Shown here: positions 1 through 45,333 of the stretch, piece by piece
How positions within the stretch are numbered: position 1 is the first letter of the stretch
Layout of the letters: every line of letters begins with the position of its first letter
Virus genome (UHGV): UHGV-0213570
Strand: one strand, 5' to 3'
Origin: a virus
DNA: 45,333 nucleotides
The notes under the pieces: generated by a model
Database searches by the model: none
What the model was told of the DNA's origin: nothing
Seen by the model: the letters and a program-made list of their open reading frames with translations, nothing else
Made by a program: the position numbers and the translations under genes

Positions 1-140
1 TTGACCACGATTGGGGGCAGCGCCGCCTTCAGGTCATCCGGCATCATTACCCACACATGCATCATTGCATCAGGCCATAACTGCAGCAGGGAGCAGAATG
101 AAATCCACGCGCCGAGCAGCCAGTTGCTTAGCTTTTTCAT
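1..140 (-). CDS. N-terminal part of a holin-like small membrane protein, truncated by the window start. ATG at 140..138 overlaps the endolysin stop (ATGA). The frame continues into 45333..45243 if the molecule is circular.
   Basis: Translation MKKLSNWLLGAWISFCSLLQLWPDAMMHVWVMMPDDLKAALPPIVV gives a hydrophobic TM1. The ATGA overlap with the upstream endolysin suggests translational coupling. Confidence 0.5.
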   Translation of the reverse strand, partial: MKKLSNWLLGAWISFCSLLQLWPDAMMHVWVMMPDDLKAALPPIVV

Positions 141-601
141 GCCACAACTCCGCCAGCATCCTTGTACACCTGAATCAGCTTATCCAGCTTCTGCTCGTGC
201 TGACCATAGCCAGCACCCGGCAACGAAGCCCAGCGGGAACGACATTTATGGATAGCATCAGCAATGCGACCAGCCTCGATGTCGGCAGTGGCTTTACATT
301 CTCGGATTAGCTGCATTGCAATAGCGTCCTGTGATGCGGGAGAGAAGTCAGGCAGGCGCAGTTGCTTTTTGTACGCATCATAGAATTTAGCCAGTACCTG
401 ATAGCGCCCGGCAGCAGTGGATTTGATACCCAGCCTTGGCAGGCTAACCAGCTTGCGCGGGTGGTCTGCGTAGTCGGTAAACAGCGAACCACCGACAATC
501 ACATCATAACCATGATTATTGGTTTTCTGTCGCCCATTATCCGTACCCTCGCTGTACGCCAGCATATCCAGAAATGCTTTCATGTTTTTGCTAATAGCCA
601 T
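137..601 (-). CDS. endolysin, lambda R-type lytic transglycosylase
   Basis: From the ATG at 601 (RBS AGAGG) the protein matches lambda R along its length: AFLDMLAYSEGTDNGRQKTNNHGYDVIVGG, FTDYADHPRKLV, STAAGRYQ, FSPASQDAIA, RWASLPGAGYGQ. Confidence 0.85.
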   Translation of the reverse strand: MAISKNMKAFLDMLAYSEGTDNGRQKTNNHGYDVIVGGSLFTDYADHPRKLVSLPRLGIKSTAAGRYQVLAKFYDAYKKQLRLPDFSPASQDAIAMQLIRECKATADIEAGRIADAIHKCRSRWASLPGAGYGQHEQKLDKLIQVYKDAGGVVA

Positions 602-869
602 ACCAGTAAACCTCTTTTTCAGCTTTGCGTTTTGCTTTGTTGCCAGTCTTCTCGCCCCACACGATGAAATGCGCAACAGCACATGAGAAGCAGCGGAGAT
701 TGTGTTTCTTCAGAAGCATTGATTTGCGGAACGATTCAATGCCGATGTCGGTTGCGAGGCTTGTCAGTGCATCGAACTGACTCTGCGTTGTCTCGGTGGT
801 GATGTAAGGCGATATATCCACGGCATCGGTGATTTCAAACATCTCCATACCGCGCTGCGATAGTTTCAT
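591..869 (-). CDS. hypothetical 92-aa protein upstream of the endolysin (not hydrophobic, so not a holin)
   Basis: ORF with a consensus RBS AGGAGG 4 nt upstream of the ATG at 869. It overlaps the endolysin start by 11 nt. Confidence 0.5.
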   Translation of the reverse strand: MKLSQRGMEMFEITDAVDISPYITTETTQSQFDALTSLATDIGIESFRKSMLLKKHNLRCFSCAVAHFIVWGEKTGNKAKRKAEKEVYWYGY

Positions 870-913
870 ACTGCCTCCTGTTTAAATAATGATTAATTCT
901 ATCACAGTGGCTA

Positions 914-943
914 TTGACGTAGATTGATTGGTGAGGCTATGAT
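914..943 (+). promoter_or_regulatory. sigma70-like promoter TTGACG-N18-TATGAT containing GTAGAT boxes (TTGACGTAGATTGATTGG ... GATGTAGATAC)
   Basis: A -35 TTGACG at 914..919 and a -10 TATGAT at 938..943. The element precedes RBS GAGGTG and the first plus-strand gene at 974. Confidence 0.5.
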
Positions 944-973
944 GTAGATACACAAACGAATGAGGTGATTGAT

Positions 974-1138
974 ATGTACTCTATTGAAATTGAAGGTTGT
1001 GATGGTGAGATTTACTTTTACGGCGAAACATTTGATTGCCTTATTGAGGCCAAGAAGATATCTCAAAGACTGGAGTCGGAAGATGCTGAAATTGAATGCG
1101 CTTGCGTTGTACTAACTGAAACTGGGGAGTTAGCATAA
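974..1138 (+). CDS. hypothetical 54-aa protein
   Basis: ATG 974 sits behind RBS GAGGTG. The TAA stop overlaps the next ATG as TAATG. Confidence 0.45.
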   Translation: MYSIEIEGCDGEIYFYGETFDCLIEAKKISQRLESEDAEIECACVVLTETGELA

Positions 1139-1278
1139 TGGCAATCATAAAATTCACCACCGGACAAACCGCTGCATTCGATTTGTCTCAGATTAAGGTT
1201 ATGAAATGCGGAAAAGTGGTTGCGCCATTTGGTCTGGTGCAGATGCGTGAAGTTGAGATTGTTGAATATATTAAGTGA
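1138..1278 (+). CDS. hypothetical 46-aa protein
   Basis: Translationally coupled to the preceding ORF through a TAATG overlap. Confidence 0.4.
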   Translation: MAIIKFTTGQTAAFDLSQIKVMKCGKVVAPFGLVQMREVEIVEYIK

Positions 1279-1286
1279 GGTTAGTG

Positions 1287-1586
1287 ATGGAGGAATTTAA
1301 AGGTACGCGTGGCCCATGGAACTACCATAATGATGAGCCGGATTGGGTTACTGATAGCAATGACAATATAGCTGTAGCGAGAGTTACTTGCTACAACACA
1401 GATGCAAACGCTCAACATGCAAACGCAAAACTAATCGCAGCGTCACCGGAACTACTCACAGCACTCCAGCGACTACTGGAAATCTACGACGACCACTCCG
1501 GAAAAGTCTGGACAACATCAAGCAAGCGTCGCGCTCTGGATAATGCGCGTGCGGCGGTTAATAAAGCATTGGGAGAAACAAAATGA
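1287..1586 (+). CDS. A-family small protein, paralog of 34512..34829 (uncharacterised)
   Basis: ATG 1287 follows GTGAGG. Shares F-KGT+GPW and A+LIAASPELL-AL--L motifs with the 34512 gene. Its stop overlaps the start of the 1583 gene. Confidence 0.6.
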   Translation: MEEFKGTRGPWNYHNDEPDWVTDSNDNIAVARVTCYNTDANAQHANAKLIAASPELLTALQRLLEIYDDHSGKVWTTSSKRRALDNARAAVNKALGETK

Positions 1587-2191
1587 AACTTATCGACCTG
1601 TTAGTTCAAGAATTACCTAAGCGTGGTGGGTGGAAGGAAAACTGGGTGGTGGTTACGCAAGATGCCGACGGTTATTTCTGTTGCTGGCGTTATGACGATC
1701 CAAAATACAATGAATTTAGATGGATGCACATAACAGGAAAAGGCCTGGTCGGATACTGGCGAGTTGATAATGATAATGATGTTGTTTTATCATGCGACAG
1801 CGCGGAGTCAATAGTAACCAAAAACCAATACGAATCTGCACTCGCAGCAGCACAAAAGCAAGCATGGAACGGCGAAGGCGTCCCGCCAGTTGGGTGTGAG
1901 TGTGAGGCAAAATACAGGGAATCAGATAGCTCCGAGTGGTTTTTATTCCGCTGCGTAGGCGTTGATTGTGGCGTTGCATTTGGCTGGGCAGGGAAAGAGG
2001 CCGCAACCCTTGGTAAAGGGAGTTATGAGTTCAGACCACTCCGCACAGAATCAGAAAGGAAGCGCGATACAGCAATTGAGGCAATGCAGAGGGAGGCTGA
2101 CGATGGTGATAACTGGATTTATAGCGAATACGAAATCATTTACGACGCAATCGCAGCAGGAAAAATTCCCGGCGTAAAACTGGAGGATTGA
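1583..2191 (+). CDS. hypothetical 202-aa protein, the variable partner of the A-family gene
   Basis: Long ORF whose start overlaps the stop of the 1287 gene. Confidence 0.55.
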   Translation: MKLIDLLVQELPKRGGWKENWVVVTQDADGYFCCWRYDDPKYNEFRWMHITGKGLVGYWRVDNDNDVVLSCDSAESIVTKNQYESALAAAQKQAWNGEGVPPVGCECEAKYRESDSSEWFLFRCVGVDCGVAFGWAGKEAATLGKGSYEFRPLRTESERKRDTAIEAMQREADDGDNWIYSEYEIIYDAIAAGKIPGVKLED

Positions 2192-2192
2192 C

Positions 2193-2387
2193 ATGTATAA
2201 AATGAGCAAGAGAAGTCTGGCTGGTAGAGTCATCGTGTCGCCTCTGTTCCTTCTCGTTTTGTTGGTGGAGGCGGTACTCAATAAGACTGAAGACTGGGGC
2301 TATTCAGTAAGACGACTCAGGATTAAGGTGACTGATTTTGTTGACGAGAAATTTCCATTGGCAAACGGTAAGAAGACTAAAATTTGA
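2193..2387 (+). CDS. small protein with a hydrophobic N-terminal segment (64 aa)
   Basis: N-terminal stretch VIVSPLFLLVLLVEAV. ATG lies 2 nt after the previous stop. Confidence 0.45.
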   Translation: MYKMSKRSLAGRVIVSPLFLLVLLVEAVLNKTEDWGYSVRRLRIKVTDFVDEKFPLANGKKTKI

Positions 2388-2391
2388 TAAA

Positions 2392-2417
2392 AGACCGCCA
2401 TCAGGCGGCTTTATTAT
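2392..2417. terminator. bidirectional rho-independent terminator between the convergent 2193 gene and the MuF-like gene
   Basis: Hairpin GACCGCC-ATCA-GGCGGC flanked by T-runs on both strands. Confidence 0.5.
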
Positions 2418-3351
2418 GCGTTCCCTGCCATGCTTCCCGCTGCTTATCAAGCCTTTCCTGTGACGACTCAAGAATGATTGGCTTGCCATCCATTAATAGC
2501 GCAGGAGTTTGTGCGCAGTGGCAATTATATCTATTGCCATTCTCGCTATAGAACGTGTCAATTTCTTCTGGCGTGTAAAACTTACCATGCCGTGACGCAT
2601 GCCAAGCCCTCGTTGATTTCATCAGCGCCGATTGCCACAGCATCACCGTCTCAATACCCAACGCCTCACGCGCCTCAATAACCTCCCGCCTGTTAGCCTG
2701 CCTAAGCGTTCCGGTGATTTCAGTCTGCGCCAGCTGCTTGGCGTAGCTGTGAGACACATCAACACGCTTAACAATATCAGCCTCAACATCACGAGGATTA
2801 GCGCCACGGGCAATGCCTTCCATGATGACGGATGCCAGTTTCTGGCGTGAATAATCGCTCAACCCGCGCCAGTCACTGTACCCTGCTGTATATGCCAGTT
2901 GCAGGCGATTAAGATAAGGCTCACTGTAGAGTATCGCAGCAATAGGCCTCTGCTCGGCATAAACCGGAGACAGGCTTGAAAGCTCAGAGTTGGCCTTCTG
3001 CGTGCCAGCCTGATATGCATCACCAATGAAAACATTAGCCCACATCCTGCCGTGACCGAAATCATCACCTTCAAGCAGAATCTCGTCAATCAGAGCCTGC
3101 AACTCATCCATGAAAGTGGCGGCACGTGCACTACTGAAATCATAGAAATACAGGCCGCTTGACTCTGCGTTAGCCTGACTGCTCGGAATGGTGCGGAACA
3201 ACTCAAGAGAACGAGTCCTGAGTTGTTTGTGTTTGCGCGTTATCACCTTATCCATCTTTGACAGGCGAGTTGCAGCGCCCAACGGGTCGGTCAGGCTCTG
3301 CGATATGCGCGGCTGGTGAGGTATTCTTGCGTTAAACCGGAGTATCTTCAT
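2401..3351 (-). CDS. head morphogenesis protein, Mu gpF / SPP1 gp7 family (start could instead be 3438)
   Basis: C-terminal motifs [34 protein letters not shown] and NCHCAQTP are typical of MuF. The gene sits directly after the portal gene. Confidence 0.7.
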
Positions 3352-4744
3352 TTTCTTCTTCCGGCGGAGTGTCTTCGCGGTAGCTTTCGTCGAGTTCAAT
3401 CGGGTCCATACCAACCATTCCGCGAGCCTCATCAACACTCAGCAACGCAGACTGACCAGCATCGAAGAAAGACTTGTTAGCAGTGGCGAGCTTAGCCAGC
3501 AACTCGGCTTTATCCAGCTCTGACGGTGCCAGCAGGTCATCCCACTTAACCTTGTAGCCATTTGCCGGGGCTTTATCGACAATGCCGAACTGAATCATGC
3601 GTTCAACGAAAATTGAGATGACATAATCCACCCACGTTTCGCGGCGCTGCTTGGCGGTCATCGCCTCCTGCACCTTGTCTTCATCACTCGCAAGGCGTCC
3701 GGTTTGCTGCCCAAAAATGACGGTGAACGGAAGCGCCATTGATGCAGCGAACTGGTTGGCAGCAACTTCCCATGTGGGTTTCGGGTCGGCTGGCGTTACG
3801 GCAAGAACCTTCGCATCTGCGCCCATTGTGAACATAGCGGCGTCAATTCCGGAGTTCAGCGCCTCAATGTTCTCATTCATGATGTCGGTGAGTTCTTCAA
3901 TATCGACACCCATTGACTGGGCGAGACTTGCTGGCGTTACGTTATCCTTCGTGTAGTTAACAGCCAGTTGACGGCTGGCATTCTTCAGGAATCCTTCTGC
4001 TGAACTGCCGGAAACCTTCGCCATGTCGATAAGGCTGTTGTAGCCAGCACGCAGCATCGGGACACCACTGAACATGCTGCCGTCAAAGCTACCCTCAGCC
4101 AGAATAACGATACGGTCAGGATGAATCTGCACGGAACGCTCAGGCTTGCCGTCACTGTCGAAATCCTCCACGGCGCTTTCCTGATATTCGTACATCTCAG
4201 GCATACCGTAGTCTTCGCTGGTTTCGTCGTTATTCCACGCGCTAACACGGAGTTGCTCTTCCCATACCGGAATAAAGCGAACAATGGATTTATCTTTAAT
4301 GCGTCTGGTTTTGGTGATGTCTACAGGCTCGCTCCACTGCTTACCGTCGCGGATTTGCAGTATCACAGCGGAATAGCGGTTGATGGCATTGCGCTTGTCA
4401 GCCTCTTTGATGAACGGATAGGCGCGCTTCATCATGTCGTTGATGGACAGCTCCCACGGCGTAGAGTTCTTGTCATCCTCGCCATCTTCAACAACTTCCG
4501 GGTATTTCTGCCAACATTTATTAATAATTCGGTTAATGCCAGCGGCGGCGGCTGGATGTCGCTCATAGGCGTAACGGAACATCTCGGCTGTGATTTCCTG
4601 TGGGTAGCCAAGCTCCTTCCACATGAACTCACGTTTCTGGTCCAGATTCTTCCCCCCAGCACAAAGCCTCTGTTGCTGAATCGCCCGGTTATTGTTCGCC
4701 ACGCGGTCGCGTATATAGGCGTTTAGTGCATCAATTTTGGACAT
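3332..4744 (-). CDS. portal protein
   Basis: 470-aa ORF between the terminase region and the MuF-like gene, with an acidic C-terminus. Assignment rests on position and size. Confidence 0.65.
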
Positions 4745-4751
4745 ATGTCAC

Positions 4752-4780
4752 CAATAAAAAATCCCTCACGATGGAGGGAT
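4752..4780 (-). terminator. rho-independent terminator closing the moron cluster before the portal gene
   Basis: Minus-strand hairpin ATCCCTC-CATCGT-GAGGGAT followed by TTTTTTATT. Confidence 0.6.
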
Positions 4781-4801
4781 TATAGCATGGATGGTATATG
4801 G

Positions 4802-4999
4802 CTAAACCTTATGCGGGTATCGCTGTCTGAACTTGCCAAGTCCGCAAACCACATTGTATGGCATTCCGTAATTAAAATGGACCTGATAACCACTACCGGC
4901 GCCAACAACATTAACAACGGTTACTACCTCTTCTCTGTGGTTTTTATATTTGCCGCCAACCATCTCATTCCTTATGGTATTTAGTGATTTGAAATACAT
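4802..4999 (-). CDS. hypothetical 65-aa protein
   Basis: ATG 4999 lies behind a perfect RBS AAGGAGGAG. Confidence 0.5.
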   Translation of the reverse strand: MYFKSLNTIRNEMVGGKYKNHREEVVTVVNVVGAGSGYQVHFNYGMPYNVVCGLGKFRQRYPHKV

Positions 5000-5009
5000 C
5001 ACTCCTCCT

Positions 5010-5171
5010 TCATTTGAAATATTGATACAACAAGCATGGCACAACACCAGTTACCACAGCGAAAAATGAACCAGAAATGAAATGTATCATGCTTGGTTTA
5101 TTCACCTTGGCAGCCATAGCCCACCAGAACATAAAGTTAAACGGAATCCAGAACGACCAGAATAGTGCCAT
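5010..5171 (-). CDS. tiny aromatic-rich membrane peptide (53 aa, MALFWSFWIPFNFMFWWAMAAK...)
   Basis: Not in the ORF track because it is under 60 aa. Its start overlaps the upstream stop as TGATG and its TGA stop lies just before the next RBS. Two predicted TM segments. Confidence 0.4.
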   Translation of the reverse strand: MALFWSFWIPFNFMFWWAMAAKVNKPSMIHFISGSFFAVVTGVVPCLLYQYFK

Positions 5172-5359
5172 CACTCCACCTTTTCCAGTTTATCAATAAC
5201 AACGTCATACCCACCAGATTTAAACTCATTAACCTCACTACAACCCATAAATGAGTTAAACGCCTCAATGGCATTACTTGTAGATGCCATACATGAAATC
5301 TTCTTGACGGTATCACCAGTCCACATAACTTCAGCATGAATAAAATAAACGCTCATCAC
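5171..5359 (-). CDS. hypothetical 62-aa protein
   Basis: Tightly packed ORF in the moron cluster. Confidence 0.4.
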   Translation of the reverse strand: MMSVYFIHAEVMWTGDTVKKISCMASTSNAIEAFNSFMGCSEVNEFKSGGYDVVIDKLEKVE

Positions 5360-5593
5360 TCAATCTCCCATCAGTTCATCAAGACCGTACTGTTTTCTCA
5401 TATTCCGCTTGGTTACTATCATTCTTATTGCAGCAATCACCGGCATTGAAACAGGGAAAGAGATAAGCAGCAGCAAACACAGCAGACCATAAACCATGTC
5501 TAACAACATTGTCTTGTCAACAAAATCGCTAACAGTCTCTTTAAGCCAGCCGATATAACCCATCTTGTATCTTTGCTTTGTATTCATCATCAC
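5360..5593 (-). CDS. small membrane protein (77 aa)
   Basis: Hydrophobic core LLCLLLLISFPVSMPVIAAI. Confidence 0.45.
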   Translation of the reverse strand: MMMNTKQRYKMGYIGWLKETVSDFVDKTMLLDMVYGLLCLLLLISFPVSMPVIAAIRMIVTKRNMRKQYGLDELMGD

Positions 5594-6096
5594 TTAATCT
5601 CCAGTCATATGTGACAATCTCTCGCGTCCGGATATTGCAGCAATCTCAGCATCTTCAATCGTCTTGTAGTAACCAAGTGAGTGCTGCTTCTTGTTAAAGT
5701 AAATCATTGCGCGATACAGCCAGCTGGCTTATGTAGTGATACTCCTTTAATTCCTGTGGAGTTATTCTTGTATGGTCCTCGCGTTTTTGCATGATTAATT
5801 TTGCAATCAGTCATTTTCCTGCACCCGGATGGCGTTATCGATAAATCACTCCATTTAGCGCTAAATGGGTTTTGTGAAATGGAATAAACAGCCTGCCCTT
5901 CAGGCGGGAATTCTCCAGTCATATAAAGCCACGCCAGGCGTCTTGCAGTGTATGTTTTCCCTAGTATTGTTATTAGGAAACCAAACTTGGCTCTATAACC
6001 CGCTAGCCTCCCTGATCTGCCACCACGCAACCAGATAAAATCACCAGACTCAGGATAATACCTTAGCCATTTCTTTAACTCTTGCTGAGTAATCAT
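5594..6096 (-). pseudogene. decayed, frameshifted HNH-AP2 homing-endonuclease paralog of the 15623 gene
   Basis: 5704..6096 keeps the N-terminal domain (ARRLAWLYMTGEFP versus AHRVAWFYVNGKWP) and the start of the AP2 domain (NNSTGIKGV). The DHINC...N HNH motif is replaced (YSISQ...). The AP2 domain continues in another frame at 5707..5594 (KQHSLGYYKTIEDAEIAAI versus KKYSVGLFSDINDAAIAL). Confidence 0.6.
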
Positions 6097-6272
6097 CACT
6101 CAATCCCCTCACCATCAACCCAGAGACGCAATACTTTAATAAGCTGCACTGCTTGGTGTTTATCAATGCAAATGAAATCTTTTTCTTGATATATCTTCAT
6201 GCAACCAGCGCACTCTTGATGCAAAATATCGTTAAAGTCAACACCTTCGATAACCACAGGTTTATCCATCAT
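6096..6272 (-). CDS. hypothetical 58-aa protein (MMDKPVVIEGVDFNDILHQECAGCMK...)
   Basis: RBS GAGGGTGA lies 5 nt upstream, and the stop overlaps the next start as TGATG. The upstream linker duplicates the one at 6494..6512. Confidence 0.4.
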   Translation of the reverse strand: MMDKPVVIEGVDFNDILHQECAGCMKIYQEKDFICIDKHQAVQLIKVLRLWVDGEGIE

Positions 6273-6292
6273 TTCATCACCCTCTCAAAAAA

Positions 6293-6490
6293 TCAGTTAA
6301 CCATATAGTAAATATCATCACGAGCAAACTCGTCGGCATCCTCCTGGCATTCAATTGCGACATCCTCATCGTAATATGATGCTAACTGCCTCGCCGTGGC
6401 TCTGCGCTTTTTCTTGCTATTGCGCATATCTCTGAACACGCACAGTTCTTTATCATATGCCCGGACCATTCTTTTCATTATGCTTTTCAT
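6293..6490 (-). CDS. hypothetical 65-aa acidic protein
   Basis: ATG 6490 lies 4 nt after the repeated linker TGATTTTTTGAGAGGGTGA. Confidence 0.45.
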   Translation of the reverse strand: MKSIMKRMVRAYDKELCVFRDMRNSKKKRRATARQLASYYDEDVAIECQEDADEFARDDIYYMVN

Positions 6491-6494
6491 ATTT

Positions 6495-6701
6495 TCACCC
6501 TCTCAAAAAATCATTCTTGCAGCAGATACCCTTGTAACCGCGCTTCTCTTGCAGGTTAACGAAAACATCATCCAGAACGCGCAGCAGGAAATCCTCGTCG
6601 ATGTCATACCGACGGCAAATCACCTCGTCAGGCACACCGGCCCGCGCCAGTGAATAAACTTGCTCTTTTTCCTCCTGTGTGAACCCTGCATAGCTGCGCA
6701 T
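6495..6701 (-). CDS. hypothetical 68-aa protein
   Basis: ATG 6701 with RBS GGAG. First gene downstream of the promoter at 6732..6760. Confidence 0.45.
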   Translation of the reverse strand: MRSYAGFTQEEKEQVYSLARAGVPDEVICRRYDIDEDFLLRVLDDVFVNLQEKRGYKGICCKNDFLRG

Positions 6702-6731
6702 AGTGATATCTCCGATAAGCCTGATGTAGAT

Positions 6732-6760
6732 ATACTATGCGCTCGGTGTAGATTGGTCAA
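6732..6760 (-). promoter_or_regulatory. sigma70-like promoter TTGACC-N17-TAGTAT for the moron cluster, with two GTAGAT boxes in reverse orientation in the spacer
   Basis: On the minus strand, TTGACC spans 6760..6755 and TAGTAT spans 6737..6732. The plus strand reads GATGTAGATATAC ... GGTGTAGATTGGTCAAG. Confidence 0.5.
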
Positions 6761-6776
6761 GTGTGGTGGTGAAGAT

Positions 6777-8201
6777 TTACCGCCTGCGCCGGATTAGCAT
6801 TCCGCTACCGCGCTGAACGATGTGGTCATTGAGTGCATAGCGAACCGCATCCCAGAAGTGGTTGAATGCATCAACAATATCAGTCAGCACGTTTCCAGTT
6901 AGTTTATCAACCTTGTAGCTGTACATCGTCGCTTCATTCTGCATTTCCTTGCATCGCTCGTGGATAATGATGTTGTCGCAGCCTCGCAACCACGTTACGC
7001 CATCCTCAACGCTACCTGGCCATTTCGTGCATGGGTGAATATCAAAGCCAGAGCGCTTTATGTGGCTAATGGTTTCTGGTCGCGCGCAGTCTGCATACCA
7101 TCGCGCACGCTTAGCCATCGGGAATGATTGCTCCATCGCCGCTGGCGTATCGGTAATCTCAAGCCCAACCTTGCCGTACTCGCGATTAATATAAATGTTG
7201 CGTCGTCCACCTGGTAACTCTTCAATATAAACCTCAACCATTGCGGTAGGATCGGTGGAAAACCCGAAGTCCATCCCGAAATATGGGCCATGCCATTCAG
7301 ATTTGACCTCAAAGTTATCTACACGCCACTTGCCGCCAAAGACCTGCTCATCGCTGCGTTTGTTGAAGGCTCCCATCCAAATCCAGCGATAACGGTCGTA
7401 ATCCGTTCGCTTCATTTGCTCCATAGCGGATGGCAACGGCGTATCCCAGAACCACGGGTTGTCGGAATAGTTACATTCGATAATCAGGATTTCATCATTT
7501 TCGAATATGCCATCAACCATTTGTGAGTGGTAGGGAGCAATCCAGTTTTTCCATGTCGGGTCCGTTTCCTTGTTGGGGTTGAATGAGCACCACAGCTCGG
7601 AATTAGCAGCGCGGATGGTGGGAACCAGAATATCCCAGCTTGTCTGGCTGACGTTCTCTGCCTCCTCCACCCAGCCTACGGTAATGCCAGCAAAACCCTT
7701 AACGGTTGTCTGATTGCGATACAGCCCCTTGAAGCGAAATTTAGCCTTGGTCTTTTTGTGCGTTATCTCGTTATTGATAACGCGGAACTCTGACGATTCA
7801 CCCTTACGTGCTATTTCGTCGCACAATTCCTGATAGCTTGAGTCTTCAATTGATTGCTGAATCTCACGAAAGCAGGCGAAACGGTCAGGCCGGAATCTTG
7901 CACGTTCAGTAAGTATAGTGATAATAGTTCTCGTCTTACCTGACCCACGGCCGCCATAGACGAACTTGAAACGTTTGGGGTATAGCAGACGTTCAAGTTT
8001 TGCCGGAATCAGGTGGTCTGCATGAGTAGTTACATTGGTCACATCATCAACGCCAGTAGCGGTCATCCTTAGCCGCTTGATGACGTTTTTCTGCATGTCG
8101 CAGATTCCAAAGATTGCGGATTCTGCAACATCAGTCATCGCATCATCAATCTGAGCTTCCAGTTTTTCGATTGCCAGCGTAGAGAGGCGTTTACGAGCCA
8201 T
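6777..8201 (-). CDS. terminase large subunit
   Basis: Walker A motif YGGRGSGKT near the N-terminus, then a long nuclease-type C-terminal region, in a 474-aa ORF. Confidence 0.8.
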   Translation of the reverse strand: MARKRLSTLAIEKLEAQIDDAMTDVAESAIFGICDMQKNVIKRLRMTATGVDDVTNVTTHADHLIPAKLERLLYPKRFKFVYGGRGSGKTRTIITILTERARFRPDRFACFREIQQSIEDSSYQELCDEIARKGESSEFRVINNEITHKKTKAKFRFKGLYRNQTTVKGFAGITVGWVEEAENVSQTSWDILVPTIRAANSELWCSFNPNKETDPTWKNWIAPYHSQMVDGIFENDEILIIECNYSDNPWFWDTPLPSAMEQMKRTDYDRYRWIWMGAFNKRSDEQVFGGKWRVDNFEVKSEWHGPYFGMDFGFSTDPTAMVEVYIEELPGGRRNIYINREYGKVGLEITDTPAAMEQSFPMAKRARWYADCARPETISHIKRSGFDIHPCTKWPGSVEDGVTWLRGCDNIIIHERCKEMQNEATMYSYKVDKLTGNVLTDIVDAFNHFWDAVRYALNDHIVQRGSGMLIRRRR

Positions 8202-8337
8202 TAATCAGCTCCTGTAAAACAGCCATCACTTCGTCATCCGTCATTGCTTTATCAAATGTAATGCCGCGACTACTGCTGTTGCGTGGCAATAGCACCTCGT
8301 CACATTTTGATTTATAGTTATTTGCTTCATCATCCAT
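8191..8337 (-). CDS. hypothetical 47-aa ORF between TerS and TerL (overlaps both)
   Basis: Its ATGA overlap with the TerS stop and 11-nt overlap with the TerL start suggest coupling. The assignment is weak. Confidence 0.3.
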   Translation of the reverse strand: MDDEANNYKSKCDEVLLPRNSSSRGITFDKAMTDDEVMAVLQELINGS

Positions 8338-8755
8338 TCTGCTGCTCCAGTAATTTCTCCAGTCGCTCAAGTCTCGCGGCGAGTTCTGTAACTTCGGCAA
8401 TATCCAGACCTGTCCTGATAACCTCGGCAAATGTCTTACCAATATCCACAGGTATAACGCCAGCGGCTATTCCCCGAATAACGGCGTCAATCTTCTGTAC
8501 CGGAGTTCCGTCATCAGGGAAGTCCACCTCAAACACCGGGGCAACTGGTTTAGGCAGCGGGCTGAATCGAACGATAAGTTCCTTCATCATTGCGGTGTCA
8601 CGCTCAATCATTGCCATCTCAACGATTGTGTCATAGAGCTTTTCTTCGCTAAACCCCTTCCTCTCAAGAGCTTCAACGAGCAATTTGCGCTTATCTTTCC
8701 CGCGCTTGTTTTGTGGTTGATTTTCTTTACTGAATAGCTTTTTAGCCATAGACAA
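8330..8755 (-). CDS. putative terminase small subunit
   Basis: 141-aa basic protein immediately upstream of TerL with an N-terminal KRGKDKRKLLVEALERKG DNA-binding-like segment. Assigned by position. Confidence 0.5.
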   Translation of the reverse strand: MSMAKKLFSKENQPQNKRGKDKRKLLVEALERKGFSEEKLYDTIVEMAMIERDTAMMKELIVRFSPLPKPVAPVFEVDFPDDGTPVQKIDAVIRGIAAGVIPVDIGKTFAEVIRTGLDIAEVTELAARLERLEKLLEQQNG

Positions 8756-8792
8756 AACCTATCAATATTCCGCTATTTTTCCGTTATTCGAT

Positions 8793-8822
8793 ATTGTAAC
8801 AGATTCTACACCATGGCGTTAA
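8793..8822 (-). promoter_or_regulatory. promoter TTAACG-N18-TACAAT for the terminase operon, with a GGTGTAGAATCTG box in the spacer
   Basis: Minus-strand sequence reads TTAACGccatGGTGTAGAATCTGtTACAAT, about 40 nt upstream of the TerS ATG. Confidence 0.45.
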
Positions 8823-8897
8823 TGGCAAAAAAGAACCCGCACAAAGGCGGGTTAATGGTTGGGTGATGATATGAGGAAAGCAATGGTGGTTATGGGC

Positions 8898-9071
8898 TTA
8901 TTGTACACTATCGTCACCACACTTGCCAGCATAGCACCATGCATTTTCTGTTCGCGTCTGCACATGAACGATTTCAAGCGCATCGGGGAATGCCTCGGCT
9001 ACCTTCGCGATAAAATCGTCTAATTCGTGCTGCTTTGCGAGTTGCCACACTTTCTGTTTAGTGGTTTGCAT
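8898..9071 (-). CDS. hypothetical small protein (57 aa from MQTTKQ)
   Basis: Internal ATG 9071 with GAGGG upstream. The annotated longer N-terminus is unlikely to be translated. Confidence 0.4.
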   Translation of the reverse strand: MQTTKQKVWQLAKQHELDDFIAKVAEAFPDALEIVHVQTRTENAWCYAGKCGDDSVQ

Positions 9072-9237
9072 TAGCGAAAGCCCTCGTTGAGCACATGTAT
9101 TTAATATCATGCACACCATTGTCAGGAACAACCTCAATGCGATTGCTGAGCTGCACCATCATGTAATGACAGGTCATCATGCCGTCCCAGTACCGCTTCC
9201 ACATGAATTCCATTGCGTAGCTAATATCATTAAACAT
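9058..9237 (-). CDS. hypothetical 59-aa protein (MFNDISYAMEFMWKRYW...)
   Basis: RBS AAAAGGAG. Its start region GCATTATGTTTAAT is identical to that of the 9550 gene. Confidence 0.4.
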   Translation of the reverse strand: MFNDISYAMEFMWKRYWDGMMTCHYMMVQLSNRIEVVPDNGVHDIKYMCSTRAFANANH

Positions 9238-9550
9238 AATGCTGCCACTCCTTTTTAACCCATGCTATGCGATTCCTGTTGGTGTGGATTGCCGCGTTAA
9301 TAGATTCCAAACGGTATGAGTTATCTGCGTTATTAAACGGGTAATCACGACTGAGTCCGGCCTTAATGAATTGCGATTTCATTAACTGCAGCGTCATATC
9401 CCTTGCAGGGAATCTGCAACCTTTGCTTGTAAGATATAAGCATAAAGAACCGCAAAGCCCGATGCGACGACTAAATGGCTCGCCTTCTGGTGCTCCAGCA
9501 TCAATCCAGTCGGAGTATACTTCATAAAAATCAGCTAATTGATTAAACAT
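9230..9550 (-). CDS. hypothetical 106-aa protein (MFNQLADFYEVY...)
   Basis: Internal ATG 9550 with RBS GGAG. Confidence 0.45.
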   Translation of the reverse strand: MFNQLADFYEVYSDWIDAGAPEGEPFSRRIGLCGSLCLYLTSKGCRFPARDMTLQLMKSQFIKAGLSRDYPFNNADNSYRLESINAAIHTNRNRIAWVKKEWQHYV

Positions 9551-9651
9551 AATGCAAAACTCCTGCAATAGCTGCCACCAGTGCCAGCACATAAACGGCA
9601 AGGAAGATTTTAGCGCCAGTGGTGTATCGGCGTCGTTGGTGGTTGTTCACA

Positions 9652-9903
9652 TTAACCATTGCTAACCTCTCTTAACTCAGCCGTAAGCGCCATAATCATC
9701 CCGTCCTCTCTTTCCCATAAAATCTCACCACCTTCAGACATCACAAGCTGCCATACAATCTGTGCAGCCTCTTCTGTCACGTCTCTGGGAGGTTTATTAC
9801 CAACACGAATTTGCATGCCTGACTTATGTTCTTTCATCATAGCAAGAACAATTTTCTTACTTACAGGAGAAAATCCAAGTTGTAATTTTGGCGTGCTGCT
9901 CAT
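9652..9903 (-). CDS. hypothetical 83-aa protein
   Basis: ORF in the leftward early operon. Confidence 0.45.
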   Translation of the reverse strand: MSSTPKLQLGFSPVSKKIVLAMMKEHKSGMQIRVGNKPPRDVTEEAAQIVWQLVMSEGGEILWEREDGMIMALTAELREVSNG

Positions 9904-9966
9904 TTGTACATCTCCACTAAAGCGTGCGCCACATATAGCGCACTGATAATTAATATGAACGGGTAG

Positions 9967-10182
9967 CTATTCACTTTTAGCCAGGCTTTCGAATTGCTGG
10001 CTGGTGGTGTCACACTCCATCTCAATAAGCATGTCATTAATAATCTTCCTTGACTCTTCAACGAGTCTGTTAAATCCGTCATCATTAATGACAGGAACTG
10101 GCACAAACCTGATGCCTGCTGATGCAAGTGCGTTAGCCATTTCAAGCGACTGCCTTAATTCAACTGGAGATGCTTTTTTCAT
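9967..10182 (-). CDS. hypothetical 71-aa protein
   Basis: ORF whose start overlaps the stop of the upstream gene. Confidence 0.45.
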   Translation of the reverse strand: MKKASPVELRQSLEMANALASAGIRFVPVPVINDDGFNRLVEESRKIINDMLIEMECDTTSQQFESLAKSE

Positions 10183-10622
10183 TGCTCGCCTCCATGTTCT
10201 TCCAGAAAAATACGCATATCCTCAAGCATCTCTTCGGTGTCATACGGTGACAACTTGTCACGCAGGATGTGTTCAATGCTGTTAATGAACTTGCGGATTG
10301 CTTTGCGTTCAAATTCATACAGGAAAGCGTCCGTCGCTGGGGTGTCTGATTGCAGAGACTTTGCGCGATAGTCATTCCACCCTCTTACATACATGGGATT
10401 AACTTGCACGCCATCTTTTACACTATATGCCTGCCCTCCACGGTTGATAACCTTGATTTCGTCCATAGCGCCAGACTTCAGTCCCGCATTCTCTGCAGCC
10501 AGCGCCGCGCATTTGGCTTCGAGTGCCGAGTAGTCCTCGTAATTAACATAAGCACCATCGGTACACTCATCCATAGACATGCCACCAAAAGCAGAAATGT
10601 CATAACGCTTAACTTCACTCAT
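10179..10622 (-). CDS. hypothetical 147-aa acidic protein
   Basis: ORF in an operon of overlapping genes. Confidence 0.5.
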   Translation of the reverse strand: MSEVKRYDISAFGGMSMDECTDGAYVNYEDYSALEAKCAALAAENAGLKSGAMDEIKVINRGGQAYSVKDGVQVNPMYVRGWNDYRAKSLQSDTPATDAFLYEFERKAIRKFINSIEHILRDKLSPYDTEEMLEDMRIFLEEHGGEQ

Positions 10623-10852
10623 ACCACAACCCCCATAATTTCTTCGTAATAACCATCTTCTTCAAACTCAATCTTGGTGATTTTGAGAGCATCTTCATCT
10701 GTGATATCAATCGCTTTGAATTTGCACTTTGCCAGAACAATGCAGCAGGACATGATTAGCCACTTATTCCACCAGCGCGCTCGCTTGATTGTCTTGCTTG
10801 CATACATTTTGTTCTGTACAAACCAGAACTCGTATGTTTTCACTTTTGCCAT
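10619..10852 (-). CDS. hypothetical 77-aa protein
   Basis: ORF overlapping the downstream gene by 4 nt. Confidence 0.45.
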   Translation of the reverse strand: MAKVKTYEFWFVQNKMYASKTIKRARWWNKWLIMSCCIVLAKCKFKAIDITDEDALKITKIEFEEDGYYEEIMGVVV

Positions 10853-10888
10853 ATCATCACCATTAAAAATAAGACGCCTGAATCGAGT

Positions 10889-11071
10889 TCAGAACACGAT
10901 AATCAGCTCATCCATTACTCTTCCCTTACCTTCACCATTAAACACGCGCACGACGCGATTAACGCGGATAGATTCCATTGCATTGCGCGCCTGCTTGCTC
11001 ATAAAGTTCTGCGTGCCAACATGACCGAGCTCAGGTTCCAGTTTCTCACGACGATAGATAGTTTTTGCCAT
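10889..11071 (-). CDS. hypothetical 60-aa protein
   Basis: RBS AAGGAG. Confidence 0.45.
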   Translation of the reverse strand: MAKTIYRREKLEPELGHVGTQNFMSKQARNAMESIRVNRVVRVFNGEGKGRVMDELIIVF

Positions 11072-11074
11072 TTG

Positions 11075-11170
11075 TCACTCCTTATACCCTGATTTTGAAA
11101 CTGCCACTGCGATAATGATGAATGCCACGACAACCATACTGGCGATGAGTTCTAATGTTGCGCCTGTCAT
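11075..11170 (-). CDS. tiny hydrophobic peptide (31 aa, MTGATLELIASMVVVAFIIIAVAVSKSGYKE)
   Basis: ATGA overlap with the upstream ORF and a single TM segment. Not in the ORF track. Confidence 0.3.
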   Translation of the reverse strand: MTGATLELIASMVVVAFIIIAVAVSKSGYKE

Positions 11171-11313
11171 TTGCTTAACCCATGCGCAGAGATTAAAGCC
11201 TGCATTGCTGCGTTCCAGAATGCTTCGGCAGGAATGCTGTTGTTTGTGCGCTCGACTGCAATGCGTGCCATAGACTGTGCATCTTTAAATCCTTCACGGT
11301 CTTTTATTTTCAT
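11167..11313 (-). CDS. hypothetical 48-aa protein, first gene of the leftward operon
   Basis: ATG 11313 lies about 25 nt downstream of the promoter at 11344..11372. Confidence 0.35.
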   Translation of the reverse strand: MKIKDREGFKDAQSMARIAVERTNNSIPAEAFWNAAMQALISAHGLSK

Positions 11314-11343
11314 CTCTTCACCCTCGTTTGCTTTGATAAGTCC

Positions 11344-11372
11344 AATCTACATCAATGATGATTCTACGTCAA
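11344..11372 (-). promoter_or_regulatory. near-consensus promoter TTGACG-N17-TAGATT (leftward), with two GTAGA(A/T)T boxes
   Basis: Minus-strand sequence reads TTGACGTAGAATCATCATTGATGTAGATTGG. Confidence 0.55.
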
Positions 11373-11389
11373 CATGATTTTCAGGTGTC

Positions 11390-11800
11390 GCACTTGTTGA
11401 TTCTGGTAAACAGGACTAATTGCGCACTTATTAATCTCATTACAAAAAACCGGTAAATTCCGTTTTCTCAGGTAAAGCACAGGTAATCAACAACTTATAA
11501 TGTAAATTATTATTCTAAAACTACTGTATTTACCTACAGGTGGTAAAAATGAAGCCAGCAATTCCGCGGCTTGCAAGGGATTTACCGGTTTTACCCGGTA
11601 AATTCTATAGAGGTAAGTAATTTATTCATTCATATTAATATATTGATTTTATTAAATTTTCTTAAAATTAGATCTATTAATACACTACTACTCTTAATAA
11701 TTAAAAACTCCTTAAGAAGTCCGGTAAAACCGGTAAAACGTTATTAATCAATTAGTTACATCAAAAACGCCCGGTAAAAACCAGGTAAAGCCGGTATAAG
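11390..11800. repeat. iteron-like array of about 12 (C)CGGTAAA(A) repeats in both orientations flanking a stretch of over 85% AT; a candidate origin or regulatory hub between divergent operons
   Basis: Repeats read directly include CTGGTAAAC, ACCGGTAAATT, CAGGTAAAG, CAGGTAATC, TTTACCT, GGTGGTAAAAA, TTTACCGG, CCCGGTAAATT, CCGGTAAAACCGGTAAAACG and CCCGGTAAAAACCAGGTAAAGCCGGTATAAG. The 11600..11700 segment is almost pure A/T. Confidence 0.6.
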
Positions 11801-11961
11801 TCGAGCAAAAATTCACCAAACTGTACATCCAGCACATATTAGTGATGAGGAACTGGTCATACCTGATGCTTGGTGTGGCGGACGCTCATGTTCTGATGTG
11901 TTTTTTATTGCATATCTTTTTTATTTATATAAAATTATAGCAAGTGGAGATGGAGGGAATT

Positions 11962-12201
11962 ATGAAAGAACTAAGTTACCGTAAAGGGTCAAATCTTGAG
12001 TGGGTGTACGGGTTACTTAAGAGATTGAGGAGAACGCATGATGGGTGGTTTGTTTGTGGCGAAGATTGGGAACGCGCTCGCTCTATTGGGTTACCGAGTT
12101 TTCGAACAAATGTCAGTATTGTTTCAAGGGATATGGGTATAAAGGTGTTGGTGAACATTGAAAAAGACGAAATTTTATTATTACACATGGGATGGAGGTA
12201 G
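11962..12201 (+). CDS. hypothetical 79-aa protein, first rightward early gene
   Basis: ATG 11962 lies behind GGAGATGGAGGG. Confidence 0.45.
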   Translation: MKELSYRKGSNLEWVYGLLKRLRRTHDGWFVCGEDWERARSIGLPSFRTNVSIVSRDMGIKVLVNIEKDEILLLHMGWR

Positions 12202-12203
12202 GT

Positions 12204-12494
12204 ATGAGTTGCGCGCCGATATTCCCTGTCACGACATCGCTTGCTCACGACGTGATAAATAATCTTACCGCTCCTGATGGGTGTCAGTTTTACTTTGAGA
12301 ACGGGTATTCAACTTCAATTTTGATTGGTGGAAGAGATGGGTGCTACGCATACGATATAGAGAGAGGTTTTCAGATGACAATGACGTCACTTCAGAAGGC
12401 ACTAAAAATTGAGGCGGACAGGGTTGGCGCTGTGTTAACGGTGAAACAAGGTATTATACATGGAAAATTCTTGCGCGTATGGAGGGTATATTGA
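12204..12494 (+). CDS. hypothetical 96-aa protein
   Basis: ATG 12204 with RBS GGAGG. Confidence 0.45.
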   Translation: MSCAPIFPVTTSLAHDVINNLTAPDGCQFYFENGYSTSILIGGRDGCYAYDIERGFQMTMTSLQKALKIEADRVGAVLTVKQGIIHGKFLRVWRVY

Positions 12495-14074
12495 TGGGCG
12501 CTATTGATTTTGAGTCTATGGCTATGGGTATAAACAGGAAGGCTCCTGGTGCGCTTGGTGAGTTTATGGAAGAGATTGCGAAAAACTTTGAGCGCCGTAA
12601 TGATGGTGAGAGATATCGCTTAACTGGTGCCCTGGGTCTTACTCAGGCTATGGCTGGACGATATTTGATTGGTCCAACAGGTAGTATCTGCAATACTGGC
12701 ATATTTCTGGTAGCTCGCTCTGGTGCAGGTAAGGGTGCCCCTGTGAGTTTCGTCAGGGCATATGCCAATGCACTGGGAATAGGTTCCAGAGTTTGCGCAT
12801 CTAAATCGACCTCGACGAAACAGATGCAGTTAGACCTGATTGCCGGAGGCGGTTCTTTGCTCTACGTTGTGAACGATGACAAACAACATCTTGAAGACTG
12901 GAACAACCCGCGCAATGCATATCTTGGCGGCACTATGGCGTGGTATAGAGGTCTTACTGACGGCGGCGTGTGGGTTCCTAACAGGCCAATAATAAAGGAG
13001 TTGCTTGAAAACCTTACTTGGGAACAAAACCCAAAACGCATTATGGCTGCAGCAAGCGCTGAGGGATGGATAGTTCCACTTACTGGTGGTGATGATGGGA
13101 AAGGCGTCATAGATTATAAGCGCCTTGCGATGATGGACCACAGCGTTGGGCGCGCGCTCAAGTCGGCAATGAATGAGTACGAAATTGCAACAAAAGACGG
13201 TGGAATTGAAAACGCAAAATTTGTTCCGCTGATTACTGTCACTCCAGAGCAGGGAATAGATGCTGCGCGTTCATGGCAGAAAGATGGCGGTATGGGGCGA
13301 GTGCTGTTTCAGCTTGGACATCTTGCTGGTGAGGAAATGCCAGCGATGAAGGATGTGGAAGTTAGCGGCACACTTTCAAGAAAAATAATCAATGAGTGGA
13401 AAGGTAGGATTCTTACCGCAAAAACTAACGCCGTATGGGCTGATGATGATGCGAAAAAACTGCACAGATCTCTGTCTATGAAACTGGAAAGTGAGCTTGG
13501 TGATCGCGATGGTGTTGTTGGTGACGTTATCCCGCGCATGGGGCTAATGATTGTAGACCTTGCAACGCTTGCGGCTTACGCAGATCTGTCAAGTCGCCGT
13601 GGAATGACGCCAGCAGTTACGATGGAGCATGTCGAATGGGGATACATCGTGGTTCTTGAGCATCTCGCGGGTCTGCAAAGATTCCTTGAGGGCGAACAGG
13701 AGTTTGATGGACTTGAAAATACTGAATGGGAGAACATTGTAGAAAAAATTAAGCGAATTTGTGAATCACAGGCATTCATTAAAACGCCTTACTTGTCTGT
13801 TATAAAGAATAAGCTGTGTCGTGATAGAATTAAAAAGATAATCAATTCTGCTGACTCTAATAACATCACACTAACACCTGATAAGTTTGTTTATGAGGTT
13901 CTTCTTGCTATTGAGGAAAATAAGCATTCACCACTAATGCTGGACAGGGATAACCCAAGAGCCATAAAGATGTGCGGTGATGGCTCATGGGATGGTCTGC
14001 GAATGAACTCAACGGTTAGAAATTATCTTTCTGCTGCTGTTAAGCGCATGAGATTTATGAGGGGTTTGAAATGA
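12494..14074 (+). CDS. putative replication-associated NTPase with an atypical P-loop (LVARSGAGKGAP); the start could instead be 12479
   Basis: 526-aa ORF with a Walker-A-like GAGKG that lacks the usual S/T. Its position in the early operon upstream of the primase and helicase suggests replication initiation. Confidence 0.35.
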   Translation: MGAIDFESMAMGINRKAPGALGEFMEEIAKNFERRNDGERYRLTGALGLTQAMAGRYLIGPTGSICNTGIFLVARSGAGKGAPVSFVRAYANALGIGSRVCASKSTSTKQMQLDLIAGGGSLLYVVNDDKQHLEDWNNPRNAYLGGTMAWYRGLTDGGVWVPNRPIIKELLENLTWEQNPKRIMAAASAEGWIVPLTGGDDGKGVIDYKRLAMMDHSVGRALKSAMNEYEIATKDGGIENAKFVPLITVTPEQGIDAARSWQKDGGMGRVLFQLGHLAGEEMPAMKDVEVSGTLSRKIINEWKGRILTAKTNAVWADDDAKKLHRSLSMKLESELGDRDGVVGDVIPRMGLMIVDLATLAAYADLSSRRGMTPAVTMEHVEWGYIVVLEHLAGLQRFLEGEQEFDGLENTEWENIVEKIKRICESQAFIKTPYLSVIKNKLCRDRIKKIINSADSNNITLTPDKFVYEVLLAIEENKHSPLMLDRDNPRAIKMCGDGSWDGLRMNSTVRNYLSAAVKRMRFMRGLK

Positions 14075-14487
14075 GCAAAACACACGAACTTAAAATTTTA
14101 CCTGAACACTTCTGGCCTGTCGTTACCGGGCACAAGAAAGCAGAGTTAAGAAAGAATGACCGTGATTTTAAGGTTGGAGACACGATTATTCTTTATGAGT
14201 GTAATGGAGACTACACAGGAGAGAGAACAGAGAGAACCATAGTTCACATTGCTGATGTTGGCGCTTATCTTCCCGGTTATGTGCTTCTTTCCCTTAATGA
14301 GATTGCCAACTGGAAAGATGCGCGTCTTTTCGACCCTAAAGATGGACAGGAGGTTGTTATTATTGATGCTGATCGCATCAAGGTTACTGCCAGATATGAC
14401 GACTCAGGAATATACTGGTGCAATCACACGGGTAAGTCGCTGCGAAATGTAGCCTTCTGGACTGAATCGCCAGAGTTCAAAGAATAA
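14071..14487 (+). CDS. ASCH-like DUF3850 domain protein
   Basis: N-terminal sequence ELKILPEHFWPVVTGHKKAELRKNDRDFKVGDTIILYE matches the DUF3850/ASCH signature. Confidence 0.55.
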   Translation: MSKTHELKILPEHFWPVVTGHKKAELRKNDRDFKVGDTIILYECNGDYTGERTERTIVHIADVGAYLPGYVLLSLNEIANWKDARLFDPKDGQEVVIIDADRIKVTARYDDSGIYWCNHTGKSLRNVAFWTESPEFKE

Positions 14488-14490
14488 CAA

Positions 14491-14519
14491 AAACCCTCCG
14501 ATTGGAGGGTTTCTTTTAT
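14491..14519. terminator. bidirectional terminator between convergent genes
   Basis: Hairpin AAACCCTCC-GATT-GGAGGGTTT with T-runs on both strands. Confidence 0.6.
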
Positions 14520-15469
14520 CTGCTAACTGACATTTTCTCTATCAGCTCGCCAGCGTCATAAATCTTTCTCCTGATTCGCTTCGCCATCCTGATAGTGTCA
14601 GCATCATCAGGCAGCATTACCGGAAGTCCTGCATTTTCCGCAGCGCAAAGCTCGTCAAGTTTATAATTAACTATGCAGCGCAACCGTGCTTTAGTCTCAT
14701 CGCTAACAGAGCGCACCACTTCCCACATATTTTCCGGCGACCAGCAGCACCAGACATGAGCGCCAGTGAAGTAATGACACTTCCACGCATCTGCATAATC
14801 AGATACCAGGTAAATGAACTTTCCGTTGTCTTCTCCGATTGGGCTTATCGCGCCACGTGTGAGTTTACCGTTTATGGCTGAGTCTTTGTTGTACCCTGCT
14901 TTATAAAATGTTCTGAATGCATCACCATCCATTCCAATGAATGCCACGTTGCACGGCTTCATTGTGTCAGTGCGCATCATCTCAACCGCAATAAGCTCTC
15001 CAGATTTGCCACTGACGACGTTAACGTCGCAACCAATACCATTTATCAAAGTCCACTCATTCATCGCGACACGCGTTGTTTTAGCCATGATTGCGGCGAC
15101 TTCCTGCTCGGTGATGAAGTCGACATTGTGATTTATCTTAGGCATCTCCTTCCTGATTGCCTCCAGCTTTTCGCGTGGGTGCATGTTCAGGAATCCACCC
15201 AGCGCCTCCAGTGCTTCTGGAAAGCTCATGCCGGAGAGTTTCATTAGCCAGTTCATGCCGCTGCCGGAACCGCACTGATTGCATATTGCACCGCCATCGC
15301 CTTTGATTTCGAAGTTGTCATCAAAGCGATACCTGTCTTTGCCAAGGCATGACGGGCACGGCTGGTGCTTGCCATTGAAAACTCTGCTATCCACATTGAC
15401 GATAGACATGATGGCAGCTTGCCAATTTCCTAGCATTTTGGGCTCGATGTCTTTCCAGTCGTATCTCAT
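14516..15469 (-). CDS. DNA primase (zinc-ribbon plus Toprim), P4/TraC type
   Basis: Zinc-ribbon motif PCPSCLGKDRYRFDDN...GGAICNQCGSGSGMNWLMKLSGMSFPEALEAL with a downstream Toprim-like acidic region. ATG 15469 with RBS AGGAAG. Confidence 0.65.
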   Translation of the reverse strand: MRYDWKDIEPKMLGNWQAAIMSIVNVDSRVFNGKHQPCPSCLGKDRYRFDDNFEIKGDGGAICNQCGSGSGMNWLMKLSGMSFPEALEALGGFLNMHPREKLEAIRKEMPKINHNVDFITEQEVAAIMAKTTRVAMNEWTLINGIGCDVNVVSGKSGELIAVEMMRTDTMKPCNVAFIGMDGDAFRTFYKAGYNKDSAINGKLTRGAISPIGEDNGKFIYLVSDYADAWKCHYFTGAHVWCCWSPENMWEVVRSVSDETKARLRCIVNYKLDELCAAENAGLPVMLPDDADTIRMAKRIRRKIYDAGELIEKMSVSR

Positions 15470-15481
15470 AAAATCTTCCTG

Positions 15482-15510
15482 TTGACGATGATGTAGAATC
15501 ATTGTAATTT
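15482..15510 (+). promoter_or_regulatory. promoter TTGACG-N17-TAATTT with a GATGTAGAATCATTG box
   Basis: Sequence reads TTGACGatgatgtagaatcattgTAATTT. Confidence 0.45.
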
Positions 15511-15535
15511 ACTCACATGAAACGCACAAGCGTTA

Positions 15536-15564
15536 TTGACATGAAACGCAACTGAGTTTAATAT
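15536..15564 (+). promoter_or_regulatory. second tandem promoter TTGACA-N17-TAATAT, flanked by a direct repeat CATGAAACGCA
   Basis: Sequence reads TTGACAtgaaacgcaactgagttTAATAT, about 12 nt before RBS GAGGAT and ATG 15577. Confidence 0.5.
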
Positions 15565-15576
15565 CGAGGATAAGAA

Positions 15577-15702
15577 ATGGCTATAACCATGAAAAAGTGC
15601 AAAAACTGCGGGAGAGAATTCTATGGAACAGCAAGAGCTGAGTTCTGTTGCTCAGGATGCCGACTCAAAAACTTCAGGAAAAAAGCCGCTAATAACGCAT
15701 GA
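15577..15702 (+). CDS. zinc-ribbon mini-protein (41 aa, MAITMKKCKNCGREFYGTARAEFCCSGCRLKNFRKKAANNA)
   Basis: CxxC...CCxxC arrangement with a good RBS. It overlaps the 5-prime end of the HNH ORF in another frame. Confidence 0.4.
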   Translation: MAITMKKCKNCGREFYGTARAEFCCSGCRLKNFRKKAANNA

Positions 15703-16177
15703 TGAGTTAATAAAAACGCTTTCATACGATGAAAGCACTGGTGTTTTTCGTTGGTTGGTAAATCGAAAGAAAGCAAAGATTGGTGATATTGCTGGCTCAA
15801 AATGCACCAACGGTTATTTGAAATTTACCGTAAATGGCAAGTGTTATCTAGCTCATAGAGTTGCATGGTTTTATGTAAATGGGAAGTGGCCAAATGCTGA
15901 GATAGACCACATAAACTGTATTAAAACAGATAACAGGATTTGCAACTTAAGAGAGGCAAGCAGAAATGAAAATTCCTGGAATAAGAGAAGACAGCAAAAC
16001 AATACTAGCGGAGTTAAAGGTGTTTATTGGTGTAAAAAGGCAGGCAAGTGGAGAGCTATGTGCAGGGTTAATGGGAAAAAATATAGTGTTGGCCTTTTCT
16101 CTGATATCAATGATGCTGCAATTGCTCTTAGAAATTACAGAAATAAAAATCATAAAAATTTTTCAAGAAATGGGTGA
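15623..16177 (+). CDS. HNH homing endonuclease with an AP2 domain (the true start may lie downstream)
   Basis: HNH motif EIDHINCIKTDNRICNLREASRNENSWN followed by AP2-like NTSGVKGVYW...YSVGLFSDINDAAIALRNY. Confidence 0.75.
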   Translation: MEQQELSSVAQDADSKTSGKKPLITHDELIKTLSYDESTGVFRWLVNRKKAKIGDIAGSKCTNGYLKFTVNGKCYLAHRVAWFYVNGKWPNAEIDHINCIKTDNRICNLREASRNENSWNKRRQQNNTSGVKGVYWCKKAGKWRAMCRVNGKKYSVGLFSDINDAAIALRNYRNKNHKNFSRNG

Positions 16178-16180
16178 CTC

Positions 16181-18106
16181 ATGCATCGCATTGACAAAAT
16201 GATTTCGGAGATTGACATTAACTTGCTGAAATCCAGCCTGGATACTGGCGATATCGATCCAAGACCATATCAGTGGTTGATATATAAGTTAACTGGTGAT
16301 GTGATCCGCCATTATGTTGGCCCGAGTTATGTAACAGCAAGCGTCGGTAGCGGAAAGTCACTGATGATTGCCATGATAGCAAAGCGCTTTCAGGAAATGG
16401 GCTATTCAGGGATGATTCTGTCAAGACAGGGCGAAATAGTTGAGCAAGATGCGGAAGAGCTATGGTCGCTTGGTGTTAGAAACTCGCTATTCAGTGCTTC
16501 GTTGGGTAGGAAAAGTTCTACGTACCCAATAATCTGTGGTTCTGAGGGTACTGTTGTAAATGCTTTGTTTGATAAGAAGGATGAGTCAGGGAATGTTATT
16601 GCAAAAGGTGCGCTTTCTGACTTTTGCCCAAGATTCCTGCTTATCGATGAAAATCATATGGTTAATGACATTGATGTTGTTAATGATGGCGATACGCAGT
16701 ATGCAGTGATAATTAATGAACTAATGAAAAGGTGCAAAGATAAGCACGGCCATGAGTTGAGAATAATAGGTTATACAGGCTCGCCGTTTCGCGGAACCAC
16801 ATCAATAAAAGGCGCTTTCTGGAAGAAAGAGATTATCAACATAGACACCAAGTACATGGTTGAAAATGGTTTTCTTGTGCCAACAATTTTTGGTCTTCAT
16901 GATGTTGATAGTCTGCATTATGACCTTTCAGATTTTCATGGTTCAGATGTTGATGGTACTCAGGACTTTACCGCCGAGCAGCTTAAGCAGATGCAAAAAG
17001 AAATCCTTGAGCAAGGTACGCTGACGCAGAAAATAATGCTCAAGGTTATGGAGCTGACAAAAAACAGAAATGGAGTGCTAATTACCTGCGCAGGCAAGAA
17101 GCACTGTCAGGAGGCGGCAAAATATTTGCCTGAAGGAAGTTATTCAATAGTTACAGAAGATATGGGGTCAAAAGCAAGAAGGAAGGCTCTAAAAGATGCA
17201 TACACCGGGCGCAAAAAATTCACATTCCAGATAGCCGCCCTTACCACTGGCGTAAATATACCGTTATGGGATACGAGTTGCATATTGCGAAAAATAATGT
17301 CGCTCACCCTTCTTGTTCAGCTTCTTGGTCGCGGAATGCGCTTGCTGAAGAAAGAGCAAATTGATGCCGGGTATCATAAAGAAGACCATCTGGTTCTGGA
17401 TTTTTCAGGCACGATGTTTGAGCTTGGTCAGCTGTATGAAGACCCCATTCTGGAAGAGGCCGAAGCACAACGCTCAAAACGCAGTGGTGAACAGGTTCCT
17501 TGTCCGAAGTGCGGAACGATGAACAGTCCATATGCGCGCCGCTGCATTGGCAAAGATGCACTATCTCCAGATGGTCGATGCGAGGAATTTTTCAGTTATA
17601 TCCGTTGCGGCTTCGATAAGCATGGAATTCGCATTTTTGATGATGGCTGTGGCACTAAAAACGACCCTACTGCTCGCTATTGCCGACATTGCGATCACGT
17701 TTTGCGCGACCCTAACTCGGCGCTTAATGAACGCGCCTATACGGATAACGAATGGACTGAAGTTAAAGATTTCAAGATTGAGCTTACGAAAGATGAAAAA
17801 GGTGTAGTTTATCGTTATTTCATCACGAAAGAGAATGGCAAAGATGGGTGGGCTAATGAGGTCTTTTATCCTTTTGGGAGACAAGAGAAGTATCTGAAAA
17901 ATCAGTTCAAGATTAAAGGTTTGTTGAATCATGTGTCAGACAGGAATCTGATTGATAACCTTATGAATTGCCATAGCGCAAAAGCATTTATGGCGTTTAC
18001 TGGCCTTATCCGAGCGCCTAAGCGCATCACGCATCGTTTTAACGATAAAGGCCGTGACATAATCCACAGAAAAGATTTTACAGGAGAGAATAGTGAAGCA
18101 GCTTGA
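16181..18106 (+). CDS. SF2 helicase (ResIII/DEAH type) with a C-terminal double zinc-ribbon
   Basis: RPYQ motif, Walker A SVGSGKSL, DExH box LLIDENH, helicase C-terminal motifs, then CPKCGTMNSPYARRC and CRHCDHVLRD. Confidence 0.75.
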   Translation: MHRIDKMISEIDINLLKSSLDTGDIDPRPYQWLIYKLTGDVIRHYVGPSYVTASVGSGKSLMIAMIAKRFQEMGYSGMILSRQGEIVEQDAEELWSLGVRNSLFSASLGRKSSTYPIICGSEGTVVNALFDKKDESGNVIAKGALSDFCPRFLLIDENHMVNDIDVVNDGDTQYAVIINELMKRCKDKHGHELRIIGYTGSPFRGTTSIKGAFWKKEIINIDTKYMVENGFLVPTIFGLHDVDSLHYDLSDFHGSDVDGTQDFTAEQLKQMQKEILEQGTLTQKIMLKVMELTKNRNGVLITCAGKKHCQEAAKYLPEGSYSIVTEDMGSKARRKALKDAYTGRKKFTFQIAALTTGVNIPLWDTSCILRKIMSLTLLVQLLGRGMRLLKKEQIDAGYHKEDHLVLDFSGTMFELGQLYEDPILEEAEAQRSKRSGEQVPCPKCGTMNSPYARRCIGKDALSPDGRCEEFFSYIRCGFDKHGIRIFDDGCGTKNDPTARYCRHCDHVLRDPNSALNERAYTDNEWTEVKDFKIELTKDEKGVVYRYFITKENGKDGWANEVFYPFGRQEKYLKNQFKIKGLLNHVSDRNLIDNLMNCHSAKAFMAFTGLIRAPKRITHRFNDKGRDIIHRKDFTGENSEAA

Positions 18107-18518
18107 TAGCGGTATATGGGTATTTGATAGCGGTTATCGTGGGGAGTGTCCGAAAGAGGAGACTGACCAGATGGGTTACGGAACATGGATGCAACACCGC
18201 TTCCATGATGTTCTGTGGTTTCATGTACCCAATGAAACTGGCACATCAAGCAGGGTGCAGTTTGTGCTAAAGCGCCAGAAGATGGGGGTTAAGACTGGAA
18301 TAGGCGACAATGTGATAATGACTCCTGGAGTGAAGCACAGTTGCGGAATGATTGAGGCGAAACGCCGCGATAAAAGCAAAAGCAGAGTGAGCAAGGATCA
18401 ATCGGCTGTGCTAACAGAGATGTGCAGGCTTGGTCATTATGCCGCCATCGCTTATGGACTTGATGAACTAAAAAAAGCCACGCTTTTCTATTTTGGCTTG
18501 CTTTCAGATGTAGATTGA
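18093..18518 (+). CDS. VRR-NUC domain nuclease
   Basis: 141-aa protein with TPGVKHSCGMIEAKRRD...QSAVLTEMCRLGHYAAIAYGLDE resembling the VRR-NUC PD...ExK core. Confidence 0.45.
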   Translation: MKQLDSGIWVFDSGYRGECPKEETDQMGYGTWMQHRFHDVLWFHVPNETGTSSRVQFVLKRQKMGVKTGIGDNVIMTPGVKHSCGMIEAKRRDKSKSRVSKDQSAVLTEMCRLGHYAAIAYGLDELKKATLFYFGLLSDVD

Positions 18519-18526
18519 TGTAGATT
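18498..18526 (+). promoter_or_regulatory. internal promoter TTGCTT-N17-TAGATT with tandem GATGTAGATTGATGTAGATT boxes, inside the 3-prime end of the VRR-NUC gene
   Basis: Spacing is exactly 17 nt. The element precedes RBS GAGGT and ATG 18556. Confidence 0.45.
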
Positions 18527-18555
18527 CATTTGCGTGATGATGAGTGAGGTTAAAA

Positions 18556-19512
18556 ATGAAAGTATATTTCAATAATGAACTCAGTAATGAGGATTACCAC
18601 GCCGACACAGAACATATTAATGGCTCTGGCCTGTGGAACATATATGACAAATGCCCAGCAGCATGGCGCTACAAAGACGAAGAAGATGAGCAATCAAAGG
18701 CTCTTATCTTCGGTACAGGAAGCCACACAGCATTGCTTGAACCTGAGCGTTTTTATGCGGAATATGCGCGAATGCCGGTTGTAGAAGATTTCCCAAAAGA
18801 CAAAGATGGAAAACCAACGGTGCTGGTAACTACTGCCGATATGAATTCATGGGCAAAAGAACGAGGCATAAAAGGACTTTCAGGGAAGTCGAAAGCTGAA
18901 GTGATCAAAATCATTCGCGCAACTGGCGAACCAGTGAAGATTTACGACGAAGAGCGTCTTGTTGCTGAAATTAACGCCAATGGTCGCATTCTGTTAGAAG
19001 GGAATGATTATGACGCCATTCAGCAAATGCGCGCTGTAATCCACGCAAACAGCTATTACAGCAGCCTTCTTGCTGGTGCTTATGCTGAAGTGTCAATTCT
19101 CGGTGAACTTAACGGAGAAAAAGCAAAGGTTCGCTTTGACTGCCTTACAAAAGGTGGTGACATCATTGACTACAAAACAGCAGTTAGCGCCAAGCCTGAA
19201 GAATTTTTTCGTCATGCTGCGCGCCTTGGATACTTTATGAAAATGGCGATGCAGCATGACATGTTTGTTGCGGCATATGGTCATGCGCCACGCTCTGTAA
19301 ATCTTCTCGTGCAGGAAAAGAAAGCGCCGTATATAGCTGTTCTGATCAGACTAACAGAAGAACAATTGCATATTGGTAGGATTCAGTTAAATGGCGCAAT
19401 GGCTATATATAAGGCATGCAAGGAAAATAATTCATGGAACGATTATTCTATGGGGAATCATGTTATTGAAATGCAAACCCCTGAGTGGTTTAAAAAGCAG
19501 TTTAATTTATAA
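18556..19512 (+). CDS. PD-(D/E)XK exonuclease (YqaJ/RecE-like), partner of the Erf annealase
   Basis: Motif pattern YHA...SGL, GTGSHTALLEPE and GGDIIDYKTAVSAKPEE (D..EXK). The gene lies directly upstream of erf. Confidence 0.6.
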   Translation: MKVYFNNELSNEDYHADTEHINGSGLWNIYDKCPAAWRYKDEEDEQSKALIFGTGSHTALLEPERFYAEYARMPVVEDFPKDKDGKPTVLVTTADMNSWAKERGIKGLSGKSKAEVIKIIRATGEPVKIYDEERLVAEINANGRILLEGNDYDAIQQMRAVIHANSYYSSLLAGAYAEVSILGELNGEKAKVRFDCLTKGGDIIDYKTAVSAKPEEFFRHAARLGYFMKMAMQHDMFVAAYGHAPRSVNLLVQEKKAPYIAVLIRLTEEQLHIGRIQLNGAMAIYKACKENNSWNDYSMGNHVIEMQTPEWFKKQFNL

Positions 19513-19529
19513 TTAATGAGGTGATGCAA

Positions 19530-20189
19530 ATGATTTTTTCGGAACAGAAAGCAAATCTGATCAAGGCTCTTGTTGAGGCTCGCAAGGTGATGAGTAGTGG
19601 CGCAAAGAAAAACGCCAAAAACCCACACCTGAAAAGCAATTACGCAAATCTTGAGTCATTCCTTGATGCAATACGTCCTGCGCTTGAGGCCAACGGCCTT
19701 ATAATCATCCAGAATGCCATTGATGGTGATTCAATGGATGTGCTTAAACTTGAAACAACTATAATGCATGAGTCTGGCGAGTACATGTCATCCGTGATGC
19801 CAATGCCAGTGGCTAAGAAGGATGCTCAGGGTTACGGTTCTGCAATGACATATGCACGCAGATATTCCATCGCGGCAATGTTTGGCATTGCGCAAGCTGA
19901 TGATGATGGTAATGCCGCTCGCAAATCACCAAAGGATGCTGTCGCACTGATTCGCAACGCAGCCAGCATGGAAGAGTTAACTACAATCTATGGAGAGGAA
20001 TACAAGTCGTTCCGTGGTGATGATGCAGCAACTCGCGTTATTGTTGGCGCTTATCAGGAGATGAAGGCTAAATTCATGGTATCAGGTGAATCATTTAACC
20101 CTGCAAAACTGGCTAAACCACAACCACAGCAGCCAGAACAGCAGGAAGAAAAAACCGAACATAAACCAACTCCAATTGAAGGATTTTAA
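19530..20189 (+). CDS. erf: Erf-family single-strand annealing protein
   Basis: Motifs SAMTYARRYSIAAMFGIAQADDDG (compare P22 Erf SSYARKYCLNGLFGIDD) and ESGEYMSSVMPMP. RBS GGTGA. Confidence 0.7.
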   Translation: MIFSEQKANLIKALVEARKVMSSGAKKNAKNPHLKSNYANLESFLDAIRPALEANGLIIIQNAIDGDSMDVLKLETTIMHESGEYMSSVMPMPVAKKDAQGYGSAMTYARRYSIAAMFGIAQADDDGNAARKSPKDAVALIRNAASMEELTTIYGEEYKSFRGDDAATRVIVGAYQEMKAKFMVSGESFNPAKLAKPQPQQPEQQEEKTEHKPTPIEGF

Positions 20190-20192
20190 TAA

Positions 20193-20696
20193 ATGGCTCG
20201 CGGCGTAAATAAAGTAATTGTTGTCGGCACTCTCGGAAACGACCCTGAAGTAAAATATTCATCATCAGGTTCTGCAATTGCAAATCTTTCTGTTGCAACA
20301 TCTGAGCAGTGGAAAGACAAGCAAACAGGAGAAAAGAAAGAACAGACTGAGTGGCATCGCGTAGTCATCTTCGGAAAACTTGCGGAAGTTGCAGGAGAAT
20401 ACCTTCGCAAAGGTTCTCAGGTTTATATCGAAGGGCAGCTGCGCACTCGTAAGTGGACTGAGAGCAACGGAGTAGACAAATACACCACTGAGATTGTCAT
20501 TCCGCAGATGGGTGGCGTTATGCAGATGCTTGGTGGTAGACGTGATGATTCTGGTCAGCAGCAACCACGACAGCAATCAGGCCAACAACCTCAAGGTGGA
20601 TGGGGAACAAATCAGCAACAAAAGCCACCAAAGCAACAAAGCCCACAAGGAGGAAGTGAGTCTCCGATGGACTTCGACGACGACATTCCATTCTGA
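20193..20696 (+). CDS. ssb: single-stranded DNA-binding protein
   Basis: N-terminal OB fold [22 protein letters not shown], a Q/G-rich linker and the acidic tail DFDDDIPF. Confidence 0.9.
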
Positions 20697-20705
20697 TGAT
20701 AAAAC

Positions 20706-20734
20706 TAACCCCGCCGAAGCGGGGTTTTGTTGTT
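20706..20734. terminator. bidirectional terminator between ssb and the tailspike gene
   Basis: Hairpin AACCCCGCC-GAAG-CGGGGTT followed by TTTGTTGTT. Confidence 0.65.
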
Positions 20735-22718
20735 AACTATTTAAAATTATTTTAACAGAGCATGAAGTTGTTGATGGGTTAATAGGTGTCTGTGTGGTGT
20801 TTACACCAAACATGCGAATGGTCAACAGCTTAGCCGTCCTATCCGCGATAACCGGAAATGCTGGAGGGTTAAAGTTTAACGTACGGTCGGCGATAGCAGC
20901 ATCGACGGCCGCCTGTGTGACGTGAGTGTTAAACTGGACATAAATGTTGGTGGCATCAGCGGTTACACTCTGGATAAGCGAATGTGGGTCCGTTAGTGTG
21001 GGCACCCCAGAGTTTAGAACCACCTGCGCCGTTCGGGGAAAGTCTACGGTTAAGTCAGTAACGTTAGTTACGTTACGGAACATCGGCCGGCGCGTGCGGT
21101 TGCCTTTTACGGTGATATTTGAACAAGCCCCGTCAAACAAGATGAACGCTTGCACCCCAGTGCTGCCCAAATCTTCATTATTGGCGATAATGATATTATC
21201 TGCACCTGCCGGGACACGTATCGGGTAGCTGTTATCAGGTACTAATATACGGTTTCCAATGCATTGTCTGTTACGGCCAGAAAGATTTATGCCATAGACA
21301 ATACCAGTCGCCGTTTCTGTCTTGCGGGTAATAATGACGCTATTGTTGGACACTATACCGCCGTTTACGATATGGTCGCCTACCGTATCCCCTAATGTTA
21401 TTCCATAATGCGTAGATTGCCCATCGTAAATCCACGAAAAAATACTATTGTTAATTATGTCGCAATTTGTAATTGTTCCTGTGTCTAATATTCCTGATAT
21501 AGTGGTTCCGTCGAATATATTCGATGATATCAATGTGCGGACACTGTTTCTCACATTGATTGCCGCCCCTCTGAACTCGTCTGATTTATTACGCCAGTCA
21601 AAAATGTTATTTGATATTACAGTGTTAGTATTACCAGATCCTCCCTGCGTAGCCAGGTACACCGCATGTCTTCCATTGTCACCGTCTTTTGCTTTAAAAC
21701 TGCTGTTAACGATTTTCACGTCATTGCATGCTCCAAAAACAAATCCGTACCCACCTGCGTCAACTGTTTGGTGGTAGTACATGTCCGACATGTTGATACC
21801 GTCAAATAGAACTTTCTCGCACGCTATCATACTAAATGCGCCAGTATATGAATCAAGTGAACAATTACGAACCGTTATATTAGAAGAGTTGCGGAAATCA
21901 TACGCGTATGCAAAAGGCGTGGCAGAGCCAACATCCCCTGACGACGTTACTCCATCAATTAAGACGTTTGTTTTTGAGCGCACTGTAGCCACGCCAGTCA
22001 ACCCGGTATTGTTTACATCTCCACCGATTAATTTGGTTTTATTTCCGAGGGTGAAAATGAAATCGGTAGATGCGCCGGTCCCCGTGCCAACGAGAGTTGA
22101 TGTTATTACCCCGTCGTTCTGGATAACAACATTATCAGGGATTGTAACCTGTGAGGATGGTGAGTTATCTCCATATATCCATGTGCGTTTGCCGTCTAAA
22201 TTAGAGGAATTTACACTTTCTGTAATACGTTCCGCATCCGTGCCAGTGAACTCGCCTGGGGTGTGAGGTAAGAAATTGCTTAATACGTCGTTACCGTTAC
22301 CAACCATCGAGGCGCCGTTACTTCCTTTCAATTCAGTTCTCAATGAAGCATCACCAACACTAACCCACGCGCCAAGACCAATACCACCAGATGTTTCAGG
22401 CGTTGAACCAGCAGACACTGTTTTTGGCAATTCACCATCAAATCGATAATATTCGCCAGTAGCCTCATAGCGCAGCACCTGATTAGGTAGCGTTAGTGTC
22501 GCTCCATCTTCAAAACTGTCCATTGTGATGTAGCCATAATTACGGATAGCCTCTTCTGCGGTGTACTGAAAGCCAGCAATCGTCCAGCGGCGCACGCCGA
22601 AGCGGTCGGTATAGTAATGCGCGTCAGATGTCACTACCTCGTCAATCTTACCGGCATTAAACTTAAGGTCTCGTGGGTCTTCTGACGGAATTGGTTTATT
22701 AGTTGGTGTGGTAGCCAT
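20733..22718 (-). CDS. tailspike / tail fibre with a right-handed beta-helix (pectate-lyase-like) depolymerase domain
   Basis: 661-aa protein with a conserved N-terminal adaptor segment (DPRDLKFNAGKIDEVV), then a long region of G/N/T/V-rich repeats (NxxGxxxV rungs), which is typical of beta-helix tailspikes. Confidence 0.6.
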   Translation of the reverse strand: MATTPTNKPIPSEDPRDLKFNAGKIDEVVTSDAHYYTDRFGVRRWTIAGFQYTAEEAIRNYGYITMDSFEDGATLTLPNQVLRYEATGEYYRFDGELPKTVSAGSTPETSGGIGLGAWVSVGDASLRTELKGSNGASMVGNGNDVLSNFLPHTPGEFTGTDAERITESVNSSNLDGKRTWIYGDNSPSSQVTIPDNVVIQNDGVITSTLVGTGTGASTDFIFTLGNKTKLIGGDVNNTGLTGVATVRSKTNVLIDGVTSSGDVGSATPFAYAYDFRNSSNITVRNCSLDSYTGAFSMIACEKVLFDGINMSDMYYHQTVDAGGYGFVFGACNDVKIVNSSFKAKDGDNGRHAVYLATQGGSGNTNTVISNNIFDWRNKSDEFRGAAINVRNSVRTLISSNIFDGTTISGILDTGTITNCDIINNSIFSWIYDGQSTHYGITLGDTVGDHIVNGGIVSNNSVIITRKTETATGIVYGINLSGRNRQCIGNRILVPDNSYPIRVPAGADNIIIANNEDLGSTGVQAFILFDGACSNITVKGNRTRRPMFRNVTNVTDLTVDFPRTAQVVLNSGVPTLTDPHSLIQSVTADATNIYVQFNTHVTQAAVDAAIADRTLNFNPPAFPVIADRTAKLLTIRMFGVNTTQTPINPSTTSCSVKIILNS

Positions 22719-22757
22719 TATAATAAATGCTCCTTTGTGAATTTGATGTATATTGTA

Positions 22758-26558
<3,801 letters not shown>

Positions 26559-26559
<1 letters not shown>

Positions 26560-28901
26560 TATTCGGTTGCTCTCCTGTTGGTGTTGTAGTTTCTTGAGAT
26601 GGCTTGCCCTATTGGGCCATTTTCCGAAATATCACTCACAATCGTCTCAATTGTCACGCTGCCATCACCATTATCTCTGGCGCTGCTGCTGACCTGCGCT
26701 GAGCTGTTATTGATGATGCTATTATAAACCACAACGCCACTGCCACCGCCCGTCAGGTCTTTGTTGCTGATTACGCGCCCGCTGTCGCCAGGTATCATGT
26801 ACTGATGACCGTTTGATGCATGGAATATCTCAGGGAGGTTATTCTCTCCCACTCGGTACATTGAACCTTCCTGCGCTGGACCGCCGTTTTTCAGCGCTCC
26901 AGCAATGGATAGTGTTTTTGCAAGACCAACTGTTGCTGACATCCCAGCCATTGCTGGTGCTGAGTTTGTCCCAGCCGTTGCCAGTGAGGTCATGGCTGCT
27001 GCTGGAGCCATTGCTGCTGATATTGCTGCAGCTTGAGCAATTGTTGCAGCAGAAGCCGCTGCCATGCCAGCTTGACCCATTATCACCGACTGCGCCCACT
27101 GGATACCCATTTGCACAAACGCATTGATAACACTGGACAGGATGTTTGAACCAATTGAGCGAAGCGCATCTGATACAGACATTGAGCTAGTGAGGAGGCC
27201 AGTTAACGCGTTTCCAGCAGTCTGCCCGAAAGCATCAAAAGCTGCTGCGGCTGCTTGTGTGGCTGCGTTCTGCTGACTCCACTCCTGCCACATGGCATCA
27301 AGTCGTTTCTGTCTGTATTGTTCTTCAATGGTGGCTCTGGTTTGCTGTATCTCTGCCATCTTTTGCGGATACGCTTTGGCATACGCATCCAAATCAGCCA
27401 TATCCTTCTGATAGGATGTTTCAACAGCAAACATTGGTGAGGTTTGTGATTTTAGTGCACTGTACCCTTTTACAGCATCTATTCTTTCCTTCTCAGCCGC
27501 TGCCTGTTCCTTCAGTGCATTCTTCTGGTCCCAAATCTTAGCAGCGTACTCGCCAGCCAGTTTTATTTGCTCCTGAGTTGCCGCCTTGCCAAGCGACTGC
27601 TGAGCATTGAGAATGGCTTGCTCGCGGGATAATTCGCTGGTCGATGTAGCATTAAGCATGGTCTGCTGGCGTAACTTCTCCAGCTTTTCGGCGACAGATT
27701 CTGCCTGACGTTCCTCGGCGCTTTTGCCCTTTCCTTTGCCTTTTTTGTCTTTAGTTGGTGCTTGTGCAATTTTCAGGTGTTTTGTTGCTTCGGCCTGTTT
27801 CTTTGTCTGCTCGTAACCTTCAGCAGATGCCTTAACGAATCGCTCAACTTGATCGTTGTATTGTTTTTGCTTCTCAATGTCGTCATCACCGAAAAGCGCA
27901 TCCACCCCCATCTGCGCCCATGCGCCGGGGTTTAATTTCGAAATTACGGTTGCAAGAGAGAGGATCTTATCGCTTGTGCTGGTTGATTTGTCTCCGAGGA
28001 AATCAATGTATTTTGCAAGCTGGTCGATGATCTCTACTGCTGTTTTTGATGCGCCAGTCGCATCGTTAACTGCCACTACAAGTTTGGAGAATGAAACTTC
28101 AAGAGAGCCAACAGCCTGATCCATTGTGCGAGGAAGTTTTTCAAACTCAGCATTGACGACGCTTGTTCTGTCCTGAATGGCATTCAACGCATCTTCTGCT
28201 GTCAGCTTTCCGTCAAGCATTCTGGCGCGAAGTTCACCCATTGAAATGCCAAGCCCAGCTGCAATCTGGCGCGCAAGTTCAGGCATCTGTTCAAGGATGG
28301 AGTTGAACTCTTCTGCGCGGATTGTGCCAGATGCGATTGACTGGCCGAACTGGCGCAGTGCGTTAGCCATTTCCTCAGTTGATGACCCGCCTATTCGACC
28401 TATCTTTTGCAGGGTATCGGTAAGGTTCAGAACCTGCGCATTTGTCGCTCCAGCCTCTTTCAGTGATGACGTCAATGTCTCCCACAGCTTCGTAGTGTCA
28501 CTGAGGCTTGCGCCAGTGGTAGAGGCGATATTTGCCAGTGAACTGAATGTTTCGTTCGCGGTTTTTGCATCAGTTGATAAGCGAGCAATCCTTGCCTGAA
28601 GCTGCGTCATGTTATCGGCAACCTCAAGGAATCGCTTTCCCCATTCGATAATCAGTGACACGGATATTGCGCCAGCCAGCATAGACATGCTGGTTTTTAG
28701 CCCTGAAGCTGCGCCGCCAGCATTCTTCATTCCGCTACCAGCATTTCTGGCATTTTTATCCAGTCTGCCAAGCGCACTTGTGGTTTTGTTGGTTGATGAT
28801 TCAAGGTCATCTAAAGTCTTGTTGGCTGTTGTCGCGCCAGCTTTCAGGCCTTTAACATCCATACCGACTTCATAGACAATTCCGCCGACTTCTTCAGCCA
28901 T
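26559..28901 (-). CDS. tail tape measure protein
   Basis: 780-aa A/Q/K-rich protein with extended predicted coiled coil and a Gly/Ala/Met-rich hydrophobic region near the C-terminus (AAMAPAAAMTSLATAGT). Confidence 0.8.
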
Positions 28902-29617
28902 TATGTATTCCTCGCTTTTTTCGCTTTGCGTTCAGCCAGTGCCTTCATGCGCTCACGGTCTGCTTTAGCCTGATCGTACTCTGCCGCTCGTTCTTCTTTC
29001 GTTAATCCTTTCGGCTCTGGATATTTATTCTTAATCATCATCTGAAACTCTGTCATGGACAGGTTTTCTGCCTCCTCTCGCGTCATGTCGAAGTGCGTGC
29101 GTGCCGAGATGATGTATTGCGACGCATGAAACTCGTTTGTGGTTTTCTTGCCTTGCTCTTCCAGACGTTCAGGAACTTTTAGTGGAGACTTGCCAATGAT
29201 GCCATGCTGCATCAGGTTACGCGCAATAATAATAATATCGCTCACTGGCATGATGCCGGGAACGTATCGCACGCCGCGCGGAGTTGGCTTCCATCCACCG
29301 ATCAGCACAGAAACATCATCTTCACAGCATGACTGCATGACAATATATGCCGCGCTCAGTACATGGCGACCATAAACAGGTTTGCTTATGGTTTTCATGA
29401 CCTGCATCTGCGCGCCAAATGGCAGGCATTCGACGTGCTGCAACGGCGCAACATAATCAATGCCATTGAGCTTGGCGTATACCTCGACGATTTCTTTTGG
29501 TGTGCCGATTTCATTCATGGCGCGAAATGATGGCTTAAAGAAAAAACTCCTGTCGGACAGAGAGATGCGCATCTCCCCGATTTCTGTTAGTGGCGTGCGA
29601 TTGCTCATGTTTTGCAT
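28901..29617 (-). CDS. putative tail assembly chaperone (by position upstream of the TMP)
   Basis: 238-aa protein with an acidic N-terminal part and a K/E/R-rich tail. The role is inferred from gene order only. Confidence 0.35.
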   Translation of the reverse strand: MQNMSNRTPLTEIGEMRISLSDRSFFFKPSFRAMNEIGTPKEIVEVYAKLNGIDYVAPLQHVECLPFGAQMQVMKTISKPVYGRHVLSAAYIVMQSCCEDDVSVLIGGWKPTPRGVRYVPGIMPVSDIIIIARNLMQHGIIGKSPLKVPERLEEQGKKTTNEFHASQYIISARTHFDMTREEAENLSMTEFQMMIKNKYPEPKGLTKEERAAEYDQAKADRERMKALAERKAKKARNT

Positions 29618-29657
29618 CCTGAATTTGACTGATGTTGATTATATCATCTCAGTGGTG

Positions 29658-29686
29658 TTGACACCTGCGAGGTGGTGATGTAGATT
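29658..29686 (+). promoter_or_regulatory. consensus-like promoter TTGACA-N17-TAGATT, paralogous to the module at 31437..31478
   Basis: Sequence reads GTTGATTATATCAtctcagtgGTGTTGACAcctgcgaggtggtGATGTAGATTC. Confidence 0.6.
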
Positions 29687-29721
29687 CAAATCATCGAAAC
29701 GAGATATGAATGAGGTGAGTT

Positions 29722-29916
29722 ATGGATGTTGCTATTTTGTTGCTTTTTGCTGGATTGGTTATATATGTTTATCTTCTTCCATCATTTGTGGCATTGCAAA
29801 GAAAGCACACAAATACGACCGCAATCTGTGTATTGAATATTCTTGTCGGATGGAGCTTTATTGGATGGGTTGCAGCACTTGTTTGGGCATTAGTTAACAG
29901 TGGCGACAAGAAATGA
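29722..29916 (+). CDS. superinfection immunity protein (Imm_superinfect-type small membrane protein)
   Basis: 64-aa protein with two TM segments. The second carries the family signature NILVGWSFIGWVAALVWAL. Confidence 0.6.
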   Translation: MDVAILLLFAGLVIYVYLLPSFVALQRKHTNTTAICVLNILVGWSFIGWVAALVWALVNSGDKK

Positions 29917-30056
29917 ACGAGCAAACAAAAGCAGACCTGATTTTCTACACTGAACTTTATGTTGATGCAGGTTATGACTATGAAGAAGCAGAACGCATGG
30001 CGAAAGACTTGCTTCGTGTTATTGGTGTGATTTTTGATGAGGATAAGGTGATATGA
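29913..30056 (+). CDS. hypothetical 47-aa acidic protein
   Basis: Coupled ORF (MNEQTKADLIFYTELYVDAGYDYEEAERMAKDLLRVIG...). Confidence 0.35.
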   Translation: MNEQTKADLIFYTELYVDAGYDYEEAERMAKDLLRVIGVIFDEDKVI

Positions 30057-30454
30057 AAAATTATGAAGACATGAGTGATTTTGAGATTAACTGCCAAGTG
30101 GCGCATATGTTAGGTTTGAGTGAACACCTGTTCTTTCCATCTGGCGTTGACGACTTTGATAGCGATACTGATGAGCAAGATATGGGTCCAGTTTGGCAAA
30201 CAAGCATGATTTGGGTTAAAGGGTTTAGAGCATCAAATGGCAACCTATTTAATCCTTGCAATAATCCAGAAGATGCTGAGCCTATTATTATTGAAAACAG
30301 AATTGGCACTATTCCAGCACCAGATGATGGATTGTGGAAAGCTGCGCACAGAAAGGTTGGTAATGATGATACGCCATACCATTTTACTCAAGACAAAAAC
30401 CCACTCCGCGCCGCCATGATCGTCTTCCTGAAAATGAATGAGGATAAATTATGA
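30053..30454 (+). CDS. conserved phage protein (DUF2591-like), 133 aa
   Basis: ORF whose start overlaps the previous stop. Confidence 0.4.
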   Translation: MKNYEDMSDFEINCQVAHMLGLSEHLFFPSGVDDFDSDTDEQDMGPVWQTSMIWVKGFRASNGNLFNPCNNPEDAEPIIIENRIGTIPAPDDGLWKAAHRKVGNDDTPYHFTQDKNPLRAAMIVFLKMNEDKL

Positions 30455-30651
30455 TCCAGTGGATTAAGTGTAGTGAGCGGATGCCGGAAGATGGGGAAAT
30501 GGTTCTCACAGCATTTCATGGTTGCGTAAGAACAGCAGTTTGTAAAACAGTAGACATTTACGGTAGCAAAATATTTGTCAGCGAACTAAATCGTAGCTAT
30601 GGCATACCTGCGACGCATTGGGCTAAATCACCAGAACCACCACAAGAATAA
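30451..30651 (+). CDS. DUF551 domain protein
   Basis: Sequence reads MIQWIKCSERMPEDGEMVL...THWAKSPEPPQE, matching the DUF551 start and C-terminal PEPP signatures. Confidence 0.55.
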   Translation: MIQWIKCSERMPEDGEMVLTAFHGCVRTAVCKTVDIYGSKIFVSELNRSYGIPATHWAKSPEPPQE

Positions 30652-30656
30652 AACAA

Positions 30657-30684
30657 AGCCCCTTTCGGGGCTTTTTCTTTATCA
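30657..30684. terminator. rho-independent terminator ending the immunity cassette
   Basis: Hairpin AAAGCCCC-TTTC-GGGGCTTT followed by TTCTTTAT. Confidence 0.7.
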
Positions 30685-31398
30685 GGATACGGTGCAGGCC
30701 GTGCTGATAATAATTTCAGGGTCAGTAGATGAATCCGTTACCGTGACGGTGTATACACCAGCGGTTGGGCTTGCCAGTGTTGCGCCAGATTCGCCGCCGA
30801 CAACCACGCCATCTTTGCGCCACACGTAGGTGTAAGGAGCAACGCCACCTTCAACAGCAACAGTTAACGGGCTTCCAGTCGTGCCAGTTGATTGCAGGTC
30901 GGTAGTGAATGCCAGAGGTTCGAGACTTTCTACGGTAACGCTGTCAGAATCGTAAACCTTGAACTCAAGACTGCCGGTCACGATGTCGTTAGTGCCACCT
31001 TCGTAGCTGATGCTGGTGATGTTGCAGTAAGCGGTAACGATAGTTGCACCAGTTACCTGACGCACCCACAAAGAAGGCTGGCGACGCGCTTTAAGTTCAG
31101 TGGCGTAAATCTCAACCAGACGGTGGAAGCCAAACTCATCGCTCGGGTCATTCTTGCGGATTTCAACCTCTGCACTGATGGTCATATCAGAGCTGGTAAC
31201 GAGAGTGGAAACAAAACCGCCAGCAGTATCAGCTTCCGACGTAGTGGTCTGCGGCGAGTAGTCCACGCCTTTACTGGTGGTTGAGCCTAAATACTTCCAC
31301 TCTCCTGCCTCCGGAACTGCGTCACCGCACCCCTCAGCAAGGAACAGTCGGGTCATGCGACCGACCAGAACGCCTTTATCATTTGCACAAATAGCCAT
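30682..31398 (-). CDS. major tail protein with a C-terminal Ig-like (Big_2-type) domain
   Basis: N-terminal tail-tube-like region, then C-terminal beta-sandwich repeats (TVESLEPLAFTTDLQSTGTTGSPLTVAVEGGVAPYTYVW...TVTVTD). Located between the tail terminator gene and the TMP. Confidence 0.55.
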   Translation of the reverse strand: MAICANDKGVLVGRMTRLFLAEGCGDAVPEAGEWKYLGSTTSKGVDYSPQTTTSEADTAGGFVSTLVTSSDMTISAEVEIRKNDPSDEFGFHRLVEIYATELKARRQPSLWVRQVTGATIVTAYCNITSISYEGGTNDIVTGSLEFKVYDSDSVTVESLEPLAFTTDLQSTGTTGSPLTVAVEGGVAPYTYVWRKDGVVVGGESGATLASPTAGVYTVTVTDSSTDPEIIISTACTVS

Positions 31399-31449
31399 TT
31401 CTATCTCCGAATTGTGTTAGCTGCTAACGTGGTGATTATATCACAGGTG

Positions 31450-31478
31450 TTGACAGTGATTATTTTGTGGTGTAGATT
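31450..31478 (+). promoter_or_regulatory. consensus-like promoter TTGACA-N17-TAGATT upstream of the tRNA
   Basis: Sequence reads GGTGATTATATCAcagGTGTTGACAgtgattattttgtggTGTAGATTG. Confidence 0.55.
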
Positions 31479-31932
31479 GTATTTCAGATAGTTTTCGTGA
31501 GCGACTTTGCGGACTTTTTAGAAACTGACCACAAAGATAAATGCAAACGATAATGTTGTTCTGATGGCGGCGTAATAGCCTGCAAGTCAGCAAGGTATTC
31601 CGATTCCTTGTAAACAAATTCGGCGCACTGCGTCCGGTGTGATTAATAATGGGCACACAACAGGTAAGAGCACTGAGTCGATAATCGTGAAGAGTCGGCG
31701 TGCCTGGTTAGCCAGTGCTCTTTCCGTTGTGGTAATGCGGCTATGCGCACGCGGCAAGATGAAACGCACTCCATTTGAATGTTGCCTGCTGGAGTCATCG
31801 ACCAGCAATCTGGAGGCACCAGAGCTACAACACTTAATATCCAGCATTATCGCAATCATATATAGGGGTATGTATGGGTTACGGGGCTGGATATTAAGAA
31901 AGCACGCTGGCAATGCTTAAACCAGCACTTAT

Positions 31933-32009
31933 GGACGCGTAGCTTAATTGGTTAAAGCAACCGACTCATAATCGGCTGATTGAAGGTTCAAATCCGTCCG
32001 TGCCCACCA
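31933..32009 (+). tRNA. tRNA with anticodon CAT (Met, fMet or Ile2-lysidine type), CCA encoded
   Basis: Cloverleaf fold: acceptor GGACGCG/CGTGCCC (one A.C mismatch, one G.U pair), U8, D-stem GCTT/AAGC, D-loop with GG, anticodon loop CTCATAA, T-loop GTTCAAATC, ACCA end. Confidence 0.75.
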
Positions 32010-32014
32010 AATTA

Positions 32015-32044
32015 AAAGCCGCTTCATGCGGCTTTATTTATTTC
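32015..32044. terminator. terminator directly after the tRNA
   Basis: Hairpin AAAGCCGC-TTCAT-GCGGCTTT followed by ATTTATTT. Confidence 0.65.
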
Positions 32045-32412
32045 ACAACCCTCAGCAGCAACTCATGCACAGGTCGCTTCTCTTCCGTCAGCATCGGCCT
32101 ACCTAGCGGCGCCTGCAACTGGATGTAGTTAACGCATGAATCAATCGGATGCGTTTTGATGTATTCGATAATCTCATTAGCTTTGGCGTCAACATCTGAC
32201 ACGTTATACTGTCCATGTTTGCCGACAACATACAGCGAGAAATAGAAGTCACCGCCGAGGCCATCCATAATCTGCGTACCCCCGTTGGATTGCAGAACAA
32301 TAAATTGCTCGTTGCCATCTCCGGTGTCATTCCAGAACTGCAACTGCGAAGTCCAGCCATCATACAATCCGGCATCCTGAAGATATGCATCAACCAGTTC
32401 AAGCATGTTCAT
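32038..32412 (-). CDS. tail terminator protein (gpU-like by position)
   Basis: 124-aa ORF immediately upstream of the major tail gene. Confidence 0.4.
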   Translation of the reverse strand: MNMLELVDAYLQDAGLYDGWTSQLQFWNDTGDGNEQFIVLQSNGGTQIMDGLGGDFYFSLYVVGKHGQYNVSDVDAKANEIIEYIKTHPIDSCVNYIQLQAPLGRPMLTEEKRPVHELLLRVVK

Positions 32413-32810
32413 AGTTTCATCTCGCGTCTTATTGTGCGGTAAACGAGTTCCTTTGTTCTGTTAGCTGCTAACTCAAGAAACTTAGGCTCCCCTTCCGGGT
32501 CCCAATAGTTACCTTTACCGCTTCTTCTCGGTTTGCCCATCAACTTTCCTGAAGCCTCGTGCACGTAGTATGCATATCTCGCTGTGTAGCCGACCTTGCC
32601 AGTTATTCTGGTGCCATTAATTTCAACCACATCAAACTGACTATTTATGAGATTTGATGTATCAATTGGCGTATAAACGGCAGCCTCAGTTCTGATTATA
32701 TAGTTTGCTGATTTAACGGCACGAACAGCCTTTAGCGATATAACGTCATCAATTATGTCCAGCGTCTTCTGCCTTGCTTCGTTAATGCCTCGAAGTTTCG
32801 CTACCATCAT
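32409..32810 (-). CDS. tail completion / head-tail joining protein, HK97 gp10 family
   Basis: HK97 gp10-like signature YTARYAYYVHE...GKGNYW. Confidence 0.55.
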   Translation of the reverse strand: MMVAKLRGINEARQKTLDIIDDVISLKAVRAVKSANYIIRTEAAVYTPIDTSNLINSQFDVVEINGTRITGKVGYTARYAYYVHEASGKLMGKPRRSGKGNYWDPEGEPKFLELAANRTKELVYRTIRREMKL

Positions 32811-33154
32811 GTCACCAATGCGAAATCAGGTGGCTCATTTCTTTGGAAAGTGTTGCCATAATTAATCACATTCAGAATCTGGTTTGCACCAGCCGCCAGC
32901 GGGTCAGCTTCTGTCACCGCGCCAATCATGATGTAATCACCTACCTTAGCGCCAGTGTATTCTGTCCAGAAAGTATTCTTCTGCACAATCTCATTGCCTT
33001 TCGCGTCAGTCGATACATCATCGTTAAAGCCATAATCGCACATGATGCTTACTGGCGCGTCAAAAGTCGGCTTGCCGTACTTGTCAGTGCCGCTTTTGTG
33101 CCAGATGGTGCATGGCTGCGTATAGCTCCAGTTAGCCAGTGAAGTCATTTGCAC
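32807..33154 (-). CDS. head-tail joining protein
   Basis: 115-aa ORF in the connector block. Confidence 0.45.
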   Translation of the reverse strand: MQMTSLANWSYTQPCTIWHKSGTDKYGKPTFDAPVSIMCDYGFNDDVSTDAKGNEIVQKNTFWTEYTGAKVGDYIMIGAVTEADPLAAGANQILNVINYGNTFQRNEPPDFALVT

Positions 33155-33537
33155 TTACTCCCGCGCACAACCGCAAACCACGGTTTTCCGCTTCCGCCAG
33201 GGTCTTCCACTAAATCGCCAGTGCATCCGGCTGTATCCAGTAGCTTCATCTGATTGTACAGCGCCACCCACGGCTTGCTGCCATATGCGAATGATTGCGA
33301 TGCGCCAGAAGGTGCGCTCTGACTGGTAACGTAGCGACCAGCGGTATTTGCGCTAATCAGGATTGAAGCCCACAACATGATCGCATTTTGTCGGCATTCA
33401 TCATTAGGGTAGTTTAGCTCAAGGCATTCACTGATTGATGCCACAAGGCACAGAATGCCAGACGCATCCGTTGTGGTGATGGTCATCCCGCGATTCGCCA
33501 TCTGGCTTACTAATTCTTCAGGTGTTGGTGCTGCCAT
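33145..33537 (-). CDS. head-tail connector protein
   Basis: 130-aa ORF from the internal ATG 33537. Confidence 0.4.
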   Translation of the reverse strand: MAAPTPEELVSQMANRGMTITTTDASGILCLVASISECLELNYPNDECRQNAIMLWASILISANTAGRYVTSQSAPSGASQSFAYGSKPWVALYNQMKLLDTAGCTGDLVEDPGGSGKPWFAVVRGSKCK

Positions 33538-33802
33538 TTTTCTTCGACTCCCGTACCTTCCACCACATTTCAAACAGGTTCTTTATTACCAGAGACAGAG
33601 CGCCGAGGATTGACGCTACCGCCGCCCACTCTGTCAGGCTGTGTGGAATCATCGCTTCAAAATAAGATTGCGTGACAGGTGTTTGCTCTGCAACCTTCAG
33701 GCCGATGCCAGTGCCAATAGAAGCGTATCCAGCTTTGTCAATCACCTGCCCTGCCGTTCCGCTTATAATCTGCTCTGCGGCCTGCCTTAGTGCTCCGTTC
33801 AT
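33518..33802 (-). CDS. hypothetical 94-aa protein with a C-terminal TM segment
   Basis: C-terminal sequence WAAVASILGALSLVIKNLF. Confidence 0.35.
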   Translation of the reverse strand: MNGALRQAAEQIISGTAGQVIDKAGYASIGTGIGLKVAEQTPVTQSYFEAMIPHSLTEWAAVASILGALSLVIKNLFEMWWKVRESKKNGSTNT

Positions 33803-33834
33803 TGTGCGTCTCGCTGATGATATGTTTCCAGCAC

Positions 33835-34275
33835 TTATAGATTTGAATCAGCGAAAAAACAATGGCGACCACGCCAAGAATAATGTCCAATTTCGCCGCC
33901 CCATTTAAAAGTGATGGAAAGGATGAACAGATGGATGCCGATAATAATAAATGCGTACTGCGCATGAAGCGGCGTTTCTACAGGCGTGATAAACTCCCAT
34001 ACGAATGACTCTATCGCAACCAGCCATTCGTAAAGGCTCATCGTCAGCACGCAGAGCGCCATCTTTGTACTTTTGCGCAGCGCAATAGCCGGAAACAACC
34101 AGACCATAGACTGCGCAAGGTAATACAGATATTCGGCGGGAAATGAATCAACAAGCACCCATCCAAGATACACAGACATCACCATTGCCGGAATGAACAC
34201 CAGAAACGCAACCATGCCAGTGCAGGCGAAACCCAGCACATACATGATTATGATGGCAATATCTGCGCCGAACAT
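33835..34275 (-). CDS. polytopic membrane protein (146 aa)
   Basis: Four hydrophobic segments. Coupled through a TAATG overlap to the upstream basic peptide. Confidence 0.5.
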   Translation of the reverse strand: MFGADIAIIIMYVLGFACTGMVAFLVFIPAMVMSVYLGWVLVDSFPAEYLYYLAQSMVWLFPAIALRKSTKMALCVLTMSLYEWLVAIESFVWEFITPVETPLHAQYAFIIIGIHLFILSITFKWGGEIGHYSWRGRHCFFADSNL

Positions 34276-34394
34276 TATTTTTTACCGCGCGATGGTGAGC
34301 GGGTGGATCCGTTTGGCTTAACTGCGCCAGTTTTACCGCCAGTCTTGGTGTTGCCAGTAGCGCGTGAACGAGAGGGCGAATTGGTGGAACCCAT
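34275..34394 (-). CDS. 39-aa highly basic low-complexity peptide (MGSTNSPSRSRATGNTKTGGKTGAVKPNGSTRSPSRGKK)
   Basis: RBS AGGAG 7 nt upstream of ATG 34394. Not in the ORF track. Confidence 0.35.
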   Translation of the reverse strand: MGSTNSPSRSRATGNTKTGGKTGAVKPNGSTRSPSRGKK

Positions 34395-34441
34395 GATTGA
34401 ATCTCCTGTTGTTTGATTAGCATGATTTTAGCATATTCCTG

Positions 34442-34470
34442 TTGACGTAGATTGATGAGGCGTTTATAGT
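34442..34470 (+). promoter_or_regulatory. promoter TTGACG-N17-TATAGT with TTGACGTAGATTGATG and GTGACGTAGAAAC boxes
   Basis: Precedes RBS GAGGTGA and ATG 34512. Confidence 0.5.
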
Positions 34471-34511
34471 TAGTGACGTAGAAACAACAATAAATGTTAG
34501 AGGTGAATGAG

Positions 34512-34829
34512 ATGAAAGATGTATTCAAAGGTACAAAAGGCCCGTGGGCATTCAAGAAAGAAAAAGGCGAGCAGGAGTGGTTTGTGTTTCAGGCAGGCAC
34601 GTTAAAGAAAAGATATGGCGGTACTATCAGAACTCCAGTGGCAGAAGAAATTAATGATAAACATGACGCCCAACTTATCGCCTCGGCACCAGAATTACTC
34701 GAAGCACTCCGCCAGCTTCGCGATTACGTTGAGGATGTTTGCGCAGTATCTTCTGATGATTGTCATGAAGATCATCCATTAAATCTGGCGAACAAAGCAA
34801 TCAAGAAAGCATTAGGAAAGAAACAATGA
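34512..34829 (+). CDS. A-family small protein, paralog of 1287..1586
   Basis: Motifs FKGTKGPW and DAQLIASAPELLEALRQL, ending KAIKKALGK. Its stop overlaps the ParB-like gene start. Confidence 0.6.
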   Translation: MKDVFKGTKGPWAFKKEKGEQEWFVFQAGTLKKRYGGTIRTPVAEEINDKHDAQLIASAPELLEALRQLRDYVEDVCAVSSDDCHEDHPLNLANKAIKKALGKKQ

Positions 34830-35635
34830 AAACACTCAGCAAAATCTATTCAGACAAAGAGACGCGTAACGGCATCGCTGTAAACAAAACCTATCTTGTG
34901 CCAGTTGAGCAAATCTATCTGGAACCGGGATATAACATCCGTGAAGCGGACGAGCAACACGTTGAATATTTCGCGCAGTGCTGGGAATCAGGTCAGCCGC
35001 TGCCAGCATTAACAGTTATTCCAGACGAGAAAGGAATACGCATTCTTGATGGTCAGCATCGCTATCTCGGTGCATTGCGTGCCATTGAGCGCGGCGCGCC
35101 AATCGTTCGTATTGAGTGCAAGGATTTCACTGGCGACGAGGCTGACAAAATCGCCTTCATGGTGTCATCCAGTCAAGGGAAACAGCTCGACCCGTTTGAG
35201 CGCGCAAAGGCTTATACGCGACTGAAAGGCTTTGGTTGGACTAACGAAGAAATCGCCAGGAAGGTAGGCCGCTCAGTATCTGACGTGCAGATGCATCTGT
35301 CACTGGGTGATGTGCCAGCCGAAGTGAAAGCGCGCATCAGTGCAGGACAAATCAGCTATGCAAATGCCGTAGCAGTAACGCGTGAGCATGGCGATGATGC
35401 GGTTAAAGTTATCGACGAAGCAGTAGAAGAAGCAAAGGCGCAAGGAAAGGATAAGGTCACGGCGAAGGTGCTGAAGTCGAAAAAGATTAAGCCAGTAGAC
35501 CGTCTGATTGAGTTATTGAAGCCAGCAGACCACGTGATTCTCCCTGCTGGTCATGTGGTAGCAGAGGATGAGGAGTTTATCCAGATTCCTGTTGCTGATA
35601 TTCATGAGGTCATGGCAATTCTGGAGAAGATGTGA
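34826..35635 (+). CDS. ParB-like nuclease domain protein
   Basis: ParB/Srx N-terminal signature IRILDGQHRYLGALRA, followed by a K/E-rich C-terminal region. Confidence 0.6.
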   Translation: MKTLSKIYSDKETRNGIAVNKTYLVPVEQIYLEPGYNIREADEQHVEYFAQCWESGQPLPALTVIPDEKGIRILDGQHRYLGALRAIERGAPIVRIECKDFTGDEADKIAFMVSSSQGKQLDPFERAKAYTRLKGFGWTNEEIARKVGRSVSDVQMHLSLGDVPAEVKARISAGQISYANAVAVTREHGDDAVKVIDEAVEEAKAQGKDKVTAKVLKSKKIKPVDRLIELLKPADHVILPAGHVVAEDEEFIQIPVADIHEVMAILEKM

Positions 35636-35835
35636 TGATTACAATTGGTACGCTGGCAACAAATATAAATGTTGGTGATTTTATTCTTTTGCCAAATGGA
35701 TATACCGAAGAAGTTGCGAAAGTGCATCATCAGGAGAATATAGTTTGCCTGGAATTTGTCAGGAAAGGAGGGGCAATTAAATCAAGATGGTGGCTTATGA
35801 TTGATGAGGTTGCCAGCGTCGTGGAGAGTTGGTAA
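35632..35835 (+). CDS. hypothetical 67-aa protein
   Basis: Coupled ORF. Confidence 0.4.
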   Translation: MMITIGTLATNINVGDFILLPNGYTEEVAKVHHQENIVCLEFVRKGGAIKSRWWLMIDEVASVVESW

Positions 35836-36008
35836 TGACACCAGAACAATTCATCGAAAAACAACTTCGCGCCAAGCTGCTTGACATCGACCAGATGGCA
35901 ATTGATGCGGCGATTCAGTATTACAGGCGTCACCAGAGCGCAAAGAAGGGTGGCATTTTTGAAGAATGCCTGAAAGTTGCAAAACAACACATGATTAAGG
36001 TGAAGTGA
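35835..36008 (+). CDS. hypothetical 57-aa protein
   Basis: TAATG overlap with the upstream gene. Not in the ORF track. Confidence 0.35.
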   Translation: MTPEQFIEKQLRAKLLDIDQMAIDAAIQYYRRHQSAKKGGIFEECLKVAKQHMIKVK

Positions 36009-36547
36009 TGAAACTAAAAATAAGTAAATTATTGCTTGAATCAGCATTAATATTTCAGGCGCGAAATGATGTTCGTTACTACCTGAACGGAATCTGCTTT
36101 ATGCCTGATGGTCGCATTGCATCAACTGACGGTCATCGCGCATTTATTGGCGGCAGCCATGACAGCGAGATTGCTGAAAATATAATTGTAAAGGTCAGCA
36201 AGTGTCCGACAAAGAAATATAACCATGCGATAATCGATACAAAATCTGGAATCGTTACCTATCATTTTGGTCATATGGACACAATGGTTGGTGCTGGTAT
36301 CTGCGAAGAGATTGATGGTCGATTCCCTGATATTGATCGTGTTATACCTAAGGAAACGAAAGCAGTAGAGGAGATTGGATTTAATGCTGGCTATCTGGTT
36401 GATATTGAGAAAGTGGCGAAGCTGTTTAATCCTAAATTCCGTGGTGTCAAATTTGAACTGAATGGAAACACAAATGCCGCAGCTTGCTGTCTTAGTGCTC
36501 CATCTGGCGAGACTGCGAAGATTGTTGTTATGCCGGTGCGTCTGTAG
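36005..36547 (+). CDS. half-size DnaN (DNA polymerase III beta sliding clamp)-like protein
   Basis: Recognisable DnaN blocks: NDVRYYLNGICF (DnaN HQDVRYYLNGMLF), STDGHRAF (ATDGHRLA), DGRFPDIDRVIPK (DGRFPDYRRVLPK), KFRGVKFEL (KFRGVRLYV) and the C-terminus IVVMPVRL (YVVMPMRL). It is only 180 aa, whereas DnaN is about 366. Confidence 0.6.
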   Translation: MMKLKISKLLLESALIFQARNDVRYYLNGICFMPDGRIASTDGHRAFIGGSHDSEIAENIIVKVSKCPTKKYNHAIIDTKSGIVTYHFGHMDTMVGAGICEEIDGRFPDIDRVIPKETKAVEEIGFNAGYLVDIEKVAKLFNPKFRGVKFELNGNTNAAACCLSAPSGETAKIVVMPVRL

Positions 36548-36552
36548 CAATA

Positions 36553-36581
36553 AAAAGCCCCGTGAAGGGGCTTTTCTTTTA
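36553..36581. terminator. terminator ending the A-prime/ParB/DnaN-like cassette
   Basis: Hairpin AAAGCCCCG-TGAA-GGGGCTTT followed by TCTTTTAT. Confidence 0.7.
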
Positions 36582-37400
36582 TCACGCCAGATAAGTATCA
36601 TCCTCAAACCACGAGACATACGCATTGATATTCTGCACCGCAGTATCCAGAGAGGTGATGCGCAGCAGGTAGGTGGTATTAGGCGCCATGATGATCTGCT
36701 CACCTAGTATTGCCTGCGAATTACCCTGCCCCTGATTAGATGCGTTACCCTCGCTATATGTTGCTGCGACAGTCAGTTGTCCAATACTTGTGATCGTGGA
36801 GCCAGTCAGAAGCTGCGCCGTTGCAGTATGCGACGCTATGTCATTTGGGTTATTAATCTCCGCAGCAGTGCCGCCAGTGGCTACAGCTCCACGGTAGATT
36901 GACGCTACGACACCCTTACCGGTGTAGCCGATGATGCGTTGATTAAAAACGACCTGTTTTGAGCCGGTAATAAAAATACTGTCAAGGTTAGCTCCGCCAG
37001 CAACGTCAGTCACGCGACGCGATGCGGTGAATAACTTCCCTTGCTTGTTAGCAAACTCTGCATAGGGCTGCGCGACAACCTGACTTGATGGTACTGATGT
37101 GGCAGATCGCCATACCAGGACTTTCAGGGATGCAATGCCAGCAGGTATCTGTGACTTGATCACCTTCAGTCGCAGCGCTACGCCATAATAATTATTATTG
37201 TTAACGTCAATCCAGAAATCACCGGATGAAAACGGCGATACCATTACAGAAATAGATCCGCCTGTTAATGGCTCATAGCCACCGGAAGAATTTAGCGGCA
37301 CAATCTGCACCTGTAATGCTGACCAGTCCGCAGACATGGTTTCGCTAAGCAAAACCTCTCCATCATCCGGAGTTGTGTTTATTTCGTATCTTACAGCCAT
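36582..37400 (-). CDS. structural protein of unknown role (272 aa, Thr/Gly/Ser-rich)
   Basis: ORF downstream of the capsid genes. No recognisable motif. Confidence 0.35.
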   Translation of the reverse strand: MAVRYEINTTPDDGEVLLSETMSADWSALQVQIVPLNSSGGYEPLTGGSISVMVSPFSSGDFWIDVNNNNYYGVALRLKVIKSQIPAGIASLKVLVWRSATSVPSSQVVAQPYAEFANKQGKLFTASRRVTDVAGGANLDSIFITGSKQVVFNQRIIGYTGKGVVASIYRGAVATGGTAAEINNPNDIASHTATAQLLTGSTITSIGQLTVAATYSEGNASNQGQGNSQAILGEQIIMAPNTTYLLRITSLDTAVQNINAYVSWFEDDTYLA

Positions 37401-37440
37401 AGGAACCCCCAATAAAAAACCCGCATTATGCGGGTTCAGT

Positions 37441-37638
37441 TTACTCTGCTTTCTTTCTCTTTGTCGTCTTTTCTTGCGGGGTTGCGACTTCGAAAGACTT
37501 TTCCAGTTCTGGCATGATGCGCAGTTTTGGTAGCAGATGCTCGTCTGGTTCGGTAATCACCTCGCCAAGCTGCAATTCACGAATCTTGCCTTTCTCTTTA
37601 ACAAATATTCCGCGTGCGATAACTTCGTATTTAGCCAT
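37441..37638 (-). CDS. hypothetical 65-aa protein
   Basis: ORF whose start overlaps the stop of the upstream gene. Confidence 0.4.
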   Translation of the reverse strand: MAKYEVIARGIFVKEKGKIRELQLGEVITEPDEHLLPKLRIMPELEKSFEVATPQEKTTKRKKAE

Positions 37639-38011
37639 TATTCACCTCCGAAAGATTCTGCTTAAGGAGATAACCCTCAAGCATCCAGATTTTATTTACC
37701 GCATTCTCTCTGGCAATCTTGCGACCAATTTCAGCATCGAAATTCTCTGGACTGACGCAGGCGCTTTCTCCGGTCACGGTGAATCCGTTTTTCAACACCA
37801 ATACGCAGAATGTGATAAGTTTTAATGATTCATGGCTCGAACGCAAGTCAAGTGCTGACTTGTATTTTGCCCACGCACCATCTCCACCAATGCCATCATA
37901 ACCCGTAAAGTAGTGCTCGCTGACAATGATACCTTCAATGTGTTGCCCGGTTACCCGTGGCGCTTCACGGCCTTTGCCCTGAATCTCTTGCTCAATGTTT
38001 TTGCTGGTCAT
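37631..38011 (-). CDS. hypothetical 126-aa protein
   Basis: ORF downstream of the MCP. Confidence 0.4.
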   Translation of the reverse strand: MTSKNIEQEIQGKGREAPRVTGQHIEGIIVSEHYFTGYDGIGGDGAWAKYKSALDLRSSHESLKLITFCVLVLKNGFTVTGESACVSPENFDAEIGRKIARENAVNKIWMLEGYLLKQNLSEVNNG

Positions 38012-38017
38012 TATAGC

Positions 38018-38057
38018 CTCTGATAGTTAAAAGGGGCTTTCGCCCCCTTTATTTATT
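38018..38057. terminator. strong hairpin immediately after the major capsid gene
   Basis: Hairpin AAAGGGGC-TTTC-GCCCCCTTT, with TTTATTTATT on the plus strand and a short U-run on the minus strand. Confidence 0.5.
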
Positions 38058-39126
38058 ACTGCGGAGTTTGCGTGCCGTAGCCGTTGAACACTTTGGACTT
38101 ACCGGTGAAATCCTTACGGATTTGCAAACCGAAAGCTGACCACACGAGGAAGTTAAAGTTATCGTGCGGATTGTCACGGGCTGCCGCATAGGTGGAAACT
38201 GGCTGAGCAACACGCGGACGGATGTACATGTCGTTGCGAACGTAGCCAACGAAATGGTTACCGGTCAGCAGGAAGTTGGTGCCAATCTTACCGATGCGAC
38301 CATTGCCAAACTGCGTGATGTACTGCTCAACAGTGCCACCTTTGAAACCTGCCGCATCAGAATACGGACGCATAAAGCTGCGACGCACTGCCGGGGAAAC
38401 CCACAGAGTCACCTGTTCAAATACGTTCTGCGCATCCAGAATAGCCTGGAAATCCTGATTGAAGAAGGTCACGATTTCATCTGGCGTTGCTGTTTGCAGG
38501 TCGATATTCAGGCCGCCGGAAGCATTCAGGTTAACCTGAACAGTGTTCGGGTGGTTGGTGATACCGTAGCCGGTGTAAACGCCGTTCACGTTCAGGGTCT
38601 GGTCGCCAGTCAGCAGGTACTGCGCCATATCGGAACGCAGATTAAAGGTGACGTTAGCCTGATCGTCCAGCAGTGGGTCGAAACCTTCAGACTGCATACC
38701 AAGCAGTTCGCGCCATTCGCGGCTGTAGCCAGTCTTAAAGATTGGAATCACATCGCCAGTGTAATCGTAGCGAGTTTTATCCAAATCCTCCGGCTCCTGA
38801 CCAGACAGAGTGCGGACGACTTTACCAGCATCGGAAGCAATTCGGCTGATTGCCACGGTCTTACCGATATTGATGTTTGCCGCGATGCCCATCAGGTCAG
38901 CCATCATGTCCTGACCGGCTTCGTTACGGAAAACACGGGTTGTGACGTTGTCCACATCGCGCCAGTAATCCTTCGTTACCAGTGCGGTGGCGTTCAGTGC
39001 GTATTTTTTCGCAAGAGCATTTTCCGCATTAACAAAAACCTTGCGGTCAATCTTCAGGTGATTCCACTGGTCAGCCACCACTGCGGAGTTGGCTACCAGG
39101 TCTTTGGTAAAAATAATCTTTTCCAT
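38056..39126 (-). CDS. major capsid protein
   Basis: 356-aa ORF following the scaffold and decoration-like genes and followed by a strong hairpin. Assigned by order and size; no family recognised. Confidence 0.55.
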   Translation of the reverse strand: MEKIIFTKDLVANSAVVADQWNHLKIDRKVFVNAENALAKKYALNATALVTKDYWRDVDNVTTRVFRNEAGQDMMADLMGIAANINIGKTVAISRIASDAGKVVRTLSGQEPEDLDKTRYDYTGDVIPIFKTGYSREWRELLGMQSEGFDPLLDDQANVTFNLRSDMAQYLLTGDQTLNVNGVYTGYGITNHPNTVQVNLNASGGLNIDLQTATPDEIVTFFNQDFQAILDAQNVFEQVTLWVSPAVRRSFMRPYSDAAGFKGGTVEQYITQFGNGRIGKIGTNFLLTGNHFVGYVRNDMYIRPRVAQPVSTYAAARDNPHDNFNFLVWSAFGLQIRKDFTGKSKVFNGYGTQTPQ

Positions 39127-39128
39127 TA

Positions 39129-41008
<1,880 letters not shown>

Positions 41009-41024
41009 GGTTAACTCTCCACGG

Positions 41025-41147
41025 TTAGTTTGTTGTCGAATTATAACACAGGGAGATATAGCACCATGAGGCGGTAGCCAGTGCAAACAATGGCGAATCA
41101 GTGAGCGCGTAAAGCGTAAGGAAGTAAGTGATAGGGATTATGTTCAT
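41025..41147 (-). CDS. tiny hydrophobic peptide (40 aa, MNIIPITYFLTLYALTDSPLFALATASWCYISLC...)
   Basis: RBS AGGAGG. Not in the ORF track. Confidence 0.3.
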   Translation of the reverse strand: MNIIPITYFLTLYALTDSPLFALATASWCYISLCYNSTTN

Positions 41148-41202
41148 GGGCTACCTCCTGATTAAATGATAGCAGCCCATGATGAACAAAAGATATACGG
41201 TG

Positions 41203-41349
41203 TTAGTCTGAAATTACGTCATCAAAGAAAGCCAATGCTGCACCCGAAAGACAAAATAATGCACCATAGCAAGCCACCCGATACAGGCTGTCAGCATCAA
41301 ATACTCTGGCGAATGCGTATGCTGAGAGTATCCACAGTAATGGAATCAT
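41203..41349 (-). CDS. tiny membrane peptide (48 aa, MIPLLWILSAYAFARVFDADSLYRVACYGALFCLSGAALAFF...)
   Basis: ATGA overlap with the upstream gene. Not in the ORF track. Confidence 0.3.
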   Translation of the reverse strand: MIPLLWILSAYAFARVFDADSLYRVACYGALFCLSGAALAFFDDVISD

Positions 41350-41672
41350 AACCCCGCCTCCTGCTTTGCTCGGTGAACGTATGACATAAACTTGCCAATG
41401 GGCATTTCCTTGCGGATTTGCGCAAGAATTGCGCCATGCAACATCCTTTCTTCGCCAAAATACAGCTTATCGAGTCGCGTTTTGATGAGTGCTCGCGTGC
41501 GCTTCATGTGGTCGCGCGCTTTAAGTGCTTTCTCGTGCCAGACACGATCATTCTTCTTATCAGCATATTGCAGTTGACGCTCAACGGTTTCTATTTCAAA
41601 CGCCAGTTGCATGTCATAATCTTCAAGCTGAATGATGTCTGCCTTCATGATGTCGTTTAACTGGATAATCAT
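41346..41672 (-). CDS. hypothetical 108-aa protein
   Basis: ORF overlapping the upstream gene by 4 nt. Confidence 0.45.
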   Translation of the reverse strand: MIIQLNDIMKADIIQLEDYDMQLAFEIETVERQLQYADKKNDRVWHEKALKARDHMKRTRALIKTRLDKLYFGEERMLHGAILAQIRKEMPIGKFMSYVHRAKQEAGL

Positions 41673-42043
41673 TTTTTCACCTCCAATCCTGCTTGTTCAA
41701 TTGCCAGTTCATATGCATCCATTGCGTCACCAAATCCATTGGAGTAATCAACCGTATAGCCTTTATTTAATGCCGCTCTTGAGTCAATGAAATCAGGAGA
41801 CTCAATCTCAATTGCTAAGCGTGACGAATGCCACGCCATCCAATACATCTCTACCATATTCACATATCTGCTGTCCTTTGGATTGCATCCAGTGTATTCA
41901 TAAAACCATTCATTAAACTGCTCTCTGCTCGTCATCTTCACTTCCTCCACTATCCAGCCCATCTCTCTACGGTTATTGGCGATAAACTCATCAGATGTTA
42001 CAAACAGAGTTCTGCCGGATTTATGCCTAATAGCCCATCTCAT
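41669..42043 (-). CDS. hypothetical 124-aa protein
   Basis: ORF in the small-gene operon between the + cluster at 43445..44562 and the head block. Confidence 0.45.
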   Translation of the reverse strand: MRWAIRHKSGRTLFVTSDEFIANNRREMGWIVEEVKMTSREQFNEWFYEYTGCNPKDSRYVNMVEMYWMAWHSSRLAIEIESPDFIDSRAALNKGYTVDYSNGFGDAMDAYELAIEQAGLEVKK

Positions 42044-42168
42044 TTAGTACGTCCTCAGCAAGTTTGCGGAACATGATTTGCACTCTCGCCACCTTGCGCC
42101 ACTCAGCTTCGGTGAGAATCACATCCTCCTGCTGCGGAATTCCCGACATTTCGCATGGCGGTAATGGC

Positions 42169-42657
42169 TCATACTCTTGTTTTTTGCGTTTTGCTTTTCC
42201 CATGCTGACCTCTTGCGTTGCGAAGAAGTGAATTAAACAGGTTGCTCACGCTTACTTCCTGCTCCTGCCATGAATAACGCCATAGCTTCTTGTGGTGGTC
42301 ATAGCTTCGCGTTACATCGCCGTTATGAAACATGATGCGAATTCTGCTTTTCACGATTCGATAATCAATGCCAGTAGTGGCACTGATTTCTTTCACTTCT
42401 GCGCCGGAGTTATCAAGCAAATGGCACTTAATCACATCATCAATACCAGCTGCATCATCAGAGATGAAATACTTGTACTGCCACTTACCACCACGAATTA
42501 CTGACTTCTCGCGGCGAATGAAGCCAAGTGCAAGCATCTCATGCAGACGATGCGTTGTGGTGCTTGAGTGCTTTCCTCCGCAATGCTTCTCAATGTATGC
42601 GCGCGTTGCGCCGGGATGATTGATAATCACGCGCATGATTTGTGATTTATAATCCAT
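42169..42657 (-). CDS. putative DNA-binding regulator with two winged-helix-like repeats
   Basis: Repeats HPGATRAYIEKHCGGKHSSTTTHRLHEMLALGFIRRE and NSGAEVKEISATTGIDYRIVKSRIRIM resemble wHTH units. Confidence 0.35.
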   Translation of the reverse strand: MDYKSQIMRVIINHPGATRAYIEKHCGGKHSSTTTHRLHEMLALGFIRREKSVIRGGKWQYKYFISDDAAGIDDVIKCHLLDNSGAEVKEISATTGIDYRIVKSRIRIMFHNGDVTRSYDHHKKLWRYSWQEQEVSVSNLFNSLLRNARGQHGKSKTQKTRV

Positions 42658-42904
42658 AATCGCGCTCCTCTGCTGCCTGATTGAAGTCGTTGGCGGTGTA
42701 GAGGTGTCCGTTGCGGGTGTTCCATGACTTCACTGCTGATGCTTGATGAAGCCATTCATCAGTACCGCACCCACACTGCGAACAAGCAACGTAATATCCA
42801 TGAATGTTTTTGTCATTGTATGCGTCATTGCTGCCACAGAATGGGCATTCCAGCAAACCCTCATCATTCATCATTGGCATATGTGGTGCGCTCATTTTAC
42901 CCAT
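42647..42904 (-). CDS. Lar-family restriction alleviation protein (the start may be an internal Met)
   Basis: Lar zinc-ribbon signature LLECPFCGS...GYYVACSQCGCGTDEW...ASAVKSWNTRNG. Confidence 0.6.
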   Translation of the reverse strand: MGKMSAPHMPMMNDEGLLECPFCGSNDAYNDKNIHGYYVACSQCGCGTDEWLHQASAVKSWNTRNGHLYTANDFNQAAEERDYGL

Positions 42905-43086
42905 TCCCCCAAGTTGTTAAATTTAGGCGTATCGCCTGACCAGTCGATAATATCTTTCTGCTGGCTGCGCTTGCGTTGCAGGCGGTTGCGCACCTCTCGC
43001 AGTTCGCACTCAAGCCATTCGCGAGTACGCTCAACTTCATTCAGTCGCTGGATTAGCGATTGCTCGTACAGTTCGTCATGCGCCAT
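42892..43086 (-). CDS. hypothetical 64-aa protein
   Basis: ORF whose stop overlaps the Lar gene start region. Confidence 0.4.
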   Translation of the reverse strand: MAHDELYEQSLIQRLNEVERTREWLECELREVRNRLQRKRSQQKDIIDWSGDTPKFNNLGEWVK

Positions 43087-43146
43087 TTATAATTTCTCCC
43101 GTAGAATTTGATAACAACATGCTCAACGCACAGATAACCTTCATCC

Positions 43147-43344
43147 TCAACCGTTACTGGTTGAACTATAAACCACCGCAGATATAAGTTCGTCAGCCTT
43201 TTCACGACCAGCAACCTCCGCTTCAAGTGCCAGTGAACACATGGCAGTTTCCACATACTTAATGGTATCTTCGCGAACGTTAAGGATTTCCATAACCTCG
43301 CGCACCTCTTTCTGATATCTCGCTGCTATTTCTTTGTATCGCAT
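43147..43344 (-). CDS. hypothetical 65-aa protein (from MRYKEIAARYQ)
   Basis: Internal ATG 43344 with RBS AAGGTGA. The upstream TTGACGTAGATTG box overlaps the longer reading frame. Confidence 0.4.
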   Translation of the reverse strand: MRYKEIAARYQKEVREVMEILNVREDTIKYVETAMCSLALEAEVAGREKADELISAVVYSSTSNG

Positions 43345-43444
43345 TTCCACATCACCTTTTCCGTTGTGGTACAATCTACGTCAATAAGTATTGACTAAAT
43401 GATGTAGATTGGTCAACAATAATTTTCGAAAAGGAGTAGTAAAT

Positions 43445-43639
43445 ATGCCAAGACCACGACGAGAGCCGATGGATATTATCACCAGCATTGTGGAGAAGCG
43501 GCAGCCGCTGACACTCCGTGATGTTCGCTACTTTGCCCGTTGCTATGTGGCGCTGGCTGATATGCCAAAGGATGAGATGTACCAGATGATTCGTGATAAC
43601 TTTAATGTTGATGAAAATAATCGGGTGACGATGAAATGA
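43445..43639 (+). CDS. hypothetical 64-aa protein
   Basis: ATG 43445 with RBS AAAGGAG. Confidence 0.45.
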   Translation: MPRPRREPMDIITSIVEKRQPLTLRDVRYFARCYVALADMPKDEMYQMIRDNFNVDENNRVTMK

Positions 43640-44127
43640 AAAAATGGAAATATCTGAAAGGCTGTGAGGATGATTTTGCTGGCCATGACACGGCTTATCT
43701 TGTGGTTAAGTCAGGAAGTACTGGTGAGATTTTCTATCTAAGCATAGATTATGCTGGTCGCATTGAAGTGATTGAGGGTTGCGGGGATGTTGTTATTGCA
43801 TACCGCGAGCGAATCACCGACGAGCAAGACCTCAACGATTGCATTGGCGCGCCGGAAGCTGACGCAACAGAGCAACTCATCACTGAACGCGGCAGTCGAT
43901 ACGGTAAATTCAAAGATGGCGCTGAAATCATGCAGGAACTGAAAGATGTGATGCGCGAAGTGGATGGATGGCACAATCTGACACCAAGCCAACGCGAGGC
44001 GCTCGACATGATTCAGCACAAGATTGGTCGCATCCTGAATGGCGACCCGACATATGATGACAGCTGGAAAGATATTGCTGGCTATGCAACGTTAATTATT
44101 AATGAACTGAACGGAGAGATTAAATAA
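43636..44127 (+). CDS. conserved phage protein (163 aa); the C-terminal half resembles a helical nucleotide-binding/MazG-like phage domain
   Basis: Segment ERGSRYGKFKDGAEIMQELKDVM...LTPSQREALDMIQHKIGRILNGDPTYDDSWKDIAGYATL. Confidence 0.35.
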   Translation: MKKWKYLKGCEDDFAGHDTAYLVVKSGSTGEIFYLSIDYAGRIEVIEGCGDVVIAYRERITDEQDLNDCIGAPEADATEQLITERGSRYGKFKDGAEIMQELKDVMREVDGWHNLTPSQREALDMIQHKIGRILNGDPTYDDSWKDIAGYATLIINELNGEIK

Positions 44128-44435
44128 TGTCATTCTGCGACATCACAATCGCGCAGCGAAACGCGAACTACACCAATATTGCTGACACTTCCGCACAACT
44201 GGTATCACTGAATAGCGACGGCAGCGCAGTGCTGAAAATCGGCACGGAGACAGCGCAATTCATCGTGCAGAATCTGTCACAGGCAAATGCAAAGCAGGTA
44301 TTGATTAGCACTGGTAGCGTGTTGTTTCTGGCTAGCAATTATAATGCACCGAACCTTGAGTGTTCACTGGTGCGCATCGTTGAAACTGCGGTCGAGGAAT
44401 CTGTTGATGGGCCAACAACATTGCCAGCAGAGTGA
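44127..44435 (+). CDS. hypothetical 102-aa protein
   Basis: Coupled ORF. Confidence 0.4.
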   Translation: MSFCDITIAQRNANYTNIADTSAQLVSLNSDGSAVLKIGTETAQFIVQNLSQANAKQVLISTGSVLFLASNYNAPNLECSLVRIVETAVEESVDGPTTLPAE

Positions 44436-44562
44436 GCTACCAAAACCATCAGCATGGTGTGAGCAAATGGAGCGCAATGCGAAAGATGGTGATGAGGCGC
44501 ATGCTTATTTCCAGCTGAAGCAGATGTGGAAGCAGCGAGAAAACTCAGAGCAAACAAACTAA
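44407..44562 (+). CDS. hypothetical 51-aa protein
   Basis: ORF from ATG 44407, ending just before the terminator. Confidence 0.3.
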   Translation: MGQQHCQQSELPKPSAWCEQMERNAKDGDEAHAYFQLKQMWKQRENSEQTN

Positions 44563-44565
44563 ACG

Positions 44566-44592
44566 CAAGCCCCATTACGGGGCTTTTTTATT
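44566..44592. terminator. terminator between convergent genes at 44562 and 44575
   Basis: Hairpin AGCCCC-ATTAC-GGGGCT followed by TTTTTTATT. Confidence 0.65.
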
Positions 44593-45066
44593 GCGTAATG
44601 AGTTGTACTGCGCCTCACACATCAATCCTGCTTCTCTTGCCCTGTCAGCGTAATCTGCCAGTTGTCGATTTCTTTCGACAGATGCTGTGAGCACGTCGGC
44701 AAGCAAAACTCCGGTTTCTGCGGCTGGGTTGCCAATGGACTCAGTGGTGGAATATCCGACGAGCTGCTTGCGGATATTTGCGAGCTGTTGCTGCAACCTG
44801 CCAGACTTAGCAGCAGCATTGACAGCATCATTACGCGCAGCATCAATCCTTTGCTGTGCGTCGGCCTGAATCTTTTGAAGTTCTGCATTGCGTCGTTGCT
44901 CCTCTTGTTCATCTGCGGCCTTTTGTTCGGCGATGGCTTGAGCCTTGCCTTCTGCATATCGCTGGTCGCCGTAGCTGATGATTTCGCTACGCGCCCACAG
45001 CGCGCCAGCGGCAACAATTATAATAATTGCCAGCGGTCGCCGGTATTTAGCGAGAATCGACATCAT
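44575..45066 (-). CDS. i-spanin (Rz-like)
   Basis: N-terminal TM segment LAIIIIVAAGALWA, then a periplasmic predicted coiled coil rich in A/Q/E/R. Rz1 is embedded in the +1 frame. ATG 45066 with RBS GAGGGTG. Confidence 0.7.
   Translation of the reverse strand: MMSILAKYRRPLAIIIIVAAGALWARSEIISYGDQRYAEGKAQAIAEQKAADEQEEQRRNAELQKIQADAQQRIDAARNDAVNAAAKSGRLQQQLANIRKQLVGYSTTESIGNPAAETGVLLADVLTASVERNRQLADYADRAREAGLMCEAQYNSLRNKKAP
44622..44831 (-). CDS. o-spanin (Rz1-like lipoprotein) fully embedded in the Rz gene
   Basis: Lipobox LLSLAGC, then a Pro-rich mature region (DIPPLSPLATQPQKPEF). Confidence 0.65.
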   Translation of the reverse strand: MMLSMLLLSLAGCSNSSQISASSSSDIPPLSPLATQPQKPEFCLPTCSQHLSKEIDNWQITLTGQEKQD

Positions 45067-45253
45067 CGCGCACCCTCTGAAATAACTGATAGTTATCAAG
45101 AAATACACGCATCAGTTCATATGACCATTGAATGCCGTATTTTTTCCTGACGCCAAGATAAAGCGTTCTGTACTCCCACATTCTCCACTGGTGACTCTTG
45201 ATGCTATCTGGTATGAACTCTGAGGCAAGTGCAATCCATGCATTATTTATCAT
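45047..45253 (-). CDS. hypothetical 68-aa protein between the holin and Rz
   Basis: ORF bracketed by the overlapping holin stop and Rz start. Confidence 0.4.
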   Translation of the reverse strand: MINNAWIALASEFIPDSIKSHQWRMWEYRTLYLGVRKKYGIQWSYELMRVFLDNYQLFQRVRDDVDSR

Positions 45254-45333
45254 CGCGCAACCTCCGGTTTTCCTTCCTCATGCCGTTCATCTTGCCGAGG
45301 ATGCCAACCAGCATGATTGAGTAGCTTACCCCT
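45243..45333 (-). CDS. C-terminal part of the holin-like protein, truncated by the window end; in frame with 1..140 across the junction
   Basis: Reading from 45333 in the frame set by codon [2,1,45333] gives (K)GVSYSIMLVGILGKMNGMRKENRRLRDDK*. This is a second TM segment plus a highly charged tail, as expected for a holin C-terminus. Confidence 0.45.
   Translation of the reverse strand, partial: GVSYSIMLVGILGKMNGMRKENRRLRDDK

What the first reader, a model, noticed from the sequence alone, without database searches (positions are those of the whole stretch)
34442..36581. Self-contained opposite-strand cassette: A-family protein, ParB-like nuclease, two mini-proteins and a DnaN-like protein, with its own promoter and terminator, inserted between head and tail genes
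Five translationally coupled genes (stop/start overlaps ATGA, TAATG) lie on the plus strand within the minus-strand structural block. They are driven by a TTGACG-N17-TATAGT promoter and closed by a strong terminator, which is a moron-like architecture typical of anti-defence or superinfection modules. The ParB/Srx-type nuclease domain (DGQHRYLGALRA) combined with a clamp mimic suggests the module manipulates host DNA or replication. I know of no described system with this composition.
Basis: inference. Interest (0 to 1): 0.7.

Follow-up and report, generated by a model that had tools for sequence, protein, structure and literature searches.

The report
Conserved phage ParB and half-clamp operon
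The five-gene opposite-strand cassette is real, but it is a standing part of this phage family's genome rather than an inserted anti-defence island; its most interesting genes are an almost invariant ParB/KorB-like DNA-binding protein and a cut-down copy of the bacterial sliding clamp that keeps only the pocket where clamp partners dock.

Summary
Five stop/start-overlapping + strand ORFs (34494-36547) lie between a TTGACG-N17-TATAGT promoter and a bidirectional terminator, inside the - strand head/tail block of a Skatevirus/Cedarrivervirus-like siphophage.

The moron or anti-defence reading is not supported.
- The cassette sits at the same place in every relative examined.
- Its promoter carries a motif shared by the phage's other early-type units.
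- The ParB-like gene is under stronger purifying selection than the capsid gene: 70 synonymous against 1 non-synonymous codon change versus phage Skate. It was found in about 70 of 72 matching genome records, mostly reduced seszw mutants.
- Only the slot between ParB and ORF4 varies. Here it holds a near-orphan 67-aa ORF.

The ParB protein is a ParB/KorB/Noc-type HTH protein, with no evidence that it is a nuclease. A KorB-operator-like palindrome lies at the major-tail promoter.

Interest is moderate.

The parts
34442..34470 (+). Cassette promoter: -35 TTGACG (34442-34447), 17-nt spacer, -10 TATAGT (34465-34470). TGACGTAGA occurs twice (34443-34451 and 34474-34482), flanking the -10.
   Evidence: 10/12 match.: -35, -10, both TGACGTAGA copies and the leader are invariant in window, Sf11, Skate, seszw and Klebsiella ZC2, while the spacer varies; the 13-mer TTGACGTAGATTG is exact at three sites in the window.
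34494..34829 (+). ORF1, 111 aa (probable true start ATG 34512, giving 105 aa). Family phrog_1273 / PF27050 Phage_P22_Y8K6, function unknown. Paralogue at 1275..1586.
   Evidence: No PDB or PADLOC match. Diverges strongly among relatives: 95% to 33% identity, or not detected.
34826..35635 (+). ParB/KorB/Noc-type DNA-binding protein, 269 aa. N-terminal ParB/Srx-type domain with GQHR in place of GERR and SSSQG in place of ENLQR, followed by HTH_ParB/KorB and a C-terminal region.
   Evidence: Pfam HTH_ParB E 4.6e-11 and KorB 24.4 bits against a cutoff of 22.3. phrog_1033 E 1e-90. PDB Spo0J 1vz0 E 2e-13 over residues 40-202; also Noc and KorB. 97-100% aa identity in Skate-like phages at about 91% nt identity.
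35632..35835 (+). ORF3, 67 aa (66 aa from ATG 35635). It fills the variable slot and is a near-orphan.
   Evidence: No Pfam, PHROG, NCBIfam or PDB hit. No homologue in the relatives fetched. A single 90% cluster among 5.8 billion proteins, in the same slot of a related contig. The distance from ParB to ORF4 varies from 3 to 427 nt among relatives; others carry methylase, HNH or DUF551 genes within the cassette.
35835..36008 (+). ORF4, 57 aa, phrog_4439, function unknown. Always directly upstream of the clamp fragment in Skate-like phages and overlapping its start.
   Evidence: Deleted alone (seszw_140L) or together with the clamp fragment (seszw_300L.2) in viable seszw mutants.
36008..36547 (+). 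Mini-clamp, 179 aa (180 aa from GTG 36005). A beta-sliding-clamp fragment made of domain II plus the second half of domain III, with the clamp-binding-motif pocket retained.
36553..36575 (.). Bidirectional intrinsic terminator AAAAGCCCC-GTGAA-GGGGCTTTT. It closes the cassette and the convergent - strand gene 36582..37412.
   Evidence: Equivalent terminators are annotated on both strands in phage Skate.
31416..31428 (.). Candidate operator for the ParB/KorB-like protein (inferred). The 13-bp palindrome GTTAGCAGCTAAC lies immediately downstream of the extended -10 TGATATAAT of the major-tail-protein promoter. A second copy is at 32460-32472.
   Evidence: Same site in Sf11, Skate and 35 IMG/VR contigs. 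Klebsiella-type relatives carry GTTTAGCTAAAC at the same place. KorB OB = TTTAGC(c/g)GCTAAA and KorA OA = GTTTAGCTAAAC (PMC2680271).
914..1586 (+). Sister unit: an exact copy of the TTGACGTAGATTG promoter motif (914-926), followed by + strand ORFs including the ORF1 paralogue (1275..1586).

Best explanation
The cassette is a conserved, separately transcribed unit of Skatevirus-like virulent siphophages. It shares strand and promoter motif with the replication and other early-type genes and is embedded in the late structural block. It is not a recently acquired moron. It has three functional parts.

(1) ParB/KorB-type protein. It most likely acts as a site-specific DNA-binding regulator, possibly nucleotide-switched. 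Its best candidate target is the KorB-operator-like palindrome GTTAGCAGCTAAC, which sits at the transcription start of the major-tail-protein promoter 3 kb away. Binding there would hold that strong extended -10 promoter down until genome copies outnumber the protein. This step is inferred.

(2) A gene-exchange hot spot between ParB and ORF4. In this phage it holds the near-orphan ORF3.

(3) ORF4 plus a 'mini-clamp'. The mini-clamp is the host beta clamp reduced to domain II and half of domain III.
- Shown: it has no domain I and no dimer interface, so it cannot make the normal ring.
- Shown: its clamp-binding-motif pocket is almost intact and is the most conserved feature of the whole family.
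- Inferred: it works as a soluble binder, either decoy or adaptor, of proteins that carry clamp-binding motifs. The target is unknown. It probably modulates replication or repair on phage DNA.
- Shown in a relative: it is accessory. Viable seszw mutants lack it.
For: Synteny and conservation.

Promoter:
- Phylogenetic footprint across five relatives.
- Shared motif: GTAGATTG 10 times against 1.2 expected, and the 13-mer exact at three sites.

Selection, window against Skate:
- ParB: 70 synonymous, 1 non-synonymous codon change.
- Major capsid protein: 66 and 14.
- Mini-clamp: 37 and 31.

seszw genome-reduction records (study PMC9825161):
- Records matching at >=99% nt identity (mostly seszw isolates): capsid 72, ParB 70, mini-clamp 47.
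- seszw_300L.2 lacks the ORF4 homologue and the mini-clamp but keeps ORF1 and ParB.

ParB architecture.

Operator candidate. KorB and KorA operator sequences come from PMC2680271.

Mini-clamp:
- Fold.
- 15/18 pocket residues identical to E. coli beta, against 35% identity overall.
- 10 of the 18 family-conserved positions fall on pocket positions, p = 2e-7. The pocket residue list is from PMC11139829.
- Family size and uniform length of 170-215 aa.
- Replication-module contexts elsewhere: between cII and the O/P-like genes in lambdoid phage yong1 at 52% identity, next to the DNA polymerase in PEi21, near SSB and Dam in XM1.

The window encodes primases, a helicase, exonuclease VIII, Erf and SSB but no DNA polymerase.
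Against: - No expression data exist. 'Early' is inferred from strand, promoter type and promoter motif.
- No binding data exist for ParB. The palindrome covaries with the ParB clade only at the level of two clades, which is confounded by phylogeny. Other HTH proteins of the phage could bind it.
- The genome of a 44%-identical ParB homologue (Jilinvirus ECO1230-10) has no TTAGC-type palindrome.
- A viable seszw isolate carries a 15-aa in-frame deletion next to the ParB HTH. This argues that full DNA-binding integrity may not be strictly essential.
- It is not known whether ParB was targeted in the reduction screen.
- For the mini-clamp, peptide binding is inferred from residue conservation only. 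Three pocket residues differ: L177A, V344T and M364V.
- Roughly half of the mini-clamp's genomic contexts are inside structural modules.
- It occurs both with and without a phage DNA polymerase, so no single replication role is obvious.
- Oligomeric state could not be modelled.
Confidence: 0.6

Rival explanations
1. Moron or anti-defence island. The cassette is an accessory module, acquired horizontally, whose products counter host defence or exclude other phages.
For: - It has its own promoter and terminator on the opposite strand.
- It contains a slot where a near-orphan ORF sits here, and relatives carry methylase, HNH, DUF551 or 'anti-restriction' genes within the cassette.
- The mini-clamp evolves fast and is dispensable, as accessory host-interaction genes often are.
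- ORF1 alleles diverge strongly.
Against: - The cassette as a whole is present at the same place in all relatives, including Klebsiella phages with about 80% identical ParB and about 66% identical mini-clamp.
- ParB is more constrained than the capsid protein and was retained in nearly all matching genome records.
- The promoter belongs to the phage's own promoter family.
- There are no PADLOC hits and no homology to any described anti-defence protein.
- The window's Imm_superinfect cassette is elsewhere.
Confidence: 0.17
2. The mini-clamp is a true processivity factor. It assembles into a DNA-encircling ring, for example four 1.5-domain subunits giving six domains, and tethers a polymerase.
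For: - Clamp fold with high confidence.
- Adjacent to a phage DNA polymerase in PEi21. Present in Kagunavirus, which has a Pol A.
- GenBank annotations call it 'DNA polymerase III beta subunit'.
Against: - Domain I and beta residues 251-314, which include the I272/L273 dimer interface, are absent in the best alignment.
- Scores fall far below the dnaN and Pfam cutoffs.
- This phage and lambdoid yong1 have no polymerase of their own.
- The gene is dispensable.
Confidence: 0.07
3. The ParB-like protein is a ParB/Srx-fold nuclease that degrades or nicks host DNA.
For: - DGQHR-type motif in a ParB/Srx-type N-terminal domain. There is a weak hit to the DGQHR domain model TIGR03187, E 0.007, below its cutoff.
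- Some ParB/Srx-fold proteins are nucleases (established knowledge).
Against: - Colinear alignment with Spo0J, ParB and Noc across both the N-terminal domain and the HTH.
- HTH_ParB and KorB domains score above the Pfam cutoffs. This architecture belongs to DNA-binding clamps and repressors, not to the stand-alone ParB-like nucleases.
- Extreme purifying selection over the whole length, including the HTH.
Confidence: 0.06
4. Partition module. ParB segregates a plasmid-like or pseudolysogenic phage genome through a parS site.
For: - ParB/Spo0J homology.
- A single conserved palindrome per genome resembles a parS arrangement.
Against: - No ParA-type ATPase is annotated in Sf11 or Skate.
- These phages are described as lytic (abstracts).
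- No integrase or plasmid-maintenance genes are annotated in them.
Confidence: 0.03

Closest known systems
KorB of IncP-1 plasmid RK2/RP4 (ParB-family global repressor)
   Same: ParB-family N-terminal domain followed by an HTH. The Pfam KorB domain is hit above its cutoff, and there are PDB hits to 8qa8 and 1r71. The candidate site GTTAGC-A-GCTAAC has the same 13-bp geometry and TTAGC half-site core as OB, TTTAGC(c/g)GCTAAA, and it lies at a promoter.
   Different: Only weak sequence similarity (E 0.007). No KorA or IncC partner. One or two sites per genome rather than twelve. GQHR and SSSQG replace the canonical nucleotide-binding boxes. Binding was not tested.
Chromosomal ParB/Spo0J and Noc (CTP-dependent DNA clamps)
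   Same: Best sequence matches in the PDB, colinear over the N-terminal domain and the HTH. G and the last R of the GERR box are kept.
   Different: Box II is GQHR. Box III ENLQR is replaced by SSSQG, which is conserved in this phage family. No ParA. Scores below the TIGR00180 and TIGR04285 cutoffs. CTP binding is unknown.
Bacterial beta sliding clamp DnaN
   Different: 180 aa instead of about 366. Domain I and half of domain III, including the dimer interface, are missing. Scores below every curated cutoff. Not essential.
Phage 'DNA Pol III beta subunit fragment' proteins (phrog_3007; e.g. Bcep781 gp15, Skate gp41, Sf11 gp36)
   Same: Same family. The window's gene is 82-91% identical to annotated copies.
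   Different: Nothing, except that the family has no described function and is partly mis-named 'RusA-like Holliday junction resolvase' in PHROG and RefSeq.
Phage strategies that exploit or block the host clamp (Twort Gp168 clamp inhibitor, PDB 7evp; Mu MuC and T4 gp45 in late transcription)
   Same: They target the same hub of replication-protein interactions.
   Different: Those are proteins that bind the clamp, or are complete clamps. Here the phage carries a copy of the clamp's docking pocket itself.

Membership tests
ParB/Spo0J/Noc (CTPase DNA clamps) | N-terminal ParB/Srx-type domain with GERRxR (box II) and ENLQR (box III) nucleotide-binding motifs | tested here: inconclusive
   The domain aligns with Spo0J and ParB. 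Box II is GQHR and box III is SSSQG, the latter conserved in this phage family. Pfam ParBc was not detected at E < 0.1.
ParB/Spo0J/Noc (CTPase DNA clamps) | Central HTH DNA-binding domain | tested here: met
   PF17762 HTH_ParB, E 4.6e-11, 43.2 bits against a cutoff of 22.6.
ParB/Spo0J/Noc (CTPase DNA clamps) | Curated whole-protein score (TIGR00180 parB_part; TIGR04285 Noc) | tested here: not met
   37.1 bits against 58.45, and 38.1 bits against 315.
ParB/Spo0J/Noc (CTPase DNA clamps) | Cognate ParA-type ATPase partner | tested here: not met
   No ParA-like gene is annotated in the complete genomes of Sf11 and Skate, and none is adjacent in the window. The window's other ORFs were not individually screened for ParA domains.
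ParB/Spo0J/Noc (CTPase DNA clamps) | Palindromic parS-type loading site; CTP binding and hydrolysis | not testable with these tools
   A candidate palindrome was found, but binding and nucleotide use need experiments.
KorB-type repressors | KorB DNA-binding domain | tested here: met
   PF08535, 24.4 bits against a cutoff of 22.3, E 2.9e-5. Marked 'weak' in a related contig.
KorB-type repressors | 13-bp operator TTTAGCSGCTAAA at promoters | tested here: inconclusive
   GTTAGCAGCTAAC lies at the +1 region of the major-tail promoter, is conserved in relatives, and is replaced by GTTTAGCTAAAC in Klebsiella-type phages. The reference operator sequence is from PMC2680271. No binding data.
Beta sliding clamp DnaN | Three clamp domains per chain | tested here: not met
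   180 aa, covering beta 135-250 plus 315-366 only. The family is uniformly 170-215 aa.
Beta sliding clamp DnaN | Head-to-tail dimer interface (domain I with the domain III I272/L273 region) giving a closed ring | tested here: not met
   Both partner surfaces are absent in the best alignment. An alternative local alignment pairs AKLFNPKFRGV with AAILSNEKFRGV, so half of the interface cannot be fully excluded. Oligomer modelling was not possible.
Beta sliding clamp DnaN | Clamp-binding-motif pocket (subsites I and II) | tested here: met
   15/18 residues identical. R24, L27, T41, G43, H44, P108, Y130, M176, P177 and R179 are >=90% conserved across 96 family members. The residue list is from PMC11139829.
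Beta sliding clamp DnaN | Curated scores (TIGR00663; PF02767/PF02768) | tested here: not met
   36.8 bits against 137.65. 16.7 and 13.3 bits against 27.
Morons (independently transcribed accessory inserts) | Own promoter and terminator | tested here: met
Morons (independently transcribed accessory inserts) | Present in some and absent in other closely related genomes at the same position | tested here: not met
   The cassette is present in all relatives examined. Only the ORF3 slot, and to a degree ORF1, vary.
Known defence or anti-defence proteins | Homology to a described component | tested here: not met
   No significant PADLOC hit for any of the five proteins. No informative PDB hit for ORF1, ORF3 or ORF4. 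Anti-defence libraries as such were not available.

The most novel reading that the evidence does not exclude
The mini-clamp family is a phage-encoded copy of the host clamp's docking pocket. It would work as a soluble decoy that titrates one or more host proteins carrying clamp-binding motifs away from clamps on DNA. Possible targets include a repair or degradative enzyme such as MutL or RecBCD, Hda, or a clamp-targeting defence effector. The family exceeds 2,000 clusters at 50% identity and occurs in Skate-, Dhillon-, Guernsey-, Bcep781-, lambdoid- and Vibrio-type phages. If correct, this would be a widespread and so far undescribed class of host-takeover or counter-defence protein. In this phage it would be paired with a ParB/KorB-like protein that times late transcription.
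Probability: 0.25. Interest if true: 0.75.

Novelty: new variant of a known kind. Interest (0 to 1): 0.4.

Why it matters
The cassette itself is ordinary for this phage group and is already annotated in GenBank. It should not be reported as a new anti-defence system. Two components deserve attention.

First, the 1.5-domain clamp fragment keeps only the partner-docking pocket. It is widespread in phages of Gram-negative bacteria and I found no functional study of it. If it binds clamp-binding motifs, it is a ready-made probe of, and interferer with, the bacterial clamp interactome. It would also be a new way for phages to manipulate replication or repair.

Second, the ParB/KorB-like protein is more constrained than the capsid protein and has a plausible operator at a late promoter. 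That would extend ParB-family regulation from plasmids to the timing of gene expression in a virulent phage.

Both ideas can be tested directly in available phages: BASEL Bas77-81, seszw and Skate.

Tried and rejected
- AF2 with a shallow alignment of 21 close homologues gave an unusable model (pLDDT 42). It was replaced by a 96-sequence alignment.
- The 18-bp palindrome CCATTTAGCGCTAAATGG (5851-5868) looked like a KorB site. It lies inside an ORF, is absent from Sf11 and Skate, and has 12-bp rather than 13-bp geometry. I treat it as probably chance.
- 'ParB and mini-clamp form a conserved pair' is rejected. The Dhillonvirus neighbour gene is not ParB. Kagunavirus, Cornellvirus and Bcep781 carry the mini-clamp alone.
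- 'The mini-clamp compensates for the lack of a phage DNA polymerase' is rejected as a general rule. Kagunavirus and PEi21 encode Pol A.
- I searched for TTAGC-type palindromes in a distant ParB-bearing phage (Jilinvirus ECO1230-10). There were none, only a loosely similar CGGATAGCCGCTATCCG inside the terminase gene.
- PADLOC, NCBIfam and PDB searches of ORF1, ORF3 and ORF4 found nothing informative.
- Literature searches found no study of phage clamp fragments or of Skatevirus ParB.
- The seszw paper's gene-by-gene tables are not held as text. I inferred dispensability from the deposited mutant genomes instead.
- I considered scanning for clamp-binding motifs in the phage proteins but did not run it, because short-motif matches would not be interpretable.
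Full report
**What the window is.** The window is about 89% identical in DNA to Shigella phage Sf11 (Cedarrivervirus), Escherichia phages swi2 and HC6, and Salmonella phage Skate (Skatevirus). These are 45-48 kb virulent siphophages. The phage carries primases, a helicase, exonuclease VIII, an Erf-type annealing protein and SSB. It has no DNA polymerase.

**Observation.** The five + strand ORFs, their overlapping stops and starts, the promoter-like TTGACG-N17-TATAGT (34442-34470) and the hairpin terminator (36553-36575) are all present as described.
- A 10/12 consensus match is not significant by itself in this region (7 found, 5.4 expected).
- An alignment of the upstream region from five phages, including an about 80%-diverged Klebsiella phage, shows the -35, the -10, two copies of TGACGTAGA and the leader invariant while the spacer varies. 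That is what a functional promoter looks like.
- The terminator serves both convergent units. Phage Skate has terminators annotated on both strands at the same spot.
Homologues are about 105 aa, so ORF1 probably starts at 34512. The family is PF27050 'Phage_P22_Y8K6', function unknown.

**Is it an insert?** No.
- The same cassette sits at the same position in Sf11 (gp32-36), Skate (gp44-41), seszw (genes 19-16), many IMG/VR contigs and Klebsiella phage ZC2.
- The exact 13-mer TTGACGTAGATTG of its promoter recurs at 914 (+) and 43372 (-).
- The octamer GTAGATTG occurs 10 times against 1.2 expected, almost always at the head of a + strand or early-type unit.
- The cassette is therefore wired into the phage's own transcription programme.

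What does vary is the stretch between ParB and ORF4.
- That distance is 3-427 nt in different relatives, and other relatives carry methylase, HNH, DUF551 or 'anti-restriction' genes within the cassette.
- In this window the slot holds ORF3. ORF3 has no family, no homologue in the fetched relatives, and only one 90%-identity cluster among 5.8 billion proteins. That cluster sits in the same slot of a related contig.
- ORF1 alleles also diverge strongly.

**The ParB-like protein.**
- It matches HTH_ParB and KorB above the Pfam cutoffs and phrog_1033 over its full length.
- It aligns colinearly with Spo0J, ParB, Noc and KorB structures across the N-terminal domain and the HTH.
Box III ENLQR is replaced by SSSQG. 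The latter is conserved even in a 47%-identical Jilinvirus homologue.
- Nothing identifies it as a nuclease.
- It is remarkably constrained. Against Skate the gene is 91% identical in DNA, yet shows 70 synonymous and only 1 non-synonymous codon change. The major capsid protein shows 66 and 14.
- A published genome-reduction experiment on the Skatevirus seszw (PMC9825161) deposited many mutant genomes. Records matching at >=99% nt identity, mostly seszw isolates, number 72 for the capsid gene, 70 for ParB and 47 for the clamp fragment.
- The 36.7-kb mutant seszw_300L.2 has lost the ORF4 homologue and the clamp fragment but keeps ORF1 and ParB.
- One isolate carries an in-frame 15-aa deletion next to the HTH. 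The protein therefore tolerates some damage, and I could not establish whether it was targeted in the screen.

**A candidate ParB target.**
- A scan for palindromes shared by the window, Sf11 and Skate found GTTAGCAGCTAAC.
- It lies immediately downstream of a perfect extended -10 (TGATATAAT), 18 bp upstream of the major-tail-protein start codon.
- It is identical in 35 IMG/VR contigs. A second exact copy is at 32460 in this window only.
- Klebsiella-type relatives, whose ParB is about 80% identical, have the 12-bp palindrome GTTTAGCTAAAC at the same place.
- The RK2 operators are OB = TTTAGC(c/g)GCTAAA for KorB and OA = GTTTAGCTAAAC for KorA (PMC2680271).
- The shared half-site and the 13-bp geometry, together with the KorB-domain hit, make this the best candidate site for the ParB-like protein. 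It remains a lead. The covariation is between two clades only, and a distant ParB-bearing phage lacks such a site.

**The 'DnaN-like' protein.**
- Sequence searches hit E. coli beta at E 1e-12 over beta 136-289 plus 315-366.
- With a diverse 96-sequence alignment AF2 gives pLDDT 96.4.
- The best global alignment makes it domain II (beta 135-250) plus the second half of domain III (beta 315-366). Domain I and beta 251-314, which contains the I272/L273 dimer interface, are missing.
- It therefore cannot build the canonical ring.
- Of the 18 residues that form the clamp-binding-motif pocket (list from PMC11139829), 15 are identical in the phage protein, against 35% identity overall.
- Across 96 family members, down to 26% identity, 10 of the 18 positions conserved at >=80% are pocket positions (p = 2e-7).
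- The family is large: 2,155 representatives at E < 1e-3, and the best 150 are nearly all 170-215 aa.
- It has been annotated since Bcep781 as a 'Pol III beta fragment'. PHROG and RefSeq now mislabel it 'RusA-like Holliday junction resolvase'.
- Contexts elsewhere are mixed. It is a lone opposite-strand gene inside head modules in Dhillonvirus, Kagunavirus, Cornellvirus and Bcep781. It lies between cII and the O/P-like replication genes in the lambdoid Hafnia phage yong1 at 52% identity. It is next to the DNA polymerase in PEi21 and near SSB and Dam in Vibrio XM1.
- It occurs with and without a phage polymerase.
- It evolves quickly: 37 synonymous and 31 non-synonymous codon changes against Skate.
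- It is dispensable in the laboratory.

**Mechanism.** What is shown:
- The cassette is a conserved, autonomously transcribed unit.
- ParB is a ParB/KorB-type HTH protein under extreme constraint.
- The clamp relative is a non-ring fragment with an intact docking pocket, and it is accessory.

What is inferred:
- ParB binds the palindrome at the major-tail promoter and regulates late expression.
- The mini-clamp binds proteins with clamp-binding motifs, as a decoy or an adaptor.

I put about 0.6 on this overall picture. Within it I give about 0.7 to pocket-mediated peptide binding and about 0.35 to the specific ParB-operator pairing.

The rivals carry smaller weights:
- Moron or anti-defence island, 0.17. 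This is plausible only for the variable slot and perhaps the mini-clamp.
- True ring clamp, 0.07.
- ParB as a nuclease, 0.06.
- Partition module, 0.03.

**Comparison and novelty.**
- The ParB protein works like, and partly qualifies as, a KorB/ParB family member. The HTH domains are met. The curated whole-protein scores, the canonical nucleotide boxes and a ParA partner are not.
- The mini-clamp is a homologue of DnaN but fails its defining features: three domains, ring interface and curated scores. It meets one, the pocket. It should be described as a clamp-pocket fragment, not as a sliding clamp.
- The locus is already present and annotated in public genomes, so the cassette is not new.
- The functional reading of the clamp fragment would be a new variant of a known kind.

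**Verdict.** It is not a moron and not a demonstrated anti-defence system. Interest is moderate, about 0.4. That interest comes from the uncharacterised but widespread clamp-pocket fragment and from the hyper-conserved ParB with a KorB-like site at a late promoter.

Noticed in passing
window 914, 6748, 11343(-), 18510, 21412, 31472, 34447, 36894, 43372(-), 43404; also 29658-29686 and 31450-31478: GTAGATTG occurs 10 times against 1.2 expected, mostly at the heads of + strand or early-type units. Two clean TTGACA-N17-TAGATT promoters suggest that TAGATT serves as a -10 element or as a regulator site shared by the phage's early promoters.
   Followed up: partly
window 4779-4787, 11934-11942, 29638-29646, 31435-31443, 41040-41048 (all - strand): Five extended -10 motifs TGNTATAAT (1.6 expected), all on the - strand. 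At least four lie just upstream of late operons: portal, tail chaperone/tape measure, major tail and head. They look like the late promoters. At 29638 and 31435 they overlap divergent + strand promoters.
   Followed up: partly
window 31416-31428 and 32460-32472: The 13-bp palindrome GTTAGCAGCTAAC lies at the +1 region of the major-tail promoter and is conserved in relatives. The second copy, inside the HK97 gp10-like gene, is specific to this window. Klebsiella-type relatives carry GTTTAGCTAAAC, the RK2 KorA operator sequence, at the first position.
   Followed up: partly
window 5851-5868: Perfect 18-bp palindrome CCATTTAGCGCTAAATGG, with KorB/KorA-like half-sites, inside ORF 5704..6099 (-). 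It is absent from Sf11 and Skate and is probably chance.
   Followed up: yes
window 29722-30651 (+): A second opposite-strand cassette lies between tail genes. It encodes Imm_superinfect (PF14373), NinX and DUF551 proteins behind a TTGACA-N17-TAGATT promoter. This cassette, not the one in the finding, is the superinfection-immunity-type unit.
   Followed up: partly
window 36582-37412 (-): The 276-aa ORF (phrog_5335) immediately downstream of the cassette is present in Sf11 and Klebsiella ZC2 but absent from Skate, seszw and a related Logan contig. It is a variable gene in the head block.
   Followed up: no
window 36159-36186 (+): The best sigma-70 consensus match in the region (ATGACA-16-TATAAT, 11/12) lies inside the mini-clamp coding sequence. 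It has no obvious downstream + strand gene and is likely chance.
   Followed up: no
window 31933-32009 (+): A single tRNA-Met (CAT) lies in the divergent region next to the major-tail promoter. Relatives carry different tRNAs there: Ile in Skate, Ser plus Arg in Sf11.
   Followed up: no
L049 (seszw_60L) 2001-2765; L048 (seszw_300L.2): Deposited seszw genome-reduction mutants give a natural test of dispensability. One viable isolate has a 15-aa in-frame deletion in ParB (residues 160-174). Late isolates lack the ORF4 homologue and the mini-clamp.
   Followed up: yes
L007, L008, L009, L010 (Dhillonvirus, Kagunavirus, Cornellvirus, Bcep781): In four different phage groups the mini-clamp is a lone opposite-strand gene wedged between the portal/MuF-type head-morphogenesis genes and the scaffold and capsid genes. 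This unusual synteny is unexplained.
   Followed up: partly
window 36008-36547 and relatives: PHROG phrog_3007, and hence RefSeq, names this family 'RusA-like Holliday junction resolvase'. Sequence and structure show a beta-clamp fragment, so the name is an annotation error that is being propagated.
   Followed up: yes

Follow-up and report, generated by a model that had tools for sequence, protein, structure and literature searches.

Half-length DnaN homologues of phages retain the docking pocket of the sliding clamp without its ring-forming parts

Why would a phage carry half of a sliding clamp? The window, by which we mean the whole 45,333-nt stretch of virus genome UHGV-0213570 analysed here, contains an open reading frame (ORF list: 36005..36547, + strand) whose product, hereafter the mini-clamp, resembles the bacterial β clamp DnaN at about half its length. 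The window is that of a Swiduovirus-like enterobacterial siphophage, with DNA ~90% identical to Escherichia phage HC6 across the mini-clamp region and the gene order of phage swi2. Its replication and recombination set comprises a DnaG-type primase, an SF2 helicase, a 531-aa P-loop NTPase, ExoVIII, Erf and SSB. A reading of the sequence alone had credited this phage with a primase, helicase, SSB and recombination proteins but no DNA polymerase, and ORF similarity in the window and the annotation of swi2 agree on that account: no ORF of the window is similar to a polymerase, and the fully annotated relative swi2 has none. Judged from the same two sources, the phage encodes no clamp loader either. 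What does a clamp-like protein do beside a replication apparatus of this kind?

The gene and its cassette

The start codon is likely ATG 36008 rather than GTG 36005, because this ATG overlaps the stop of the preceding ORF (ATGA), has a Shine-Dalgarno sequence upstream and begins the MKLK N-terminus shared by every homologue compared. The ORF stands as first read, and its product is probably 179 aa long (19.7 kDa, pI 8.2, computed), not 180 aa. The gene closes a series of five + strand ORFs (34494-36547) that are flanked by structural genes on the - strand. A cassette on the opposite strand with its own promoter and terminator had been described from the letters, and the five ORFs, a sigma-70-like site and a strong hairpin fit that description; the site matches the consensus at 10/12 positions, and promoter-like sites, scanned for over the whole region, showed no enrichment over shuffles. 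An A run 5' of the hairpin means that the terminator could work bidirectionally. The cassette of phage HC6 additionally holds a C5-methylase. The features of the cassette are:

34442..34470, + strand: candidate sigma-70-like promoter TTGACG-17-TATAGT, 5' of the cassette (consensus match only)
34494-34829, + strand: cassette gene, phrog_1273 protein (ORF and profile match)
34826-35635, + strand: cassette gene, ParB-like protein with an HTH_ParB/KorB domain (ORF and profile match)
35632-35835, + strand: cassette gene, 67-aa ORF
35829-36008, + strand: cassette gene, phrog_4439 protein (ORF and profile match)
35997..36002, + strand: ribosome-binding site AAGGTG, 5 nt 5' of the ATG (read from the sequence)
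36008..36547, + strand: coding sequence of the mini β-clamp, 179 aa and stop, a member of phrog_3007 (ORF, Shine-Dalgarno sequence, phrog_3007 and DnaN homology, dN/dS)
36553..36575, no strand assigned: GC-rich hairpin terminator, a 9-bp stem followed by a T run, separating the convergent mini-clamp gene from a - strand structural gene at 36582-37412

Homology to DnaN and the modules lost

The mini-clamp is confirmed as a truncated homologue of DnaN, with a similarity far beyond chance. A phmmer search of PDB sequences returned enterobacterial β clamps at E 5.8e-13, aligning residues 7-155 with DnaN 136-289 and, in a second and weak stretch, residues 119-179 with DnaN 313-366. When a 138-member family profile was compared with E. 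coli DnaN (reference sequence identical to 1MMI), hhalign gave a probability of 99.4% and E 1e-21. The AF2 model built on the same 138-sequence alignment of distant representatives reached pLDDT 97.3 and pTM 0.91; 17 close homologues alone had given a useless model (pLDDT 40.6), which the diverse alignment cured. All top 50 Foldseek matches of the model in the PDB are β clamps (E 5e-8, TMq 0.65), and BFVD models of phage homologues match it with TMq up to 0.89; the mini-clamp has the clamp fold of repeated β-α-β-β-β units. The expectation that profile, Foldseek and AlphaFold comparisons would reveal likeness to DnaN was therefore borne out.

Curated models place the protein at a distance from complete clamps. 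Its match to phrog_3007 covers nearly the whole profile (E 1e-60, residues 1-179 against profile positions 1-186 of 190), and that to phrog_947, the full-length phage β clamps, is confined to profile positions 146-287 (E 6.5e-11). The score against TIGR00663 (36.7 bits) fails the cut-off of that curated DnaN family (137.65), PF02767 (16.7 bits) and PF02768 (13.3 bits) both stay below the cut-off of 27, and the Pfam search of the mini-clamp gave no match to PF00712.

Among the five sequence blocks first taken as hallmarks of DnaN, four hold: DVRYYLNG, TDGHR, DGRFPDxxRVxPK and VVMPVRL correspond to DnaN 150-157, 172-176, 238-250 and 360-366. The fifth, KFRGV, was rejected, being equivalent to DnaN 277-281 inside the part of domain III that is absent here. 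Its position reads KFSSV, KFCDV, KYEAV and the like even in close relatives and is not conserved across the family; KFRGV is therefore a lineage-specific resemblance to an internal repeat rather than a hallmark.

The profile alignment spans DnaN 128-253 and then skips to 313-366, the second β-α-β-β-β unit of domain III. Taken alone, the C-terminal 64 residues match DnaN 310-366 in hhalign with a probability of 97.5% (E 9e-12), whereas the C-terminal sub-profile aligns with DnaN 250-312 at a probability of 4.6% (E 0.009). Domain I (DnaN 1-127) and the first half of domain III (254-312) have no counterpart in the mini-clamp. In the AF2 model there is no helix between strands 59-63 and 73-77, the site of helix α2 in DnaN domain II. 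The three-domain architecture of ~366 aa is not present, and the notion of a clamp compressed to half its length gives way to the removal of defined modules, namely domain I, the first half of domain III and helix α2 of domain II. The resulting layout is:

36008..36361, + strand: residues 1-118, equivalent of DnaN domain II (E. coli about 128-253; hhalign)
36197-36223, + strand: loop SKCPTKKYN in place of the second inner helix of domain II (AF2 secondary structure)
36362..36544, + strand: residues 119-179, second half of DnaN domain III (E. coli 313-366; hhalign sub-profile)

The missing modules are those that hold the β dimer together. At the dimer interface, I78 and F106 pack on I272 and L273, and K74, R96, R103 and R105 form ion pairs with E298-E304 (PMC11139829). 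All of these residues map to DnaN 1-127 or 254-312, so that the canonical head-to-tail interface is unavailable to the mini-clamp, and so is canonical heterodimerisation with host β; the earlier suggestion that the protein pairs with the host clamp loses its canonical basis. Stripped of these modules and of an inner helix, the mini-clamp cannot, as we conclude from the alignment, form either the head-to-tail β dimer or a canonical ring.

The docking pocket and the family that keeps it

The part that remains is the part that binds clamp clients in DnaN. The clamp-binding-motif pocket consists of subsite I (R152, L155, T172, G174, H175, R176, L177, P242, R246, V247, V360 and M362) and subsite II (H175, N320, Y323, V344, M362, P363, M364 and R365) (PMC11139829). 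In the mini-clamp 15/18 pocket residues are identical to those of E. coli, the changes being L177A, V344T and M364V, and the pocket is assembled from the four valid blocks together with a GFNAGY segment absent from the original list. The stretches concerned are:

36074..36091, + strand: RYYLNG, E. coli R152-G157, subsite I (R152, L155)
36125..36142, + strand: TDGHRA, E. coli T172-L177, subsite I and the H175 bridge
36326..36343, + strand: PDIDRV, E. coli P242-V247, subsite I
36383..36394, + strand: NAGY, E. coli N320-Y323, subsite II
36524..36544, + strand: VVMPVRL, E. coli V360-L366, subsites I and II and the M362 bridge

The DnaN pocket arises at the meeting of strand 172-177 from domain II with strand 360-366 at the C-terminus of domain III, so that what the phage protein has kept is the smallest contiguous unit with the pocket complete. 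Across 138 family members, conservation averages 0.72 in the pocket columns against 0.37 elsewhere (permutation p<1e-5), and 9/12 of the most conserved columns are pocket positions (G174, R152, P242, M362, Y323, H175, L155, P363 and T172). Some pocket residues also lie at the junction of domains II and III, so part of this conservation could be structural. In DnaN the pocket takes QL[SD]LF-type peptides, and its clients include Pol III α and ε, the δ subunit of the clamp loader, Pol II, IV and V, Hda, MutS and MutL, ligase and Pol I.

The same design recurs in many phage proteins. A profile search of 1.84 billion representatives (clusters at 50% identity) gave 4413 matches; ~140 of the best 150 clusters were proteins of 170-220 aa, and the first full-length DnaN appeared at about rank 143. 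The mini-clamp family accordingly holds at least about 140 clusters of 170-220 aa proteins at 50% identity, and the median pairwise identity in the 138-member alignment is 29%. The distance from the N-terminus to the equivalent of R152 has a median of 21 residues, compared with 151 in E. coli, and the spacing from P242 to Y323 is 20-28 residues in 138/138 members, compared with 80 in E. coli. The architecture of domain II followed by the second half of domain III is therefore uniform across the family, to which the protein of this phage belongs. Its dN/dS against the swi2 orthologue is 0.15. A search of 5,426 complete E. coli genomes gave no DNA match to its gene, and a recent capture from host dnaN was rejected on that ground. 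The uniform architecture and the low dN/dS point to a selected design instead of debris, and sequence comparison indicates that the mini-clamp is an old design under selection and not a recent fragment of host dnaN. Across this large and old family, truncation removes the ring-forming parts of the clamp and spares the docking pocket.

The family also differs from DnaN in charge. Its members are basic, with a median pI of 8.3, where E. coli DnaN as a whole has 5.25 and its equivalent segment 5.8, and K/R recurs at positions 11, 19, 65, 69, 135, 138 and 143. Placed by the DnaN fold, these conserved residues fall on or beside the inner helices, a hint that the protein may bind DNA.

By tblastn, the mini-clamp protein occurs in 303 phage records from many genera, and the copy in Escherichia phage ClaudiaMuster_Bas77 is 82% identical. 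The distribution is patchy over unrelated phages and resembles that of an accessory gene, often standing alone. Its positions in individual genomes are:

fFiEco03 (Kagunavirus): lone opposite-strand gene within the head module; own polymerase, PolA
rolling (Dhillonvirus): on the opposite strand with one upstream ORF, within the head module; putative 764-aa DNA polymerase, whose annotation notes similarity to the polymerase of phage K1ind1
Bcep781 (Burkholderia): lone opposite-strand gene amid structural genes
RS10pmA (Proteus): lone opposite-strand gene amid structural genes
Hafnia phage yong1 (lambdoid): between cII and O/P-type replication genes; no polymerase in the 6.5 kb examined
Acinetobacter phage 4316: directly 3' of PolA; own polymerase, PolA
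Pseudomonas phage D14E: close to genes for a ParB-like protein and a C5-methylase
Morganella phage Mm5 (T4-like Straboviridae): amid hypothetical early genes

Lambdoid phages replicate with host Pol III, and Morganella phage Mm5 presumably has its own clamp and polymerase, as is usual in the T4-like group. The proposal that a phage without a polymerase must recruit Pol III, and that the mini-clamp serves this need, fits the present phage and breaks down across the family, which includes PolA-encoding phages (Kagunavirus, Dhillonvirus and Acinetobacter phage 4316) and a T4-like member. Because the family spans all replication strategies, a dedicated part of one type of replisome is unlikely, and its presence in PolA-encoding and T4-like phages makes a host factor a more likely shared partner than a component of the phage replisome. 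The element common to all these phages is the host clamp-client network.

Possible roles and comparison with known systems

The phage itself offers no obvious ligand for the pocket. In a strict scan, no coding frame of the window contained a canonical clamp-binding motif, and neither did three phage PolAs or the neighbouring genes of other phages. Two loose matches were discarded: QLDLI falls between the Walker A and B motifs of the 531-aa protein and reads QTSMI and KERLI in orthologues, and QMHLSL sits within the HTH domain of the ParB-like protein. With the strict scan empty and the loose matches either non-conserved or intra-domain, a phage-encoded partner carrying such a motif was rejected.

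The reading that we favour, tentatively and at somewhat under an even chance, is that the mini-clamp is a ring-incompetent receptor that acts off the ring and competes with host β for host clamp-binding motifs. The protein, reduced to the single structural unit of domain II and the adjoining second half of domain III, would be transcribed by host RNA polymerase, probably from its own sigma-70-type promoter, in a cassette that opposes the late structural genes. Off the ring, or loosely on DNA, it would take up host clamp-binding motifs and, through competition with host β, might divert or sequester at least one clamp client early in infection. There is a precedent in an engineered monomeric β (I272A/L273A), which is unable to tether Pol III and yet binds δ ~50-fold more tightly than the dimer does (PMC11139829). 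That the pocket has been kept selectively, as read from the alignment, fits an adaptor as well as a sequestering protein. What the sequence data establish is the homology, the architecture, the lost interface, the conserved pocket and purifying selection; peptide binding, the choice of client, early expression and the consequence for the host are inferred. The present phage and Hafnia phage yong1 must use host Pol III, and blanket sequestration of clamp clients would harm them; the client would have to be selective, expression would have to be limited, or the protein would have to act positively.

This weakness of sequestration in phages that depend on Pol III makes a tether comparable to herpesvirus UL42 the main rival, one that we regard as possible and still rather doubtful. 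Such a loader-independent adaptor would hold phage DNA or a phage replication protein on its basic inner face and recruit Pol III or another client through the pocket. The basic character of the family with its conserved K/R on or beside the channel-lining helices of DnaN, the retained pocket, the lack of a polymerase in this phage and the position of the gene next to replication genes in Hafnia phage yong1 (between cII and O/P) and Acinetobacter phage 4316 (after PolA) all speak for it. However, T4-like and PolA-encoding phages, which have no need of Pol III, carry the gene too, the PolAs concerned have no clamp-binding motif, one inner helix has been lost, and monomeric β cannot tether Pol III for processive synthesis (PMC11139829).

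A differently built sliding clamp is very unlikely on our estimate. Two copies might pair through their exposed domain III halves and rebuild a pseudo-domain, giving a dimeric arc, and further pairing could yield a four-subunit ring round DNA with pockets on both faces; three half-domains in each of four subunits would make up the 12 β-α-β-β-β units of the β dimer. In the clamp fold, interfaces of either kind have pseudo-twofold symmetry, and the mini-clamp does carry conserved basic residues, but the canonical interface residues and one of three inner helices are missing, no phage clamp loader is available, and with the pockets of alternate subunits on opposite faces only half of them would face loader or polymerase. 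If such a ring did exist, it would be a sliding-clamp architecture not seen before, and, loaded on phage DNA, it might bring in host Pol III or other clients without drawing on the host β pool. Also improbable is a protective decoy that absorbs host, prophage or plasmid proteins attacking the β pocket (SocB-type toxins or other inhibitors) and so lets replication continue. It would account for a protein that has kept the pocket and shed all else needed for clamp function, and for the patchy, accessory-like spread of an often solitary gene; yet PADLOC matched no defence or anti-defence family in the cassette, we know of no clamp-targeting defence system in enterobacteria, a phage that encodes its whole replisome would profit little, and the reading is purely inferential. 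Two further readings come from public records. The GenBank note on Bcep781 gp15 reads 'DNA Pol III b subunit fragment', which would suit a functionless, decaying piece of dnaN, and phrog_3007 is labelled 'RusA-like Holliday junction resolvase'. Against the former stand the dN/dS of 0.15, the common 170-220 aa architecture of the many clusters and the absence of DNA similarity to any E. coli genome searched; against the latter, relaxing the Pfam search to E 10 still yields DnaN domains alone and no RusA family, and the structural neighbours of this clamp fold are sliding clamps throughout. Both can be excluded for practical purposes.

Public labels for members of the family range from 'DNA polymerase III beta subunit' and 'DNA polymerase' to the two just quoted (the resolvase label by way of phrog_3007), and since some are already DnaN-like, a short gene of this kind in a phage is no novelty in itself. 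Our searches found no dedicated Pfam or NCBIfam model for the family, the PDB structure search found no solved structure of a member, and neither functional nor structural work on the family turned up in full-text searches of the literature. As no PDB entry beats a full-length clamp as a match, the family is apparently without a solved structure. The clamp assignment would correct the 'RusA-like resolvase' and 'DNA polymerase' mis-annotations that have spread over hundreds of phage records. The β pocket is a hub that coordinates polymerases, the clamp loader, mismatch repair and initiation control, and it is also an antibiotic target. A widespread natural protein reduced to this pocket would, if it acts as we propose, mean that viruses tap the hub by mimicking its docking site and not by blocking it. 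The captured client, once known, could reveal a host clamp-dependent process that limits or harms phage growth. For structural and inhibitor work, the mini-clamp would be a ready-made minimal pocket domain, probably a monomeric one.

Compared with DnaN itself (E. coli P0A988; PDB 2POL, 1MMI), the mini-clamp has 179 aa instead of 366, is basic where DnaN is acidic, and is without domain I, residues 254-312 and helix α2. The closest functional analogue of the receptor that we propose is the engineered monomeric β (I272A/L273A; PDB 1JQL), which likewise cannot close a ring and has a working pocket; that protein, however, is a laboratory mutant with three domains, whereas the mini-clamp is natural, conserved and made of 1.5 domains. 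E. coli β*, which Paz-Elizur, Skaliter and Livneh are said to have described (J Biol Chem, 1996), is reportedly a UV-induced 26-kDa product of an internal dnaN start near M135 that keeps the whole of domain III and assembles a working ring. Its N-terminal boundary is nearly that of the mini-clamp (near M135 against about 128) and domain I is absent from both, but the mini-clamp does not have complete domains II and III of the β* type, as it has no equivalent of 254-312. Full-length phage clamps (phrog_947) and T4 gp45 have in common with the mini-clamp the fold and their phage origin; they are complete rings that work with phage polymerases and loaders, neither of which this phage encodes. The herpesvirus proteins UL42, UL44, BMRF1 and PF-8 are more distant, having two full domains, binding their own polymerase and possessing no bacterial-type pocket. 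Phage interference with the clamp hub has a precedent in Twort Gp168 (on β, PDB 7EVP), which has an unrelated fold and binds the clamp itself, and interference at the clamp-loader hub in N4 gp8, which acts on the δ subunit and is likewise unrelated in fold. Gp168 and gp8 bind the clamp or its loader, whereas the mini-clamp would imitate the docking site of the clamp instead.

Opposite-strand placement within the structural module

The gene for the mini-clamp, a DnaN-derived protein (179 aa in the window phage), lies on the opposite strand within the head/structural module in five unrelated phage genera, including that of the window phage, and this placement is a recurrent arrangement. The loci outside the window presumably belong to the phages named with them:

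19962-20483 of L002 (Kagunavirus fFiEco03): opposite strand, head/structural module, mini-clamp gene
3998-4510 of L004 (Dhillonvirus rolling): opposite strand, head/structural module, mini-clamp gene
3998-4579 of L005 (Burkholderia phage Bcep781): opposite strand, head/structural module, mini-clamp gene
3998-4495 of L006 (Proteus phage RS10pmA): opposite strand, head/structural module, mini-clamp gene
34494-36547 of the window: + strand, opposite to the structural genes, mini-clamp cassette

The mini-clamp stands as a lone gene in three of the five genera and is accompanied by same-strand upstream ORFs in Dhillonvirus and the window. One possible explanation of the placement is early expression of the mini-clamp, later silenced by converging late transcription. 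In a consensus scan of the region, the top sigma-70-like match (11/12) falls within the mini-clamp ORF on its coding strand, and it could represent either a chance match or an internal promoter:

36159-36186 of the window: + strand, ATGACA-16-TATAAT

Family label and longer phage proteins

PHROGs and many phage entries in RefSeq (NC_054649, NC_054648, NC_054636 and others) give the mini-clamp family, phrog_3007, the label "RusA-like Holliday junction resolvase". Neither sequence nor fold supports a RusA-like identity for the family, and the label seems to be an annotation error copied from record to record. The BFVD matches include clamp-like phage proteins that, at 240-266 aa, are longer than the mini-clamp, among them A0A0A0RQG5 of Escherichia phage Seurat (246 aa), G9FGZ4 of Rhodococcus phage REQ2 (266 aa) and A0A6J5PNH4 (250 aa). 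They may have two domains and be intermediate between complete DnaN and the 1.5-domain mini-clamp, i.e., domain II plus the second half of domain III.

ParB-like and C5-methylase neighbours

In Swiduovirus-like phages and Pseudomonas phage D14E, a ParB-like protein is repeatedly encoded close to the mini-clamp, and some of these phages also carry a C5 DNA methylase nearby:

34826-35635 of the window: ParB-like protein
1049-2655 of L017 (presumably phage HC6): ParB-like/C5 methylase neighbourhood of the mini-clamp
801-5447 of L015 (presumably phage D14E): ParB-like/C5 methylase neighbourhood of the mini-clamp

Within the window ParB-like protein, QMHLSL matches the hexameric clamp-binding pattern and is positioned inside the HTH domain.

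A P-loop protein and other window features

Four further window genes are as follows:

12479-14074: + strand, 531-aa protein
14071-14487: + strand, DUF3850/ASCH-domain protein, directly after the 531-aa NTPase gene
15623-16177: + strand, HNH endonuclease, between the primase and helicase genes
31933-32009: + strand, single tRNA-Met (CAT)

In the 531-aa protein, the Walker A (RSGAGKG) and Walker B (LLYVVNDD) motifs are clear. It has no match in Pfam or NCBIfam and weakly matches the C-terminal portion of the primase family phrog_3022. It is kept in relatives at 47-57% identity and is a candidate for the initiator or the replicative NTPase in the polymerase-less window phage. The HNH gene is probably a homing endonuclease insertion. 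The single tRNA-Met gene is likewise present in phage swi2, a fully annotated relative with the same gene order.
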